Shown here: positions 1 through 64,000 of the stretch, in pieces
Layout of the letters: the number at the start of each line of letters is the position of its first letter
How positions within the stretch are numbered: the first letter of the stretch is position 1
Assembly (NCBI GenBank): GCA_963748455.1
Contig: CAVVJD010000022.1
Coordinates: 704,143-768,142, forward strand
From: an uncultured Alphaproteobacteria bacterium
GTDB taxonomy: Bacteria > Pseudomonadota > Alphaproteobacteria > CACIAM-22H2
Direction: 5' to 3'
Length of the DNA: 64,000 nt
Translations under genes and position numbers: made by a program
Notes under the pieces: generated by a model
What the model was told of the DNA's origin: nothing
Database searches by the model: none
Seen by the model: the letters and a program-made list of their open reading frames with translations, nothing else

Positions 1-675
1 CCGGGCCTCTTTTCCCTCGACAAGCCGATCTGCCCCTACGGAATGCCGCTGGTGCAGAAGCAGGCCGCGAGCGGCGGCGGGGACATAAGGGCCTTCCGCG
101 CACCGCCGCTGGCCGCCGAGTTGGTGCGCCGCTGGTTCACCGAAATCGCCGGCGCCAAGCCCGTCGTCTCGATCACGCTGCGCCAAAGCGACTTCCAGCC
201 GGCGCGCAACAGCGATCCCGCCGCCTGGCGAAGCTTTGCCGAGTTCTGCGTCAATCAGGGCTTCCACCCCGTCTTCATCCCCGACACCGAGGCCATGCTC
301 GCCGGCCAGAAAACCGGCTTCGAGGATTTCACCGTGCTCGAGCTGCCGGCGCTGAGCGTCGGCTATCGCATGGCCGTCTATCAGCAGAGCTTCGTCAACG
401 CGATGGTCAATAACGGCCCTTACGGGCTGTGCGCCTATCACCCCGACGTGCGCTACCTCGTCTTCAAGATGCTCAATCCCACGGTGTCCACCTGCACGGA
501 AGCCTTTCTGTCGGCGCAAGGCATCCACCCCAACCGCCAACTGCCCTTTGCCGGCCCGCACCAGACAATCGTCTGGGACACCGACGCGCCGGACGTCATT
601 ATCAACGCCTTCACCCAGATGGTCACCAACGTCCTCGCCGCGCCGGGCCCGTTGCAGGCGCGGGCGAGCGGCTGA
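1..675 (+). CDS. hypothetical protein, 5' end outside the window
   Basis: Frame 1 is open from nt 1 (PGLFSLDKPICPYGMPLVQK...) to the stop at 673-675. Track ORF 43..675 is therefore only the part after the first ATG. It looks coding (high GC3) but I can name no motif. It lies directly upstream of the radical SAM and SIS genes. Confidence 0.5.
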   Translation, partial: PGLFSLDKPICPYGMPLVQKQAASGGGDIRAFRAPPLAAELVRRWFTEIAGAKPVVSITLRQSDFQPARNSDPAAWRSFAEFCVNQGFHPVFIPDTEAMLAGQKTGFEDFTVLELPALSVGYRMAVYQQSFVNAMVNNGPYGLCAYHPDVRYLVFKMLNPTVSTCTEAFLSAQGIHPNRQLPFAGPHQTIVWDTDAPDVIINAFTQMVTNVLAAPGPLQARASG

Positions 676-694
676 GAACCTCCCTAAGAACGAC

Positions 695-1745
695 ATGCGC
701 GACTGGTCAAAAGCCGAATGGGTCGATCCCGCCTATAACTGGACGCCGCTGCCCGTGCCGGAGATGCCGGAGCGGCTGCTGATGGATTTCGCGACGCGCT
801 GCAACCTGCGCTGCCCGATGTGCCTGGTCTGGGGTGTCGAGACCGACGAATCGATCGAGGCCGTGAAGGGCGTCATGGCGCTCGAGAACGCGCGCAAGAT
901 CCTCACCGAATTCACCGCGGCCAAGCCGATGGTGGCGCCGAGCATCTACGGCGAGCCGCTGCTGATCCCGTATCTGCGCGACATCTTCGCCGACATGAAG
1001 CGCCTGGGCTTCGCCGTCGTCCTCAACACCAACGGGCTGACGCTGACCGATTCGCTCGCTGAGTTTTTCTGCGAGATCAAGCTCGAACTCAATCATGTTC
1101 AGCATCGATTCAACGACGCCCGAGACGCTCAAGAAGGTGCGCGGCGTCGACAAGCTCGACAAGATCGAGGACGCGGTGCGGCGCATGATGAAGATCCGCG
1201 GGTCGCGCGAGCACCCACGCATCGGCGTCTCCTTCACCAAGCAGGAGACCAACAAACACGAGGCGGATGCGTTCGTTGAGCGCTGGGTCGGAATCGTCGA
1301 TGTCGTGCGCATGGGCATCGTGTTCGAAAATGGCACCTTCCCCGACATGGTCGAACCGCCCAAGCGCACGCCCTGCCCGGTCATGTACAAATCCCTGCCG
1401 GTGCACAACGACGGCTCGGCCCGGCTGTGCTGCCTCGACGGCATGCGCGCCACCGACATGGGCAATGTGCTGAAGGACGGCGTCAAGGAAGTGTGGCACG
1501 GCGAGGGCTTCGCCAAGGCGCGCTACCATCACGAGACCGGACAATGGGACAAAGTGCCGTTCTGCAAGGGCTGCAACGGCTGGGCGCAGTATACGTACGA
1601 GGAAGAGATCCGCGACGGGTTGCTGATCCGCCGCTCGCCCGAATACACCTACTACAACAAGATCGCGCGGCTGACGAACTGGCAGGGCAACCTGCTGGGC
1701 GGCCATGCCCCGCCGCCGAAGGAATTGGCGGATATTGAGGGGTAA
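695..1745 (+). CDS. radical SAM / SPASM-domain protein, one frameshift in this assembly
   Basis: ATG at 695. The CNLRCPMC (CX3CX2C) cluster motif is in frame 2 (ORF 548..1279). The C-terminal half, with Cys-rich SPASM-like motifs (CPVMY..CCLD, FCKGCNGW), continues in frame 3 (ORF 1095..1745). The frames join near 1085-1092 (..EIKLE / SIMFSIDSTTPETLKKVRG). Confidence 0.75.
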
Positions 1746-1796
1746 GCGGGGCCCTGATCTCTGGACTTGATGCGCCCCCCGGGCTATGAAGCCCGC

Positions 1797-2447
1797 ATGA
1801 AGAATGCGACCGCGACCGCCCCTGCATCCCAGGACCAAAGTCCTGCGGGCCATGCCGACAATTTCCTGATCCAGGCCGCCGATATCTGTCGGCAGATCGA
1901 TCGCGCGACGATCGAGAAGATGGCCGAAGGCCTTGCCGCCGTACGCGAACGCGGCGGCCGGCTGTTTATCCTGGGCGTGGGCGGCAGTGCCGCCAATTGC
2001 GGCCACGCGGTCAACGATTTTCGCAAGTTGTGCGGGATCGAGGCGTATGCGCCCACCGACAACGTGTCGGAGCTGACGGCGCGCACCAACGACGAAGGCT
2101 GGGAAACCGTCTTCGCCGCCTGGCTGCGCACCAGCAAGGCCAATGACAAGGACGCGATCCTGGTGTTCTCCGTCGGCGGCGGCGATGCCGAACGCAACAT
2201 CAGCGCCAATATCGTGCGCGGCCTCGACGAAGCCAAATCGCGCGGCCTCAAGATCTACGGCGTGGTCGGGCGCAATGGCGGCCACACCAAGAAGGTCGGC
2301 GACCATGTCGTCGTCATTCCGACGGTCGACAACGCGCATATCACGCCGCACACCGAAGCCTTCCAGGCGGTGGTGTGGCACTGCCTCGTCTCGCATCCCA
2401 AGCTGCAGATGCAGGAGACGAAGTGGGAATCGGCGGCCAAGCGCTGA
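1797..2447 (+). CDS. SIS-domain sugar isomerase (phosphoheptose isomerase GmhA-like)
   Basis: ORF 1767..2447. Contains LFILGVGGSAANCGHAVNDFRK and ILVFSVGGG, typical of the SIS / GmhA-like fold. The start is ambiguous between 1767 and 1797. Confidence 0.7.
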   Translation: MKNATATAPASQDQSPAGHADNFLIQAADICRQIDRATIEKMAEGLAAVRERGGRLFILGVGGSAANCGHAVNDFRKLCGIEAYAPTDNVSELTARTNDEGWETVFAAWLRTSKANDKDAILVFSVGGGDAERNISANIVRGLDEAKSRGLKIYGVVGRNGGHTKKVGDHVVVIPTVDNAHITPHTEAFQAVVWHCLVSHPKLQMQETKWESAAKR

Positions 2448-2454
2448 TTTCGCG

Positions 2455-4109
2455 CTAGTCGCGATCGACGCGGCGTAGCGCCCATTTGATCGACGTAGTG
2501 TCGCCGGCGAGCGGTGCGGTCAACACGATCTGCTCGCTGCGCCGCGCTTCGCCGCGCCGTCCGAGATAGATACTCTCCGCCAGCTCTATGACCGCGCCAC
2601 TGGCGCGCAGCCGCCACGCAGCACCGGAGCGCGCGCGCAGCAGTGCCGCACCGCCGCTTTGAATCAGCGAGACCTGCATCTCCGGATGCAGATGGAAGCG
2701 GATCGCGATGCGGCCGCGGTGATCGCCGAAAAAGAATCCTCACCGCGAAAATCATCGCCCGACACGGTCAGATACAAGCGGCGGCGATGGGACAGGCCGA
2801 AGCGGCCGAGATAACCGTCATGCCCGGCGGTGAGCCAGACATCGCCGTCCGCCGCCTCGCGCGTGCATTCGGCGTGCAGCGGCCGCGCCGCAAGGCCGCC
2901 GGCGGCGTCGATCTCGACCGAGTTGGTGTCGTCGACGATCGCGGTCGAATGCGCGGCGCTGGCGCGCTGGGCAAGCCGCCAGCCGGCATCGGCGACCGGA
3001 TGGGCGCCGCAATTGACGATGATGCGCTCGCGCGCCTGACTCATCTCGAAGCTGAGGGCACCGGCATGGGCACTGCCATCGAAGCCCGGCGGCGGCGGGG
3101 CGCCGGCATCCATGATGACGCTCGTGGCCCCCGCATCGATGCGCTGGAATCCCATCGCGGCATTCGGGCGGGGCGTGTGCGGCGGCAACCCGGCGCGTTG
3201 GATCACCGCATCGAGCCGCGCGGGCGACCCTTCGCCGGCCCCATTGAACAGGGCCAACCCGCCATCGCCATGGCGCAGCATCTGCAGAACCGGGGTCAAG
3301 CCGGCGATTGCATCCTCCAGGATCACGCCGGGTGCGCGGCCGGCGATCGTCAGCATGTCGCGGATATCGATCAGGATGGCCAGGAGGGACGCAAGCGCGG
3401 CGGGCGAGCGCTCGATATGCCCGCCATCCTGCAGCATCTGGAGGTCGAGTTCGGAATCGAGCGCGTGCAGCGCCTCGTGCAGGTGGCGCCCGTCGGCAGC
3501 GCCGCACAGGATGCCGTAGATCAAGGCGCGAATGGGCAGGAAGCGCTCGGCCCCTTGCGGCCCGCGGCCGAGAACGCGGACCAGATGGCCGAGCTGGCGC
3601 GCGAGCGAGGCCAGGATGCGCGGACCCAGCCCGTCGGCATCGCCGCGCGCCACGAAGCGCGCATGCGCGAGCCAAGCGGCGATGCGCCGCCCGAGCACGG
3701 CGGGCGACCAGGCGATGCGGTGCCAGCGGTCGGCATGGTCGAGCCAATCGGCGATCAGGTCGCGGGCGCGCCGGCGGGCGGCCTCGCCATCGGTCGCGGC
3801 CAGATCGTCGAGCCAGGCGAAACCGTGCAGCTCCGCCAGCGCGGCCTCGTCCAGGTCGGCGGCAAACCAGTCCGGCCGTTCGCCGTGCAGCGTATGGCCG
3901 GCGCACACGAATGTGCCTGAGAGGATGGCGCTGCCGCGCGCCAGATCGCCGGGCCAGGCGTCCGGCGGCAGGCGCTCGAGGCGCTCGGGTGCGCGCGCCG
4001 CGAGCGTGAAACGATAAAGCGGATTGGCGAAATAAAGCTCGGTGAGCGCGGCGCGCCAATCCGGCGCCCGGCGGGCCGGCCCCGTCCCCGACGCGGCGAC
4101 CCGCGCCAT
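2455..4109 (-). CDS. heparinase II/III-like family protein, one frameshift
   Basis: The body comes from ORF 2664..4895, starting at internal Met 263 (MARVAASGTG.., ATG at 4109, 6 nt after the rpe stop). The C-terminus continues in ORF 2455..2679 (..FHLHPEMQVSLIQSGGAALLRARSG..). The frames join at an A5 run near 2731-2735, which looks like one missing base. Confidence 0.7.
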
Positions 4110-4114
4110 GCGGG

Positions 4115-4777
4115 CTAGCCGCTTCTGAGGCGGCGGATGTTGTCGGTGTAGGCGGCGGGACCGCCGGTGAAACTGGCCGTCCCCGCCACCAGCACGTCCG
4201 CGCCCGCCGCAACGGCCTGCTTGGCCGTATCGACGTTGATGCCGCCATCCACTTCGAGGTCGATGGCCCGGCCGCTGGCGTCGATACGCTGGCGCAGGGC
4301 CTTGATCTTGGCGAGCTGGCTGGCAATGAAGCTTTGCCCGCCGAAGCCCGGATTGACCGACATCACCAGGATCAGGTCGACATCGCCGATGATCGGGTCG
4401 ACCGCCTCCACCGGGGTGCCGGGGTTGAGCGAGACCCCGGCCTTGCGGCCGGTCGCCTTGATGAGCTGGAGCGTGCGATGCAGATGCGGGCCCGCCTCCG
4501 GATGGACCGTGATGATGTCCGCCCCGGCTTCCGCGAAATCGCGCACAAAGGGGTCGACGGGCGAGATCATCAGATGCACGTCGAAGGGCAGGCGCGAATG
4601 CGGGCGCAGCGCTTTCACGACGGCGGGGCCGATCGTCAGGTTCGGGACGAAATGCCCGTCCATCACGTCGATATGCAGATAATCGGCGCCCGACGCGGTC
4701 ATCGCCCGGATCTCCTCGCCGAGCCGGGCAAAATCCGCCGAAAGAATCGAAGGCGCGATTCGGACCGGCTGTTGCAT
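4115..4777 (-). CDS. rpe: ribulose-phosphate 3-epimerase
   Basis: Intact 220 aa ORF with MQQPVRIAPSILSADFARLGEEI..HIDVMDGHFVPNLT..MSVNPGFGGQ, the classic Rpe sequence. Confidence 0.95.
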   Translation of the reverse strand: MQQPVRIAPSILSADFARLGEEIRAMTASGADYLHIDVMDGHFVPNLTIGPAVVKALRPHSRLPFDVHLMISPVDPFVRDFAEAGADIITVHPEAGPHLHRTLQLIKATGRKAGVSLNPGTPVEAVDPIIGDVDLILVMSVNPGFGGQSFIASQLAKIKALRQRIDASGRAIDLEVDGGINVDTAKQAVAAGADVLVAGTASFTGGPAAYTDNIRRLRSG

Positions 4778-5047
4778 AGCATCGGTTCGTAACAGGTCGG
4801 GGACCCCCCATCAAGGGCGAGGGTACCCGAAGCGGGTCCGGCAGTTCTTGCCCGTGTGATTGCGGCAACACTTGCCCCCGGCCCGCCCCAAGCAAACCAT
4901 CTTTTGGCCGTCCCTCCTGTATTTACAGGGGGTTAGGTCCAGGACGCGGGCTGGCATGGGGCTTGCGATGAAGAGGGGGCCAGGCCTGGGTCTGGCGGGC
5001 CTTCCGTGCCACAGGCAAGGGCGGCCGTTCCCGCGTAAGGATGTGTC

Positions 5048-5828
5048 ATGGCCACTGTGAGCCCGTTGTCTTCCGCCGCCACCTCGACCTCGGCCGCCGA
5101 TAATTCCGGCACCAAGCTGGCGGGCGATTTCGACCAGTTCTTGAAGCTGCTGACCACGCAGCTGCAGTACCAGGATCCGACCTCGCCGATGGACACGACG
5201 GAATTCACCAACCAACTCGTCCAGTTCGCCAACGTCGAACAGCAGATCGCGCAGAGCAAGTCGCTTGAGTCGCTGATCACGATCCAGAGAATCCTGGCAG
5301 ACCGCCAACGCCATCAACTATATCGGCAAGGAAGTCGATATCTCCGGCAAGAACGTGCTGCTGGCCGACGGCCAGGGCGTCATCGGCTACACGCTGCCCG
5401 CAAACACCGAATCGACGAGCGTCGTCATCAAGGATTCGAGCGGCAAGGCGATCCGCACGGTCGCCGGCGAGAAGACGACCGGCACGCATGCCTATATCTG
5501 GGACGGCCGCACCGATGGCGGCGTCAAGATGGCCGACGGCACCTACACATTCGAAGTCACGGCAAAGGACGCGGCCGGCAAGGCGGTCACGGTATCGACG
5601 CAGTTCGCCGGCACGGTCACCGGCGTCACCAACAGCGGCGGCACGGTCGTGCTCAATGTCGGCGTGCTGAAAGTGCCGCTGTCCGATGTCACGGGCGTGC
5701 GCACACCCAAGGCGAGCGACACCGACACGGATACGATACGACGACGTAAGCGCCGGCGCGACAAGCGCCGCGCGCGTCAGCATTTCAAATACTGTCAGAA
5801 CAGCGAAACTTGTCACAAGCGGACTTGA
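5048..5828 (+). CDS. flgD: flagellar hook capping/assembly protein FlgD, frameshifted, 3' end uncertain
   Basis: The N-terminus DFDQFLKLLTTQLQYQDPTSPMDTTEFTNQLVQFANVEQ (ORF 5048..) is the FlgD signature. The Ig-like C-terminal part (GTHAYIWDGRTDGG..GTYTFEVTAKD) is in ORF 5355..5828. The frames join near 5290. The last ~25 codons read into repeat copy 5810..5886, so the true stop may be earlier. Confidence 0.75.
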
Positions 5829-5886
5829 TCCGCGGGCGTGACAGCGGCGCACTCTCGGATGCGCGGGTCAAGCCCGCGCATGACAG
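5810..5886 (+). repeat. family-1 dual-hairpin repeat element (copy C)
   Basis: ttgtcacaagcggacttgatccgcgggcgtgac..tcggatgcgcgggtcaagcccgcgcatgacag aligns base-for-base in length (77 nt) with copies at 30251..30327 and 43237..43313. It lies in the convergent gap between flgD and a methyltransferase gene. Confidence 0.7.
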
Positions 5887-5935
5887 ATCTACAATTATTT
5901 CAGGTTGATCGTGAATGCGCGGCACGCGGCCGCGG

Positions 5936-6523
5936 TCACTCGCTGCGGGTGAGCGCGAACAGGATGTGTTCGTAATCGGCGCCGCGATCGAGCAGCTCGG
6001 CATCGCTGACATGCCACGGTGAACGGTCGATGATGTCGCAGAACGCCGGACGATCGAGCGGCGTGCCACGCGGCGCGGCGCGGCTCGGTTTGGCGCCGGC
6101 ACTCAGGCGATAAGTGACCAGGGCGGAGGGAGCCGCCTGGGCGGCGCGACGCAGCACCCATGCCAGGTCGCTGACATGTTCGAGAATTCCGAGCAGGCTC
6201 ACCCAATCGAAATCACCGTCGGGGAAGCGCTTCTTGTCGAGGCGCGCTACAACCGTATCGAGCGTGCCGTCGTCGAAATCCGCGGTCAGGTAGTTGCAGG
6301 AGCGCATCAGGAACGGCCGCAGGCTGGCCGGACCGCTGCCCAGGTCGAGGATGCGGCTGCCGTCGGCGACGCGGCGGGCGGCGGCGGCGGCGTACTCGTC
6401 CCACTCGCTGGCGACATGGCCGGCGTCGCCCCAATTGCCGAGGAACGCCTCCGGCGAAGCAACGACGACACGCGGTGCGGGCGGGCGCGCAACTCGCGAA
6501 CGCTGCAGCTGGACCGGTTTCAT
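5936..6523 (-). CDS. class I SAM-dependent methyltransferase (putative)
   Basis: ORF 5936..6559. ILDLGSGPASLRP is a SAM-binding motif I. The start is taken at MKPVQL (6523). Confidence 0.6.
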   Translation of the reverse strand: MKPVQLQRSRVARPPAPRVVVASPEAFLGNWGDAGHVASEWDEYAAAAARRVADGSRILDLGSGPASLRPFLMRSCNYLTADFDDGTLDTVVARLDKKRFPDGDFDWVSLLGILEHVSDLAWVLRRAAQAAPSALVTYRLSAGAKPSRAAPRGTPLDRPAFCDIIDRSPWHVSDAELLDRGADYEHILFALTRSE

Positions 6524-6739
6524 CGACACGGATTTCGTCCTCGGGTTCGAGCTTTCCAAACGCGGCCTACGCTACAAGCCCAAAGGAAAAGGTTCGGTTA
6601 ATGCGCATTCGGCCGTGAGAATCTCGTGTCAACGACCGAAAACCTCGCAGAACCAAAGGGAAACGGGCAAAACTTCACTACCCTTCGAAAGATGCGCCGG
6701 TATAATCGCCGGACCGAATTCGGGGGTAGAACACCACCC

Positions 6740-9034
6740 ATGTCCCGGAGAAGCCGGCGAGCGCGCGGCAATTCGGCTGTCTATCGGCCTTTGTTAACCA
6801 TGCCGGCGCGCGGTAGCGCACTGGTGTGGCGCAAAGCCGCGCGCGCGACGCTCGCGACCCTGGTGGCCGCGTGCTTGTCGACGACGGCGCTCACCGCCAG
6901 CGCACAAATGCCGGGCGGCATGCAGAGCGAATTGCCGGCGCTGTTCAGCGCTGACGAGGTGACGTACGACGAAGAACTCGACATCGCCACCGCGACCGGC
7001 AATGTCGAGATCGCGCAGGGCGACCGCGTGCTGAAAGCCGACACGGTGTCGTTCAACCGGCGCACCAACACGGTGACGGCAACCGGCAATGTGAGTTTGC
7101 TGGAACCGAGCGGCGACGTGGTGTTCGCGGATTTCGTCGAGCTCAATGAGAACATGCGCGACGGTGTCGCGCAGAATATCCGGCTGCTGCTGGCCGACCA
7201 GTCGCGCCTCGCCGCCGTCAGCGGACGACGCGTCGACGGCAATGTGACGGTGGCGCGTAACGGCGTCTACAGCCCCTGCGAGCTGTGCCGCAAGGATCCG
7301 ACGCGCGCACCCCTGTGGCAAATCAAGGCGGCGCGCATCACGCACGACCAGACCGAGCGTCAGGTCACGTATCGCGATGCGTGGATGGAGATGGCCGGTA
7401 TCCCGGTCATTTACACGCCCTATATGTCGCATCCCGACGCGACGGTGAAGCGGCGCAGCGGCTTCCTGGCACCAAGCCTCACCAGCTCGAGCAACAACGG
7501 CCTCGGCACGATCATCTCCGTTCCCTACTACGCCGTGCTCGGACAGAGCACCGACATGACGATCGAGCCGATGTGGGTGAGCCAGAACAATCCGGTTCTG
7601 GGCGGCGAATACCGGCAGCGCTTCGCGGCCGGCGAAATGACGCTCAATGCGACCGCCACCAACGCCGAGCGGCGCGACGACAACAACCAACCGCTGCCAG
7701 GCGAGCAGTTCCGCGGCCATATCAAGGGCGACGGCAAGTTCGACATCAACGACGATTGGCGCTGGGGCTTCAATGTCGCGCGTGCCACCGACGACACGTA
7801 TCTCCAGCGCTACAAGCTGCTGACCCGCTACCAGTTCCCCAGCTCGACGACGCTGACCTCGCGCGCCTACTCCGAAGGCTTCTTCGGTCGCAGCTACGCC
7901 GCAGCAAACGCCTATGCCTTCCAAGGTTTGCGGCCGCAGGACGATTTTGATCTGTCGCCGTACGTCTTCCCGATGGCCGACTATAACTATGTGGGCACCC
8001 CAAGCGATTATGGCGGGCGGTTCTCCTTCGATGCCAACACGTGGTCGATCTACCGCACCGAAGGAACGCGCGACCAACGCGTCTATTCGCGCGCGGGCTG
8101 GTCGCTGCCGTATACCGCCAGCACGGGCGAGATCTACACGCTGAGCGCCAACGTGCAGGGCTATCTCTACAACGTCAGCGATATCGGACCCGAAATCGAA
8201 TCCAACCGTCCAACCGAAGATGGGTTCCAGGCCCGCGCCTTCCCGCAAGCGAGCCTCGAATGGCGCTACCCGTTCGTCAATCGCAGTGAAAATTTCCGCA
8301 CCATCGTCGAGCCGGTCGTCTCGTTCATCGCGGCCCCCAATGTCGGAACGCAGAGCCGGTTTCCCAACGAAGACAGCCGCAGCGTCGATTTCGACGATAC
8401 CAGCCTGTTCCGGCTCAACCGCTTCTCCGGCGTCGACCGGCTGGAAGGCGGACAACGCGTGGTCTACGGTTTCAACACCAGTGTCAGCCGGGTCACCGGT
8501 GGGCGCGCCTCGGCGTTCCTGGGCCAAAGCTATAGCCTCAACGACAATTCAGCCTTTCCGTCGGGCTCTGGCCTCGACGACCAGCGCTCCAACATCGTCG
8601 GCCGCCTGACCTTCTCGCCACACCCGTGGCTGTTCTCCGCCTACCGCTTTCAGCTCGACCACGACAATTTCGAAGCGCGCCGCAGCTTCGCCGATCTCGT
8701 CATCGGTCCGCCGTCGTTCAACATCGCGACGTCCTACATCTTCATCGATCAGTCGTCGCAATCGACGCTGACGACCGACCTCGAGCAACTGCAGAACTCC
8801 ATCAATCTGCGGCTGACGGAGCGCTGGCTGCTGCAGGCACGCTCGGTGCGCGATGTCGGCGAGAACCCGGGCCAGCTGCTCACGGGCGCCACGCTTTTCT
8901 ACGAGGATGAATGCTTCCTGCTGGGGCTCGACTGGACGCAGCGCCAGGTCGGCAACCGCGACAACCCGCCCGACACGGCGTTCATCATCCGGGTAATTTT
9001 CCGCAACCTGGGCGAGGTCAAGGCGAAGGGCTGA
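6740..9034 (+). CDS. lptD: LPS-assembly outer membrane protein LptD (OstA family)
   Basis: Intact ORF 6626..9034. It has a signal-like ..ATLVAACLSTTALTASAQ, an OstA N-terminal pattern (ADEVTYDEELDIATATGNVEIAQGDRVLKADTVSFNRRTNTVTATGNV) and a long beta-barrel-type C-terminus. Start candidates are 6740 and 6800. Confidence 0.9.
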   Translation: MSRRSRRARGNSAVYRPLLTMPARGSALVWRKAARATLATLVAACLSTTALTASAQMPGGMQSELPALFSADEVTYDEELDIATATGNVEIAQGDRVLKADTVSFNRRTNTVTATGNVSLLEPSGDVVFADFVELNENMRDGVAQNIRLLLADQSRLAAVSGRRVDGNVTVARNGVYSPCELCRKDPTRAPLWQIKAARITHDQTERQVTYRDAWMEMAGIPVIYTPYMSHPDATVKRRSGFLAPSLTSSSNNGLGTIISVPYYAVLGQSTDMTIEPMWVSQNNPVLGGEYRQRFAAGEMTLNATATNAERRDDNNQPLPGEQFRGHIKGDGKFDINDDWRWGFNVARATDDTYLQRYKLLTRYQFPSSTTLTSRAYSEGFFGRSYAAANAYAFQGLRPQDDFDLSPYVFPMADYNYVGTPSDYGGRFSFDANTWSIYRTEGTRDQRVYSRAGWSLPYTASTGEIYTLSANVQGYLYNVSDIGPEIESNRPTEDGFQARAFPQASLEWRYPFVNRSENFRTIVEPVVSFIAAPNVGTQSRFPNEDSRSVDFDDTSLFRLNRFSGVDRLEGGQRVVYGFNTSVSRVTGGRASAFLGQSYSLNDNSAFPSGSGLDDQRSNIVGRLTFSPHPWLFSAYRFQLDHDNFEARRSFADLVIGPPSFNIATSYIFIDQSSQSTLTTDLEQLQNSINLRLTERWLLQARSVRDVGENPGQLLTGATLFYEDECFLLGLDWTQRQVGNRDNPPDTAFIIRVIFRNLGEVKAKG

Positions 9035-9050
9035 GCCCTTCCGCCGGCGC

Positions 9051-9572
9051 TACTGCGTGGCGCGACGGTTGTTGAAATAGAGCGCCAGCTGCTCGCGGAT
9101 ATCGGCGCTGATCTGCTGCATGAGACGATCGCGCGCGCTGGCCTGGTTCGACACCGTCGCGAAGTCGGAATCGGAAATCTCGAAGCTGGTCCCCGACGCA
9201 GTCGAGCCGCTGGTGATCGCAACGCCGCGGGAATCGCGCAGGCTGATACTGCGCCGAAACGCCGTAGGCGTAGCGCGTCACCGTGTCATCGCGCTGCAGG
9301 CCGACCTCCGTACGCGGCTCGAAGATGCGCACGCTCAGGATATAGGTCGCCTGGGCCGGCGTGCCGCGCGGATTGAGATCGTCGAGCAGGTAATTGCGCA
9401 GGATCTGGCCCGACCGATCGGCGATGAGCTCGATGCGCACCGCGGCCAGATCGTCGACCACCGAGCCGTTGTCCTTGCGGCCATAAAGCGGCTCGAAGCC
9501 ACAAGCGGCGGTCCCGGCCAGAGCGGCCAGAACGGCAATCCAACGAATAGCGGCGCGCCCGGAAATCCTCAT
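9051..9572 (-). CDS. lptE: LPS-assembly lipoprotein LptE-like, one frameshift
   Basis: MRISGRAAIRWIAVLAALAGTAACGFEPLYG has a lipobox followed by CGF.PLY, typical of LptE. ORF 9018..9590 is good up to ..YGVSAQYQ. Removing one extra C near 9241 gives ..LRDSRGVAITSGSTASGTSFEISDSDFATVSNQASARDRLMQQISADIREQLALYFNNRRATQ, with the stop at 9051-9053. Confidence 0.62.
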
Positions 9573-9752
9573 GTGCCTCGGCACCCCCACCGGCAGAATC
9601 GCCCCGGCAAAACCTGCCGCCGGCGCCCGGCGATCCGGGAAGCGGCCATCGTCTGCCGTCGATCGCCCTCTCTTAACACATTGGCGGCGCGTGTAAAATA
9701 GCGATCACGCCGGGACGGTCGTGTGGCCCGCTTCTTGCGACTTCAGTTTTCC

Positions 9753-11922
9753 ATGACACCTCATCACACCGCCGCCATGACCACCAACCCCGCATCCGGC
9801 GCCCACAATCCCCCCCTTGAAAGCCCGATCGAAGCGTTGCTGGCCAGTGCTATTGCCCGGCGCAAGGTCAACGACCACGGCAGCGTCGCGACGCTTTGCG
9901 TGAAGATCCTGGAACTGGTGCCCGCCTATCCGCCGGCCCTGATCCTGCTGGGCGAAACCTGCATGCGCATCGGCCAGTTGGGCGCCGCGGTGGCGATGCT
10001 GAGCCATGCCGCGGCCTTGGTGCCGGACAGCATCGAGGCGCAGAACAATCTGGGTGCGGCACTGGGGCAGAGCGGTCGCCTTGCGGATGCGGAGAAAGCG
10101 TTCCGCGCGGCCGTACGCCTGGTCCCCAATTTCGGCCCCGGCTGGCTCAATCTGGGAGCGGCCTTGCGCGATCTGGGCCGCCGCGACGAGGCCCTGGCGT
10201 GCTTTCAGCGCGCCACGCAGCTGCTGCCCGGCAATGCCGAGGCGCATATGCAGCTCGGCATCCTGTTGCGCGATACCGGCCATCCCGAAATCGCCATCAG
10301 CCATCTCTACCGCGCGCTGTCCGTCCATCCCGATCACGCCGAGAGCCTGGCGACGCTGGGCGTCACGCTGGCGCAGATGGGCGAGCCGGCGCAGGGTGCG
10401 CATTATCTGGCACAGGCGCTCGCGCGCGATCCAAACCTGGCCGAGGCGCATTGCAATCTCGGCCTCATCCTGCTCGATTGCGGAAAGGCCGAAGAAGCGG
10501 CCGCCAGCATCGATCGCGCGTTGGCGATCAATGCCAAGGATGCGCGCTTCCACAACGCGCTGGGCGCGGTGCGCCAGCGCCAGGGCATGCTTGTCGAGGC
10601 GATCGCAAGCTTCCGCACCGCGCTGGCGCTGCAGCCCGATTTCGTGACGGCGCACAGCAACCTGATCTTCACGCTCGACCTCGACCCCGGCACCGATGCC
10701 GGTGCGGCCCTCGCCGAGCGGCGCAACTGGAACGAACGTCATGCGCGCCCGCTCCTGCCGGCGATCCGTCCGCACGCCAACGACACCAAGCTGTCGCGGC
10801 GTTTGCGCATCGGTTATGTCTCGGGCGATTTCAAGCAGCACTCCGCTTCGGACGTGCTAGCGCCGCTGGTCATGGGCCACACCGACAATTTCGAAGTGTT
10901 CTGCTATTCCGAGGTGCGCAACCCCGACCGCGTCACGCAGCGCTACAAGGAAAGCGCTACCAAGTGGTGCGAAGTCCTACCGCCTCTCCGACATGGCTTT
11001 CGCCGACACGATCCGCAACGACCAGATCGACATCCTGATCGACCTGGCGGGATTCACCGCCGGCAGCCGCCTGCTGGTCTTCGCGCGCAAACCGGCACCG
11101 ATCCAGGTTGGGTTGACGCTGGGCTCAGGCATGGACGCGATGGACTACGTCCTTTCCGACAAGATTCACATTCCGGAATCCGACAGCGGTAACTACGTCG
11201 AGCAGGTCGTGCGCCTGCCGACCTATTTCGCATTCCTGCCGCCCGACGTGGCGGTGCCGATCTCGACGCTGCCAGCGCGCGCCAACGGCTACATCACCTT
11301 CGGCGCTTTCAACCGCTGGACCAAGGTGACCGAGAAGACGATCAACACCTGGGCGCAGATCCTGGTGCGGCTGCCGAGCGCACGCCTGCTGCTGAAGGAC
11401 GGTGCGTTCGACGACGCGGCGACACGCGCGCGCGTTTCGTCCGCCTTTGCCGCGCGCGGTGTCGCGCCGGAGCGCCTGGAGTTTCGCGGCAAGACCAACA
11501 AGCCCGAGCACCTCGCCGCGATGCGCGAGGCCGATCTGCAGCTCGAACTCGTTCCCGCAGACCGGCGGCGTCACCTCGCTCGAGAGCCTGTGGATGGGCG
11601 TGCCGGTGCTGACCTTGCTGGGTGGGCGCGCGCAGGAGCGCGGCAGTGCGGCCATCCTCTCCACGCTGGGGCTGGACGGCTTCATCGCCGACAACGAAGA
11701 GCGCTATATCGCGAATGCGTTGCGCTGGGCCGCGGATCTGCCGTCCCTGGAAGGGATCCGCGCGACGCTACGCGACCGGCTCAGCACGTCGATCATCTGC
11801 GATCATCCGGCCTATGTCGCGGCGGCCGAAGCCGCTTATCGCGCGATGTGGCACCGCTGGTGCGCGGAACAGGCCGTGCCGCAGATCAAGTTGTTGCGGC
11901 GCGCGTAAGGCGCGCGGCGTAG
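9753..11922 (+). CDS. TPR-repeat protein fused to a GT41 (SPINDLY/O-GlcNAc transferase-like) glycosyltransferase domain, two frameshifts
   Basis: The N-terminus carries about 8 TPR units (ORF 9723..11192). The C-terminus continues in ORFs 10993..11922 and 11402..11908 (..IDILIDLAGFTAGSRLLVFARKPAPIQV.., ..SFPQTGGVTSLESLWMGVPVLTL..). Frame joins are near 10970 and 11540. Confidence 0.75.
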
Positions 11923-13208
11923 AACCCATCCATCCCGCCCTGCGCGGCGAGATGGTGGGGAAGCGTGCGTAAATCGCCCGTCGGCGTCAGCAGCTCCGCA
12001 AGCCCGCCAATTTCACCGGCCGCGACCGGACGGCGCGACATCTGCGGATGGCGTGCGAGAAATGAGTCGATGCGCGCCGGCCCTTCTTCAGGCTGCAGCG
12101 AACAGGTGCAATAGACGAGCGTGCCGCCCGGCGCGAGCATCGACGCCGCGGCGTCGAGCAGGCGATCTTGCACCGGCGCCAGGCGCGCGACATCGTCGAC
12201 GCTCTTGGTCCACGCAATCTCCGGATGGCGGCGCAGCGTGCCGGTGGCGCTGCAGGGCGCATCCAGCAACACGAAATCCGCGAGCCCCTTTGGACGCCAG
12301 GTTTCGGCCTCTGCCGTGACCGTCTCCGCCGCCAGGCCGAGGCGCGCGAGATTGGCGGCGAGGCGCTTCTGGCGCGCGGGCGAGCGATCGACCGCCACGA
12401 CGCGCGCGCCCGCGGCCGCCAGCTGCATCGTCTTGCCGCCGGGTGCGGCGCAGAGGTCCACCGCCATGCGCCCGCCGACATCGCCCAGTAGGCGCGCGGG
12501 CAAGGCGGCCGCGGCATCCTGGACCCACCACGCGCCCTCGGCGTAGCCGGGCAGCTCCGCCACCGCACCGCCCGCCGGGCGGCGCAGGGTGCCGGTCGGC
12601 AGCGCTGTGGCGCCCAGCCGCTCCGCCCAGGACGGGGCGTCGCGCACGGCGGAGATATCCAGCGGCGGTTCATCCATCTGCACCGCGGCGATGGCGCGCA
12701 CAGTTGTCTCGCCATAGGCCGCGCACCAGGAGGTCCACAGCCAGTCGGGCAGGTTGAGCCGGGCGGCATCCTGGCCAGCCAACAGAGCCTCCCCCTCGCG
12801 CGCCAGGCGGCGCAGGACCGCATTGGCCAGCCCGCGATAGGAGGCGAGCCGGCCTTCGGCCAGGGCCACAGTCTGGTCGACAGCGGCATGCGGCGGCGTC
12901 TTCAGGAACAGGAGCTGGGCCGCCCCCAGCCGCAGCAGGTTGCGAACCTCGCCGGCGCGCGGCGACAGGTCGCGGGCGAGGCAGGCCGCGAGGGCCGCAT
13001 CGATCTGCCCCAGCCGGCGCAAGGTGGTGGCCGCCAACAGCCGGGCGAAGGCCCGGTCGCGCGGCTCCAGATGGCCAAATCCTCGTGCTGAATCAAGTGC
13101 TTCACCAAGACCGAGGCGGCGGTCGAGGACCGATTGGAGCAGGAACAGGGCCAAGTGGCGCGCCGAGGCGCCGGTCTTAGCCGGAATGGGGGTGGCGGCT
13201 TGGGTCAT
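11886..13208 (-). CDS. rsmB: 16S rRNA m5C methyltransferase, RsmB/Sun family
   Basis: Intact ORF 11886..13226. It has a NusB-like N-terminus and the motifs DLCAAPGGKT and LLDAPCSATGTLRRHPE. The start is 13226 or 13208. Confidence 0.8.
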   Translation of the reverse strand: MTQAATPIPAKTGASARHLALFLLQSVLDRRLGLGEALDSARGFGHLEPRDRAFARLLAATTLRRLGQIDAALAACLARDLSPRAGEVRNLLRLGAAQLLFLKTPPHAAVDQTVALAEGRLASYRGLANAVLRRLAREGEALLAGQDAARLNLPDWLWTSWCAAYGETTVRAIAAVQMDEPPLDISAVRDAPSWAERLGATALPTGTLRRPAGGAVAELPGYAEGAWWVQDAAAALPARLLGDVGGRMAVDLCAAPGGKTMQLAAAGARVVAVDRSPARQKRLAANLARLGLAAETVTAEAETWRPKGLADFVLLDAPCSATGTLRRHPEIAWTKSVDDVARLAPVQDRLLDAAASMLAPGGTLVYCTCSLQPEEGPARIDSFLARHPQMSRRPVAAGEIGGLAELLTPTGDLRTLPHHLAAQGGMDGFYAARLTRAATT

Positions 13209-13312
13209 GGCTGGCGGGCGGAACATGGGGCAGGCGGCGCCGTTTCACAAGGAATAGCGGCAGACCCTCGCCCGTTGTGCCGGTGTGGTCCTAGTCCACG
13301 GGTGATAGTTCG

Positions 13313-13492
13313 ATGTCCCGTTTAGAAGCTTTGATGGTCGCGATGGGGATGATCCTGCTGGGGCTGGCCGCGGCGAGCGCCGACCGGCCGGACCTGCAGC
13401 CGGTCGCGAGTGCCACCGCCATCACACAGCCGGCGGAACCGTCGGCGCTCAGCGTCCCCGACGCCGCGGTGCCGTTTACGCCCCCGACCTAG
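13313..13492 (+). CDS. small putative secreted protein (59 aa, below the ORF-track cutoff)
   Basis: My own translation: ATG 13313 gives MSRLEALMVAMGMILLGLAAASADRPDLQPVASATAITQPAEPSALSVPDAAVPFTPPT, stop at 13490-13492. It has a signal-peptide-like h-region ending in ASA. It fills the rsmB/htpX intergenic gap. Confidence 0.3.
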   Translation: MSRLEALMVAMGMILLGLAAASADRPDLQPVASATAITQPAEPSALSVPDAAVPFTPPT

Positions 13493-13502
13493 TCGCGCCG
13501 AT

Positions 13503-14384
13503 TTAGCCCCACGGCCCGACCCGGCCTGTCGCCGCCCCCGCCATTTCGCGCAGGCGGCGAATGCGGTTCTCCATCGAGGGATGGGTGGAGAATAGGTTGT
13601 CCATGCCCTTGCCGTGCAGCGGGTTGACGATGAACAGATGCGCGGTTGCGGGGTTGCCCTCCGCCTGCTCGTTCGGGATCGCCGCCGCACCCTGATGCAG
13701 CTTGGCCAGCGCCGAGGCGAGCCACAGCGGATTGCCGGAGATCTCGGCACCGATGCGATCGGCTTCGTATTCGCGCGAGCGGCTGATGGCGAACTGCACG
13801 AGGGCCGCCGCCAGGGGCGCCACAATCATCACCAAGAGTGCCCCGACCATGCCCAGCGGATTGCCGCTGTTGCCGTTGGAGTCGCGGCTGTGGCCGAAGA
13901 AGAGCGCGAAATTGGCGAGCATGCCGATGGCACCGGCGATGGTCGCCGTGATCGTCATGGTCAGCGTGTCGCGGTTCTTCACGTGGGCCAGCTCATGCGC
14001 CATCACGCCGGCAACCTCGTCGCTGGTCAGGTTGCGCAAGAGGCCCGTGGTTGCCGCGACGGCCGCGTTCTGCGGATTGCGGCCGGTGGCGAAGGCGTTG
14101 GGCTGGTCGTTCTCGACGATGTAGACGCGCGGCATCGGCAGGCCGGCGCGCTGCGCCAGTTGTTCGACAATGCCGTAAAATCCGGGCGCCGAATTGCGGT
14201 CGACCTCGCGCGCGTTGTACATGCGCAAGACGATCTTGTCGGCATTCCAATAGGCGAACAGGTTCATGCCCGCGGCGAGCACGAAGGCCATGATCATGCC
14301 GCTCTCGCCGCCCAGCAGAAAGCCGACGGCCAGGAACAGGCCGGTCATCGCCGCCAGGAGGAGCGCGGTGCGCGCGTAGTTCAT
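13503..14384 (-). CDS. htpX: zinc metalloprotease HtpX
   Basis: Intact ORF 13503..14393. Contains the [10 protein letters not shown] (HEXXH) motif, four TM segments and typical HtpX sequence ([15 protein letters not shown]). Confidence 0.9.
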
Positions 14385-14485
14385 CGCTGCCAAGCCCCGA
14401 GTTGTTAAACCTTGCTGAAAGATGGGAATTTTTCACCCGACTGCAAGACCTTGCCGCGCGACGGGGTTTGCGCGATATCAAGCCC

Positions 14486-14659
14486 ATGGCAAAGACACCA
14501 GACGCCAAACCGCCTTCCGTGTCCGGACCCGAGACTCCGGCCGAAAAGGTTAAGGACACGATGAAGCCGGCCAAGCCGGTCGAGACCGGCGGGCCCACCG
14601 GTCCCGAGCCGACGCGCTACGGCGATTGGGAACGCGGTGGGCGCTGCGTCGATTTCTAA
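14486..14659 (+). CDS. DUF1674 family protein (SDHAF4-like)
   Basis: The C-terminus PTRYGDWERGGRCVDF is the DUF1674 signature. ATG at 14486 (MAKTPD..) inside ORF 14402..14659. Confidence 0.7.
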   Translation: MAKTPDAKPPSVSGPETPAEKVKDTMKPAKPVETGGPTGPEPTRYGDWERGGRCVDF

Positions 14660-15616
14660 TCGGGCTCATCCGCCTTGACCGGCGGCGCCGCGGGCGCACC
14701 GCTCTTGAACCACAGCAACCCGCCGGGCAGGCCGATGGCCACCTGCACCAGCCCGAAGGCGACTGAGAGTGCAAGTGCCCCCGGCGCATCGACGCCGACA
14801 TAGGCGAAGGCCGCGACCATCGCCGCCTCGCGCACGCCCCAGCCGGCGATCGAGATCGGCAGCATGGTCAGCAACACGACCAGCGGGAACATCACCATGC
14901 AATCGATGTAGGTGATGGTGAGGCCGAGGCCGACCGCCAGAAAATACGCCGACGCAATGACAAGCAGATGAACGAGGATGGCGAGGCCGACGATCAGCGG
15001 GCTCTGGCGCGAGCCGATCAGCACATGGCGCAGATCGAGGGCCAGATTCGCAAACGGCCGCGCGAAGCGGATGTCGCGCAGCCGCGCGGCAACGGGCTTG
15101 GCGAAGATGCAGAAGAGTGCCAGCACGAAGAGCGAGCCCAGCACGGTTGCAAACACGCCGGCGCGCACCAGCGGCTCGGGCACGCGCGCGACGAAGAGCG
15201 GCAGCGTCGCCGCCGAGATGAGCAGCAGAACCACCAGGCCGACGACGCGATCGGCCACGACGCCCGATACGGCCTTGGCCGTAGGCAGGCCTTCGCGCGC
15301 CGCCATCCACGCGCGCACGGCATCGCCGCCAATGGCCGACGGCAGAGTTCTGATCGAAGAACTGGCCGACAAAGGTGAGGCGGATAATCGAGCCGCGGCG
15401 TGGCGGGCCGCCGATCGCGGCGCCGATCAGCGCCCAGCGCCAGCCGGCGAGCAGAAGTTGTACGCCCATCGACACGACGGCCGCCAGCGTCGCGAGCTTG
15501 TCGATCGCGGCCAGACGGCCAAATGCTGGGCCGACATCGATGCGATGCACGAGCCAGGCGATGAGGAGAATGGTGATGGCCGCCTTACCGGCGACGGTCA
15601 ACCAGCGGCGGGCCAT
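14656..15616 (-). CDS. UPF0104 / lysylphosphatidylglycerol synthase TM-region-like membrane protein, one frameshift
   Basis: The N-terminus is in ORF 14666..15616 (MARRWLTVAGKAAITILLIAWLV..LTFVGQFF). It continues in ORF 14656..15372 (..LPSAIGGDAVRAW.. plus many TM helices). The join is near 15355. Confidence 0.65.
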
Positions 15617-15711
15617 GAGCGATGTCGCGCTTGCGCTTTGAAAACGAGGCCTTCACGTAACACTGCGGGACGCAGGGCGGCAAGCTTTGCGCCATCCCTC
15701 GCCCGAAAGGA

Positions 15712-16152
15712 TCAACGCGGCGGCAATGCACGCGGCGGCGGTGGCGGCGGTGAGTTGGATGGCGGCGTGATGTCCTTCATCGGCGGGCGCTGCCATCGCG
15801 GCGGAGTCTCGGGGGTGAAGGGATCACCGCCTTCATAATGCATTTGTGTCATCACGACGTTTGCCGTCGCCAGGCGGCGCAGCAGCGCCCAGCCGGCCCA
15901 GATGATGCCGGCGCCGATCGCCCAGACAAATACGACGAGCCCGGTGCCCAGCCCGGCAATGATGCGCCCGACGCCGCCCACCAGGCGACCCATGTCGGGA
16001 TCGCTCCAGAACAATTTCTCGATGACAGCCTGCAGCACATCGCCGCCGAAGCCCACCGCCGCCCAGGCCCCAAGCCCAAGCAGCGTCCAGATGACGAAGC
16101 CGGTGAGGGCGAAGGCGGAGACGAGGCGCGGTGCCGAATTCGTGTTTTCCAT
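15712..16152 (-). CDS. hypothetical membrane protein with proline-rich C-terminus
   Basis: ORF 15712..16224, with the start taken at MENTNS (16152) because the upstream part overlaps the acs terminator. It has 3-4 predicted TM helices and a tail of SNSPPPPPPRALPPR. Confidence 0.5.
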   Translation of the reverse strand: MENTNSAPRLVSAFALTGFVIWTLLGLGAWAAVGFGGDVLQAVIEKLFWSDPDMGRLVGGVGRIIAGLGTGLVVFVWAIGAGIIWAGWALLRRLATANVVMTQMHYEGGDPFTPETPPRWQRPPMKDITPPSNSPPPPPPRALPPR

Positions 16153-16201
16153 GCCGGTCAATTCCAAAGTTTTAACCGTCTCTGATATGGGCGATGCGCG
16201 C

Positions 16202-16238
16202 AAAAATGAAAGGGCGGCAACCAAGCCGGCTGCCGCCC
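16202..16238 (-). terminator. Rho-independent terminator downstream of acs
   Basis: On the minus strand: GGGCGGCA-gccggcttggt-TGCCGCCC followed by TTTCATTTTTGCG. Confidence 0.55.
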
Positions 16239-16261
16239 CGCCGGTCCAGGTCGCGGCCGGG

Positions 16262-18211
16262 CTAGGCGCGGTTCATTCGGTTGGTCACCAGATCGTCGAC
16301 TACCGCGGGATCGGCCAGGGTCGAGGTATCGCCCAGCGCTTGGTGTTCGTTCGCGGCGATCTTGCGCAGGATGCGGCGCATGATCTTGCCTGAACGCGTC
16401 TTGGGCAGGCCGGGCGCCCACTGGATGAGATCGGGCGTGGCAATCGGGCCAATCTGCTTGCGCACCCAGCCGACAAGCTCCTTGCGCAGATCGTCGCTCG
16501 GACTCTCGCCCGAGTTCAAGGTGACATAGGCATAGATACCCTGGCCCTTGATGTCGTGCGGGTAGCCGACGACCGCGGCTTCCGCGACCTTTGCATGCGC
16601 GACGAGCGCGCTCTCGATCTCGGCGGTGCCGAGGCGATGGCCGGCGACGTTGATCACGTCGTCGACGCGGCCGGTAATCCAGTAATAGCCGTCCTCGTCG
16701 CGCCGGCAGCCGTCGCCGGTGAAGTACTTGCCCTTGAATGCCAAGAAATAGGCTTCGACGAAACGCTTATGGTCGCCGTAGAGGCTGCGCATCATGCCGG
16801 GCCAGGCATCGGCGATGCACAGATTGCCCTCGCAAGCGCCTTCAAGTTGATGGCCCTCGTTGTCGACGATGACGGGCTGAACGCCGAAAAACGGCTTGGT
16901 CGCCGAGCCGGGCTTGGTCGGGATGGCGCCGGGCAGCGGCGTGATGAGGATGCCGCCGGTTTCCGTCTGCCACCACGTGTCGACGATCGGGCTGCGGCCG
17001 TCGCCGACGACGTTGTAGTACCAGAGCCAGGCCTCGGGATTGATCGGCTCGCCCACCGAGCCCAGCAGACGCAGCGAGGCGCGGGTCGTCTTCTTCACCG
17101 GCCCGTCGCCTTCGCGCATCAGTGCGCGGATGGCGGTGGGGGCGGTGTAGAAGATGTTGACCTTGTGCTTGTCGACGACCTGCCAGAAGCGCGAGAAATC
17201 CGGGTAGTTCGGCACGCCTTCGAACATCAGCGTGGTGGCGCCGTTGGCCAGCGGCCCGTAGACGATGTAGCTGTGGCCGGTGACCCAGCCGACATCGGCG
17301 GTGCACCAGTAGATATCGCCGTCGTGATAGTCGAAGACGTATTGATGCGTCATCGACGTGTAGACCATGTAGCCGCCGGTGGTGTGCAGCACGCCCTTGG
17401 GCTTGCCGGTCGAGCCGGAGGTATAGAGGATGAACAGCGGATCTTCCGCGTTCATTTCCGTGGGCGGACAATCGGCGCTCACGCTGCCGACCTCGTCGTG
17501 ATACCAGACGTCGCGGCCGTCGACCCAGCCGACCTGGCCGCCGGTGCGCCGCACGACCAGCACCTTCTTGACGCTGGGGCAGCTCTTGAGCGCCTGGTCG
17601 GCATTGGCCTTGAGCGGCACTTTGCGGCCGCCGCGCAGGCCTTCGTCGGCGGTGATCACATACGATGAATCGCAATCCTGGATGCGGCCCACCAGCGAAT
17701 CCGGCGAGAAGCCGCCGAACACCACGGAGTGAATCGCGCCGATGCGCGCGCAGGCCAGCATCGCGTAGGCGGCCTCCGGGATCATCGGCAGGTAAATCGT
17801 GACGCGGTCGCCTTTTTTGACGCCGTGCTTCTTCATCACGTTGGCCATGCGGCAGACGCTCTGATGCAGCTCGGCGTAGGTGATGTTCTTCTGCTCCGTC
17901 GGCGAATCGCCTTCCCAGATGATCGCGGTCTGATTGGCGCGCGTCTTGAGATGACGGTCGATGCAGTTGGCCGAGGCGTTGAGCGTGCCGTCGTGAAACC
18001 ATTTGACGTGGACGTCGCCGGTGAACGACACGTCCTTCACCTTGGTGAACGGCTTGATCCAATCGATGCGCTTGGCGTGCTCGCGCCAGAACCCTTCGGG
18101 ATCCTTGGTCGAGCGTTCGTACATCGCCTGATACTTGGCCGCATCGACCCAGGCCTTGCGCGCGAACTCTGGTGGAACGGGGAACACGTTGCCATGCGGC
18201 ATGATCTGCAT
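16262..18211 (-). CDS. acs: acetyl-CoA synthetase
   Basis: Intact ORF 16262..18256. Contains [11 protein letters not shown] (AMP-binding), ..WWQTETGG.. and ..[12 protein letters not shown]... The start is at 18211 or 18202. Confidence 0.95.
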
Positions 18212-18330
18212 CTCCCAAATGCCGGTTTCTTGATAGCAGCCGGGCCGCGGCTGCACTTATGTCCGGGGATTATGTCCCGAAAGATGCTGGCAAAACAAGC
18301 GCGCCCCGGATTCGGCGTTCCTGCTTAAAC

Positions 18331-19032
18331 CTATGCTTTGATGGGTTTTTTTGCGGCCGTGCGCTGATCGCAGCGGAGCATTTCGTCGCGGGCGGCGAAC
18401 CATTCGTCGGCGTAGTCGCATTCGCGATACTCGGCAAAGTAGGGCCCGCCGATGGTGAAATGCACGTTGCCGGCATCGGCGCGATAAGGATCGACGCCGA
18501 CCAGATGATTCCAGCGCGCCGGCAGTGCGCCGATCAGCTCGTCGTCGCCCAGCCATTTGAACTGGTGCAGCTCGAGCCCGCTGGCAGCGCTGACATAGGC
18601 GGGCGTGAGCGCCTTGCATTTGGCGTTGTTGAACAGCATCACGCTCGACCAGTTTTTCTTGCCGTACTTCGTCTGCTTCTGGTCGAGGAATTTCACGTCC
18701 TCGCGCGGCACGTGGTTGTGCTTGACGCACATCACCGCGTAGCGCTCGTCGCGCAGCTTCCACAATTCCGCGATGTCGGTGCGCAGCAGCATGTCGCAAT
18801 CCATGAACAGCGACCAGCCCTGGTAGTCCGACAGGAACGGCGTCATGAAGCGCGAGAAGGAGAAATCGGTCGATTGCAGCGCGTCGCGCGGGCGATCGAA
18901 ATGCGGCTTCAATTGCGCCAGCGAGATCGGCGCGATCGCCACCGGCTGCGACGCGTGCGCCTGGATGCTGTGCGACAGCACGTGAAATGCCACGGTCTCG
19001 CGCGCGTCGAAGCCGATGAAAATGCGGATCAT
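18331..19032 (-). CDS. glycosyltransferase family 8-like protein (putative)
   Basis: Intact 233 aa ORF. MIRIFIGFD.. at the N-terminus and SLFMDCDML (a DxD-type motif) are consistent with a GT-A / GT8-like fold. Confidence 0.55.
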   Translation of the reverse strand: MIRIFIGFDARETVAFHVLSHSIQAHASQPVAIAPISLAQLKPHFDRPRDALQSTDFSFSRFMTPFLSDYQGWSLFMDCDMLLRTDIAELWKLRDERYAVMCVKHNHVPREDVKFLDQKQTKYGKKNWSSVMLFNNAKCKALTPAYVSAASGLELHQFKWLGDDELIGALPARWNHLVGVDPYRADAGNVHFTIGGPYFAEYRECDYADEWFAARDEMLRCDQRTAAKKPIKA

Positions 19033-19091
19033 GGACTTAACCCCGGCCGGCCGCCCGGCATCAGCGCCGGGGCGAATCGGGGTCAGGATAG

Positions 19092-19132
19092 CCCGGCCGC
19101 GCGCGCAAGCAAACGTTGCGCGCGCGGCCGGT
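19092..19132 (-). terminator. strong GC hairpin between the LuxR-type regulator gene and the GT8-like gene
   Basis: GGCCGCGCGCGCAA-gcaaacg-TTGCGCGCGCGGCC is a perfect 14 bp stem at 19095..19129, extendable by 2-3 bp. There is no U-tract, so terminator function is uncertain. Confidence 0.4.
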
Positions 19133-19137
19133 CGACC

Positions 19138-20001
19138 TCAAAAGATCGCGCTGGTGCGGGTTTCGACCGCGCCATGCCGCACCGCAAAGAGTGCGGCCTG
19201 GGTGCGGTTTTCCACGTTGAGCTTCTTCATGATCTGCTTGATATGCGCCTTGACCGTCGTTTCCTGCATGCCGAGGTCCTTGGCGATCGACTTGTTGGAC
19301 TTGCCGTTGCCGAGCAGGCCCAGCACCTCCCACTGGCGCGGCGTCAGCTCGTACTGGCGCATGGCTTCATTGGGCAGCGATTTGCGCGGCATGACCGAGA
19401 GGTCCGGCATGATACCCGGCCCCCAGCTGTCCGGCGCCGCCGCGACGCTGTCGCTGCCGGTGGGGATGAACGTGCCCCCCTGCAGCAGCAGCCGCGCGAC
19501 GCCGATGGCCATCTCGCCGGGCGTTGTCGACGTGATCACGCCGCGGATGCCCATGCCCACCGCGCGATCGATCAGCTCGCGATCGTAGGATTCGACCAGC
19601 AGCAAAATGCGCAGATCGTCCTGGATCTGGCGGAATTGCGGGATGATCGCGATCGCCTCGTTTTGAAACTGCAAGGTCGACCAGATCAGCAAATCGTAAC
19701 GGCCACCGCTTTGCAGCGCCGTCAGCACTTCACGCACCGAAATTGCCTGTGTAACCTGCAAATCAGGCGCGAGCGCCCGGAACAATGCCTTCAATGAATC
19801 CGCCACCAAGCGAACTGGATGGCCGACAACAATACGACGCGCCGGTGACCGTTCGTCACCGGGCGCGCCAGACAGGGGTGACCCTGTCCCTTCGCGCGGT
19901 TCTGACACCGAAACTACCCCCTCATTAAGTCTACTCGCGCCCCAGCCCCTGCTGAGGGCGCCCCCTTGAGCCGAACGACCTTCCCCAAGATTGTCCGACA
20001 A
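19138..20001 (-). CDS. LuxR/FixJ-family regulator with an atypical receiver domain
   Basis: The C-terminus has the HTH LTPRQWEVLGLLGNGKSNKSIAKDLGMQETTVKAHIKQIMKKLNV. A receiver-like domain precedes it. The start codon is uncertain because the N-terminal ~60 aa are low complexity. Confidence 0.7.
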   Translation of the reverse strand: MSDNLGEGRSAQGGALSRGWGASRLNEGVVSVSEPREGTGSPLSGAPGDERSPARRIVVGHPVRLVADSLKALFRALAPDLQVTQAISVREVLTALQSGGRYDLLIWSTLQFQNEAIAIIPQFRQIQDDLRILLLVESYDRELIDRAVGMGIRGVITSTTPGEMAIGVARLLLQGGTFIPTGSDSVAAAPDSWGPGIMPDLSVMPRKSLPNEAMRQYELTPRQWEVLGLLGNGKSNKSIAKDLGMQETTVKAHIKQIMKKLNVENRTQAALFAVRHGAVETRTSAIF

Positions 20002-20088
20002 CAGGCATTTTGAGGGATGAAAGAATGATTTGCAAACGAATGCGTAAGGCCAATTGCACTTCCGTGTTGCACTGCGGCACGAGTCATT

Positions 20089-20445
20089 CTATTGAACATT
20101 CCAGGTTGTTGTTTCTAAAAAGATTTTATCGTCTTTGGTGTAAGCGTTGACTGGCTTCAGACGGGACCCGAGGCAGGGCCCGAATATGCATCTACCGGTT
20201 GCAATTTCGAAGCGGGCACCGTGGGTCGCACATTGAATCGTCGTGCGATCGGGGGAGAGGAACTGGTCGGGCTTCCAATCCAGCGGCGTTCCGGCATGCG
20301 GACAGACATTGACGTAGCCGTGAATTTTGCCGCCGGCGCGAACGACGAAGATCTCAAGCGTGCCGTCGCCCGTGTCCACCGCGAAGCCGCGACTGCCCGG
20401 CTCGGCGATGTCGGCAAGCGCGCACAGCGCGAGCGCATCGCTCAT
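20089..20445 (-). CDS. Rieske (2Fe-2S) domain protein
   Basis: MSDALALCALADI.. is 118 aa with CPHAG..(17 aa)..CATHGARF, the CxH...CxxH Rieske ligands. Its ATG overlaps the EVE gene stop (ATGA at 20442-20445). Confidence 0.8.
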   Translation of the reverse strand: MSDALALCALADIAEPGSRGFAVDTGDGTLEIFVVRAGGKIHGYVNVCPHAGTPLDWKPDQFLSPDRTTIQCATHGARFEIATGRCIFGPCLGSRLKPVNAYTKDDKIFLETTTWNVQ

Positions 20446-20855
20446 TTTTCGAGTCCCGCCATCGCGCAGATGATGCGCCATTCTGCTGGCGCGACCGGCA
20501 CCACCGACAGGCGCGAATGGCGCACCAGCAGCAGATCCTTGAGGCGCGGCTCCGCCTTCACTTGCGCGAGCGTGACGGGCTGCTTCACCGGGAAGAGCGG
20601 CTTCACGTCGACCATGACCCAATTGCCTTCGGTGGCGCTGCTGTCGGGATAGTGCTCGCGCACGATCTCCATCACGCCGACGATCTCTTTGCCGATATTC
20701 GAGTGATAGAAAAACGCGCGATCGCCCTTGCGCATCGCCTTCAGATTGTTTGCCGCCTGATGATTGCGCACGCCGTCCCAATGGCCCTTGCCGTCTTTCA
20801 CCAGCTTCGACCAAGGATAGGCGTCGGGTTCCGATTTCATCAGCCAGTATTGCAT
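20442..20855 (-). CDS. EVE (PUA-like) domain protein
   Basis: Intact 137 aa ORF. MQYWLMKSEPDAYPWSKLVKDGKGHWDGVRNHQAANNLKAMRKGDRAFFYHS is typical of the EVE domain. Confidence 0.85.
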   Translation of the reverse strand: MQYWLMKSEPDAYPWSKLVKDGKGHWDGVRNHQAANNLKAMRKGDRAFFYHSNIGKEIVGVMEIVREHYPDSSATEGNWVMVDVKPLFPVKQPVTLAQVKAEPRLKDLLLVRHSRLSVVPVAPAEWRIICAMAGLEK

Positions 20856-20868
20856 CGCCGGATTCCTC

Positions 20869-21861
20869 TCAGACTTCGTCCTTGAACGGGCGCGTCAGCA
20901 GCTTGTCGATCGACGCGTCGATTCCAGCACCATGATGCAAGATCGCGTCGACCATCGCCACGATCGGCATCTCCACGCCTTGGCGCGATGCGAGGGACGC
21001 GATTGACGCGGAACTCGCCTCGCCTTCCGCCACCGAGCGCTTGCCGGCCAGCGCTTGTGCGGGAGTTCGCCCCTCGCCCAGCGCAATGCCCAGCGACATG
21101 TTGCGCGACTGCGCGTTGTTGCAGGTGAGGGCCAGATCGCCGAGGCCGGAGAGGCCCATCAACGTCTCGCGCTTGCCGCCCATCGCCATGCCCAGCCGCA
21201 TCATCTCCGCCAGGCCGCGCGTCATCAGGGCCGCGCGCGCATTGTCGCCCAACTTGCGGCCGGCGACGATGCCGCAGGCAATGGCGATGACGTTCTTGAC
21301 GGCGCCGCCGATCTGCGCGCCGACCGGATCGTCGCTGCGATAGGGGCGGAAATGCTTGGTGCCGAGTTGTGCCGCGAGGCGTTCGGCGATGGCGGAGTCG
21401 GCGGCGGCGAGTGTGACCGCCGTGGGCAGGCCGCGCGCGACCTCGCCCGCGAAGGTCGGACCCGACAGCACGGCTTGCGTGGCGCCGGGGCCGGTTTCGG
21501 CCACGATTTCGCTCATCAACTTGCCGGTGCCCAGCTCCACACCTTTGGCACAGATCACCAGCGGCGTCGCCGGAGGCAGGTGCGCTTGCAGCTGCTTGGT
21601 GACCGCGCGCAGATGTTGTGCCGGCACGGCCAGAAGAACGAGTTCGGCATCGGCCACGGATGTCGCGAGATCCGACGTCGCCGCGATGTCCGATGCGAGA
21701 TCGATGCCCGGCAAAAAAATCGGATTGCGGTGGCTGGCATTGATGGAAGCGGCGATCTCCGGCTCATGCGCCCAGAGGATCGTCGCGCGCCCGGCGCGGC
21801 TGGCGACTTGCGCCAACGCCGTGCCCCAGGCGCCGGCGCCGATGATGGCAATGCGGCTCAT
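20869..21861 (-). CDS. gpsA: NAD(P)H-dependent glycerol-3-phosphate dehydrogenase
   Basis: MSRIAIIGAGAWGTALA.. (start 21861 inside ORF 20869..21939), plus ..KGVE.., ..LSGPTFA.. and ..NVIAIA.GI... Confidence 0.92.
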   Translation of the reverse strand: MSRIAIIGAGAWGTALAQVASRAGRATILWAHEPEIAASINASHRNPIFLPGIDLASDIAATSDLATSVADAELVLLAVPAQHLRAVTKQLQAHLPPATPLVICAKGVELGTGKLMSEIVAETGPGATQAVLSGPTFAGEVARGLPTAVTLAAADSAIAERLAAQLGTKHFRPYRSDDPVGAQIGGAVKNVIAIACGIVAGRKLGDNARAALMTRGLAEMMRLGMAMGGKRETLMGLSGLGDLALTCNNAQSRNMSLGIALGEGRTPAQALAGKRSVAEGEASSASIASLASRQGVEMPIVAMVDAILHHGAGIDASIDKLLTRPFKDEV

Positions 21862-23577
21862 GCGTCCCCTGCTTGCTTCTGACACCAGAACGTATAACCC
21901 GCGAAGGTATCGGGATGGCGGCGCTCGACCTCCTCCCAATGCGCGAGATCGGCAAAGCTATCGTCGCCAGGGAAGAGGGCACGATAGCGCGATTGCGCGG
22001 CTTCGGCCGGCAAATGCGTGCGGCTGAAACCCGACAAGAACTCGAATCCGACAAACCGCATGGTTTGCGCCTCGACCATGGCGCGGATCCGCGCGACGGT
22101 GAAACGGTGCTCCTGCACATGGAACATCAGGTCGCGGATGGCGCTGACGGTGAAGAAATCATCCCAGTCGGTCAGATCGCGCAGATCGGCATAGCCTGGA
22201 TCGTCGAGCAGCTTGCGGCGGAATTCGCGGATCGACGGTGCGGACCCGTCGAGACCGAGCGACGCGATGCGGCGACGCGCTTCGACGATTTCGCGCCGCG
22301 CGACTTCACCGTAGAGGCCGAGGCGGATCAGGCCGCCCGGTGCCAGCACGCCCAGCAGGCTGCGCCAGCCGGCTTCGGGATCGTGCATGTGATGGATCAC
22401 GCCGATCGATTCGATGACGTCGAACTCGCGGCGGAGCTTGGCGATCTCGAGAATGTCGCCGTGGAAGAATTCGGCATTGGCGACGTCGAGTTTCGTCGCC
22501 ATGCGTTGGGCATGAGCGAGGCTGGCGCGGCTGAGATCGAAGGCCGTCACGCGACAATCGCGATAGAAGCTGGCGAGGCTCAGCGCGTGCTGGCCCGTCC
22601 CGCACCCCGCCGACAGGAGACGCAAGGTGCGCCCCGCACCTGCCGGCGCCTCGATGGTCTTGTAGGCGGATTGCAGGCTGGCGAGCAGGTCGATGCGCGG
22701 CCATTCGGGTAGCTTCAGCCAGCGCGGATAGGGGTTGGCCTCGTACTGTGCGCGCACGATGCGCGAGACGTCGTCATCGACGGGTGCGAACTCGGGAATG
22801 GTTTGTGCAATGGCCCGTTCTTCGAGGCGATCATGCAAACCGGTGTCGAGGACAGGCCGCAATGCCGCGCTCCAGCGCTCGCGCGGCACGCGCGCGAGCG
22901 CGTCGCGACAAGGGAGATCGGCCAGAGGCGCGTAAAGCGCGCAGATTGCCACGCTACGTTCGACAGACGGCGATGGCACAATTTCGCCCGCGAGTCCGGC
23001 AGCGACGACAGCGACGTGCGCTTCCTCGTCTCGCGCCGCAACGAACACGTGTTCGTTGTTCAGGCATTGCTGTGCCAGCGCCGCGACCAGACCGATCTCG
23101 ATCGTGCCATCGTCATGCAGCGCGATATGCCGGCGCAGCGCGGTCAGCACGCGCTCCAGCATCGCATCCATGTTGACGGTCCGGCGCAGCAGGTCGAGCA
23201 GCAGCATATCCTGCGCGAACGAAGCGGCGAGGGCGCGGCCCTGCGGTGCGTGAAATCGATCGCGCCGGCAAGCCCATATTTGAGGCGCAGTTGGTGTGCG
23301 CCGCGCGCGCGAGCGCCTGGTGCTGGGTGCGCGGATCGGCGAGCGCCGCGCCGATCAAACCAGCGAGGCGAGGATGGAAGCGCTGGGTGCGCGCCATCTC
23401 CAGGATCGACACCAGGCCGCGACGCGCGTCTGCGAGCGTGGGGTCGAGCTGCAAAGCTTGCGCGTAAGCCGCTAGCGCTTCGTCGAAGCGCTGGCCGGCG
23501 TGGTGCGCACGCGCCGCGGCGAGCGCCTTGTTAGCGTCGCTTCCCCCCGCGCCGGACAATGTGGCGGTGTCGATCAT
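21858..23577 (-). CDS. TPR-containing class I SAM-dependent methyltransferase, two closely spaced frameshifts
   Basis: The N-terminal TPR-like part is in ORF 23113..23577. The body is in ORF 21858..23207, with LLSAGCGTGQHALSLA (motif I). A short middle segment (QLRLKYGLAGAIDFTH) is in the third frame. Joins are near 23294 and 23248. Its stop overlaps the gpsA start (4 nt). Confidence 0.65.
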
Positions 23578-23580
23578 GCG

Positions 23581-24779
23581 TCAATCGACTCGCGCGCCCT
23601 GGGCGATCCAGCGCCCGAGCATCTCGCGCTCCTCGTCCGTCATCTCGGTCTTGTTGGCGAGCGGCATGGTCTGGGTGATGATCGTGCGCGCGTTGATCTT
23701 CTGGACGCTGCGGCGGATCTGCACGGGCGTGTCGAGGCTCAGGCCGAGCGGCGCCACATTGAAATTCTCGTCGGTCGGATGCGCCGAATGGCAGGTGGCA
23801 CAACGTTGCGCGATGATCGCGCGCACTTCGGCGAATTCAACTTTCTCGCCGGCCGCAGACGGCACGTTGGCGCCAACGCGCACATGGCCGGCGACGACGG
23901 CGAGCGCAATCATGCCGAGCACCGCCGCCGGCAGAAGCCAGGGATTGCTGCGCCCCTTGTTGCGCAGATTGAAGATGTGACGGACGAGGCCGCCGACCAG
24001 GCTGATGCCGGCCAGGATCAACCAGTTCAGCTCATGGCCGAAGGTGCTGGAGTAATGGCCGCTCAGCATGATGAACACGACCGGCAGGGTCATGTAGTTG
24101 TTGTGCAGCGAGCGGTGCTTGGCCCGGAGCGCGTCGGCGGGATCGGGGCGCGTGCCGGCCTTGGTCGCTGCCACCATCGCGCGCTGGGCCGGGATGATGA
24201 TCATCCACACATTCGCGGCCATGATCGTGCCCAACAGCGCGCCCATCTGGATGTAAGCCGCGCGGCCGCTGAACGCCTTGCTGAACGCGTAAGCCGCCGC
24301 GACCGCGAGAACGAACGAGATCGCCGAAGCGAGCGCCGGCTTCTGCGACAGCTTCGAGCGCCACAGCAGATCGTAGATCACCCAACCGACAATCAGCGAC
24401 ACGACGCTGATCGCGATGGCGAGCCAGGGCGGCAGTGCGGCCACCGCCGGATCGATCAGATATTCGCTGGCACCGAGATAATAGATGATGGCGAGCAGCA
24501 GGAATGCCGCTGATCCAGGTGAAGCCGGCTTCCCATTTCACCCAGTGCAGCGTTGCCGGAATTTCGGCGGGCGTGAGCTGCATCTTGCTGATGTGATAGA
24601 AGCCGCCGCTGTGCACCATCCACAGCTCGCCCTCGACGCGCTCGCGCGGCACCGGCCGGTTTTTCAAGATGGCTGTCGAGCCAGTTGAAGAAGAAGGACG
24701 AGCCGATCCAGGCGATGCCGGTGATGACGTGCAGCCAGCGCACCGCGAGGTTCAGCCATTCCGTCATCGTCGCGTCCAT
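23581..24779 (-). CDS. puuD: urate hydroxylase PuuD-like membrane cytochrome c, two frameshifts
   Basis: The N-terminus MTEWLNLAVRWLHVITGIAWIGSSFFFNWLDSHLE is in ORF 24456..24779. The middle is in ORF 24032..24667 (..VEGELWMVHSGGFYHISK..HWVKWEAGFTW..). The C-terminus is in ORF 23581..24444 and carries a CATCH heme-c motif. Joins are near 24670 and 24505. Confidence 0.7.
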
Positions 24780-24855
24780 CGCGCTCAGCCCCGCCCGGTT
24801 GTCGTGGCGGCCAATCTATCGCGGCTTCGTGTGCGATGCACCATGGCGCCCTTCG

Positions 24856-25915
24856 TCACGCTTTGACGCCGGCACCGCGCGCGGGTGCGGCGGTAGGGTC
24901 GAGCGGCCAACGCGGGCGCGGCGCGAAGTCGAACGAATCGGTTTGGCCGAGGCGCAGGCGCTCGATGCCGGCCCAGGCGATCATCGCCGCGTTGTCGGTG
25001 CACAGGCGCGGCGGCGGCGCCACCAGGGTCAGGCCATTCGCCGCGGCCAGCACCGCGAGACGCTCGCGCAAGGCGCGATTGGCCGCGACGCCGCCGGCCA
25101 CGACCAGCGCCTTGGCCGCGTCGGCATAACGCTGCTTGAACAGCGCGATGGCATTGGCGGTGCGATCGGCCAGCGTGTCGCCGGCGGCGGCCTGAAACGC
25201 GGCGGCGATATCGGCGGTGTCGCGCGCGGTGCGCGCCGCGCCCAGCCCCTCGACGAGCTGGCGAATCGCGGTCTTGAGGCCGGCGAAGGAGAAATCGCAG
25301 CCCGGCCGGCCCTTCATCGGCCGCGGCAGGGCAAAGCGCGCGGGATCGCCCGACGCGGCCAGGCGCTCGATCGCCGGGCCGCCGGGATAGCCGCAGATCG
25401 AGGAGCTTGGCGGTCTTGTCGAACGCCTCGCCCACCGCATCGTCGATGGTGGTGCCGAGGCGGACATAGCGCCCCACGCCCTCGACGATCAGAAGCTGGC
25501 AATGCCCGCCCGAGACCAGCAGCAGCAGATAGGGGAAGGCCACATCGTCCGACAGGCGGGCCGAGAGCGCGTGGCCCTCCAGGTGATTGACCGCGATAAA
25601 GGGCAGGTTGCGGGCGAGCGCGATCGCCTTCGCGGTCATCACGCCGACGATCACGCCGCCGATCAGGCCGGGGCCGCCGGTGGCGGCGACGGCGTCGAGA
25701 TCGGCGAAGCTCTTTCCGGCCTCCGCCAGGGCGCGGGCGATCAGCCCGTCGAGATGGTCGAGATGGGCGCGCGCCGCCACTTCCGGCACGATGCCGCCAT
25801 AGGGCCGATGGATATCGACCTGCGACAGGACCAGATCGGACAGGCGCTCGCGCCCGTCCGTGACAAGGGCGGCGGCGGTCTCGTCGCAGCTGGTTTCGAT
25901 CCCGAGGACGATCAT
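24856..25915 (-). CDS. tsaD: tRNA N6-adenosine threonylcarbamoyltransferase TsaD, one frameshift
   Basis: [18 protein letters not shown].. is in ORF 24785..25915, good up to ..[10 protein letters not shown]. It continues as [12 protein letters not shown].. in ORF 24856..25467. An extra base near 25400 (ctg-c-ggctat) causes the shift. Confidence 0.9.
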
Positions 25916-25961
25916 GGCGAAGCCTGTAGCGGGTTTGGCGCCCGTGCGCTAGAGAGGGAAT

Positions 25962-26906
25962 ATGAGCGCCACCCCACGCCTTCGCATCGGCACCCGCGGA
26001 TCGCCCCTGGCCCTGATCCAGGCCAATGAGGTCAAGAGCCGGCTGATCGCCGCGTGGCCGGAGCTGGGCGGCGAAAATGCGGTGGAAATCGTCCCCATTC
26101 GTACCACCGGCGACAAGATCACCGACCGCACGCTGGCGGATGTCGGCGGCAAGGGGCTGTTCATCAAGGAGATCGAGGAGGCGCTCGGCGCCGGGAGCGT
26201 CGATCTGGCCGTGCACTCGATGAAGGATGTCGAGACGCGCCTGGCGCCCGGCTTCGTCATACCCTGCCTGCTGAAGCGCGAAGACCCGCGCGACGCGCTG
26301 ATCGCGCCGCGGGCGCGCAGTATCGCGGAGCTTCCGCAGGGTGCGGCCATCGGCACCGCGTCGCTGCGCCGGCAGGCGCAGATGCTGGCACTGCGACCGG
26401 ATTTCAAAATCGTGACGCTGCGCGGCAATGTCGAGACGCGGCTGCGCAAGATCAACGAGGGCGTGGCTGACGCAACCTTGCTGGCGATCGCCGGGCTCAA
26501 CCGGCTCAATCTGGCCGATCGCGCCGCCTGCATTCTCACGCCCGAAGAAATGCTGCCGGCTGTCGCGCAAGGGGCCATCGGCATCGAATGCCGCGACGAC
26601 GATGCGCGCGTGCGCGCGTTCCTGGCGCCGCTGCACGATGCGGCAACCGGCTGGGCGGTCAGCGCCGAACGCGCCGCGCTGGAAGTGCTCGACGGCTCGT
26701 GCCGCACGCCGATCGGCGGGCTCGCGACCATCGACGGACGGACGCTGCATCTAGAGGTGCTGCTGGCGAGCGGCGATGGCAAACAGGTCTGGCGCGCGCG
26801 GCGCAGCGGCGCGATCGGCGACGCCGTGACGCTGGGCCACGATGCCGGCGCGGAGTTGCGCGCCAAAGCCGGGGCTGGCTTCTTTGCCGAAGCCGGGCAA
26901 GGATAG
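25962..26906 (+). CDS. hemC: porphobilinogen deaminase (hydroxymethylbilane synthase)
   Basis: Intact 314 aa ORF with LRIGTRGSPLALIQANEV..RTTGDKI..GGKGLFIKEIE..AVHSMKD. Confidence 0.95.
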   Translation: MSATPRLRIGTRGSPLALIQANEVKSRLIAAWPELGGENAVEIVPIRTTGDKITDRTLADVGGKGLFIKEIEEALGAGSVDLAVHSMKDVETRLAPGFVIPCLLKREDPRDALIAPRARSIAELPQGAAIGTASLRRQAQMLALRPDFKIVTLRGNVETRLRKINEGVADATLLAIAGLNRLNLADRAACILTPEEMLPAVAQGAIGIECRDDDARVRAFLAPLHDAATGWAVSAERAALEVLDGSCRTPIGGLATIDGRTLHLEVLLASGDGKQVWRARRSGAIGDAVTLGHDAGAELRAKAGAGFFAEAGQG

Positions 26907-26910
26907 CGCC

Positions 26911-27642
26911 ATGCGGATTCTCCTGACCCGGCCGCGCGAGGATGCCGAGGCGCTTGCCGCAACGTTGCGCGGGCGCGGCCATACGGTGACGATCGAACCG
27001 CTGTTCGTGGTCCATCCCGTCGATGACGGGCCGCTCGATCTTTCCGGCGTGCAAGCCGTGCTGCTGACCAGCGCCAACGGGGCGCGCGCGCTGGCGCAGC
27101 GCACGACGCGGCGCGATCTGGGCGTGCTGGCGGTGGGCGATGCGACCGCCGCCGCGGCGCGCGCCCTGGGCTTCGATGCGGTCGAGAGTGCCGGCGGCGA
27201 TGTCGACGATCTGGCGCGGCTGGTGCGAGCGCGGCTGCGGCCCGAAGGCGGCGTGCTGCTGCATGCGGCCGGCAGCGTGGTCGCCGGCGATCTGTCCGGA
27301 CAACTGACGCAAGCCGGCTTCATCGTGCGCCGCACCGTGCTCTATCGCGCCAAGCCGGTCGATGCGTTGTCGTCCGATGTCGCCGCTGCGTTGCGCGCGC
27401 GCGAATTCGACATGGTCGTGTTCTTCTCGCCCCGCAACGCCGCCGTTTTCGTCAAGCTCGCGAGCGAGAGCGGGCTGAGCGAATCCTGCGCGCACGCTGT
27501 GGCGCTGGGCCTCAGTCCGGCCGTGGTCGGCGCTGCGGAGGGACTTAGCTGGGGTGCGCGCCACGCCGCCGAGCAGCCCAACGAAACCGCCCTGATCGCG
27601 GCGATCGATCGCATCGCGCTAAGCTACGCGCCACCGGAAATG
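26911..27642 (+). CDS. hemD: uroporphyrinogen-III synthase; no in-frame stop, 3' boundary approximate
   Basis: MRILLTRPREDAEALAATLRGRGHTVTIEPLF.. (ATG 26911 inside ORF 26842..27993). At about 240 aa (normal HemD length) the sequence reads ccggaaATGAcaacg. That looks like a stop/start overlap, but the TGA is out of frame, so the ORF runs on into the next gene. Confidence 0.75.
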
Positions 27643-28852
27643 ACAACGCCAACGATCATCCCGCCAGCACCAGAACCGGAGCGAGAGCCAGCTCCTGCCC
27701 CTGCATCCGGACCGTGGACGGCGCCGCCGCCAACGCATGGAGCCGCGCCGCCGCCGCATGAGCCACCTGGGCCCCTGCCGCCAGAAGCTTTGCCGCCGCC
27801 GGCCGCTGCGCGTCCGCGCTCCGCGGGCGGCGCCTATGCCGTGGCGGTGATTGCACTGCTTGTCGCTGGCGCGAAGTCTGGGATGGACTTTATGGCAGAA
27901 CTACATCGTGAACCAGGCCAGCGGGCAGATGGCTGGGCGTATTACAGTGCCCGCAATCCCCGTCGATCTCGCGCCGCGCCTTGCGGCGATTGAACGCCAT
28001 ATCGCGGCGCTGCCGTCGCCACGCGCTGATAGCACGCCGGATCCGCGCGTCGCCGCGATCGGTGAGCGGCTTGCCGGGATCGAGCGGCGGCTTGGCGAAA
28101 TAGCGGCCGTGCCCGGTGCTGTTTCGCCCGATCAGGTGGCGGCATTGCAGCGGCGCGTGCAGGCACTTAAATCGGCACCGGCGCCAAGCGTCGATACGAG
28201 TAAGATCGCCGAACTGACTGCCGAAACCACGCGACTGCGCGAAGATCTCGCCCGGTTGCAGGACGAGGTCGGCGCGTTGAGTCTGGTGGTGGGCGATCTG
28301 ATGAAGTCCGACCGTGCTGCCGCCAAGCGCAACGATGCGCTACTGCTCGCGGTCGGGCAATTGCGCGAGGCCATGGCGCGCGGCGACAGCTTCGCGCCGG
28401 AGCTGGCGTCGCTGCAGGCGCTTACCGACAACGATCCGAGCTTCGGCCCGGCCATCAACACGCTGGCCGCGCACGCGGCGCGCGGCATCAAGACCCGGGC
28501 GCAATTGCGCGATGAGTTCGCGCGCGTGGCGCCGGCGATTATGCGCAATGCGGGCGGCGACACGACCACGAGCTGGTGGCAGGCGCCAATCGACCGGTTG
28601 TCGAATCTGGTATCGGTGCGCAAGATCGGCGATGTCGCCGGCGACACGCCCGACGCCATCGCCGCGCGCGCTGAATACCGGCTGAGCGAGGACGATCTCG
28701 CCGGCGCGGTAAGTGCCGTCGAGCGGCTGAGCGGTGCACCAGCCGAAGCGGCGCGACCATGGTTAGCCGACGCGCGCGCGCGACTGGATGCGGAGCGCGC
28801 CGTCGCCGCGCTGAGCGCACAGGCCCTGAAGGCCGGGGCGAACGCCCCGTGA
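27640..28852 (+). CDS. Mic60/mitofilin-like (COG4223, HemX-position) inner-membrane protein, frameshifted
   Basis: A candidate ATG at 27640 starts a Pro-rich region and the TM helix AYAVAVIALLV, in the hemD frame. The rest is in ORF 27851..28852 and is coiled-coil rich. It ends in a mitofilin-type domain: ..WWQAPIDRLSNLVSVRKIGDVAGDTPDAIAARAEYRLSEDDLAGAVSAVERLSGAPAEAARPWLADARARLDAERAV. The frame join is near 27850-27900. Confidence 0.65.
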
Positions 28853-30231
28853 TCCGCATCATCGGGCTGCTGGTGCTGCTGGCCGCAGTGATGGTCGGCG
28901 TGGCGTGGTTCGCCGACCGCCCGGGCAGCGTCACCATCGTCTGGCAGGGCTGGCGGATCGACACGTCGGTGGGCGTGTTGCTGGCCGGCGTGCTGGCGGC
29001 AACGATCATCGCCACCGCTCTCTATCGCGCTTGGCGCACGATCACCGATGCGCCGCGCCTGCTCGGGCGCTGGCGGCGCGAGGGCAAGCGCCAGCGCGGC
29101 TATGTCGCCTTGACGCAAGGCCTGGTCGCGGTCGCGGCCGGCGACCCGCAGGAAGCGCGCCGCCAGGCGCGGCGCGCCGAAGCACTGCTGAGCGAGCCGC
29201 CGCTGACGCTGCTGCTGACCGCGCAAGCGGCCCAGCTGAACGGCGACGAGAACGCCGCCAAACGTTATTTCACGCAGATGCTGGGCCGGCCGGAGACGGA
29301 GTTCCTGGGGCTGCGCGGTCTGCTGATCCAGGCGATGCGCGTCAACGATCGCGTCGGTGCGCTCGCCCTGGCGCGGCGCGCGGCGACGCTGCAGCCCAAG
29401 GCGCCGTGGGTGCTGACGACGTTGTTCGAACTGGAAACGCGCAGCGGCGAATGGCGCCAGGCCGCCGCCACGCTCGAGCGCGCGCAGCGCGTCCAAGCAC
29501 TGCCCGACGACACGTCGCGCCGGCACCACGCGGCTGTTGCGCTCGAGCGCGCACGCGCGGCATTGGCCGCGGGCCAGCCGGGCGAGGCGCTGCGCTTTGC
29601 CGAACAGGCGCTGCGCGCCGATGCCGGTCACCCAGCGGTGACGGCATTCCTGGCCGAGCGCTACAATGAGGCCGGCAAGGCGCGCGCCGCCGGCAAGCTG
29701 ATCGAGGATGCCTGGGCGCGCCTGCCGCATCCCGATCTGGTCACCGCTTACCGTCGCGCGCGGCCGGTGGCCGAGCCGCTGCAATGGGTGAAGCAGGTCG
29801 AGCGGCTGGTGCGGCTCGCGCCGACGCACATCGAGAGCCTGATCGCGATGGCGGAGGCCGATCTCGACGCGCGGCTGTGGGGCGAGGCGCGGCGCAACCT
29901 GATGCTGGCCGGCGGCGACAACCCGAGTGCGCGCGTGTGCCGGCTGATGGCACGAATCGAGGATGAGGAAAAACATGACGCGGCTGCCGTGCGTGAATGG
30001 CTGGGCCGCGCCGCCGACGCGCCGCGCGACCCGGCCTGGACCTGCGAGGCGTGCGGCGCCATCCATCCGCGCTGGCAGGCGGTGTGCTCGCGCTGCCAGG
30101 CATTCGACCGGCTGAGTTGGCGCGCACCATTGCGCGTCGACGCGGCGCTTGCACCGGCGGCGGCGCCGGTCGCTGCGGTGATCGCGGCGGCGCCGACGGA
30201 GCCGACGGCGCCATCACCGCCGACGTCATGA
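28849..30231 (+). CDS. hemY: HemY N-terminal-domain protein (heme biosynthesis-associated TPR membrane protein)
   Basis: GTG at 28849 (VIRIIGLLVLLAAVMVGVAWFADRPGSVTIVWQGWRIDTSV..) overlaps the previous stop (GTGA). It has two TM helices, TPR-like repeats and a C-terminal CEACG..CSRC zinc-ribbon-like motif. Confidence 0.8.
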   Translation: MIRIIGLLVLLAAVMVGVAWFADRPGSVTIVWQGWRIDTSVGVLLAGVLAATIIATALYRAWRTITDAPRLLGRWRREGKRQRGYVALTQGLVAVAAGDPQEARRQARRAEALLSEPPLTLLLTAQAAQLNGDENAAKRYFTQMLGRPETEFLGLRGLLIQAMRVNDRVGALALARRAATLQPKAPWVLTTLFELETRSGEWRQAAATLERAQRVQALPDDTSRRHHAAVALERARAALAAGQPGEALRFAEQALRADAGHPAVTAFLAERYNEAGKARAAGKLIEDAWARLPHPDLVTAYRRARPVAEPLQWVKQVERLVRLAPTHIESLIAMAEADLDARLWGEARRNLMLAGGDNPSARVCRLMARIEDEEKHDAAAVREWLGRAADAPRDPAWTCEACGAIHPRWQAVCSRCQAFDRLSWRAPLRVDAALAPAAAPVAAVIAAAPTEPTAPSPPTS

Positions 30232-30250
30232 GCCTCTCTAAATAAAGTCA

Positions 30251-30327
30251 TTGTCATGCGCGGACTTGATCCGCGCATCTGACAGTGCGTTGATGTCAGA
30301 CTCGCGGGTCAAGCCCGCGGGTGACAG
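30251..30327 (+). repeat. family-1 dual-hairpin repeat element (copy A)
   Basis: ttgtcatgcgcggacttgatccgcgcatctgac-N12-tcagactcgcgggtcaagcccgcgggtgacag. It is nearly identical to copy B (43237..43313) outside the 12-nt spacer. It lies in the convergent gap between hemY and a TRAP SBP gene. Confidence 0.8.
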
Positions 30328-30372
30328 AATTGGATTTGGGCGGTGGAGCAGCGATGCGGCGCGTGATCGCGC

Positions 30373-31503
30373 TTACCCGCGCCCGAAGAAATGCTTCCAG
30401 GCGAGATCGTTGGGCGTTTCGAGATCGCGGTAGAAGCTGACGACGCGGCGCGCCCAGGCGCGTTGCAAGTCGTACACCTTCTTGAAGAAGGGATCGTCGA
30501 GCAGCGGCTTGACGACCTTGTCCCAGGCCTCGAGCTGCATCTGCAGAATCGAGTCCGGCGTCTTGAACGTCTTGACGCCCTGGTCCGATTTCATCGCCTC
30601 GAGGTCTTTCGAATAGCGGTCCTGCTGTTTCCACGACATGTCGGCCGACGCCGCCTCGCTGGCGTAGCGCAAGACCGCCTGCAGCTCGGCCGGCAGGGCC
30701 GCATATCTGGTCTTGTTGAACATGATCTCGAAGGATTCGACACGCTGATGGTAGCTGCCGAGCATGTAGAACTTCGCGACATCGGGAAAGCCGAGCGTGC
30801 GATCGGAGGACGGGTTGTTGAATTCAGCACCGTCGATCAGGCCGCGATCGATCGAGGGGACGATGTCGCCGCCCGGCAGAATTTGCACGGCGACCCCCAT
30901 CTCCTTGAAAACATCGGCTGACAGGCCGACGGTGCGGAATTTCAGGCCGCGCAGATCCTGCGGCCCGCGGATCTGCTTCTTGAACCAGCCGAACGGCTGG
31001 GTCGGCATCGGGCCGGTCAGGAAGCCGATGATGTTGAGCTTGAGGATGGTCTCGAGCAGCTCGCTGTAGAGCGCCTGTCCGCCGCCGTAATAAAACCAGC
31101 CGAGCAGGTGATTGGCCTCCCAACCCAACGGCAGCGTGGTGCCGAACAGAGACGCAACCTTGTTCTTGCCGTACCAATAGCCGGTGACACCGTGCGCGCC
31201 GTCGAGCACGCCGGTGTGGGTGGCGTCGATCACCTGAAAGGCGCCGACAATGGCGCCGGCCGGATACAGCGTGAGGCGAAAGCGGCTGCCCGCCATCTCG
31301 GTGACACGCCGGACATAGTCTTGCGCGAATTCATGGAAGATATCGCGGCTGGACCAGGTGGTTTGAAAGCGCCAGGTGACGGTCTGGGCGCGGCTGACAT
31401 GCGGGGCGGTAACGGTTCCGGCCGCGACGGCCGCACCTGCGGCCATGGTCCGGAAAAAGCGGCGCCGGGCCGGCGCCTTTGCCTTTGCAGTGCGTTCGTT
31501 CAT
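30373..31503 (-). CDS. TRAP transporter substrate-binding protein (COG4663-type), Tat signal
   Basis: Intact 376 aa ORF. It has the twin-arginine signal ARRRFFRTMAAGAAVAAGTVTAPHVSRAQ, and ..MPTQPFGWFKK..LKFRTVGL..PGGDIVPSIDRGLIDGAEFNNP... Confidence 0.85.
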   Translation of the reverse strand: MNERTAKAKAPARRRFFRTMAAGAAVAAGTVTAPHVSRAQTVTWRFQTTWSSRDIFHEFAQDYVRRVTEMAGSRFRLTLYPAGAIVGAFQVIDATHTGVLDGAHGVTGYWYGKNKVASLFGTTLPLGWEANHLLGWFYYGGGQALYSELLETILKLNIIGFLTGPMPTQPFGWFKKQIRGPQDLRGLKFRTVGLSADVFKEMGVAVQILPGGDIVPSIDRGLIDGAEFNNPSSDRTLGFPDVAKFYMLGSYHQRVESFEIMFNKTRYAALPAELQAVLRYASEAASADMSWKQQDRYSKDLEAMKSDQGVKTFKTPDSILQMQLEAWDKVVKPLLDDPFFKKVYDLQRAWARRVVSFYRDLETPNDLAWKHFFGRG

Positions 31504-31724
31504 CCTGGTCTCCCGACCTCAACGCAACGGGCCCGCCGGCATTCTGCGATGGCGGGCCACATCGCGCGTCGGCGCGCGACGGACAATGCGGTGCATTGAT
31601 CGATCTTGGTTGCTTCGACGTGAACGACCATCGCGGAGCCGTCTGCGAATACCAGGCGCGATCACTTCAAATCACAATTCCATGGCATTCGCCGGCAGGG
31701 CCTGACATCCCGACCGGCGCCGTA

Positions 31725-31916
31725 TCAAGCGCCGGGCGAGTTGCCCATGTCCTTGGTGGAGCTGTACAAATCCCAGATCGCCAGCCCCATCACGCCGATG
31801 CAGATGGCAATCAACGGCACCGCCTTGAGCCAGAGGCAAAAAAAGACGAGGAAACCGCCGACGATGATGATGCCGACAAGGCCAGCCACCAGATTGCGCT
31901 TGTACATGGCGTTCAC
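31725..31916 (-). CDS. small hypothetical membrane protein
   Basis: 63 aa ORF with two hydrophobic helices (LVAGLVGIIIVGGFLVFFCLWL, AVPLIAICIGVMGLAIW). It lies between the amidase remnant and the TRAP SBP gene on the same strand. Confidence 0.4.
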   Translation of the reverse strand: MNAMYKRNLVAGLVGIIIVGGFLVFFCLWLKAVPLIAICIGVMGLAIWDLYSSTKDMGNSPGA

Positions 31917-31946
31917 TCCTGCCGGCGCGCGGCCGGCGTCGCGATT

Positions 31947-33287
31947 TTAATTCAAGTTGTGGTTGGCAAGCCAGCGCGCCGTTCGCAGCAGGCGCGCATC
32001 GTCGCCGCGGCGGCCGACCAGCTGCACCCCCATCGGCAGGCCGGTTTCTGTCGTGAGCAACGGCAGGGTCACCGCCGGCATGCCCAGATAGGTCCAGAGC
32101 GTGCAGAAGACCGGGTTGCCCGTCGCGTCCAGCCCTTGAGGTGCTGGCCGGGTGCCGCCGGCGTCAGGATGGCATCGTAGCGGTCAAAAATGTCGCCGAG
32201 GGCGTCGTTGAGCGGCGCGATCGCCGCCACCGCCGCCTGGTAGTCAACCGCCGAAGCGCGCGCCCGCGCTCGATGAGTGCCCGCAGTTGCGCGCTGAGCT
32301 TGTCCGCGCCCTTGTCGTAGTCGCGGCGCAGATTATGCGCCATCTCAGCTTCCATGATGGTGCGATGGAGGCCGATGGCCGTCTCGAAGGAGGCGCCGAT
32401 CTGCACCTCGTCGGCCGCGTCGCCCAGGGCCTCTACCAGCTCGCCGAACGCGTCCACCGTCACGGGCTCGGCGTGCGGCCAGGCTGGCGTGCGGACGAAG
32501 GCGAGCTTCGGCGGCAGCGGCGGGGCGCTCGCTGCCGTAGCGGCGCAGCGGCGGCCGGGCCACAGGGCGCGTGTCAGAATCCTCCTCATCGAAACCAATC
32601 AGCGTTTCGGCGATCAGGGCGGCATCCTCGACCGTGCGGGCGAAGACGCCGAATGTGTCGAGCGTGCGCGACAGCAGGAGAGCGCCGCCGCGGCCGATCA
32701 GCCCATGCGTCGGTTTGAAGCCGACGACGCCGCAGAACGCGGCGGGCCGGATGACCGAGCCATTGGTCTGCGTGCCGATGGCGAGCGGGACCATGCCCGC
32801 GGCAACCGCGGCGGCCGAACCGCTCGACGAGCCGCCTGGCGTGTGCGCGGGATTGTGCGGGTTGCGCGTCTTGCCGGGTTGGAAGTAGGCGTACTCGGTG
32901 GTGACGGTCTTGCCGAGGATCACCGCCCCGGCCTCGCGCAGGCGGACGATCGCGTTGGCATCGTAGCGCGGCGTGCGTCCGGCCCAGAGTGCCGAGCCGA
33001 ACTCGGTCGGCATGTCGCCGGTGTCGAAGATATCCTTGATGCCGACCGGCACGCCATGCAGCGGCCCGTGCGGCCTGCCGTGGCGGTGCGCGTCGTCGGC
33101 CGCGTCGGCCTGCCGTAGGGCGTGCTCGCGATCGAGGAAAGTCCAAGCCTGCACGTCCGGTTCGCGCGCCTCGATGACGGCGAGGCACGCCTCCACCAGC
33201 TCGCGCGATGTCATCCGGCCGTCGCGGAATCGCCGCCGCCGCCTCGGCGCCGAGACCTGAGCCAGTGTTGCAACGTGCGTCATTCAT
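31947..33287 (-). pseudogene. amidase-signature family amidase, at least 4 frameshifts
   Basis: The amidase signature GGSSSGSAAAVAAGMVPLAIGTQTNGSVIRPAAFCGVVGFKPT is in ORF 32345..33283. The N-terminus MNDARC..GLGAEAAAAI is in the frame of ORF 32586..33338. Later parts are in ORF 32164..32598, and my own translation of 31947-32230 gives ..YDAILTPAAPG / PAPQGLDATGNPVFCTLWTYLGMPAVTLPLL..GVQLVGRRGDDARLLRTARWLANHNLN. Joins are near 33215, 32560, 32240 and 32150. Confidence 0.75.
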
Positions 33288-34636
33288 CTCGGCGCGTAGA
33301 GATAGTCCGGCAGCCACAGCACGAGCCGGGGAAGACATAGACCAGGATCATGGTGAGGAAGACGAGGAACACGAAGGGCAGCGCGCCGGCGAAGATTGCG
33401 TCAGCTCGACATGCTTGGGCGCCACGCCCTTCAGGTAGAACGCCGCCATGGCCACCGGCGGCGTGTTGAAGGCGGTCTGGTGTTCAGCGCCACCAGAATG
33501 CCGAAGAAGATCGGGTCGACGTCGAAATCATCGAGCAGCGGCAGGAAGATCGGCACGAAGATGACGATGATCTCCGTCCATTCAAGCGGCCAGCCGAGCA
33601 GGAAGATGATGACCTGCGTCAGAATCAGGAAGCCGCGTCGAGGACAGGTCGAGCGAGAGGAAGAAGCGCTCGATCACGCCCTGCCCGCCGAGATAGGCGA
33701 AGACCGAGGAGAAGGTCCACGAGCCGATGAACAGGAAGCAGACCATCGCCGTGGCGCGAGCCGTCAGGTACACCGATTCCTGCAAGCAGCTTGAAATCGA
33801 TCTGACCGTAGGCGGTGGCGAGCACGAGCCCGCCGAGCGCGCCGATGCCGGCGGCCTCCGACGGCGTCGCCAGGCCGAACAGGATGGCGCCGAGACGCAG
33901 ATGATCAGCAGGGCGAGCGGAGGAACGAGGTGAGCGAGCGCCCAGATCACGTGCCCAGCGGGACCTCGGTCTCCTGCTTCGGCAGCTTCGGCGCCAGCGC
34001 CGGATTCATCATCGGCCCGGACGATGACGTAGAGGATGTAGAAGCCGGCGAGCAGGAAGCCGGGAATCAAGGCGGCGGCGTAAAGCCGGACCGCTGAGAT
34101 GCCGGCGGTGGCGGCGTAGAGGATCAGCAGGATGCTCGGCGGGATCAGGATGCCGAGACAGCCGCCGGCGCACACGACGCCCGCGGCCAGCTTGGTGTCA
34201 TAGCCGGCGCGCAGCATGGCGGGAAGCGCCAGCAGGCCCATCAGGGTGACCACCGCGCCGACGATGCCGGTCGCGGTCGCGAACATGGCGCAGGTGATCA
34301 GGGTGGCGACGGCGAGGGAGCCGGGCACATTCTTGGCCGCGAGCTGGATCGAACGGAACAGTCGGTCGAGAATATTCGCTCGTTCGACCACATAGCCCAT
34401 GAACAGGAACAACGGCACGGCGGTCAGGACGTCGTTGGTGGTGACCTCGAAGGTCTTCTGCACCAGCAGCGTGAAGATGCGGTTGGATGATGTTCTGGCC
34501 GGGAACATAGAAGGCGAAAAAGCCGAAGCCCACGCCCATCGCGATGAGCGAGAAGGCGATCGGAAAGCCGAGCATGATGACGAACAGGAAGATCACCAGC
34601 ATCAACATGCCGACTTGCGGGTCGTCGTAACATCCC
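33284..34636 (-). pseudogene. TRAP transporter large permease (DctM-type), multiply frameshifted
   Basis: DctM-like fragments are spread over three frames (ORFs 33582..34508 and 34198..35016). My translation of 33284-33400 gives FYLKGVAPKHVELTQ / FAGALPFVFLVFLTMILVYVFPG / VLWLPDYLYAPR-stop. The stop overlaps the amidase ATG (ATGA at 33284-33287). The 5' boundary is approximate. Confidence 0.7.
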
Positions 34637-35230
34637 TCAGACCTCCGAATTTCTCGCCGTGCGCGGCGGCGATGCTCTTCGCGTGCATGATGACGCGTCT
34701 CCGTCTCCTCGACGTCGTGCAGCCGTTGCGGCCAGACGCCGGTGCGGATGCACATGATGCAGCGGATGACCTCGACGATGCCTTGAAGAAACATCAGCAC
34801 GCCCGTAATCGGGATCAGGGTCTTGAGCGGAAACACGGCGCGCCCGCCGGGCTGAAGATGCTGACCTCGTTGAACATCCACGGACATGCTGGCGAAGACG
34901 AAGCCCGAGTAGATAGCGCCAGGACGCCGGGAAGAAGAAGATGATGTAGAGAACAGGTCGAGGCGGGCCTGACTGCGCGGCTTCCACGTGCCGATACAGC
35001 ATGTCGCCGCGAACATGGCCGTTGCGCGACAGGGTGTAGGCGCCGGCGAGCAGAAACAGCGCGCCGTAGGTCATGTAGGTGACGTCGTAGGCCCACGTGG
35101 TCGGCGCGCCCAGGACGTAGCGCACGAAGACCTCGTAGCTGACGCCGAAGGTGAGGACGAGGATCAGCCAGCCGGCGATCCTGCCCACCCAGGTGTTGAT
35201 CAAATCGATAAAGAGCAGAACCCGATTCAC
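34637..35230 (-). pseudogene. TRAP transporter small permease (DctQ-type), multiply frameshifted
   Basis: The N-terminus MNRVLLFIDLINTWVGRIAGWLILVLTFGVSYEVFVRYVLGAPTTWAYDVTYMTYGALFLLAGAYTLSRNGHVRGDMLY is intact in ORF 34637..35230. Later parts switch frames (fragments in ORFs 34815..35096 and 34198..35016). The 3' boundary is approximate. Confidence 0.65.
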
Positions 35231-35280
35231 TATCGCGTCATGTCTGCCCCAGCGCCGGCCAGGATCCGCGAATCAGAGCA

Positions 35281-35305
35281 GGGGCGGCGCTTGTCGCGCC
35301 GCCCC
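35281..35305 (-). terminator. intra-operon GC hairpin between the TRAP SBP gene and the permease genes
   Basis: GGGGCGGCGC-ttgtc-GCGCCGCCCC is a perfect 10 bp stem. It sits 35 nt downstream of the SBP stop (35340) and upstream of the dctQ-type start (35230). The U-tract is weak. Confidence 0.45.
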
Positions 35306-35339
35306 ATTCAGGACCAGGCTCGATGCCGCAGCCGAAGAC

Positions 35340-36479
35340 TCAGATGTTGAGCTTGCCGAAATGGTGCTCGTAAGCGGCCTATAATCGGCGTTGTTGTACA
35401 TGTCGTAGTAGACGACGCGCTTCACCCACGCCTTTTGCGAGTCCATCACCTTCTTCATGAAGGCGTCCTTCTCGAGATCCTTGATCAGGCCGTCCCAGGC
35501 CTTGATCTGCGCCTCGAAGATGTCCTTCGAGCGTGCGGTGCACCTGGACCTTGTCCTTGTTGATCAGATCCTGCAGGTCGTTCGAGTAGTAGTCCATGCC
35601 CTTCCACTCGTTGTCGGACGAGACGGATTCGGCGGCGTATTGCAGGATGGCCTTGTGTTCAGCGGGCAGCGCGTTGAACTTGCCCTTGTTGAACATGATC
35701 TCGAAGTACTCGGTCGCCTGATGGTAGCTGCCCATCATGTAGTTCTTGGCCACGTCCTGGGCGCCGAAGCGGCGATCCGAGGTCGGGTTGTTGAACTCGA
35801 AGGCGTCGATCACGCCGCGCTCCATGGCCGGCACGATCTCGCCGCCGGGGAGCTGGGCCACCGAGGCGCCCATGGACTGGAACAGGTCGGCCGCGAGGCC
35901 GACGGTGCGGTACTTGAGGCCCTTGAGGTCGGCCGCCGTGCGCACCGGCTTCTTGAACCAGCCAAGCGGCTGGGTCGGCATCGGCATCGCGAAGAAGCTG
36001 ACGATGTTGACCTTCATGACCTGCTCTTGAAGCTCCTTGAAGAGCTCCTTGCCACCGCCGTAGTGGATCCAGCCCAGACCCTCGTTGGCGTTGAAGCCGA
36101 ACACCGGGCCGGTGCCGAACAGCGAGGCGGCCTTGTGCTTGCCGTACCAGTACACGGTGACGGTATGCGCCGCATCGAGAACGCCCGCATGCACCGCGTC
36201 GAACACGCTGAACGGGTGCACGACGGCGCCGCCGACCAGATATTCGATCTTCAGGCGATTGCCTGCCATGGTGTTGACGCGCTTGACATAATCCTCGGCC
36301 ATCTCGTTGAAGACGTCCTTGGCGCCCCACGAGCCCTGCATCTTGAGGGTCACGGTCTGCGCGCGCGAGACGTTCGGGGCGACGATCGAGCTGGCGGCTG
36401 CCACGGCACCGCCGGCGGCCATGGTTTTCAGAAACGAGCGCCGGCCTTTGCGAGCGCTTTGCTGGCTAGTCTCGGTCAT
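35340..36479 (-). CDS. TRAP transporter substrate-binding protein (COG4663-type paralog), two frameshifts near the 3' end
   Basis: MTETSQQSARKGRRSFLKTMAAGGAVAAASSIVAPNVSRAQ carries a Tat signal (ATG 36479) in ORF 35379..36611. It is about half identical by eye to the 30373..31503 product. The C-terminus continues via ..SKDIFEAQIKAWDGLIKDLEKDAFMKKVMDSQKAWVKRVVYYDMYNNADY (ORF 35273..35458) and then ..AAYEHHFGKLNI, with the stop at 35340. Joins are near 35530 and 35385. Confidence 0.8.
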
Positions 36480-36757
36480 GATGTCTCCTCCCAAGAGAAT
36501 TGCACGAACCCTCGCGGGGTTGTCCCCCGCGGATATCGCGATTGGTATTGTGAACTTGGCGCTCGAGCGCGGCCCACCCTGTAAACCACCGATCTTACGC
36601 CGGCCCCTCAACGAAGAATTTGCCCGAATGATCCATTACCCGCAAGCCTGCGCGCGACGCCTGCCGAACATCGTTCGCAACTGCGGCGCGCATCTTCGGA
36701 TCTGGCTAATCATCGGGCACCGCAATGTGATTGGCGCGCGACGGGCCTTCGCTACTG

Positions 36758-36785
36758 CACAAAGACGGTGGGCAAACGCCCATCC
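36758..36785 (-). terminator. candidate terminator downstream of dctM
   Basis: On the minus strand: GGATGGGC-gttt-GCCCACC (one mismatch) followed by GTCTTTGTG. Confidence 0.35.
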
Positions 36786-36793
36786 GCAACATG

Positions 36794-38081
36794 TCAGCGG
36801 TAACCGAGGCTATGCGGCAGCCAAAGTGCCAGCCCGGGGAACGCAACCACCAGGATCAACGCCACGAACATCGCGACGATCATCCAGCCGACCCAGCGAA
36901 TCGTCGCTTCGATCGGTACCTGGGCGATCTTGCAGGAGACCATCAGATTGACGGCCATCGGCGGCGTGAACTGGCCGATGGCGATCTTCATCGTGAGGAT
37001 CACGCCGAACCAGACGAGATCCCAATTATAGGATTGGGCGATGGGGATCAGGATCGGCAGCAGGATCAGGAAGGTCGAGACGCCGTCGAGGAACATGCCG
37101 ATGATCACCAGCATGACGATCAACAGCGCCAGCACGCCGTATTCGCCCACGCCCAGGCCGGTGATCGCCTTGGCGATCGGGTCGACAATGCCGAGCGTGC
37201 TGGAGGCCCAGGCGAAGACGGCGGCGAGCGCCACGACGATCAGGATCACGGCGGAGATCTCGGCCGCCTCCACCAGCATTTCATAGATGTCGCGCAGGCT
37301 GATGTTGCGATAGATGACGATGCCGACGAACAGGCCGTAAACCACCGCCATGACCGCCGCCTCGGTCGGCGTGAACCAGCCACTGCGCATGCCGCCCAGG
37401 ATCAGCACGGGGGCCAGCAGGCCCCAGATGGCGCCCTTGAAGCTCTGCCACAGGCCGGGGCGTGGTTCGTCGTTGTGGGCCGTGCCGAAGCCATGCACGC
37501 GGCTCATCCAGACGATCGGCACGATCAGCGCCAGGCCAGCGAGGATGCCCGGGATCATGCCGGCCGCGAACAGGGCCGGCACGGAGGCCGAGGGGACGAG
37601 CACGCTGTAGATGATGAAGGCGATCGAGGGCGGGATCAGGATATCGGTGGCGGCGGCCGCGCCGATGACGCTGGCGGTGAAGGCGCGCGGATAGCCGGCC
37701 TTTGTCATGGCGCGCGACCATGACGCCGCCGACCGCGGCGGCGTTGGCGGGACCGGAGCCCGAGATGCCGCCCAGGAACATCGCCACGACCACGGCGATG
37801 ACGGCGAGCGAGCCCGCACCCCGGCCGATGAGGGCGGTCGCGAACACGACCAGGCGCTGCGCCACGCCGGAGCGGTCGAAGATCGCGCCGCACAGCACGA
37901 ACATCGGGATCGCCAGCAACGGATATTTGGCGATGGACGTGTAGATGTTGGTGGGCACGGCATAGATGCCGAGATCGGCGAGCCAGATCGCGATCGTGCC
38001 GGCGAGGCCCAGCGCCACGGCAATGGGCGTGCCCAGCACCAGCATCACGGCAAACGCCACGAAGAGAATGACCGCGATCAT
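36794..38081 (-). CDS. dctM: TRAP C4-dicarboxylate-type transporter large permease DctM, one frameshift
   Basis: The N-terminus MIAVILFVAFAVMLVLGTPIAVALGLAG.. is in ORF 37281..38168 (ATG 38081, overlapping the dctQ stop by 4 nt). From ..SRAMTKAGYPRAFTASVIGAAAATDILIPPS.. onward it is in ORF 36794..38023. The join is near 37715. Confidence 0.85.
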
Positions 38082-38572
38082 CGCCCGCGCGCCACGCGCC
38101 AGGCGCGGCCCAGTGCGCGGCCAATGATGGCAAGCGAGAGCAGCGGCAGCCAGATCGTGTAGATCCATTGCGGCACGCCCAGGCCGGGCGAGGTCACCTC
38201 AAAGCGATATTCATCCCAGACCTGCTTGGTGCCGAGCACCGCGACCACGGCGAACATGATCGCCACCAGGATCATCACGACGAACTCGGCGCGCTGGCGC
38301 GAGCGCGGCCGCAGCTTGTCGACCATGTACGTGATGCGGATGTGCTGGTTGGCGGCGACGGCGGAGGCGGTCGCAACCAAAGTCATCACCACCATCAGCG
38401 CGATCGAGTATTCCTCGGTGAAGGCAAAGGAATAGTTCGTGAGATAGCGCACGACGACATTGGCGAAGGTGATGATGCCGATCAGCGCGATCGCCGCCGC
38501 CGCAATCATATGCTCGATGCGCAAGGGAATGCGCGGCGGCGATTCGAGGATCGGTTCGAGAGGTTCGTTCAT
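38078..38572 (-). CDS. dctQ: TRAP transporter small permease DctQ
   Basis: Intact 164 aa ORF with four TM helices and typical DctQ sequence (..FANVVVRYLTNYSFAFTEEYS..). Confidence 0.85.
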   Translation of the reverse strand: MNEPLEPILESPPRIPLRIEHMIAAAAIALIGIITFANVVVRYLTNYSFAFTEEYSIALMVVMTLVATASAVAANQHIRITYMVDKLRPRSRQRAEFVVMILVAIMFAVVAVLGTKQVWDEYRFEVTSPGLGVPQWIYTIWLPLLSLAIIGRALGRAWRVARGR

Positions 38573-38603
38573 GAACTGGCGATCAGTCTTCTATCGCGCG
38601 CGC

Positions 38604-38737
38604 CCCACCTCATCCTTCCCATCGCTATCGCGATGGGCCCCTTCCTTCTCCGCCCCCAAGGGGCGGAGAAGGAGAAACGGCGCGCTCGAAAGTCCCTCTC
38701 CGCCCCTTGGGCGGAGAGGGATTTAGGGTGAAGTGGG
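38604..38737. repeat. family-2 composite palindromic (REP-like) cluster inside the dctP-dctQM operon
   Basis: Nested hairpins: CCCATCGC-tatc-GCGATGGG (38618..38637), CCTTCTCCGCC..GGCGGAGAAGG (38644..38672) and CCCTCTCCGCC-ccttg-GGCGGAGAGGG (38694..38720). They are bracketed by the imperfect inverted arms CCCACCTCATCC (38604..38615) and GGGTGAAGTGGG (38726..38737). The same unit types recur at 60386..60556. Confidence 0.8.
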
Positions 38738-38771
38738 CTGGAGCCAGCGTCAGACAATTGCGTCGTCGGAC

Positions 38772-39785
38772 TCAGCGCTTGGCGACCGCCGCTTCCGCCT
38801 TCTTGACCAGATCGGCGCCGATGTTCTGCGCCCATTTGTCGTAGACGGGCTTGGTCGCCTTCTGAAACGCGGCGTGCTGCGCTGGCGTGAGCTTGGTGAT
38901 CGTCACGCCGAGGCCCTCGATCTCCTTGAGCGTGGCGTCATCGGTCGCGGTGATGCCCTTGCGCGCGAGCGCGATGTTTTCCTTGGCGGCGGTGAGCGCA
39001 GCCTCACGCACCACGTCGCGGTCAGCGGTGTTCCAGGAATTCCACACGTCCTTGCTGACCACGAAGATCAGCGGGTCGGCGACGTAGCCCCACAGCGTCA
39101 CGTATTTCTGGCCGACATTGTGCAGCTTGGCGACGGTGAAGATGGTCAGCGGATTTTCCTGCCCGTCGACCGCACCGGTGGAGAGTGCCGGCTGCGCATC
39201 GGCCCAGCTCATCTGCGTGGGATTGGCGCCCAGCGCCGTGAACGTGTCGTTGAACAGCGGCGAGCCGACGACACGGATCTTGAGTCCCTTCAGATCCTCG
39301 GGCGTCTTGATCGCGCGCTTGGAGTTGGTCACCTCGCGGAAGCCGTTTTCGCCCCAGGCGAGCGGCACGACATCCTTCGTACCGAGAAGCGCGAACAACT
39401 CCTTGCCGACCTCGCCTTGCGTCAACGCGTCGATGGCCTTGAAGTCCGGCATCAGGAAGGGCATCGAGAAGAGGTTGAGTTCCTTCACCTGCGGCGACCA
39501 GTTGATGGTCGAGCCGATGGCGAGATCGATCGTGCCCTGACGAATCGCCGTGAACTCCTTGGTCTGGTCGCCACCGACCAGCGAGGTGCCCGGATACATC
39601 TTGATGTTGATGCGGCCTTGCGTGCGCTCGCGCACCAGATCGCCCCAGCGCTCGCCGGCGATGCCCCAGGGGAACGGCTTGCCGACGACAGTCGAGAGCT
39701 TGTACTCGCTCTTATAAGCCTGCGCGTGCGCCGTGCCGGCAAGCGCCAGCAGGCCCGCGATCGCAGTCACCATTGTTCTGAACAT
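38772..39785 (-). CDS. dctP: TRAP transporter substrate-binding protein DctP
   Basis: Intact 337 aa ORF. It has a signal peptide ending in AGTAHAQ, plus ..INWSPQVKELNLFSMPFL.. and ..GAVDGQENPL.., typical of the DctP family. Confidence 0.9.
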   Translation of the reverse strand: MFRTMVTAIAGLLALAGTAHAQAYKSEYKLSTVVGKPFPWGIAGERWGDLVRERTQGRINIKMYPGTSLVGGDQTKEFTAIRQGTIDLAIGSTINWSPQVKELNLFSMPFLMPDFKAIDALTQGEVGKELFALLGTKDVVPLAWGENGFREVTNSKRAIKTPEDLKGLKIRVVGSPLFNDTFTALGANPTQMSWADAQPALSTGAVDGQENPLTIFTVAKLHNVGQKYVTLWGYVADPLIFVVSKDVWNSWNTADRDVVREAALTAAKENIALARKGITATDDATLKEIEGLGVTITKLTPAQHAAFQKATKPVYDKWAQNIGADLVKKAEAAVAKR

Positions 39786-39818
39786 GGACGGTCCTCCTTT
39801 TTTCGGCCTTGATCCCGA

Positions 39819-40817
39819 TCATTCGGCGGCGCTGCGCGCGCGCCGGGTGTTGCGCGCCAAGGCGCGGACGCTGTCTGCGATCATGTCGGCGGTGACACGC
39901 GCCTGATCCTCGAGCGGCGGCGCATAAGCGATGGGGATGCGCGGGGCGCCGAGGCGGCGCACGGGCGCATGCAGCTTGTCATCAAGCTCTTCCGCGACAG
40001 TCGCCGCAATCTCCGCGCCGAAGCCGCCGGCCTGCACCGCTTCGTGCGCGACCAGCAGGCGGCCGGTCTTGGCGACGGACTCGAACACCATCGCGCGATC
40101 CCACGGCCAGAGCGTGCGCAGGTCGATCACTTCGACGCCAATGCCGTCACCGGCGACGCGCTCCGCGGCCTGGGTCGCCACATGCACGCATTTGGACCAG
40201 GTGACGATCGTCACGTCGTCGCCGGGGCGCGCGATGCGCGCACGGCCGAGCTCGGCGGTGTGGCCGGCGGGGACCTCACCTTCGAGCGTCCACAGATCCT
40301 TGTGCTCCATGTAGACAACCGGATCGTCATTGGCGATCGATGCCGCAAGCAGTGCGTAATTGTCTGCCGGTGTCGCCGGTGCAACGACAACAAGCCCCGG
40401 CATATGCGCCCACCACGCTTCGAGCGATTGCGAATGCTGGGCGGCGGAGGAGCGCCAGATGCCGATGGGCAGGCGCGCGGTCAAGGGTACACGGCCCTGG
40501 CCGCCGAACATGAAGCGCGCCTTGGCGGCCTGGTTGACCATCTCGTCGACCGCGCACAATGCGAAATCGGAAAAGCGCATCTCGACGATGGGGCGCTGGC
40601 CGACCAACGCCATGCCGACGGCGGCGCCCATGATCGTCGCTTCGGAGATCGGCGTGTCGATCACGCGCGCGGCGCCGAATTCCTGCTGCAATCCTTTGTA
40701 CTGGCCGAAGACGCCGCCGCGGCCGAGATCCTCGCCCAGCGCCACGACGCTGCGATCACGCGCGAGTGCTTCGCGCACCGCGAGCTTGCCGGCGTCGAGA
40801 TAGGTCATCACCGCCAC
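39819..40817 (-). CDS. TPP-dependent 2-oxoacid (pyruvate/acetoin-type) dehydrogenase E1 beta subunit
   Basis: Intact 332 aa ORF with ..VVALGEDLGRGGVFGQYKGLQQEFG..RVIDTPISEATIMGAAVGMAL..PIVEMRFSDF... Confidence 0.9.
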   Translation of the reverse strand: MAVMTYLDAGKLAVREALARDRSVVALGEDLGRGGVFGQYKGLQQEFGAARVIDTPISEATIMGAAVGMALVGQRPIVEMRFSDFALCAVDEMVNQAAKARFMFGGQGRVPLTARLPIGIWRSSAAQHSQSLEAWWAHMPGLVVVAPATPADNYALLAASIANDDPVVYMEHKDLWTLEGEVPAGHTAELGRARIARPGDDVTIVTWSKCVHVATQAAERVAGDGIGVEVIDLRTLWPWDRAMVFESVAKTGRLLVAHEAVQAGGFGAEIAATVAEELDDKLHAPVRRLGAPRIPIAYAPPLEDQARVTADMIADSVRALARNTRRARSAAE

Positions 40818-41803
40818 TGGCCGGCCCCCACGTCTTGAACGTCGGCAAAGGCAAGCGCGCTCGCGGGCCAGGGAGCGGCCTTGGCGGTGGCGTAAGCGCC
40901 GCCGATTTCGGCCTTCGCGCTGACCTCGATGGCGGCGAGATCGCCACTACTCACACCGAGCGCCGCGAGCGCTTCGGCGGCGCGCTTGAGCGGATCGAGG
41001 GCGAGGCGCGCGGCGACTTCGTCCGCCTGGCGATAGGCCGCCTGATCGGCGGCAGTGTGACCTTTCAAGCGGTAGGTGAGCGCATGCAGGAAGCGCGGCC
41101 CGCCACCGCCGCGGATTGTCGTCAGCAACTCGCCCGCCAGGCGATCGACGGCGATGACATCGTTGCCGTCGAGCGATGTCGCCGCAATGCCAAGTGCTTC
41201 GGCGCGCGCCGCCGCTCCGTCGCCGGCCGACAGCTCGCGCGTGCGCGTGGTCGACGAATACTGGTTGTCCTCGCACACGAACAAGATCGGCAGCGCGTAG
41301 ATCTTCGCCCAGTTGAGCGCTTCGAGAAACGGCCCGCGATTGATGGCGCCATCGCCGAAGAAGCAGACGACGACACGCCCGTCGCCCTGCAGCTTCATCG
41401 CATGTGCTGCACCCACGCCGATGGGAATGCCGGCGGCGACGACGCCGTTGGCGCCGAGCATGCCGACCGAGAAATCGGCGATGTGCATTGAGCCGCCCTT
41501 GCCCTGGCACGTCCCGCCGTCGCGCCCGAACAGCTCGCACATCATCGCGGTGCTGTTGGCACCCTTGGCGATGGTGTGGCCGTGGCCGCGATGGGTGGAG
41601 GTGATGAGATCGCGGCGTTCGAGATGAACGCAGACGCCGGCGGCGACGGCCTCCTGCCCGATCGACAGGTGGACTGCGCCCTTGACCAAGCCTTCGCGCG
41701 CGGCGGCCTCGGCCGCCTCCTCGAAGGCGCGGATGCGCATCATGGTGCGGTAGTGATCGAGAAGACGCGCCAAATGGGCGTCATTGCGGCCCGGAACGCC
41801 CAT
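40808..41803 (-). CDS. TPP-dependent 2-oxoacid dehydrogenase E1 alpha subunit
   Basis: Intact 331 aa ORF. It has ..HLSIGQEAVAAG..THRGHGH.. and the TPP motif FFGDGAINRGPFLEALNWAKIYALPILFVCEDN. It overlaps the beta gene by 10 nt. Confidence 0.9.
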   Translation of the reverse strand: MGVPGRNDAHLARLLDHYRTMMRIRAFEEAAEAAAREGLVKGAVHLSIGQEAVAAGVCVHLERRDLITSTHRGHGHTIAKGANSTAMMCELFGRDGGTCQGKGGSMHIADFSVGMLGANGVVAAGIPIGVGAAHAMKLQGDGRVVVCFFGDGAINRGPFLEALNWAKIYALPILFVCEDNQYSSTTRTRELSAGDGAAARAEALGIAATSLDGNDVIAVDRLAGELLTTIRGGGGPRFLHALTYRLKGHTAADQAAYRQADEVAARLALDPLKRAAEALAALGVSSGDLAAIEVSAKAEIGGAYATAKAAPWPASALAFADVQDVGAGQWR

Positions 41804-41925
41804 CGTCGTGCGGTTTCCCCTCTATTTAGCCGGCCTAGAATGGTGTGCGTGGCTGACAAAGGCAAGGCTGCTCTGCTAGACAAAGAACCGCACGAAACCG
41901 CGATTTTCCGCCCCGTGGAACAAGC

Positions 41926-42756
41926 ATGAACCGCGCAACTACCAACGCGAGTGATGCCGCCATCATCGCCGCCGAAAGCGTGACCAAGCTCGAAGAGCGC
42001 CATCGCGGCGCAGTGCTGGTTGCCGGCTCGCATGGCGGTGTTTATGCAGCACACGTCGCGGCGCGCGGCTTCGTGCGCGCGGTCATCCTCAACGATGCCG
42101 GCGTGGGCCTCGACGGTGCGGGCATCGCCTCGCTGCCGTATCTCGAGGCGATCGGCATGGCGGCGGCCACGGTGAGCCACCGCTCGGCGCGCATCGGCTC
42201 GGGCGACGATATGATGGCACGCGGCATCATCTCGCATTGCAATCGCATCGCCGCGCGGGAAGGCGTGCAGGCAGGACAAGCTTGCGCGGACGCCGCGGCT
42301 TCCCTCACACACGCGCCGATGCCGCACGGCGACGCACCGGACTACGCGGAATCACGCTTCTGCGTGCGCGCGGCCGCACCGCAAGCCTGGGCGCTCGATT
42401 CCGCGTCGCTGGTGCGCGCCAACGACCAGGATCATATCCTGCTGATCGGCTCGCATGGCGGGTTGCTGGGCGGACGGGCAGAGGCGGCGCTCAAATACGA
42501 CGCGCTGGCGGCGGTCTTCAACGACGCCGGCGTGGGCATCGACGATGCCGGGATCGCGCGCATCTTCGCGCTGGACGCGCGCAAGATCCCCGCCGTGACC
42601 GTCGATTGCCGCACCGCGCGCATCGGCGACGGCCGCTCGACCTACGAAACCGGCATCCTTTCCCATGTCAACGCCACCGCCGCATCGAAGGGCGCCAAGC
42701 TGGGGATGCGCGCGGCCGCGTTTGTCGAGCTGATCGGCACACGCGCCAAACTTTGA
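41926..42756 (+). CDS. hypothetical protein made of two tandem homologous ~135-aa domains (GSHGG / NDAGVG motifs)
   Basis: Intact 276 aa ORF. Half 1: ..LVAGSHGGVYAAHVAARGFVRAVILNDAGVGLDGAGIASLPYLEAIGMAAATVSHRSARIGSGDDMMARGIISHCN.. Half 2: ..LLIGSHGGLLGGRAEAALKYDALAAVFNDAGVGIDDAGIARIFALDARKIPAVTVDCRTARIGDGRSTYETGILSHVN.. I do not recognise the family. Confidence 0.6.
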   Translation: MNRATTNASDAAIIAAESVTKLEERHRGAVLVAGSHGGVYAAHVAARGFVRAVILNDAGVGLDGAGIASLPYLEAIGMAAATVSHRSARIGSGDDMMARGIISHCNRIAAREGVQAGQACADAAASLTHAPMPHGDAPDYAESRFCVRAAAPQAWALDSASLVRANDQDHILLIGSHGGLLGGRAEAALKYDALAAVFNDAGVGIDDAGIARIFALDARKIPAVTVDCRTARIGDGRSTYETGILSHVNATAASKGAKLGMRAAAFVELIGTRAKL

Positions 42757-42797
42757 CAGTTAAGCTCGGCGACACCGCGGTGTAGAGTAGCGTCGCG

Positions 42798-43205
42798 ATG
42801 TCGATTCGTGATGCCGTGCTGTTCGCCAATGAAGCGTTCTATCGCGCCTTCGCCGACGGCGACGGCAAGGCGATGGATGCGCTGTGGGCGCGCGAAGCGC
42901 CGGTCGCCTGCGTGCATCCGGGCTGGCAGGCGCTGACCTCGCGACGCGAGATCATGGAGACGTGGCGGCGCATCTTCGCCAACGATTCGAAACCCGATGT
43001 CACGTGCCATGCCGCCGAGGCGTTCGTGCAAGGCGATACGGCCTTCGTCATTTGTTACGAGGAAATCGGTCAGAGCGTGCTGGTCGCGACGAACATCTTC
43101 CGGCGCGAAGGCGGGGTATGGCAGATGGTGCATCACCACGCCGGCCCGGCGCCCAGCATGCCGCCCGAAAAGTCCAGCGACGAGCCAAAGCCGAAACTGA
43201 ATTAA
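42798..43205 (+). CDS. nuclear transport factor 2 / SnoaL-like (DUF4440-type) protein
   Basis: Intact 135 aa ORF. ..ANEAFYRAFADGDGKAMDALWA..VACVHPGW.., followed by ..FRREGGVWQMVHHHAG, is the typical pattern for this fold. Confidence 0.75.
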   Translation: MSIRDAVLFANEAFYRAFADGDGKAMDALWAREAPVACVHPGWQALTSRREIMETWRRIFANDSKPDVTCHAAEAFVQGDTAFVICYEEIGQSVLVATNIFRREGGVWQMVHHHAGPAPSMPPEKSSDEPKPKLN

Positions 43206-43236
43206 CAAGGCGGCACGCGGCGGCGCCCCAAAAATA

Positions 43237-43313
43237 TTGTCATGCGCGGACTTGATCCGCGCATCTGACGCTGGCGCGGTTTCAGACCCGCGGGTCAAGC
43301 CCGCGGGTGACAG
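43237..43313 (+). repeat. family-1 dual-hairpin repeat element (copy B)
   Basis: ttgtcatgcgcggacttgatccgcgcatctgac-N12-tcagacccgcgggtcaagcccgcgggtgacag. It lies in the convergent gap between the NTF2-like gene and the DUF423 gene. Confidence 0.8.
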
Positions 43314-43336
43314 GATTTAGAAATTTTGGCGCGAGC

Positions 43337-43723
43337 TCAGCGCGCCAGCATCACCCTAATCGCACCGACGGCGATGGAGGCCCAGCCGATCAGGAAGGCG
43401 ACGCCGCCGATCGGCACGATCGCACCCAAGCCGCGCCAATCGGCCAGCGCCATGACGATGAGCCCACCGGAAAACAGCACGATGCCGGCGACGAACGCCC
43501 AGGCCGCGATCTGCAACGACCAGAGCGGCATGCCGCGCTGGAGTTGAAACATGATCGCAACGGCGAGAATCGCCAGCGCGTGCCAGAAGGCGTAGCGCGT
43601 CGCGGTATCGATCCAGCCCAGGCGCTCGGGCGAGAGGTGGTTCTTCAACCCATGCGCGCCGAAGGCGCCGAAGGCAACGGCAAGGAACCCGGTGATGGCG
43701 GCAAGCGCGATCCAGAGACGCAT
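43337..43723 (-). CDS. DUF423 family membrane protein
   Basis: MRLWIALAAITGFLAVAFGAFGAHGLK.. (start 43723 within ORF 43337..43759). The FGAHG motif and four TM helices are typical of DUF423 / YgdD. Confidence 0.8.
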   Translation of the reverse strand: MRLWIALAAITGFLAVAFGAFGAHGLKNHLSPERLGWIDTATRYAFWHALAILAVAIMFQLQRGMPLWSLQIAAWAFVAGIVLFSGGLIVMALADWRGLGAIVPIGGVAFLIGWASIAVGAIRVMLAR

Positions 43724-43805
43724 GGCGCCACTGTCCCGCTGCCGGCGCCGCCTTGTCAAACCCGCGTGGGGCTTCTATCAGCATTCCATCACCGGGGAGG
43801 ACGAT

Positions 43806-44591
43806 ATGGACTTAGGTTTGAAGGGCAAGGTTGCGTTGGTGACGGGGGCGAGCCGCGGCATCGGACGGGCGATCGCCATCGAGCTGGCGCGCGAGGGCTG
43901 CGACGTGGCGCTGGCGGCGCGCAGCGCCACGGGCCTGGGCGAAACCGCCGACGTGGTGCGCGAGGAGCTGGGCCGCAAGGCGTTGTGTCACGCCGCCGAT
44001 TTGCGTGAAGACGGTGCGGCGGCGGATTTCGTCGCGGCGGCGCGACGCGAATTCGGGCGCATCGACCTTGTCGTCAACAACGCCGGCGCCACAAAGCGCG
44101 GCGATTTCGCGAGTTTGACGGACGCCGACTTCCACGATGGGTTCGCGCTCAAATTCCACGGCTATGTGCGCCTGGCGCGTGCCGCGTGGCCGGACCTGAA
44201 GACCGCCAAGGGCACGATGATCAACATCATCGGCGCTGGCGGGCGCACAGCCTCGGCCGATTTCACCATCGGCGGTGCCGTCAACGCGGCCCTCTACAAT
44301 TTCACCAAGGCGATGGCGCAGCTCGGTTTGCGCGATGGCGTGCGGGTCGTCGGCATCAATCCCGGACCGATCGAGACCGACCGGCTGAAGGCGCGCATCG
44401 CCGTGATCGCCAAAGACGAGAATGTCGACGAGGCGGAGGCGCGGCGCCGCGAAATGGCCAAGAACGGCGTGATGCGCTTCGGCCTGCCCGAAGAGATCGG
44501 GCAGCTCGTCTGTTTCCTGGCGAGCCCGCTCGCGCGCAACATTCACGGGAGCCTAGTCGACAGCGACAGCGGCGCCACGCGCGCGATCTAG
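43806..44591 (+). CDS. SDR family oxidoreductase
   Basis: MDLGLKGKVALVTGASRGIGRAIA.. carries the TGxxxGIG motif, NNAG is present, and YNFTK gives the YxxxK motif. ATG at 43806 within ORF 43692..44591. Confidence 0.9.
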   Translation: MDLGLKGKVALVTGASRGIGRAIAIELAREGCDVALAARSATGLGETADVVREELGRKALCHAADLREDGAAADFVAAARREFGRIDLVVNNAGATKRGDFASLTDADFHDGFALKFHGYVRLARAAWPDLKTAKGTMINIIGAGGRTASADFTIGGAVNAALYNFTKAMAQLGLRDGVRVVGINPGPIETDRLKARIAVIAKDENVDEAEARRREMAKNGVMRFGLPEEIGQLVCFLASPLARNIHGSLVDSDSGATRAI

Positions 44592-45145
44592 GCCGCGCGC
44601 GGCACCGCTTCGATCAGGCTGAGCGCGTCAGCGGCGGGCACGATGCGTGTGAGATCGAGGCCGGATGCGGCGAACAGGCGCTGAAGATTGGGCGCGCTGC
44701 GCGCGTGCGGCGTGTTGTTGCCTTGTGGCGCGCCGTCGGCCGTGACGAGTGCCTCGATCACTAGCAGCCGCGATGTGTCCTCCATCGCGGCGCGGCAGTT
44801 GCGCAGGATGTGGACGGCGTCGCGGTCGTTCCAGCGGCAGAGGACGCCCTTGAGCAGATAGAGATCGTAGCCGGCGGGAATGCCGGCGAAGAATGCGCCC
44901 GACGCGCTCAACGCAGCGCCGGAAATGGTCGAAGACCATCGGTCCGCACCAATGGCGGAGTCGAGATCGAACAGCAGGGCGCGCAGATGCGGGCGCGCCT
45001 GCAACAGGGCGGCGACCAGCGCCCCTTCCCCGCCGCCAATATCGGCGACCAAGTCCACGGTGGAAAAATCGTAGGCCGCGAGGATGGAGGCCGCCTCCGC
45101 CGCCGCGGCGCGGGACGACGGGGTGGTCGTGATGCGCGTGGACAT
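44588..45145 (-). CDS. short O-methyltransferase-family (Methyltransf_2-like) protein, probably a truncated remnant
   Basis: MSTRITT.. (ATG 45145 in ORF 44588..45238) is 185 aa. It has VADIGGGEGALVAALL (SAM motif I) and ..YLLKGVLCRWNDRDAVHILRNC... The N-terminal dimerisation and substrate region usual for this family is absent. Confidence 0.5.
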   Translation of the reverse strand: MSTRITTTPSSRAAAAEAASILAAYDFSTVDLVADIGGGEGALVAALLQARPHLRALLFDLDSAIGADRWSSTISGAALSASGAFFAGIPAGYDLYLLKGVLCRWNDRDAVHILRNCRAAMEDTSRLLVIEALVTADGAPQGNNTPHARSAPNLQRLFAASGLDLTRIVPAADALSLIEAVPRAA

Positions 45146-45152
45146 GATGTGA

Positions 45153-45362
45153 TTACGGGATGAGCGAGGGATTTGGATGTGCGCAATCCATTGCCGCGTC
45201 GAGTTCAGCGGCGGCAACGGTGGTGAGCAGCACGGCACTCTGGACCCGCGACGGGGAGACGATCCCGGCGGGCGTCGGATCGAGGGCCACGAGGCCCGAT
45301 ACCAGCCCGGCGCAACACAGCGAGATGAGGCTGACCGAGGACCTGTTCGGTATGGAACTCAC
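45153..45362 (-). CDS. small ORF A (69 aa, GTG start), paralog of small ORF B
   Basis: The in-frame GTG at 45362 is preceded by GGAG 7 nt upstream. Product: VSSIPNRSSVSLISLCCAGLVSGLVALDPTPAGIVSPSRVQSAVLLTTVAAAELDAAMDCAHPNPSLIP. It ends 7 nt before the methyltransferase ATG. It is part of track ORF 45153..45452. Confidence 0.4.
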   Translation of the reverse strand: MSSIPNRSSVSLISLCCAGLVSGLVALDPTPAGIVSPSRVQSAVLLTTVAAAELDAAMDCAHPNPSLIP

Positions 45363-45490
45363 GGATGTACTCCGAATAATTGCGTCACCGCCGCCCGTCC
45401 CCCCTTCCCCCAACTCGACCTGGCCCAGGCGGCGGCTGGGGGCGCAGCACATCCCAAAACCGCCTGGAACGGAGTGAGCCCGATCACACC
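45363..45490 (-). promoter_or_regulatory. conserved leader upstream of small ORF A (candidate structured 5' UTR)
   Basis: It shares ordered sequence blocks and its length (128 vs 127 nt) with the leader of small ORF B. It begins with the hairpin GGUGUGA-ucgg-GCUCACU. Confidence 0.35.
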
Positions 45491-45545
45491 TCGGGCCCGG
45501 ATCACAGGGCCTTGACAGGATTGGACAGGCCGTGTCGCCCGCGTC

Positions 45546-45773
45546 TCAGGGCATGTCGAAATCGCGGTCCGCGGCCGGATTGGCGATCTTCGGGGCCGCG
45601 CGATCGCCGATCTCGGACGCGGCCACTGGGGCGACGAGCAGAACGGCGGCTTGCGGCGGGGCCGATGGCAGGAATGCCCGCGGCAGCGGATTAAACACGA
45701 TCAATGTCGACATAAGAGTGGCGCCACCCAGCGCCACGAAACTGAGCGATGACGCAATAGAGCTGGTCTTCAT
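45546..45773 (-). CDS. small ORF B (75 aa), signal/TM-like N-terminus
   Basis: ATG 45773 is preceded by GGGG. Product: MKTSSIASSLSFVALGGATLMSTLIVFNPLPRAFLPSAPPQAAVLLVAPVAASEIGDRAAPKIANPAADRDFDMP. GC3 is high in the C-terminal half. It is part of track ORF 45546..45866. Confidence 0.45.
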   Translation of the reverse strand: MKTSSIASSLSFVALGGATLMSTLIVFNPLPRAFLPSAPPQAAVLLVAPVAASEIGDRAAPKIANPAADRDFDMP

Positions 45774-45900
45774 AATGCACCCCGAATTGCAACGATGCCC
45801 GCCGCCCGTCGTCTCCCTCCGACTCGACCGCCCGGGATGCGGGGTTGGAGATGCAGCACAGCGCAAAACAACCCGGCTGGGCAGTGAGCGGCGTCACACC
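45774..45900 (-). promoter_or_regulatory. conserved leader upstream of small ORF B (candidate structured 5' UTR)
   Basis: The blocks GGUGUGA-cgcc-GCUCACU, GUUUUG, UGUGCUGC, GGUCGAGU, GACGGGCGGCGG and GCAAUUCGGGGUGCAUUAUG occur in the same order as in leader A. Confidence 0.35.
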
Positions 45901-46052
45901 GATGGGCCGACGCCGGGGGATATGAGCCGCCTGGCCCGGCCTTGTTACAGACGCCATCTGGCCCTTGCGAGGGCCGGGCGGGGCCGCTACATTCCGCCCG
46001 CAACCGCCCCGTTCACGGCGTGTTCACATATCGCCTTTATACGGGCGTCGGC

Positions 46053-46127
46053 GCCGCAGTAGCTCAGGGGTAGAGCAGCGCATTCGTAATGCGCGGGTCG
46101 GGGGTTCAATTCCCTCCTGCGGCACCA
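46053..46127 (+). tRNA. tRNA-Thr (anticodon CGU), CCA encoded
   Basis: Manual cloverleaf: acceptor GCCGCAG/CTGCGGC, D arm GCTC-AGGGGTA-GAGC, anticodon arm GCGCA-TTCGTAA-TGCGC (CGT), variable loop GGGTC, T arm GGGGG-TTCAATT-CCCTC, discriminator A, then CCA. Total 75 nt. Confidence 0.95.
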
Positions 46128-46201
46128 TTCCTTCAGGCTGTGTTTAGGCCATTCGACGCGTAAATTTGGGCAGCCGCCTCGGCACGAACGGAACGCATGA
46201 G

Positions 46202-46939
46202 ATGGGCATCCCGGCCTGCATTTTGCCTATCATCAAAGTCGTTCTAGGCAAAATGGCGCCGCCGCCGGGCAAGTCACTGCGCGGGCTGGCGCTGGGCTAT
46301 CCCGATCTGCTGGCGACCCGCAAGAACCTGGTCGATATTTTCGGGCCGGCGATCGAACCCCATCTGACCGGGCGCGATGACAGCGACGCCGTCAATCGCT
46401 GGCACGGGACGAGCGAACTTTTTCCGGAGATCTTCGAGACCGTTGCCTTCTTCGCGGCGCTGGGCGTCACGCTGGACTGCATCGATATCACGGCGGCGCG
46501 CGGCTTCGAGCGCATTGTCGATCTCAACCACGCGCTGCCCGACGACATGGTGGGTGCCTACGATCTGGTGTTCGATTTCGGGACGACGGAACATTGCTTC
46601 AATATCGGCCAGGCGATGGTCAGCTGCGCGTCCGCATTGGCTGCCGGCGGCTGCGTCGTGCATCAGGGCCCGCTCAATATCTTCAATCACGGATTCTATA
46701 ATTTCAACCCGACCTTCTATGCCGATTTTTACAGCCAGAACGGATTCGAGCTGCTGTTCCTCGGCGGGATGACCGCCACGCTGACCGCGCCCAAAATGTT
46801 CGATGTGCCGCCCAATTCGCGCTTCAAGGAAGCGCCCACGGATAGTGGCGTGCTGGCCATCGCGCGGCGCACCAGCGTGCAGCCCATCGTCTGGCCGGTG
46901 CAGCAGAAATACCGCGAGAACCCGACGCTCAAGCGATAG
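46202..46939 (+). CDS. hypothetical protein, possibly methyltransferase-fold
   Basis: ORF 46166..46939 (TTG at 46166; first ATG at 46202). ..DLNHALPDDMVGAYDLVFDFGTTEHCFNIGQAM..GGCVVHQGP.. resembles the post-motif-I part of class I methyltransferases, but there is no clear GxGxG. Confidence 0.45.
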   Translation: MGIPACILPIIKVVLGKMAPPPGKSLRGLALGYPDLLATRKNLVDIFGPAIEPHLTGRDDSDAVNRWHGTSELFPEIFETVAFFAALGVTLDCIDITAARGFERIVDLNHALPDDMVGAYDLVFDFGTTEHCFNIGQAMVSCASALAAGGCVVHQGPLNIFNHGFYNFNPTFYADFYSQNGFELLFLGGMTATLTAPKMFDVPPNSRFKEAPTDSGVLAIARRTSVQPIVWPVQQKYRENPTLKR

Positions 46940-47360
46940 AAGCGGGTGCCGCCGGCGCTATCTCTTCGAAATTGCCGGTGTTCGGGCAGAACTGCTTATA
47001 ACCCGCGTCCACGCCGCCGCGGCGCAGCCAGCGGCTGCAGCGTGACTGGGCGGTGCAGGTCGTGCAGCGCCGCTCGATATCGCGCACCATGTCCGACGTC
47101 GCGCCCGCAAACGCGGTTTCGAGCCCGAGCCTGGCGGTCATGGCGTGGAGAAGGACCGGCGAGCGGGGCGCGTTGTCGATGAGGGTGCGCAGATCCTCGC
47201 GGCTGCAGCCGATATCGGCGAGGACGCGCGCGATATCGCGGTCATCCAGCCGCGCGAATTCCCTCGCGAGGCGCCGTCGCTCGGCCGCATCGCGCCTATA
47301 AGACCCGACGCTGGCGGCCAGGCCGCGCATGCGCCGCATCAGAGAGATCGTCCCGCACAT
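46929..47360 (-). CDS. DUF1127-like / DUF6455-like small protein
   Basis: ORF 46929..47402. ..LAREFARLDDRDIARVLADIGCSREDL is a DUF1127-type motif. ..RRCTTCTAQSRCSRWL..FCPN is a Cys pattern as in DUF6455. The start is ambiguous (47402, 47360 or 47339). Confidence 0.55.
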   Translation of the reverse strand: MCGTISLMRRMRGLAASVGSYRRDAAERRRLAREFARLDDRDIARVLADIGCSREDLRTLIDNAPRSPVLLHAMTARLGLETAFAGATSDMVRDIERRCTTCTAQSRCSRWLRRGGVDAGYKQFCPNTGNFEEIAPAAPASIA

Positions 47361-47680
47361 CGCTGTCCTCCTTTGCGTTTGGTGAGCGGCCGTCATCGCC
47401 AAATTCGGCGGCGGCGCTGCAGCCTTACGGATCAGTATGGGATTTTCGGCACGGAACTGCCTTGCGCTGGATCAAACGCCGCAAGACCGGCTGCGCGCAA
47501 GGCGCCGCCGCCATCCGGATATGGTTTGCGGCATGACAGGCGTGCGCCCGCGTTCGCCGTCTATCTCTTTTGGCTAATGGGCTCTCCTACAAAGAGAATC
47601 GCCGGCGGCGTTAAGAAATTCTTACGGAAGTTAAGGTTAATTTCGGGGCCATGGGATGATTGCGACAGCGAGGTACCATC

Positions 47681-48196
47681 ATGGGTGCGCTTCCACGACG
47701 TGACACAATTTCCCTCGACGCGATCGCGGGACCAGACGTCGCCGCAGCGACCCACGACCAGCCGCTGCAGCAGATCGTCGACGAGATCGAGCGTCATCAG
47801 CGCGCCCTCGAGGAAAATCCCGGCGATGTCGATACGATTCTGCGGGCCGCGTGGTTCTGCCAGGACATCGGCAAGATGCAGGAAGCCTCCGCGCTCTTCG
47901 TACAAGTCATGAATCTGGCGCCGGGCCGGCCCGAGGGTTTCGTCGGCATGAGCCGCGTACTGATCGGCCAGTCGATGTATCGCGAGGCGGCGGATTTGCT
48001 CAAGGACGCGATCGCGCGCAACCACGCCTCGGCGCCGCTGTGGCGGGAAATCGCCCGCGTGATGGCCGATGTCGACGAGGTCGACACGGCGCTGACCTTT
48101 TATGACGAGGCGCTGCGGCTGACGCCCGACCATGTCGAGCTGCGGCTGGAGCACGCCGCCTATTTGCAGGCCCATCGTCGATCCTCAAACGCATAA
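47681..48196 (+). CDS. TPR repeat protein
   Basis: MGALPRRDTISL.. (ATG 47681 in ORF 47660..48196). It has about 3 TPR-like units (..GKMQEASALFVQVMNLAPGRPEGF.., ..VDTALTFYDEALRLTPDHVE..). Confidence 0.6.
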   Translation: MGALPRRDTISLDAIAGPDVAAATHDQPLQQIVDEIERHQRALEENPGDVDTILRAAWFCQDIGKMQEASALFVQVMNLAPGRPEGFVGMSRVLIGQSMYREAADLLKDAIARNHASAPLWREIARVMADVDEVDTALTFYDEALRLTPDHVELRLEHAAYLQAHRRSSNA

Positions 48197-48308
48197 ACGG
48201 ATGACGACGTCCTTCGCAATGCCGATGCCGCGGAGTTGACGGCGCGGCACGGACCCCCTTGGATGGTCGGGACCGCATTTTCCGAATGATCCCGGGGGGG
48301 ACCACGAT

Positions 48309-49271
48309 ATGACCAAGCCGATCCTGTTCGTGACGCGCCGGCTGCCGGCGAGCGTGGAGGCGCGCGCGCGTCGCGATTACGACGCCCGGCTCAATCCCGA
48401 CGATGCGCCGCGGTCGGCCGAGGATATCGTGCGCCTGGCGCAGGGTGCCGCGGCGGTCCTGTGCTGCCCGGCGGAAAAGATGAGCGCTGCCACCATCGCC
48501 GCTTTGCCCGACAGCGTGAAGGTGATCGCGACCTTCAGCGTCGGCTTCGATCATGTCGACGTGGCGGCCGCCAAGGCGCGTGGCATCAAGGTGTGCAACA
48601 CGCCCGATGTGCTATCGGTCGCCACCGCGGAAACGGTGATGCTGCTCATCCTCTGCGCGTCGCGGCGCGCAGGCGAAGGCGAGCGGCTGGTGCGCGCCGG
48701 GCGTTGGACCGGCTGGACGCCGACGCAGTTGATGGGCACGAACGTGTCGGGACGGCGGCTGGGGATTTTCGGCATGGGCCGCATCGGCCGCGAGGTCGCG
48801 CGCATGGCGCGCGCGTTCGACATGGAGATCCACTACCGCGACCAGGCGCGGTTGCCGGCGAACCTCGAACAGGGCGCCACATTCCACGACAACGATGCGA
48901 GCTTCCTGGCCGCCTGCCAGGTGCTGTCGCTGAACGCGCCCGGCGGCGAGGGAACGCGCAACTGGTTGAACGCGGCGCGCATCGCGGCACTGCCGAAGGG
49001 TGCGGTCGTCGTCAACGCGGCGCGCGGCACGCTCATTGACGATGCGGCTCTGATCGCGGCGCTGCGCAGCGGGCATATCGCGTTCGCCGGGCTCGACGTC
49101 TACAACAACGAGCCGAAGCTGGCGCCGGAGTACATGGGCCTCGAGAACGTCGTGCTGCTGCCGCATCTGGGCAGCGCCACCATCGAGACGCGCGAGGCGA
49201 TGGGCATGCTGGCACTGGACGGCATCGACGCGGTGCTGGCGGGCAAGACGCCGAAGAATCTCGTGAGTTAA
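48309..49271 (+). CDS. D-2-hydroxyacid dehydrogenase family (glyoxylate/hydroxypyruvate reductase-like)
   Basis: Intact 320 aa ORF. It has LGIFGMGRIGREVA (GxGxxG), ..VVNAARG..ID.. and ..GLDVYNNEP..LPHLGSAT... Confidence 0.9.
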   Translation: MTKPILFVTRRLPASVEARARRDYDARLNPDDAPRSAEDIVRLAQGAAAVLCCPAEKMSAATIAALPDSVKVIATFSVGFDHVDVAAAKARGIKVCNTPDVLSVATAETVMLLILCASRRAGEGERLVRAGRWTGWTPTQLMGTNVSGRRLGIFGMGRIGREVARMARAFDMEIHYRDQARLPANLEQGATFHDNDASFLAACQVLSLNAPGGEGTRNWLNAARIAALPKGAVVVNAARGTLIDDAALIAALRSGHIAFAGLDVYNNEPKLAPEYMGLENVVLLPHLGSATIETREAMGMLALDGIDAVLAGKTPKNLVS

Positions 49272-49339
49272 CTCGCCCTTTTCGGACAGTTGCCAACGCA
49301 TCTGCCGACCGCCATGATGGCTGGTATTGGTCATGTCTG

Positions 49340-50221
49340 GTGCACGGGGGACGGGTGCGGAAGATCGTGTTCTGGCGAACGGTGTGTGGCGCCTACAAGT
49401 TTGTATTCACCAACCCCAGCCTGCTGATTTGGTTGATTTGGCCCGCGTCGGTATTTCTGATCATCTTGACGCTCCTTCAGTTCTTCCGAGCGCCGCAGTC
49501 TGTTGCGGTGCCTTTTCTCACCTTGGCCTACCTCCTCCTCATCGCCGTCACGATCATGGCCGGCTTGGCTTTCAATCGTGCCATTCTCTTGAACGAGAGA
49601 CACTGGCTCGCGGTTCGCTTTCATTGGCCGCACTGGCGATTTCTGGGCGCCAGCTTCGTGATCGTTCTTGTCATGTCGCTACCTTTTAATATTTTGACTC
49701 CGATCATTTTCGCCTTTTTCGCCGATAGCGTACGCATCGGACTCTCGCCCTACATTATTGTTGTGGTCGCGTGGGGCGTCGTTGTTCTCATAAAGCTTGT
49801 TCTGTGGAGCGCCGTCGGACGTTTGATGTTGGCGCTTCCGGCGATTGCGCTCGGCGAAGGCGCCGGCATTTTTGCGCGCGCATGGCAGCGCAGCAACGGC
49901 AACGTTTGGCGATTGTTCCTGGGCTGGGCGTTGACCTGGATACCCTTGCAGCTGCTACCAGATGTCGTCAGCCGCTTGTATTATCTGGCGAAATACCACG
50001 GAAGCGTCGTTGCGTACGACAATCCGATCCCATACAGCGCGCTTCTTTCGGCGGCAATCCACGGCGGTACCGATTTCTTGTCGGCGTGCCTCGCCATGGC
50101 GTTCTATGCCTATTCGTACGCTCAACTGGCGCAGCCGAATCTGGCCCAGACATTGACAGCGGCGCGCGCGGTGCGCTCCCGCACGACAAGCGCGATCCCC
50201 GGCGTCGCCTCCACCGACTAA
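49340..50221 (+). CDS. hypothetical polytopic membrane protein in a locally lower-GC segment
   Basis: 293 aa ORF (GTG start) with about 6 hydrophobic helices. By eye it is richer in T/A-ending codons than its neighbours. I recognise no family. Confidence 0.5.
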   Translation: MHGGRVRKIVFWRTVCGAYKFVFTNPSLLIWLIWPASVFLIILTLLQFFRAPQSVAVPFLTLAYLLLIAVTIMAGLAFNRAILLNERHWLAVRFHWPHWRFLGASFVIVLVMSLPFNILTPIIFAFFADSVRIGLSPYIIVVVAWGVVVLIKLVLWSAVGRLMLALPAIALGEGAGIFARAWQRSNGNVWRLFLGWALTWIPLQLLPDVVSRLYYLAKYHGSVVAYDNPIPYSALLSAAIHGGTDFLSACLAMAFYAYSYAQLAQPNLAQTLTAARAVRSRTTSAIPGVASTD

Positions 50222-50257
50222 GCAGCGGAAACCCAGCGAAACACGGCTATATCTGTT

Positions 50258-50305
50258 GATGAAACATTTGTTGCATTTTTCTAGTTTCGGTACTATCGTT
50301 TCATC
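50258..50305. promoter_or_regulatory. inverted repeat GATGAAAC-N32-GTTTCATC directly upstream of the RpiR-family gene
   Basis: The 8-bp arms are at 50258..50265 and 50298..50305, in an AT-rich gap. The right arm ends 1 nt before the ATG at 50307. This is a candidate operator pair or promoter. Confidence 0.3.
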
Positions 50306-50306
50306 T

Positions 50307-51223
50307 ATGATCAAGGGCAGTTCCGCGCCGAGTGCCTCTGCCGTCGCGCTGCAGGCGCGGGCTGCGGGCATGGTGGAGACGCTGAGCCCGCAGTTGCGGC
50401 GCGCGGCGCGGTATATTTTGGCCAATCCCGACAAGGTCGCGGTGCAGACGGTGCGCGAGACGGCGGCGGCGGCGCGGGTGACGCCGGCGACTATCGTGCG
50501 GCTGGCCAAGAGCCTGGGGTTCGCGGGCTATCCCGAACTGAAACGCCTGTGTCTCGACGATCTCGTGGCCGGGGCGCGCGGCGACCGGCTGCCTTATGCC
50601 GCCAAGGCGGCCGAGCTGCAGAAGGATGATCGCCGGCCTCGGTCTATGAGCGCCTTTATGCGCGCCAGGCGGAGAATCTCGAGGCGACGCGCGCGGCCAA
50701 TGGCGCTGCACTTCTGGCGCGTAGCGCCGCGGCGCTGGCGAAGTCGCGGCGGGTGTGGATCGCGGGGTTCCGCAGCCTCTACCCGCTCGCCTACTACCTG
50801 CACTATGTCTGGGGCTTCTTCCGGCAGGATTTGTTTCTGGCGGCAAGCCCGGGCGGCGTCATCGACAACGGCGTGTTCGAGATGGGGCCGCGCGACGCGC
50901 TGGTGGTGATGACCGTGAGCCCCTATTCAAGCCACGCCGTCGCCGCCGCCGAAGCCGCCCACCGGGCCGGCGCCACGATCGTGGCGTTGAGCGACAGCAC
51001 GCTTTCGCCGCTCGCCAAATACACCGAGCATCTGCTGGTCGCGGCAACCGACACGCCGTCCTTCTTCCATTCGCTCACCGCCGCCAGCGCCACGATCGAG
51101 GCGCTGCTGGCGACACTCGCCCATCGCGGCGGCGCCGAGGCGCTCGCCGCCATCGCGCGCACGCAAGCGCGCCTTTCGGCGATGGGCGTTTACGTCGACC
51201 CACCCACGATGCCGCGCCCATGA
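50307..51223 (+). CDS. MurR/RpiR family transcriptional regulator (HTH + SIS), one frameshift
   Basis: The HTH_6 part ..LSPQLRRAARYILANPDKVAVQTVRETAAAARVTPATIVRLAKSLGFAGYPELK is in ORF 50256..50909. The SIS part is in the frame of ORF 50753..51223 and extends upstream as VYERLYARQAENLEATRAANGAALLARSAAALAKSRRVWIAGF... The join is near 50635. Confidence 0.75.
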
Positions 51224-52555
51224 GCCATGTGTTTCCGCGCGACACGCGCATCGCGCCACCCCTGGCGGTGGGCGGCGAAGGCATTCACATCGTCGACAAC
51301 ACCGGCAAGCGCTACATCGACGCGTCGGGCGGTGCCGCGGTGTCGTGCCTGGGCCACGGCCATCCGAAAATCGTCGAAGCGATCAAGGCGCAGGCCGGGC
51401 AGCTCGCGTATGCGCACACATCCTTCTTCTCGACACCGGCGAGCGAAGAACTCGCCGATCGGCTGGTGCGCGATGCGCCCAAGGGCATGACCCGCGTCTA
51501 TTTCGTCTCCGGCGGCTCGGAAGCGATCGAGACCGCGCTCAAGATGGCGCGGCAATATTTCCTGGAGATCGGCCAGCCCAAGCGGCACATCTTCATTTCC
51601 CGGCGCCAGAGCTATCACGGCAACACGCTGGGGGCTCTGGCCGCGGGCGGCAATGCATGGCGGCGCAAGCCCTATCAGCCGCTGCTGATGGATGTGAAGC
51701 AGGTCGCGCCCTGCTTCGCCTATCGCTTCAAGGAAGCGAACGAGAGCGATGAGGCGTACGGGCTGCGCGTGGCCAACGAGCTCGAGACGGAAATTCTGAA
51801 GCATGGCGCCGAGAATGTCGCCGGCTTCCTCGCCGAGACCGTGGGTCGGCGCCACATCCGGCGCTGTCGCGGCCGTGCCCGGCTATTTCAAGCGCGTGCG
51901 CGAGATCTGCGACAAGCACGGCGTGCTGCTGATCCTCGACGAGGTCATGTGCGGCATGGGGCGCACTGGCACCTTGCATGCCTGCGAGCAGGAGGGCGTG
52001 GCGCCCGACCTGATGACGCTGGCCAAAGGGCTGGGTGCTGGCTACGTGCCGATCGGCGCGGTGATGGTGCAGGCGCGCATCTACGATTCCTTCGTCAAGG
52101 GCTCCGGCTTCTTTCAACATGGGCACACTTATGCCGGCCATCCGCTGGCATGCGCCGCAGCACTGGCCGTGCAGAAAGTCCTGACCGAAGACGGCGTGCT
52201 GGCGCGGGTGATGCCGGCGGGTGCGCAGCTCAGCGACGCGCTGCAGGAGCGCTTCGGCAATCACGCGCATGTCGGCGACATTCGCGGGCGCGGGCTGTTC
52301 CAGGCAGTCGAGCTGGTGCAGGACCGCGCCAGCAAGAAAGAGTTCGACCCGAGCTTGCGGCTGCATGCGCGTATCAAGAGGGAAGCGTTCGCGCGCGGCC
52401 TGCTCGTCTATCCGATGGGCGGCACGATCGACGGGCAGCGCGGCGATCATGTGCTGCTCGCCCCGCCCTTCATCATCGAGCGCGACCAGATCGACACCGC
52501 TATCGCCGTGCTGGGCGAGGCGGTGGATGCAGCGCTTGCCAGTGTCACCACGTAA
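51220..52555 (+). CDS. class III (omega-type) aminotransferase, one frameshift
   Basis: ATG 51220 overlaps the RpiR stop (ATGA). MSHVFPRD..GGAAVSCLGHGHPKIVEAI..VSGGSEAIETALKMARQY.. is in frame 1. ..ILDEVMCGMGRTG..TLAKGLGAGYVPIGA.. is in ORF 51803..52555. The join is near 51840. Confidence 0.85.
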
Positions 52556-52586
52556 AACCAACAAGACAGCGAACAGGAGAAGTCAG

Positions 52587-53615
52587 ATGCGTTTCCATCA
52601 TATTGCCGCCGGATTGGCGGCCCTTGCAGCCCTGGCGATGGCCGGCCCGGCCAAGGCCGGCGCCACGTTCGACGCCGTCAAGGCGCGCGGCGTCGTCGCC
52701 TGCGGCGTCAACACCGGCCTCGCCGGATTTTCGGCACCCGACAATACCGGCAAATGGATCGGACTCGATGCCGATCTCTGCCGCGCGATCGCGGTCGCCA
52801 TGTTCGGCGATGCGAACAAGGCGAAGTTCGCGCCGTATACGGCACAGCAGCGCTTCACAGCACTTCAGGCGGGCGAGATCGATGTGCTGTTGCGCAACAC
52901 CACACTCACCTTCACGCGCGATACTTCGCTCGGGCTCAACTTCACAGGCGTCAATTTCTACGACGGCCAGGCCTTCATGGTGCCCAAGAAGCTGGGCGTG
53001 GCCGGCACTCAAGGACATGAACGGCGCCACGATCTGCCTCGCGCAGGGCACGACGCATGAGCTGACGATCGCGGACTGGTTCCGCGCGCGTAACCTCACC
53101 TTCAAGCCGCTGGTGATCGAGAACCAGGAGAGCCTGTATCAGGCCTATTTCTCCGGCCGCTGCGACGCGCTGACGCAGAGACTCGATCGGCGCTCGCCGC
53201 CGCCAAATCGTCGCGCGCCCCCAATCCCGACGACTATGCCATCCTGCCGGACCGCATTTCGAAGGAGCCGCTGGGGCCGCTGGTGCGCCATGGCGACGAC
53301 CAGTGGTTCGACGTCGTGCGCTGGACCCTAATGGCGATGATCGAGGCGGAAGAGCTGGGCGTGAGCCAGGCCAATGTCGATCAGATGCTGAGCTCCACCA
53401 GCCCGGAGATCCAGCGCCTGCTGGGCGTCACCGGCGGTTTCGGCAAGGCGCTCGGCGTCGATGACAAATGGGTCTACAACATCGTCAAGCAGGTCGGGAA
53501 TTACAGCGACAGCTTCGAGCGCAACGTCGGCAAGGGCAGCCCGCTGAAGCTCGAGCGCGGTCCCAACGATCTGTGGACGCGCGGCGGGTTGATGTACGCG
53601 ATCCCGTTCCGCTGA
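52587..53615 (+). CDS. amino acid ABC transporter substrate-binding protein (AapJ/general L-amino acid type), two frameshifts
   Basis: ATG 52587 gives MRFHHIAAGLAALAALAMAGPAKAGATFDAVKARGVVACGVNTGLAGFS... It continues ..ALKDMNGATICLAQGTTHELTIADWFRARNLTFKPLVIENQESL.. and then ..PNPDDYAILPDRISKEPLGPLVRHGDDQWFDVVRW.. (ORF 53283..53615). Joins are near 53000 and 53178. No permease or ATPase genes follow. Confidence 0.8.
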
Positions 53616-53630
53616 GAACCCTTCCTCCCC

Positions 53631-53667
53631 AACTCCGCCGCCCGCCGGGCGGCGGAGTTCTTTATTT
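53631..53667 (+). terminator. Rho-independent terminator after the amino-acid-binding protein gene
   Basis: AACTCCGCCGCCC-gcc-GGGCGGCGGAGTT is a perfect 13 bp stem, followed by CTTTATTT. Confidence 0.8.
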
Positions 53668-53693
53668 GCCGGCGATCTGCTATATCCGGGCGC

Positions 53694-54348
53694 ATGAAGA
53701 CGCCGCGTATCGCGCTGATCCACGCCCTGCCCGAATCCGTCGGGCCCGCCAACGCGGCGATGGCGTCGCTGTGGCCCGATGCGCAGCGCTTCAATCTCGC
53801 CGACGATTCCCTCGCTCCCGACCTCGCCGAAGCCGGCGTCAGTCACGCCGGCGATCACGCAGCGCTTCCTCGACCTGGCGTGCTACGCGGCCGGCACGGG
53901 GGCACGCGGCATCATGTTCACCTGCTCCGCCTTTGGCATTTCCATCGATGCCTGCAAGGCGGCGCTGCCGGTGCCGATCCTCAAGCCCAACGAGGCGGCG
54001 CTCGACGAGGCGCTGCGCGCCGGGCGGCGCATCGCGTTGCTCGCCACCTTCCCGCCCACCATCGTGTCGATGCGCGCCGAACTCGAAGCGGCGGCGAAGA
54101 CGCAAGTCGAAATCATCACCGCGACGATTCCCGCAGCGCTGGCGGCGCTCAAGGCCGGACGCGGCGACGAGCATGACTGGCTGATCGCCGATGCCGCCGC
54201 CGCGCTGCCGCCGGTCGATGCGCTGATCCTGGCGCAATTCTCGATGGCGCGCGCGGCACCGCGCATCGCGCCCGTGCCCGGCCGCGTCGTCATCGCCACG
54301 CCCGAAAGCGCCGTGCGCAAACTGCGCAACCTGGTCGAGCGCCCCTAG
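53694..54348 (+). CDS. Asp/Glu/hydantoin racemase-like family protein, one frameshift
   Basis: MKTPRIALIHALPESVGPANAAM.. is in ORF 53694... It continues as ..TPAITQRFLDLACYAAGTGARGIMFTCSAFG..ILKPNEAAL.. in ORF 53779..54348. The join is near 53840. Confidence 0.6.
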
Positions 54349-54358
54349 GCGTCCGCCC

Positions 54359-55511
54359 GTGCCGCCCTATCTGGCCTCGCGGCTGGCGCTGTTCCACGGG
54401 GCCATCTTTACCGCCTATGGCATCACGGTGCCCTATTGGGCGCTGTGGCTCGACAGCCGCGGCATGTCGAGCGCGGAGATCGGCGTGCTGCTGTCGCTGC
54501 CGGTGTGGACGCGGCTGGCAACCGGCCCTGCCGCGGCCTGGATCGCCGACCGCACCGGCGACACGCGCCGCGTGCTGAGCTGGTTGTGCGTCGGCGGTCT
54601 GGTGAGCTACGCGCTGTTTGGCACCGTCACGCAGTTCTGGCAGTTCCTGGTGCTCGCCATTGCCGCCGGCACATTCCTCACCGGTGTCGTGCCGCTCGCC
54701 GACGACCTGACCTTGCGCGCCGCGTATCGCCACAATCTCGATTACGGGCGTATCCGATTGTGGGGCTCGGTCACGTTCATCGTCGCGTCCGCGCTGGGCG
54801 GTGCCACGGTCGCGCGCTATCCCAAGGACATCATCCTGGGGATGGTGATCTTCGGGTTCGCGCTGAGCCTTCTCGCAAGCTTCGCGCTGCCAAGCATCCC
54901 GCGCCCGCAAGGCCAGAAGACGGGCGGGCGCATCGGCGCCTTGTTGCGCGACCGCGCCTTCCTCACCTTCCTGATCGCGGCGGCGTTGATCCAGGCGAGC
55001 CATGGCGTGCTCTACGGCTTCGCCACCTTGCATTGGGAGGCGGCGGGCCACAGCTCGGCGCTGATCGGCTGGCTGTGGGCGGAGGCCGCCATCATCGAGA
55101 TCGGCGTCTTCGCCGGCGGCGCCTGGATCGTGCGGCGCGTGGGCGTCGTCAACCTGATCATCATCGCCGGTGCGGCCGGCGTGCTGCGCTGGATCGTGAC
55201 GGGGGCCACAACCGCGCTGCCCGTGCTGGTGGCCGCGCAGGCGCTGCATTCGCTGACCTTCGGAGCCGCCCATCTGGGCGCCATGCATTTCATCGCCCGC
55301 ACGGCTCCCCCCGGTATAACGGCGCGCGCGCAGATGGCCTATGCCGCGGTGGCGCTGGGGGTCGGCAATGGCATCACCCTCATGAGTGCGGGCGTTCTCT
55401 ATGGCCAATTCGGCGGCGGCGCCTTCTATGTCATGGCGGCGGCCGGCCGGGCTCGGGGCGCTGGGCGCGGTCTACCTGTCCCGCATCTGGGTGGACCGCA
55501 GCACCGGCTAG
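54359..55511 (+). CDS. MFS transporter (MFS_1_like / HcaT-type), one frameshift near the 3' end
   Basis: ORF 54359..55549 has about 12 TM helices (..YWALWLDSRGMSSAEIGVLLSLP..). After ..FYVMAAAG the better frame reads ..LGALGAVYLSRIWVDRSTG, with the stop at 55509-55511. The join is near 55445. Confidence 0.75.
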
Positions 55512-55894
55512 ACCCTGCGCAAAGCGCGGGGCTGCCCCGCGCGACTTGACTTATCCACCGTTAACAGTCATTTAACCCCTGCAGGACGATAAATGTCCGC
55601 AGAGTTCTCAGGGGATCGCGCCAAAGGCGCGTCCCGGTGCCCTTCGGGGCCCAACGCCTTTATCCCGAGATCTCCGACAAGAACCAAGGCCAGTCCCGAT
55701 CGCGCGCGGGATTGCCACAAACGAAGAAAGATTCGGACCGGTCAATCGCCTCTGGCACCCGGTCCGGCGCACAACACACCCCTTCCTTTTCCGGCCAACA
55801 GCCAGTCTTTCGCGCGGGCGTTCCCGCGACACCCCTTTGGGTCGTCGCCGGCGCCTGACGCATGTGCGGGCACGCTCAAGCCGGTTGCAAACTT

Positions 55895-57255
55895 ATGAAA
55901 CGAGACATGACTTTTACTTCAACCGCGACTGCACCATCCGACCAGACCGCCGCGCCGTCTTCGGCCCCGCCGTCAATCACCTTCGAACAGCTCAACCTGA
56001 TCGAGCCCCTCCAGCGCGCCGTACGCGCCGAGAAATACACGACGCCGACGCCGATCCAGGCGCAGGCGATCCCCTATCTTCTCGACGGCAAGGATCTGCT
56101 GGGTTGCGCCCAGACCGGCACCGGCAAGACCGCAGCCTTCGCGCTGCCGATCCTGCAGCGCCTGCACGCTGAAAAGCGTTCTGCCGGCCCGCGCGGTGCG
56201 CGCGTGCTGGTGCTGACGCCGACGCGCGAGCTGGCCCTCCAGATCGCCGAGAGCTTCGCAGACCTATGGGCGCCATCTCGGCATGAGCAATGCCGTGATC
56301 TTCGGCGGCGTCGGCCAGGAGCCGCAGGTGCGCGCCATGTCGCGCGGCGTGGATATCCTTATCGCCTGCCCCGGCCGCCTGCTCGACCTCATGAACCAGG
56401 GCTACGTCAAGCTCGACAAGGTCGAGACCTTCGTCCTGGACGAAGCCGACCGCATGCTCGACATGGGCTTCATCCACGACGTCAAGAAGATCATCGCCAC
56501 CCTGCCCGCCCATCGCCAGACGCTGCTGTTCTCCGCGACCATGCCGGGCGAGATCTCGGGCCTCGCCGACCGCATCTTGCGCGATCCGGTCAAGGTGGCC
56601 GTGACGCCGGTTGCCGCCACCGCCGACAAGATCGACCAGTGGGTCTTGTTCGTCGAAAAGAACGACAAGCGCGCGCTGCTGGGCGAGGTTCTCAAGGACC
56701 CGAGCATCGGTCGCGCCATCATCTTCACCCGCACCAAGCACGGCGCCAACAAAGTGACGGAAGTGCTGGAACGCCAGCGGCGTTTCGGCCGAAGCGATCC
56801 ACGGCAACAAGTCGCAGACCGCACGCCAGCGGGCACTCGAGAATTTCCGCGCCGGCCGCACGCGGGTCCTGGTGGCGACCGACATCGCCGCGCGCGGCAT
56901 CGACGTCGACGGCATCACCCATGTCATCAACTACGAGCTGCCCAACGTGCCGGAGAGCTACGTCCACCGCATCGGCCGCACCGCGCGCGCGGGTGCGGCG
57001 GGCGTTGCCATCTCCTTCTGCGATTCGGAAGAGCGCGCATACTTGCGCGATATCGAGAAGCTGATCCGCAAGAGCGTGCCGGTGGTCCATGACCACCCGT
57101 TCCGCTCGACCGTGCCGGCCGGCACGATCACCGCCCCTGCCCCGCGCGGCCGCTCCGGCGGTCATGGCGGCGAGCGTCGCGGTGGCCAGCGCCACGGCGG
57201 TGGCGGTCATGGTCGCGGCGGCCGCAGTGGCGGCGGTCGCGGCCGCCGGCGCTAG
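55895..57255 (+). CDS. rhlE: DEAD-box ATP-dependent RNA helicase (RhlE-like), two frameshifts
   Basis: The Q-motif TPTPIQ, motif [22 protein letters not shown] (DEAD), SAT, ..ARGIDV.. and [10 protein letters not shown] are all present, followed by a Gly/Arg-rich tail. The pieces are in ORFs 55862.., 56283.. and 56872..57255. Joins are near 56265 and 56775. Confidence 0.88.
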
Positions 57256-57258
57256 CAC

Positions 57259-57291
57259 AAAAAAAGACGGCGGCCCTTTACAGGGCCGCCG
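57259..57291 (-). terminator. Rho-independent terminator for the PEP-CTERM gene (possibly bidirectional with rhlE)
   Basis: On the minus strand: GGCGGCCC-tgtaaa-GGGCCGCC followed by GTCTTTTTTTGTG. On the plus strand the same hairpin follows the rhlE stop. Confidence 0.7.
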
Positions 57292-57319
57292 CCGTGGCGA
57301 ATGTCCTCTTAGGTTCGCC

Positions 57320-57964
57320 TCAGGCTGTCTTGCGCCGCCGCATGAACGCGAGGCCGACCAAGCCCGCGCCGAACAGGGCGAGGCTCATGGGCTCCGGCAC
57401 CGCCGCCGTAACGGTCACGACCATGTCGTTGGCGTCGTTGTCGTCGCAGAGTTGCAGGAAGCCGCAAAAGCCGCTCGGGCCGCCGTCGTCAAAGAACAAA
57501 GCGAAGGTACTGCCCTGCTGGTAGACGAACATGTCGAGCTGGTTGAAGGCGTCGTTTTCGCGGACGTTATCTGAGAACACGCGCCCGTTGTCGAAGCTCG
57601 CCGCCCCAAACGTCTCGAAATAGAACAGGAAGGGGTTGGAGACAGGCACGAAGCTCTTGACCGAGCCCTCGGTGTCAACGGTCGTGTTGAAAATTGAAGT
57701 TTCCCCGCCGTGGGCGGCGGTCGCCGTACCGAAGATGTGGTTGTACGAGGCCAAGCGGAGCTCAAACGTCGCGTTGCCGCCGCCGGCGAAGAATCCATTG
57801 CCGCCGCCTGACCCGAACACTTCCGGGCTGACCAATGTCCACGTGCCAATCGCGCCGAGGCCGGCGGCCGTAAACGTTGCTTGCGAAGGTGCTGCAATTG
57901 CCCCTGTCGACAACAGGGCGACGCCGGCGACACCCAGAGCTGTAGAATAAAGTTTCCTAAACAT
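57320..57964 (-). CDS. PEP-CTERM sorting-domain secreted protein
   Basis: MFRKLYSTALGVAGVALLSTGAIAAPSQA is the signal peptide (ATG 57964 in ORF 57320..58021). The C-terminus VPEPMSLALFGAGLVGLAFMRRRKTA gives the PEP motif, a TM helix and a basic tail. Confidence 0.8.
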   Translation of the reverse strand: MFRKLYSTALGVAGVALLSTGAIAAPSQATFTAAGLGAIGTWTLVSPEVFGSGGGNGFFAGGGNATFELRLASYNHIFGTATAAHGGETSIFNTTVDTEGSVKSFVPVSNPFLFYFETFGAASFDNGRVFSDNVRENDAFNQLDMFVYQQGSTFALFFDDGGPSGFCGFLQLCDDNDANDMVVTVTAAVPEPMSLALFGAGLVGLAFMRRRKTA

Positions 57965-58326
57965 CCACCTCTCCCCCAGAAAAGGGCTGTCTGGAGCGAA
58001 TTCTCCGACAGATTGTTTCAAGTAATAACAAATGATTAAAAAGCAAGCACCGTGCCACTTCCGATTACTCTACTTTCGTCAAGTGGTTAATTCGATTGTG
58101 GCAATATCGATTAATTCTAAATTGATAAATGCGTTGACGGTTTTCTCCCTCAAATGCATGGGATTCCTCTCCGTTCGGACGTACTCCATGACCGCGTGTG
58201 CGTGGTGTGACGGCTTCGGCGCCGGCCCATGCCTATGGCGCTGGCGCGTCGGACTTGGGCCAGCCCGTCGTTCTGAAGATTTCGGCTGAATCGCCTAAGC
58301 GACTGTTATTCCGGTTCTTTTACGAC

Positions 58327-58518
58327 CTAGCTGTAAATATCGCCGACGGCGGCACCGGCCGCCGTGCCAATCACAGCCGCCGCGCCGACGGACAATCCGC
58401 CCACGACGATCCCGACCGCGGTGCCAACCGCGGCGCCCGCTACCGCGCCGGTCAACGTGCATTGTTCTGTACGGCTCAAATTCAAATTGCCGGCGACAGA
58501 CAGCAGAACCATCCCCAA
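58327..58518 (-). CDS. glycine-zipper small membrane protein
   Basis: 63 aa ORF. GAVAGAAVGTAVGIVVGGLSVGAAAVIGTAAGAAVG carries GxxxG-type glycine-zipper repeats. The start codon is uncertain. Confidence 0.5.
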   Translation of the reverse strand: MGMVLLSVAGNLNLSRTEQCTLTGAVAGAAVGTAVGIVVGGLSVGAAAVIGTAAGAAVGDIYS

Positions 58519-58675
58519 AATGATGCCGAGAGGCGGCCTGATACCGACACCTTATGGTTTAGAATCATGATCATACCGTCTACATTGCGGCTTCGGATCA
58601 GTTGTAAATAAGGTTGTCAGTTCAGCCGCCAACGGGCTGGACGGCGCCGGCGCCCCTCTCCCATTATGCCGGGCC

Positions 58676-59659
58676 ATGACCGCCGAATTCTCTCTCGACC
58701 GGCTGGAAGACGCCGCGCGGCGCGTGCATGCGAGCGTGCCAGCCACCCCGCAATATTGCTGGCCGCTGCTGTCGGCCAGGCTCGGCGCCGAGGTGTGGGT
58801 CAAGCACGAGAACCACACGCCGGTCGGCGCCTTCAAGATCCGCGGCGGGCTCGTCCAAATGGCCGAGATCAAGGCGGACCATCCGGACATCGCCGGTGTC
58901 ATCACCGCCACGCGCGGCAATCACGGGCAGAGCGTTGCCTTCGCGGCGCGGCGCCTTGGTGTGGCGGCGACGATCGTCGTGCCGCATGGCAACAGCGTCG
59001 AGAAGAACGCGGCGATGCGTGCATTGGGCGCCACGCTGATCGAGCACGGCAGCGATTTCCAGGCCGCGTTCGAATTCGCGCAAGGCCAGGCGCGCGAACG
59101 CAAGCTGCATTTCTTCCCGTCCTATTCCGCCGCCCTGGTGCGCGGCGTTGCCTCCTACGCGCTGGAATTCTTCCGCGGTGCCGGCGCGCTCACGCGCGTC
59201 TACGTGCCGGTCGGGATGGGCTCCGGCATTTGCGCGGTGATCGCGGCGCGCGATGCGCTGAACCTGAGCACGGAAATCGTCGGGGTGGTCAGCGCCAACG
59301 CCGCGTCCTATGCGCTGTCATTCGCGGCCGGTCGCGCCATCAGCACGAATACCGCCGACACGTTTGCCGATGGCGTTGCCTGTCGGGTGCCGAATGCGGA
59401 GGCGCTGGCGATCATCCTGAAGGGTGCCGCGCGCATCGTCAGCGTGGGCGAAGGCGAAATCCGCGCCGCGATGCGCCATTATTTTACCGACACGCACAAC
59501 GTCGTCGAAGGGGCAGGGGCGGTGCCGCTGGCGGCAGCGCTGAAAGAGCGCGCGCGCAATAGCGGACAGCGCATCGGCCTGATCCTGTCGGGCGGCAATA
59601 TCGACCGTGCCTTGTTCGCCGACATTCTCGCCACCACCGATCTCGAGGACGCCGCATGA
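58676..59659 (+). CDS. PLP-dependent serine/threonine dehydratase family enzyme
   Basis: Intact 327 aa ORF. It has ..VKHENHTPVGAFKIRGG (PLP-Lys motif), ..ATRGNHGQSVAFAA.. and ..GMGSGICAV... Confidence 0.85.
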   Translation: MTAEFSLDRLEDAARRVHASVPATPQYCWPLLSARLGAEVWVKHENHTPVGAFKIRGGLVQMAEIKADHPDIAGVITATRGNHGQSVAFAARRLGVAATIVVPHGNSVEKNAAMRALGATLIEHGSDFQAAFEFAQGQARERKLHFFPSYSAALVRGVASYALEFFRGAGALTRVYVPVGMGSGICAVIAARDALNLSTEIVGVVSANAASYALSFAAGRAISTNTADTFADGVACRVPNAEALAIILKGAARIVSVGEGEIRAAMRHYFTDTHNVVEGAGAVPLAAALKERARNSGQRIGLILSGGNIDRALFADILATTDLEDAA

Positions 59660-60369
59660 CCCAGGAATTGTTCCGCGACGATGCCTACCAGCAATCCTGC
59701 GAAGCGACCGTCACCCAGGCGGACGAGGTCGGCATCCGGCTCGATCAGACCGTGTTCTATCCGATGGGCGGCGGCCAGCCGGGGGATTTCGGCACGCTGA
59801 CGCGCGCAGACGGCAGCGTGATCGCGATTACCGACACGCGCAAAGGAGCGGCGCAAGGCGAGATCCTGCATCTGCCCGCGGCGGGCGCCGCACTGCCGCA
59901 AGTCGGCGAAAAGGTCGTGGCGACGATCGATTGGGCGCGGCGCTACAAGCACATGCGCATGCACACCTGCCTGCATCTGCTGTGCGCGGTGGTGCCGGCG
60001 GGCGTGACCGGCGGACAGATCGGCGACGCGCGCTCGCGCCTCGATTTCGATATCGGCGAGCTGGTGCTGGACAAGGACAAGATCGCGGCGGAGCTCAATC
60101 GGCTGATCGGCGGGAATCACAACGTGGGGGCGCGCTGGATCAGCGACGAGGAGCTGGCGGCGACGCCGGAGCTGGTGCGCACCATGTCGGTGAAGCCGCC
60201 GACGGGGCAGGGGAAGGTGCGGCTTCTCGATGTCGCCGGGATCGATCTGCAGCCCTGCGGCGGCACGCATGTGCGCGCGACGGCCGAGATCGGCCCGGTC
60301 ACGGTCGAGAAGATCGAGAACAAGGGCAAACGCAACCGCCGCGTGGTGGTGGCGCTGGCGGCGCCTTAG
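59656..60369 (+). CDS. alaX: alanyl-tRNA editing protein AlaX (AlaXM-type, second additional domain)
   Basis: Intact 237 aa ORF. It has HTCLHLL (HxxxH) and CGGTHV zinc/editing motifs. Its ATG overlaps the dehydratase stop (ATGA at 59656-59659). Confidence 0.85.
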   Translation: MTQELFRDDAYQQSCEATVTQADEVGIRLDQTVFYPMGGGQPGDFGTLTRADGSVIAITDTRKGAAQGEILHLPAAGAALPQVGEKVVATIDWARRYKHMRMHTCLHLLCAVVPAGVTGGQIGDARSRLDFDIGELVLDKDKIAAELNRLIGGNHNVGARWISDEELAATPELVRTMSVKPPTGQGKVRLLDVAGIDLQPCGGTHVRATAEIGPVTVEKIENKGKRNRRVVVALAAP

Positions 60370-60385
60370 CACCGGAGCATCTATG

Positions 60386-60556
60386 TCCCTCTCCGCCGCG
60401 AAGCGGGGGAGAGGGAAGGGGCCCGTCGCGAAGCGACGGGAAGGGTGAGGTGGTCTCACCGCTCTCAAGATGTCGAGCATCTCGCGGCTGAGAGACCCAC
60501 CTCACCCGCTCGCTCACGCTCGCACCCTCTCCCCCGCTTACGCGGGCGGAGAGGGT
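60386..60556. repeat. family-2 composite palindromic (REP-like) cluster
   Basis: Four hairpins: TCCCTCTCCGCCGCGAAGCGGGGGAGAGGGA (60386..60416); CCCGTCGC-gaa-GCGACGGG (60422..60440); the long inverted repeat GGGTGAGGTGGTCTC..GAGACCCACCTCACCC (60443..60507); and ACCCTCTCC..GGAGAGGGT (60524..60556). It lies in the convergent gap between alaX and the DUF1194 gene. Confidence 0.8.
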
Positions 60557-60578
60557 TAGTGGGCATTAAAGGGACGCG

Positions 60579-61295
60579 TCAGCGCTGATCGTCGCGCAGC
60601 TGGGCGATGGCGAGCGGCACGCTCGCGATTTCGCGGATCAGCTTGTTGCGGATCGCGAAAGCGAAATCGTCGAAATCGGCCGCGGCCATGACGAACGCGC
60701 CGGGGCCGCCAATGACGTTTTCCTCGTAATAGCGATCGAGCCCACCGACCTCGTTCAAGATGGCGAGGCCGTTGATGGTGATGCCTTCGGCCACCGCGTC
60801 ATCGCGCGCGTAGTGCACGAGCCGGCCGGAATTGTTGGTGCCGTCGCCGGAAACATCGATGACGCGCCGCCGCCCCTCGAATTCGTTCTTGCCGAACATC
60901 GGGCGGATGAAATCGATGGCGCCACTGATCGAGGTGCCGCCGCGATTGAGAAAGCGTGGGACGCGCGCCATCGCGCCAGCAAAGGACTCGGCGGCGTCGG
61001 CGCTGTCGATATAGGTCCAACCGATCGCCTGATTCTGCAGATAGGGTCCCGACCATTGAACATAGGTCACCGCGATGGCGCCGACCTCGCCCGAGCGGAT
61101 GGCGGCAATGATCGCGGGATGCGCGAAGGCGGCGGCATAGCCGCGAACCTGCAGGGCGAATTCATCGTCGTCGATGCTGCCCGAACAGTCGACCGCAAGC
61201 ACAAGTTCGAGATCCACCGCCGTTTCGGCGCGCGCCGCGAACGGCGGGACCAAAGCCAGCCAGAGAAGACACAGGAACCGGATTGCTCGCCGCAT
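60579..61295 (-). CDS. DUF1194 (vWA-like) domain protein, secreted
   Basis: MRRAIRFLCLLWLALVPPFAARAE is the signal peptide (start 61295 in ORF 60579..61325). It also has LAVDCSGSIDDDEF (a DxSxS MIDAS-like motif) and ..VIDVSGDGTNN... Confidence 0.8.
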   Translation of the reverse strand: MRRAIRFLCLLWLALVPPFAARAETAVDLELVLAVDCSGSIDDDEFALQVRGYAAAFAHPAIIAAIRSGEVGAIAVTYVQWSGPYLQNQAIGWTYIDSADAAESFAGAMARVPRFLNRGGTSISGAIDFIRPMFGKNEFEGRRRVIDVSGDGTNNSGRLVHYARDDAVAEGITINGLAILNEVGGLDRYYEENVIGGPGAFVMAAADFDDFAFAIRNKLIREIASVPLAIAQLRDDQR

Positions 61296-61385
61296 CGCTG
61301 ACCGCCTTTCGCGGCTGGCTGACAACTCCGCCCGGATCTCAAGTGTACAGACAGGATGAGGCCGGCGCCAAGCCCGGCTTAGCGA

Positions 61386-61859
61386 TCAGCCGCCATAGCA
61401 TTCCCGGCGCACGACCAGCCGCTCGGGCTCGCGCAACATCGTCGCCGCGCCGCGATCGCCACCGGGACTGTTCAGCCGATAGGCAAAGGAATCCGGAATT
61501 ACCTTTGTGTCGCTGCCCGGCAGCAGCCATTCCAGGCGCACGGTGCGCTGGCGCCGGTCGGATGGGTCGGTCTCGATGCGCAGGATGCGGTAAAATGGGC
61601 CGGGCGGATCGACGAGCTCGGGCTGGTCGATCATCTCGGCATTGCCGAATTGCGTGGCCTCGAGCACCTGCAGGCGCAAGCTTGCCAGGCATTCCTCCGA
61701 CGGCTCGGGCAGGCGCCAGCCGGCAAGCTCGAGCGCCATGAAATCCTCGACCAGCTGCGCATCCGTACCTTGTGCGCGCAACGCCGCGCCGAGCGACAGA
61801 GCGAGTATGCCGGCGAGCAAAAGCAGCGCTGCCGGACGGCCAAATCGCCATGACTTCAT
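61386..61859 (-). CDS. hypothetical secreted protein
   Basis: Intact 157 aa ORF with the signal peptide MKSWRFGRPAALLLLAGILALSLGAALRAQG. Its ATG overlaps the MarR gene stop by 4 nt. I recognise no family. Confidence 0.5.
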   Translation of the reverse strand: MKSWRFGRPAALLLLAGILALSLGAALRAQGTDAQLVEDFMALELAGWRLPEPSEECLASLRLQVLEATQFGNAEMIDQPELVDPPGPFYRILRIETDPSDRRQRTVRLEWLLPGSDTKVIPDSFAYRLNSPGGDRGAATMLREPERLVVRRECYGG

Positions 61860-62371
61860 GTGTCGTCGGACTCCCCTGATGCGTCGTCGCTCGGCGCATC
61901 CTTGATACTCGATTCGGCGATGGTGCGCAGCGCCACAACAAAGGCAGCGCGCGACGCGGACGGCAACGGCGCAAGAATGCGCTGCTGCGTGCGCTCGACG
62001 CCGGGCAGCGCCTTGCGCACGGCCTGCACGCCCGCCGGCAGCACGACCAGCGTATTGGCGCGCTGATCGCGACCGCTGCGACGCCGACGGATGAAGCCGC
62101 GGCGGACCAGCCGCGTCACCATATCGCCGACCGTCGAGCGATCAACGCCGGTCGACGTCACAAGCTCGGTCTGGGTGAGGCCGGGGTTTTGCGCGATCGC
62201 CACCAGAATCGCGAACTGGCGCGGGGTCAGGCTGGGGCCGACTTCCTCGACGAAGATTTCGACCGCGCGCTGCTGGCAGCGGCGCAACAGATGGCCGGGC
62301 GCGTCGATCAGATTGTAGATCGCGACAAGCTCGTCCGTCGCCGGGCGGTCACGCCGTTTGCGTCGACTCAT
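61856..62371 (-). CDS. MarR family transcriptional regulator
   Basis: MSRRKRRDRP.. (start 62371 in ORF 61856..62452). The winged HTH is ..LTPRQFAILVAIAQNPGLTQTELVTSTGVDRSTVGDMVTRLVRRGFIRR... Confidence 0.85.
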   Translation of the reverse strand: MSRRKRRDRPATDELVAIYNLIDAPGHLLRRCQQRAVEIFVEEVGPSLTPRQFAILVAIAQNPGLTQTELVTSTGVDRSTVGDMVTRLVRRGFIRRRRSGRDQRANTLVVLPAGVQAVRKALPGVERTQQRILAPLPSASRAAFVVALRTIAESSIKDAPSDDASGESDDT

Positions 62372-62606
62372 CGGCGTGGGATTCCTTTCACGTGCCACGG
62401 TCCCCAGGGCAAGCGGGGGCGAATATAAGCGCGCGCCGCGCCCGGGTGGCAAGCGCGGAGGGAGTATGACCTCAACCTGTGGATATACATGGGTTTTCGG
62501 GAAATTCGTCTGTACACGGAATATTTCGGCTGCATACGGAGCATCGTTGCGCTAAGCTTGCCGCAATCGGGTCGCCAGCGACCGCCAAACAACGGGAGAA
62601 AGCGCG

Positions 62607-63677
62607 ATGGAATTCGGCTTGCAGTTCTTTCCCGATATCGGACCGTCGATCAAACCGGCCGACGGGTATTTCGCCGAGTGCCTGCATCTGTGCGATCTCG
62701 CCGACGCGCTGGGCTACACGCATATCCGCACGGTCGAGCATTATTTCGAGGCGTATGGCGGCTACAGCCCCAACCCCATCGTCTTCCTGACGGCGGCGGC
62801 GATGCGCACGCGCAAAGCACGCCTGATCACCGGCGCGGTGCTGCCGGTGTTCAACAATCCGCTCAAGCTCGCGGGCGAGATCGGCATGCTCGACGCCATC
62901 TCCGGTGGACGGCTGGAGGTCGGGTTCGCGCGCGCCTTCCTGCCGCATGAATTCTCGCGCTTCGGCATTTCTCCCGACGAAAGTCGTGCCCGCTTCGTCG
63001 AAGGCATGGAGCAGGTGCGCCTGCTGCTGGAGAACGAGCACGTCAATCACAGCGGCCAGTACCACCAGATCCGCGACGTGACGTCGCTGCCGCGACCGAC
63101 GCAGACGCCGCGCCCGCCGTTCTGGGTGGCAGCCCTGGGCACGCCGCAATCCTTCATCGAGGCCGGCAAGGCCGGGCATTCGGTGATGGCGATCCCGCTG
63201 GCCGGCGGCAAGATGACCGAGTTGCTCGGCCTCTATCGCGACGCCTGGCGCAGCGCCGGCCATCCCGGCAAGGGTCGCGTCATGCTGGCCTTCCACATGT
63301 ATTGCGCGCCGACGACCAAGGAAGCCGCCGATATCGCGCGCATGCCGCTTAACCGCTATCTGACGTCGCTCTGCGACGCAGCGTCGGCGTGGACCGAGGG
63401 CACGAGCTCCAAGGATTATCCCGGCTACGACAAGATCATCGCGGGCCTGCGCGCCGAGACGTTCGAGAGCCAAGTCGAGAAGGGGGCGGCCTGGGTCGGC
63501 TCGCCCGGCGATATCGCCGACCAGATCGCCGAGTACCAGCGCAAATCCGGCGGGTTCGAGATTGCCTCGCTGCAGGTCAATTTCAACACCATCACGCGCG
63601 AGGAGGCGGAACGCTCGATCCGCCTGCTGAGCAAAGACGTCATGCCGCGCTTTGCCTCGGCGGCGGTGGCCGCGTAA
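62607..63677 (+). CDS. LLM-class (luciferase-like) flavin-dependent oxidoreductase
   Basis: Intact 356 aa ORF with MEFGLQFFP..YTHIRTVEHYFEAYGGYSPNP..GRLEVGFARAF.. and ..GSPGDIADQIAEY... Confidence 0.88.
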   Translation: MEFGLQFFPDIGPSIKPADGYFAECLHLCDLADALGYTHIRTVEHYFEAYGGYSPNPIVFLTAAAMRTRKARLITGAVLPVFNNPLKLAGEIGMLDAISGGRLEVGFARAFLPHEFSRFGISPDESRARFVEGMEQVRLLLENEHVNHSGQYHQIRDVTSLPRPTQTPRPPFWVAALGTPQSFIEAGKAGHSVMAIPLAGGKMTELLGLYRDAWRSAGHPGKGRVMLAFHMYCAPTTKEAADIARMPLNRYLTSLCDAASAWTEGTSSKDYPGYDKIIAGLRAETFESQVEKGAAWVGSPGDIADQIAEYQRKSGGFEIASLQVNFNTITREEAERSIRLLSKDVMPRFASAAVAA

Positions 63678-63718
63678 CATCGGCGGATAGCATCCGCGTC
63701 TAGAGTTGCGAGCCGAAT

Positions 63719-64000
63719 ATGGAGTGCGTCGAGACCGCCGTTTTTCGCGAGGCCATGCGCCGCCTGGCGGCCGGCGTCACCATCGTTACCGCGGTGCACG
63801 ACGGCGAGAAGGGCGGGCTGACGGCAACGGCCGTGTGCTCGCTCTCGGCCGATCCGCCGCAGATCCTGGTCTGCGTCAACCGCAGTGCTCGCGCGCACGA
63901 CCTGATCCACAAGGGCGACCGGATGTGCGTCAATGTGCTGGCGCATGAGCAGCAGGCCCTCGCCGCGCGCTTTGCCGGTCAGAACGGCATCACCGGGCCG
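63719..64000 (+). CDS. flavin reductase (HpaC/NtaB-like), 3' end outside the window
   Basis: Not in the ORF track because there is no stop before the window edge. My translation from ATG 63719 gives MECVETAVFREAMRRLAAGVTIVTAVHDGEKGGLTATAVCSLSADPPQILVCVNRSARAHDLIHKGDRMCVNVLAHEQQALAARFAGQNGITGP, a typical flavin reductase domain. It is the partner of the upstream LLM oxidoreductase. Confidence 0.75.
   Translation, partial: MECVETAVFREAMRRLAAGVTIVTAVHDGEKGGLTATAVCSLSADPPQILVCVNRSARAHDLIHKGDRMCVNVLAHEQQALAARFAGQNGITGP

Follow-up and report, generated by a model that had tools for sequence, protein, structure and literature searches.

A lineage-restricted, duplicated expression module of leader and small ORF upstream of an O-methyltransferase-like gene

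Background

Several described systems resemble parts of the locus considered here. Leaders that sequester the Shine-Dalgarno (SD) box are described in Alphaproteobacteria; these include the SAM-II and SAM-V riboswitches and ROSE-type thermometers. At the DNA level, class II CRP/FNR-dependent promoters contain the palindrome TGTGA-N6-TCACA, which is the CRP consensus, centred near position -41.5. Type I toxin-antitoxin loci, such as ldr, ibs/sib and zorO-orzO, are typically tandemly amplified. Further points of reference are upstream small ORFs translationally coupled to the following gene, and class I SAM-dependent O-methyltransferases of the PF00891 family (PDB 6c5b; DtpM, 8rdm; CalO6, 4z2y). 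Here we analyse an alphaproteobacterial locus in which two small ORFs, each with its own leader, precede a short O-methyltransferase-like (OMT-like) gene. We interpret it as a lineage-restricted, duplicated expression module.

Locus and relatives

The window, that is, the whole 64 kb stretch of DNA analysed, contains two paralogous units in tandem, B and A, both on the minus strand and each consisting of a leader and a small ORF. The features of the locus are as follows.

46053..46127, plus strand: tRNA-Thr(CGT), oriented away from the units and conserved as an anchor of the locus (ARAGORN; Rfam tRNA, 69.6 bits)
45953..46052, no strand assigned: near-invariant 100-nt block from the tRNA 5' end to unit B, almost identical across all loci in the alignment
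45774..45900, minus strand: leader B, 127 nt counted from GGTGTGA
45546..45773, minus strand: ORF B, ATG start, 75 aa
45494..45511, minus strand: hairpin GGCCC-TGTGATCC-GGGCC in the B-A spacer, just upstream of leader A
45363..45490, minus strand: leader A, 128 nt counted from GGTGTGA
45153..45362, minus strand: ORF A, GTG start, 69 aa
44588..45145, minus strand: short OMT-like gene with PF00891 match, 185 aa, limited to the Rossmann domain

The ORF coordinates and both leader lengths in the first-pass annotation of this DNA were correct, as was the distance of 7 nt between the TAA codon of ORF A and the OMT-like ATG (45145), and every one of the ordered blocks that it listed as common to the two leaders was found. 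It had placed the units between tRNA-Thr and a methyltransferase gene; the position is right, but the tRNA gene lies on the plus strand and hence is divergent from the units. The same tRNA-Thr(CGT) is present in related loci L001-L007. The suggestion that B, A and the methyltransferase gene may be one unit is borne out in the related loci, where they recur as a syntenic unit. The conserved neighbourhood includes genes for SDR, DUF423, SnoaL and DUF6455 proteins and for a 245-aa protein without assignment.

The 100-nt block next to the tRNA gene, with a hairpin GGCCCTCGCAAGGGCC at 45975-45960, presumably houses the tRNA promoter and possibly also the divergent promoter of the minus-strand operon. 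Leader B contains the box TGTGACGCCGCTCAC (45898-45884), TGTGCTGC (45860-45853) and GACGGGCGGCGG (45810-45799); its SD box is GGGG (45783-45780), where the orthologues have GGAG. The 5' part of leader A contains the box TGTGATCGGGCTCAC (45488-45474), the candidate anti-SD block ATGTGCTGCG (45452-45443) and the C-rich strand GCCGCCGCC (45436-45428), and its 3' part contains the G-rich strand GACGGGCGGCGG (45399-45388) and the SD box GGAG (45373-45370). The stem of the spacer hairpin varies in sequence between orthologues with complementarity retained (GCCTTG/CAAGGC in L002, GGCTC/GGGCC in L003).

Homologous pairs of leader and small ORF, which the first-pass annotation proposed to look for in other genomes, do exist, but only on a handful of metagenome contigs, some with both units and some with one. 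The family forms four clusters among 1.84 billion representatives. Four orthologous loci retain both units. The single unit of L005 belongs to the A lineage. In L007 the leader is kept and only 31 codons of the ORF are left, in an in-frame fusion with the OMT-like gene; in L008 the leader is again kept, the ORF has 42 codons and has lost the hydrophobic helix, and its stop codon overlaps the OMT-like ATG. L010 is a family member with neither the leader nor the OMT-like gene. Four contigs of the JGI sample 3300078620 carry OMT-like genes of 52-72% identity, preceded by ORFs of 68-70 aa. Patterns for the A-type and DRDFD-type peptides matched nothing in the 185,579 species-representative genomes of GTDB, nor did the peptide pattern in the JGI metagenome collection or tblastn in the plasmid collection. 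The leader pattern GGGGGAAGGGG-N1-6-GGGCGGCGGT returned 45 stretches from the JGI metagenome collection, all of them chance matches, and an nhmmer search with the leader profile revealed no further copies in the window or in any of the loci, L009 and L010 included.

Small ORFs and the O-methyltransferase-like gene

The two peptides are indeed paralogous, as proposed at first pass (39% identity over 59 residues, E = 4e-07). In the peptide of ORF B, a hydrophobic helix near the N-terminus (residues ~9-27) is followed by a proline-rich tail and the C-terminal motif ADRDFDMP, which we term ancestral; the AF2 model of this peptide shows one helix (residues 3-27) at low confidence (pLDDT 59). The peptide of ORF A has the same helix and a Cys-Cys pair, and the DRDFDMP tail is exchanged for one ending in SLIP. 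The two units separated long ago, since B retains this motif and the entire A lineage has lost it, the single-unit locus L005 and the remnant A-type ORF in L007 among them. Across the family, peptides of 64-76 aa combine a transmembrane-like conserved N-terminus (KD 1.8-2.3) with a conserved non-hydrophobic tail.

Orthologues of ORF B are P0002-P0005, and a profile search also finds P0037-P0039; orthologues of ORF A are P0032-P0036. P0032-P0039 are homologues of the small ORFs found as proteins. Differences at the three codon positions number 44/18/98 in ORF A and 61/46/104 in ORF B. The pN/pS ratio is lowest in the sense frame (0.21 for ORF A, 0.39 for ORF B), with the antisense shadow frame close behind (0.28 and 0.50). 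An SD box, GGAG or, in unit B of the window, GGGG, lies 6-7 nt ahead of every small-ORF start, and the GTG start of ORF A is replaced by TTG in L003 and L005 with the start retained. By their third-position bias, pN/pS of 0.2-0.4, conserved SD box and start, and protein homologues, both ORFs look coding, and on sequence they are members of a very small family of predicted one-helix peptides that has no annotation. No matches to the peptides were found in Pfam, NCBIfam or PADLOC. The possibility that the units are a decayed N-terminal domain of an O-methyltransferase was rejected, as hhalign against the N-terminal domain of L009 gave a probability of 0.1%.

The reading of the downstream gene as a short O-methyltransferase holds in part. 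The match to PF00891 (Methyltransf_2) has E = 7e-23 and scores 81.5 bits, well over the cut-off of 22.3; it covers only positions 51-175 of the 210 in the profile, and the catalytic histidine and other core segments are missing. The LHDW motif is replaced by LCRWND in the clade of the window, IRRWND in L007 and L008, and VSQWHD in P0013-P0016. In alignments with PDB entries and within the family, Cys, Arg or Ser takes the place of the catalytic histidine and the ERT segment is deleted. The protein starts at the Rossmann domain, the dimerisation domain PF08100 being absent from its N-terminus. These alignments show a protein degenerate as a methyltransferase; its gene evolves with dN/dS of about 0.3. 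In all loci the stop codon of the small ORF is 3-15 nt from the OMT-like ATG or overlaps it. As the OMT-like gene of the window has no SD box ahead of its ATG and starts 7 nt past the stop codon of ORF A, it is probably translationally coupled to the small ORF.

Leader sequences

By eye, the leader blocks had seemed at least as conserved as the peptides, and the numbers agree: leaders A and B are 62.5% identical, compared with 55% for the ORFs overall and 43% at third codon positions, at dS ~1.0 between ORFs A and B. The four orthologous B-type leaders share 77-87% identity; leader A shares 89-93% identity with its A-type counterparts in L001, L002, L003 and L005 and 75-80% with those in L007 and L008. 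The best conserved part is the 3' 80 nt. Divergence of leader A is lower than that of 4-fold degenerate sites of the OMT-like gene: 0.071 against 0.296 for L005 (p = 1e-5), 0.198 against 0.398 for L007, and 0.246 against 0.397 for L008. This slower evolution shows that the leader is under purifying selection. The claim that the duplication is not neutral is upheld by the same comparison. In L007 and L008 the leader outlasts the small ORF. Coding by the leader was considered and rejected, since 1-nt indels in L001 and L002 interrupt the in-frame upstream extension that the window shows, and A and B do not agree in frame.

The first block had been described as a hairpin with a conserved stem. 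A perfect 4-bp stem can be formed, but the block is better read as TGTGA-N6-TCAC, which is equally a CRP-type palindrome. In the 64 kb the exact pattern occurs only in the two leaders, with 0.26 occurrences expected. The box is kept in 10 of 11 leaders, its final base being T or G, not A. Neither inspection nor scanning revealed a sigma-54, ECF or sigma-70 promoter within the leader.

No known RNA family matches the leader, in agreement with the first-pass annotation. With Rfam 15, cmscan at E <= 10 over positions 44000-47000 of the window yielded only tRNA and chance miRNA matches, and a scan of the whole window at gathering thresholds only tRNA. Among L002, L003, L007 and L008, scanned at E <= 5, there was one sub-threshold match, to ivy-DE in L007 (24.8 against 41.4 bits, E = 0.84). 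The suggestion of an RNA element common to both copies fared worse: covariation over all 11 leaders was 0.104, not above that of shuffled alignments (0.121), with two pairs changed on both sides. The proposed two-sided change between CCCCC/GGGGG and UCUCC/GGAGG holds in only two of the four B orthologues. The MFE z-scores (-0.28, 0.46, -2.08 and 1.24) are unremarkable. A G-quadruplex in the G-rich block was rejected, the tracts being incompatible with a three-tier quadruplex.

For the seven leaders of the A lineage, RNAalifold predicts a 5' hairpin, a helix between the anti-SD and SD regions, and a GC-rich helix of 11-13 bp. In this fold 95.9% of cells are paired, compared with 39-56% when the partners are slid by 1-3 columns. 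Its covariation (0.122, against 0.084 for shuffles, with none of 500 reaching it) is a weak signal, as it comes from seven related sequences and the structure was derived from the same ones. Both partners are exchanged in two pairs next to the box; most of the one-sided changes in the two long helices are compatible with G-U pairing. The anti-SD helix is part of the MFE structure in four of the seven leaders; in three A-type leaders it contains a U-C mismatch. In B-type leaders it would cost 15-29 kcal/mol, and L001B has two uncompensated changes in the anti-SD block; these leaders are not predicted to adopt the A-type fold, and RNAalifold favours another long-range pairing. Thus the modelling gives a coherent RNA structure only in the A lineage, with folds that would differ between A and B. 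An RNA mechanism for the leader is plausible but unproven.

Possible mechanisms

The explanation we prefer, with a probability of about 0.45 for the whole, is that the leader, a gene for a small membrane protein and the OMT-like gene constitute one operon, in which the lineage of the window has the module of leader and small gene twice, B and then A. Each leader would be transcribed as a constrained 5' or intercistronic mRNA leader setting the translation rate of its small ORF. The OMT-like gene would be expressed via translational coupling, since it has no SD box and starts at or just past the small-ORF stop. In the A lineage the leader would most likely act by occlusion of the ribosome-binding site in RNA: AUGUGCUGCG would pair with CGGAGUACAU, which comprises the SD box and the spacer, UGUGCUGCG being the block set against the SD-proximal strand in the model. 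This occluding helix would close a domain around the 11-12-bp helix GCCGCCGCC/GGCGGCGG, and a separate 5' hairpin would carry the TGTGA...TCAC box. A stronger version, which we consider doubtful, is that the leader is a new lineage-restricted SD-occluding RNA switch, possibly pseudoknotted, over a hitherto undescribed two-part system of a DRDFDMP-tailed one-helix membrane peptide and a non-catalytic SAM-binding OMT-derived protein, with B and A as two differently folded versions of it.

The conserved blocks could instead serve mainly for control at the DNA level. In this reading a regulator of the CRP/FNR superfamily, or another dimeric one, would use the box as its operator or activator site, core promoter elements and a normal 5' UTR would come next, and every unit would have its own regulated promoter, duplicated with it. 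The box fits the CRP consensus at nine of ten specified positions, and it has invariant arms (save for one uncompensated change in L001B) around a variable 6-nt centre, as expected of a protein-binding site. Its confinement to the two leaders in 64 kb, the second similar palindrome ~40 nt upstream in L007 and L008, and the spacing from box to TTT and from box to TGTGCTGC, constant within 1 nt, are in line with such a role, as is the fact that the A and B leaders share blocks and not a predicted fold. Moreover, taking TGTGCT as a -10 hexamer would put the centre of the box at -41.5 (A) or -42.5 (B), a class II geometry. However, TGTGCT lacks the key A at the second position of the -10 hexamer and the scan found no sigma-70-like promoter on the minus strand. 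Between L007 and L008 the pairs next to the box turn from G-C to C-G, a two-sided change more readily explained by a hairpin than by a recognition site, and the best conserved 3' 80 nt would be transcribed UTR, still in need of an explanation at the RNA level. No CRP-family gene was found among ten ORFs of the window in a non-exhaustive scan. On balance we regard control at the DNA level as unlikely. The same two-sided changes, confined as they are to the helices flanking the box, also agree with an intrinsic terminator or attenuator, in which the 5' hairpin of box and flanking pairs followed by the U-tract (GUUUUG or GAUUUG) would give a short RNA, and regulated read-through the mRNA. In the A lineage, some 2-3 nt separate the end of the extended hairpin (columns 5-39) from the invariant TTT block, and the hairpin of L007 is very stable. 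On the other hand, the U-tract has only 3-4 U before G or C, the terminator scan was negative at this site, the hairpins of A and B in the window are weak (U-U mismatch, 4-bp core), and the ~80 nt of leader beyond the U-tract are even better conserved, which is not how a classical attenuator is arranged; we consider this explanation improbable.

Other alternatives start from the peptides. Units B and A may be seen as tandem RiPP-like precursors, with the adjacent methyltransferase as tailoring enzyme and the upstream regions as mere duplicated ribosome-binding and intergenic sequence. Tandem paralogous small ORFs do adjoin a PF00891 gene, and the peptides have a conserved N-terminal region and a C-terminus that is variable (A) or sharply conserved and acidic (ADRDFDMP; B, P0037-P0039). 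This reading is nevertheless very improbable: the conserved N-terminus is a transmembrane-like helix, the OMT-like protein has C, R or S for the catalytic histidine and is without both the D..ML..GGxERT segment and the N-terminal domain that binds substrate, and the conserved neighbourhood contains no other RiPP enzymes, protease or transporter. Besides, L007 and L008 keep the leader and the OMT-like gene with a decayed peptide, and the higher conservation of the leaders than of the ORFs would be left unexplained. Small peptides with one predicted transmembrane helix, behind a long conserved 5' leader with a possible anti-SD and in a tandemly duplicated module, also bring to mind type I toxin-antitoxin modules, in which a toxic hydrophobic peptide is encoded behind a structured 5' UTR that hides the SD box and is targeted by an antisense sRNA. 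On the plus strand, one sigma-70-like promoter match (45749-45776) does read antisense into leader B, but it is not conserved in L003B or in the A-type leaders, the scan found no plus-strand terminator, and PADLOC gave no match. Given also the size of the peptides (64-76 aa) with their conserved non-hydrophobic tail, and the vertical inheritance of the module at one syntenic site, with probable translational coupling to a conserved downstream gene, there is very little to recommend a toxin-antitoxin function. Finally, the extreme narrowness of the family and the existence of only two copies might reflect a recent functionless duplication with residual leader similarity. The rate comparisons already speak against this, since the leaders remain 62.5% identical despite dS ~1.0 and 43% identity at third positions; moreover, both units are kept in four orthologous loci at pN/pS of 0.2-0.4, and B retains the ancestral C-terminal motif absent across the A lineage. 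We therefore consider it the least credible of all.

If the leader is an RNA switch, as the reading with an occluded ribosome-binding site would have it, it would represent an unclassified cis-regulator and a natural pair of diverged paralogs for studying evolution after duplication. Together with the small peptide, the degenerate OMT-like protein would exemplify an enzyme fold repurposed as the non-catalytic partner of a membrane micro-protein. As the family is extremely narrow, its general impact is limited, and its practical value lies mainly in offering a well-delimited test case for the annotation of small proteins and leaders.

Comparison with known systems

The closest parallels to the proposed mechanism are the SD-sequestering leaders of Alphaproteobacteria. 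They too occupy ~100-130 nt directly before the start codon and have an upstream conserved block complementary to the SD region; the GC-rich helix could make an H-type pseudoknot from the CCCCC and GGGGG runs, and the downstream gene here is SAM-methyltransferase-like. In contrast to them, the leaders described here have no Rfam match even at E <= 10, and the two paralogous leaders have no common fold or significant covariation. Class II CRP/FNR promoters share with the locus the TGTGA-N6-TCAC(T/G) pattern with invariant arms, a variable centre and a fixed distance to the next blocks; here, however, there is no recognisable -10 element, and the flanking positions covary in the manner of a hairpin.

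As in translationally coupled upstream small ORFs, the small ORF everywhere ends 3-15 nt before the OMT-like ATG or overlaps it, and it stays open with the same endpoint despite peptide decay (L008) or is fused to the gene (L007). Unlike them, the ORF of most loci also encodes a selected peptide; because of this purifying selection, it is not merely a coupling device. With ldr, ibs/sib and zorO-orzO the locus has in common tandem modules, a long conserved 5' UTR and a small one-helix membrane peptide. It differs from them in having no antisense RNA signals, in its longer peptides with a conserved hydrophilic tail, and in the probable coupling of the module to a downstream gene and its inheritance at one syntenic site.

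The sequence of the Rossmann domain aligns to residues ~160-340 of the PF00891 enzymes, with both the DxGGGxG motif and the acidic residue that follows strand 2 intact. However, the ~150-aa N-terminal dimerisation and substrate domain of these enzymes is absent, the histidine of L-H-D-W is Cys, Arg or Ser, GDFF reads GAFF, and ~19 residues including D..ML..GGxERT are deleted.

Organisation of the locus

Two tandem minus-strand units, B and A, each formed by a leader and a small ORF, lie between a tRNA gene and a gene for an O-methyltransferase-like (OMT-like) protein. The sequence comparisons below point to a lineage-restricted expression module, combining a leader with a small membrane protein and a degenerate OMT-like protein that is probably coupled to it. 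The module is tandemly duplicated in the window's clade.

Features of the locus
46053-46127, plus strand: tRNA-Thr(CGT), divergent from units B and A
46052-45953, read on the minus strand: 100-nt block between tRNA and unit B, ending in hairpin GGCCCTCGCAAGGGCC
45900-45774, minus: leader B, 127 nt
45773-45546, minus: ORF B, 75 aa, ATG start
55-nt spacer between B and A, with a small hairpin inside
45490-45363, minus: leader A, 128 nt
45362-45153, minus: ORF A, 69 aa, GTG start
45145-44588, minus: OMT-like ORF, 185 aa, 7 nt past ORF A; PF00891 at profile positions 51-175 of 210

The units can be aligned end to end, and the two peptides share 39% of 59 aligned residues (E = 4e-07). The tandem paralogy described in the first-pass annotation is real; all leader blocks listed there were found, and the leaders are exactly 127 and 128 nt long. 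The flanking tRNA-Thr gene is also present, but it is transcribed divergently. The OMT-like ORF and the SDR gene are convergent and overlap by 4 nt.

The tRNA-proximal block of about 100 nt (45953-46052) is near-invariant in the related metagenome loci L001-L008, though divergence at OMT 4-fold sites reaches 0.40. Within the block are hairpin GGCCCTCGCAAGGGCC and a TATAAA/TTTATA element adjoining the tRNA 5' end; divergent promoters may overlap here, e.g. minus-strand GTGAAC-N17-(G)AATGT, picked by eye only. The spacer hairpin (45494-45511), just 5' of leader A, retains pairing while its sequence differs among orthologues (stems GGCCC/GGGCC, GCCTTG/CAAGGC, GGCTC/GGGCC); the L001 spacer is unrelated. 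As an intercistronic stem-loop it could serve in processing or stabilisation. The conserved divergent neighbour (46166-46939, plus strand; 245-257 aa) had no match in NCBIfam or PDB and only weak similarity to Methyltransf_12 (E = 0.025). Given this similarity and its synteny in L002, L003, L007 and the P0014 contig, the locus has a second methyltransferase-like gene at its flank.

Distribution

Among 5.8 billion proteins, peptide B retrieved only five 90%-identity clusters, and the A profile likewise five. When 1.84 billion representatives were scanned in full with HMMER, the joint A+B profile yielded four: one of A type, one of B type (P0037), and two shorter ones, P0038 (68 aa) and P0039 (64 aa), in which an A-like ALC(C) helix is joined to a B-like C-terminus ...P-x-ADRDFDMP. 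No relatives were found in 185,579 species-representative genomes, in the JGI metagenome collection or in plasmids. The nearest DNA matches of the flanking genes are Azospirillum plasmids (74-78% identity), which fits an alphaproteobacterium of high GC content (66%). Related contigs, gathered via the peptides and via the OMT-like protein, form a graded series.

Related loci, with OMT-like identity to the window
L001-L004: about 88-91% (L001, L003; L002 and L004 incomplete); order tRNA, B, A, OMT-like gene, SDR
L005/L006: 81%; one A-type unit straight after the conserved tRNA-proximal block
L007: 69%; leader kept, ORF of 31 codons, stop lost, in-frame fusion to the OMT-like gene
L008: 64%; leader kept, 42-codon ORF with Arg/Pro replacing the hydrophobic helix, stop overlapping the OMT ATG
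P0009, P0013 and P0014 contigs: 72-52%; 68-70-aa ORF with its stop 3-4 nt ahead of the gene
L009: 43%; no leader; OMT a split full-length enzyme
L010: no OMT-like gene, no leader; P0039 15 nt past an unrelated gene

In L009 (4547-5567) the 43% identical homologue occupies two ORFs with an 11-nt overlap, of 154 aa (weak PF08100 dimerisation match) and 188 aa (PF00891); either a full-length OMT has been split or frameshifted here, or the sequence contains an error. In L010 (1-1210) the gene preceding P0039 resembles, by eye, part of a fatty-acid-oxidation enzyme (predicted product). The 3' third of this contig is AT-rich, and the assembly may be chimeric.

Small proteins

Differences between orthologues at codon positions 1/2/3 number 44/18/98 in ORF A and 61/46/104 in ORF B, and among six frames pN/pS is lowest in the sense frame (0.21 and 0.39, respectively). 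GGAG precedes each start by 6-7 nt, and the GTG start of ORF A is replaced by TTG, likewise a start codon, in orthologues. A single hydrophobic stretch spans residues ~9-27 of both peptides (Kyte-Doolittle 1.8-2.3 over 19 residues). From these features we conclude that ORFs A and B encode real small proteins of an unannotated family, probably membrane-anchored; AlphaFold predicts, with low confidence, a single helix (residues 3-27) and a disordered tail.

Long antisense ORFs on the plus strand (45160-45477 and 45532-46062) overlap ORF A, ORF B and leader B. Their pN/pS, 0.28 (A) and 0.50 (B), is near that of the sense frame and slightly worse, and they use the same third codon positions. They were rejected as genes, being typical high-GC artefacts.

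Peptide B is 48-59% identical to P0038/P0039 and 29-41% identical to A. The A/B split is old (dS about 1.0), since B is nearer to these proteins and keeps the ancestral tail lost throughout the A lineage, to which single-unit L005 and L007, with its A-type ORF remnant, also belong. Unit B was lost, or never gained, in single-unit lineages.

OMT-like gene

The short gene was initially described as O-methyltransferase-like. Its 185-aa product matches PF00891 and aligns with residues ~160-340, the Rossmann half, of solved enzymes of that family. Throughout the clade associated with the small ORFs (P0006-P0017) the N-terminal dimerisation/substrate domain, the catalytic His (LHDW replaced by LCRW, IRRW or VSQW), the Asp of GDFF and a ~19-residue segment with D..ML..GGxERT are lost; some members also lack one Gly of DxGGGxG. 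More distant homologues, in contrast, keep all these features. Despite the losses, the gene is under purifying selection (dN/dS about 0.3), and its product is a candidate pseudo-enzyme, with a SAM fold but no catalysis.

The OMT-like gene has no Shine-Dalgarno (SD) box, and in every locus it starts 3-15 nt past the small-ORF stop or overlaps it. From this geometry, it is likely to be expressed by translational coupling.

Selection on the leader

Divergence of leader A was set against that of OMT 4-fold sites for each orthologue (Fisher test).

Divergence of leader A and of OMT 4-fold sites
L001: 0.103 and 0.107, p 1.0 (too close to tell)
L003: 0.071 and 0.161, p 0.04
L005: 0.071 and 0.296, p 1e-5
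L007: 0.198 and 0.398, p 0.003
L008: 0.246 and 0.397, p 0.03

Between the paralogs, leaders are 62.5% identical; for the ORFs the value is 55% over all positions and 43% at third ones. The leader is non-coding, as it contains one-nucleotide indels and the reading frames of A and B disagree. It persists in L007 and L008, where the peptide has decayed; its function is thus tied to operon expression, not to peptide sequence. These divergence rates demonstrate selection on the leader. The earlier suggestion of a selected RNA element, rather than a recent neutral duplication, holds as to selection; a role as RNA is plausible.

Mode of action of the leader

The leader had at first not been recognised as any known family, and Rfam, searched with permissive thresholds, likewise gave no matching one. 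The sub-threshold similarity of L007 3313-3415 to ivy-DE RNA (24.8 bits, gathering score 41.4, E = 0.84) is treated as chance, as no other leader matches.

For all 11 distinct leaders RNAalifold gives a hairpin at the first block (the box), pairing of (A)UGUGCUGCG with CGGAGU(A)CAU (SD and spacer), and CCCCC/GGGGG. Both sides changed in two pairs, and covariation, at 0.104, does not exceed that of shuffles (0.121); MFE z-scores are -0.28, 0.46, -2.08 and 1.24. The two-sided change noticed at first, CCCCC/GGGGG to UCUCC/GGAGG, occurs in two of four B orthologues and fails in the others. For the seven A-lineage leaders a coherent predicted fold emerges, an extended 5' hairpin with the box and an anti-SD/SD helix enclosing an 11-13-bp helix, GCCGCCGCCYG/CGGGCGGCGGU. 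Here 95.9% of cells pair, vs 39-56% in slid controls, and two pairs beside the box changed on both sides. One-sided changes in the long helices are mostly G-U compatible, a property of the sense strand. The covariation score exceeds all 500 shuffles, on a structure derived from the same few, related sequences, so support for this fold is suggestive only. B-type leaders do not adopt it: a forced anti-SD helix costs 15-29 kcal/mol, and the consensus pairs the box region with a G-rich block instead. Hence what can be demonstrated for the blocks that A and B share is conservation of sequence, and not of structure.

We rank first, at a probability of roughly 0.45, a leader that would act at the RNA level by occluding the SD box; an RNA switch is plausible. 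The main competitor is a promoter or operator, with the first block bound by protein as DNA. The box is exactly TGTGA-N6-TCAC, a CRP-type palindrome whose arms are invariant and whose centre varies, found within the 64 kb only at both leaders and at fixed spacing to the TTT and TGTGCTGC blocks. A second, imperfect palindrome lies ~40 nt upstream of it in L007 (TGTGAATTTGTGTCAC, ~3295-3312) and L008 (GTGTCAAATCGCGTCAC, ~150-167), and is absent from the window. However, no promoter hexamers are recognisable, the leader's best-conserved part is the 3' 80 nt beside the SD box, and positions flanking the box covary. These points argue against a purely DNA role, and we therefore place it second, as a rather unlikely but live alternative. 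Below both stand the attenuator, RiPP, type I TA-like and neutral readings.

Very narrow in distribution, the regulatory leader and the small-protein family are additions to known kinds.
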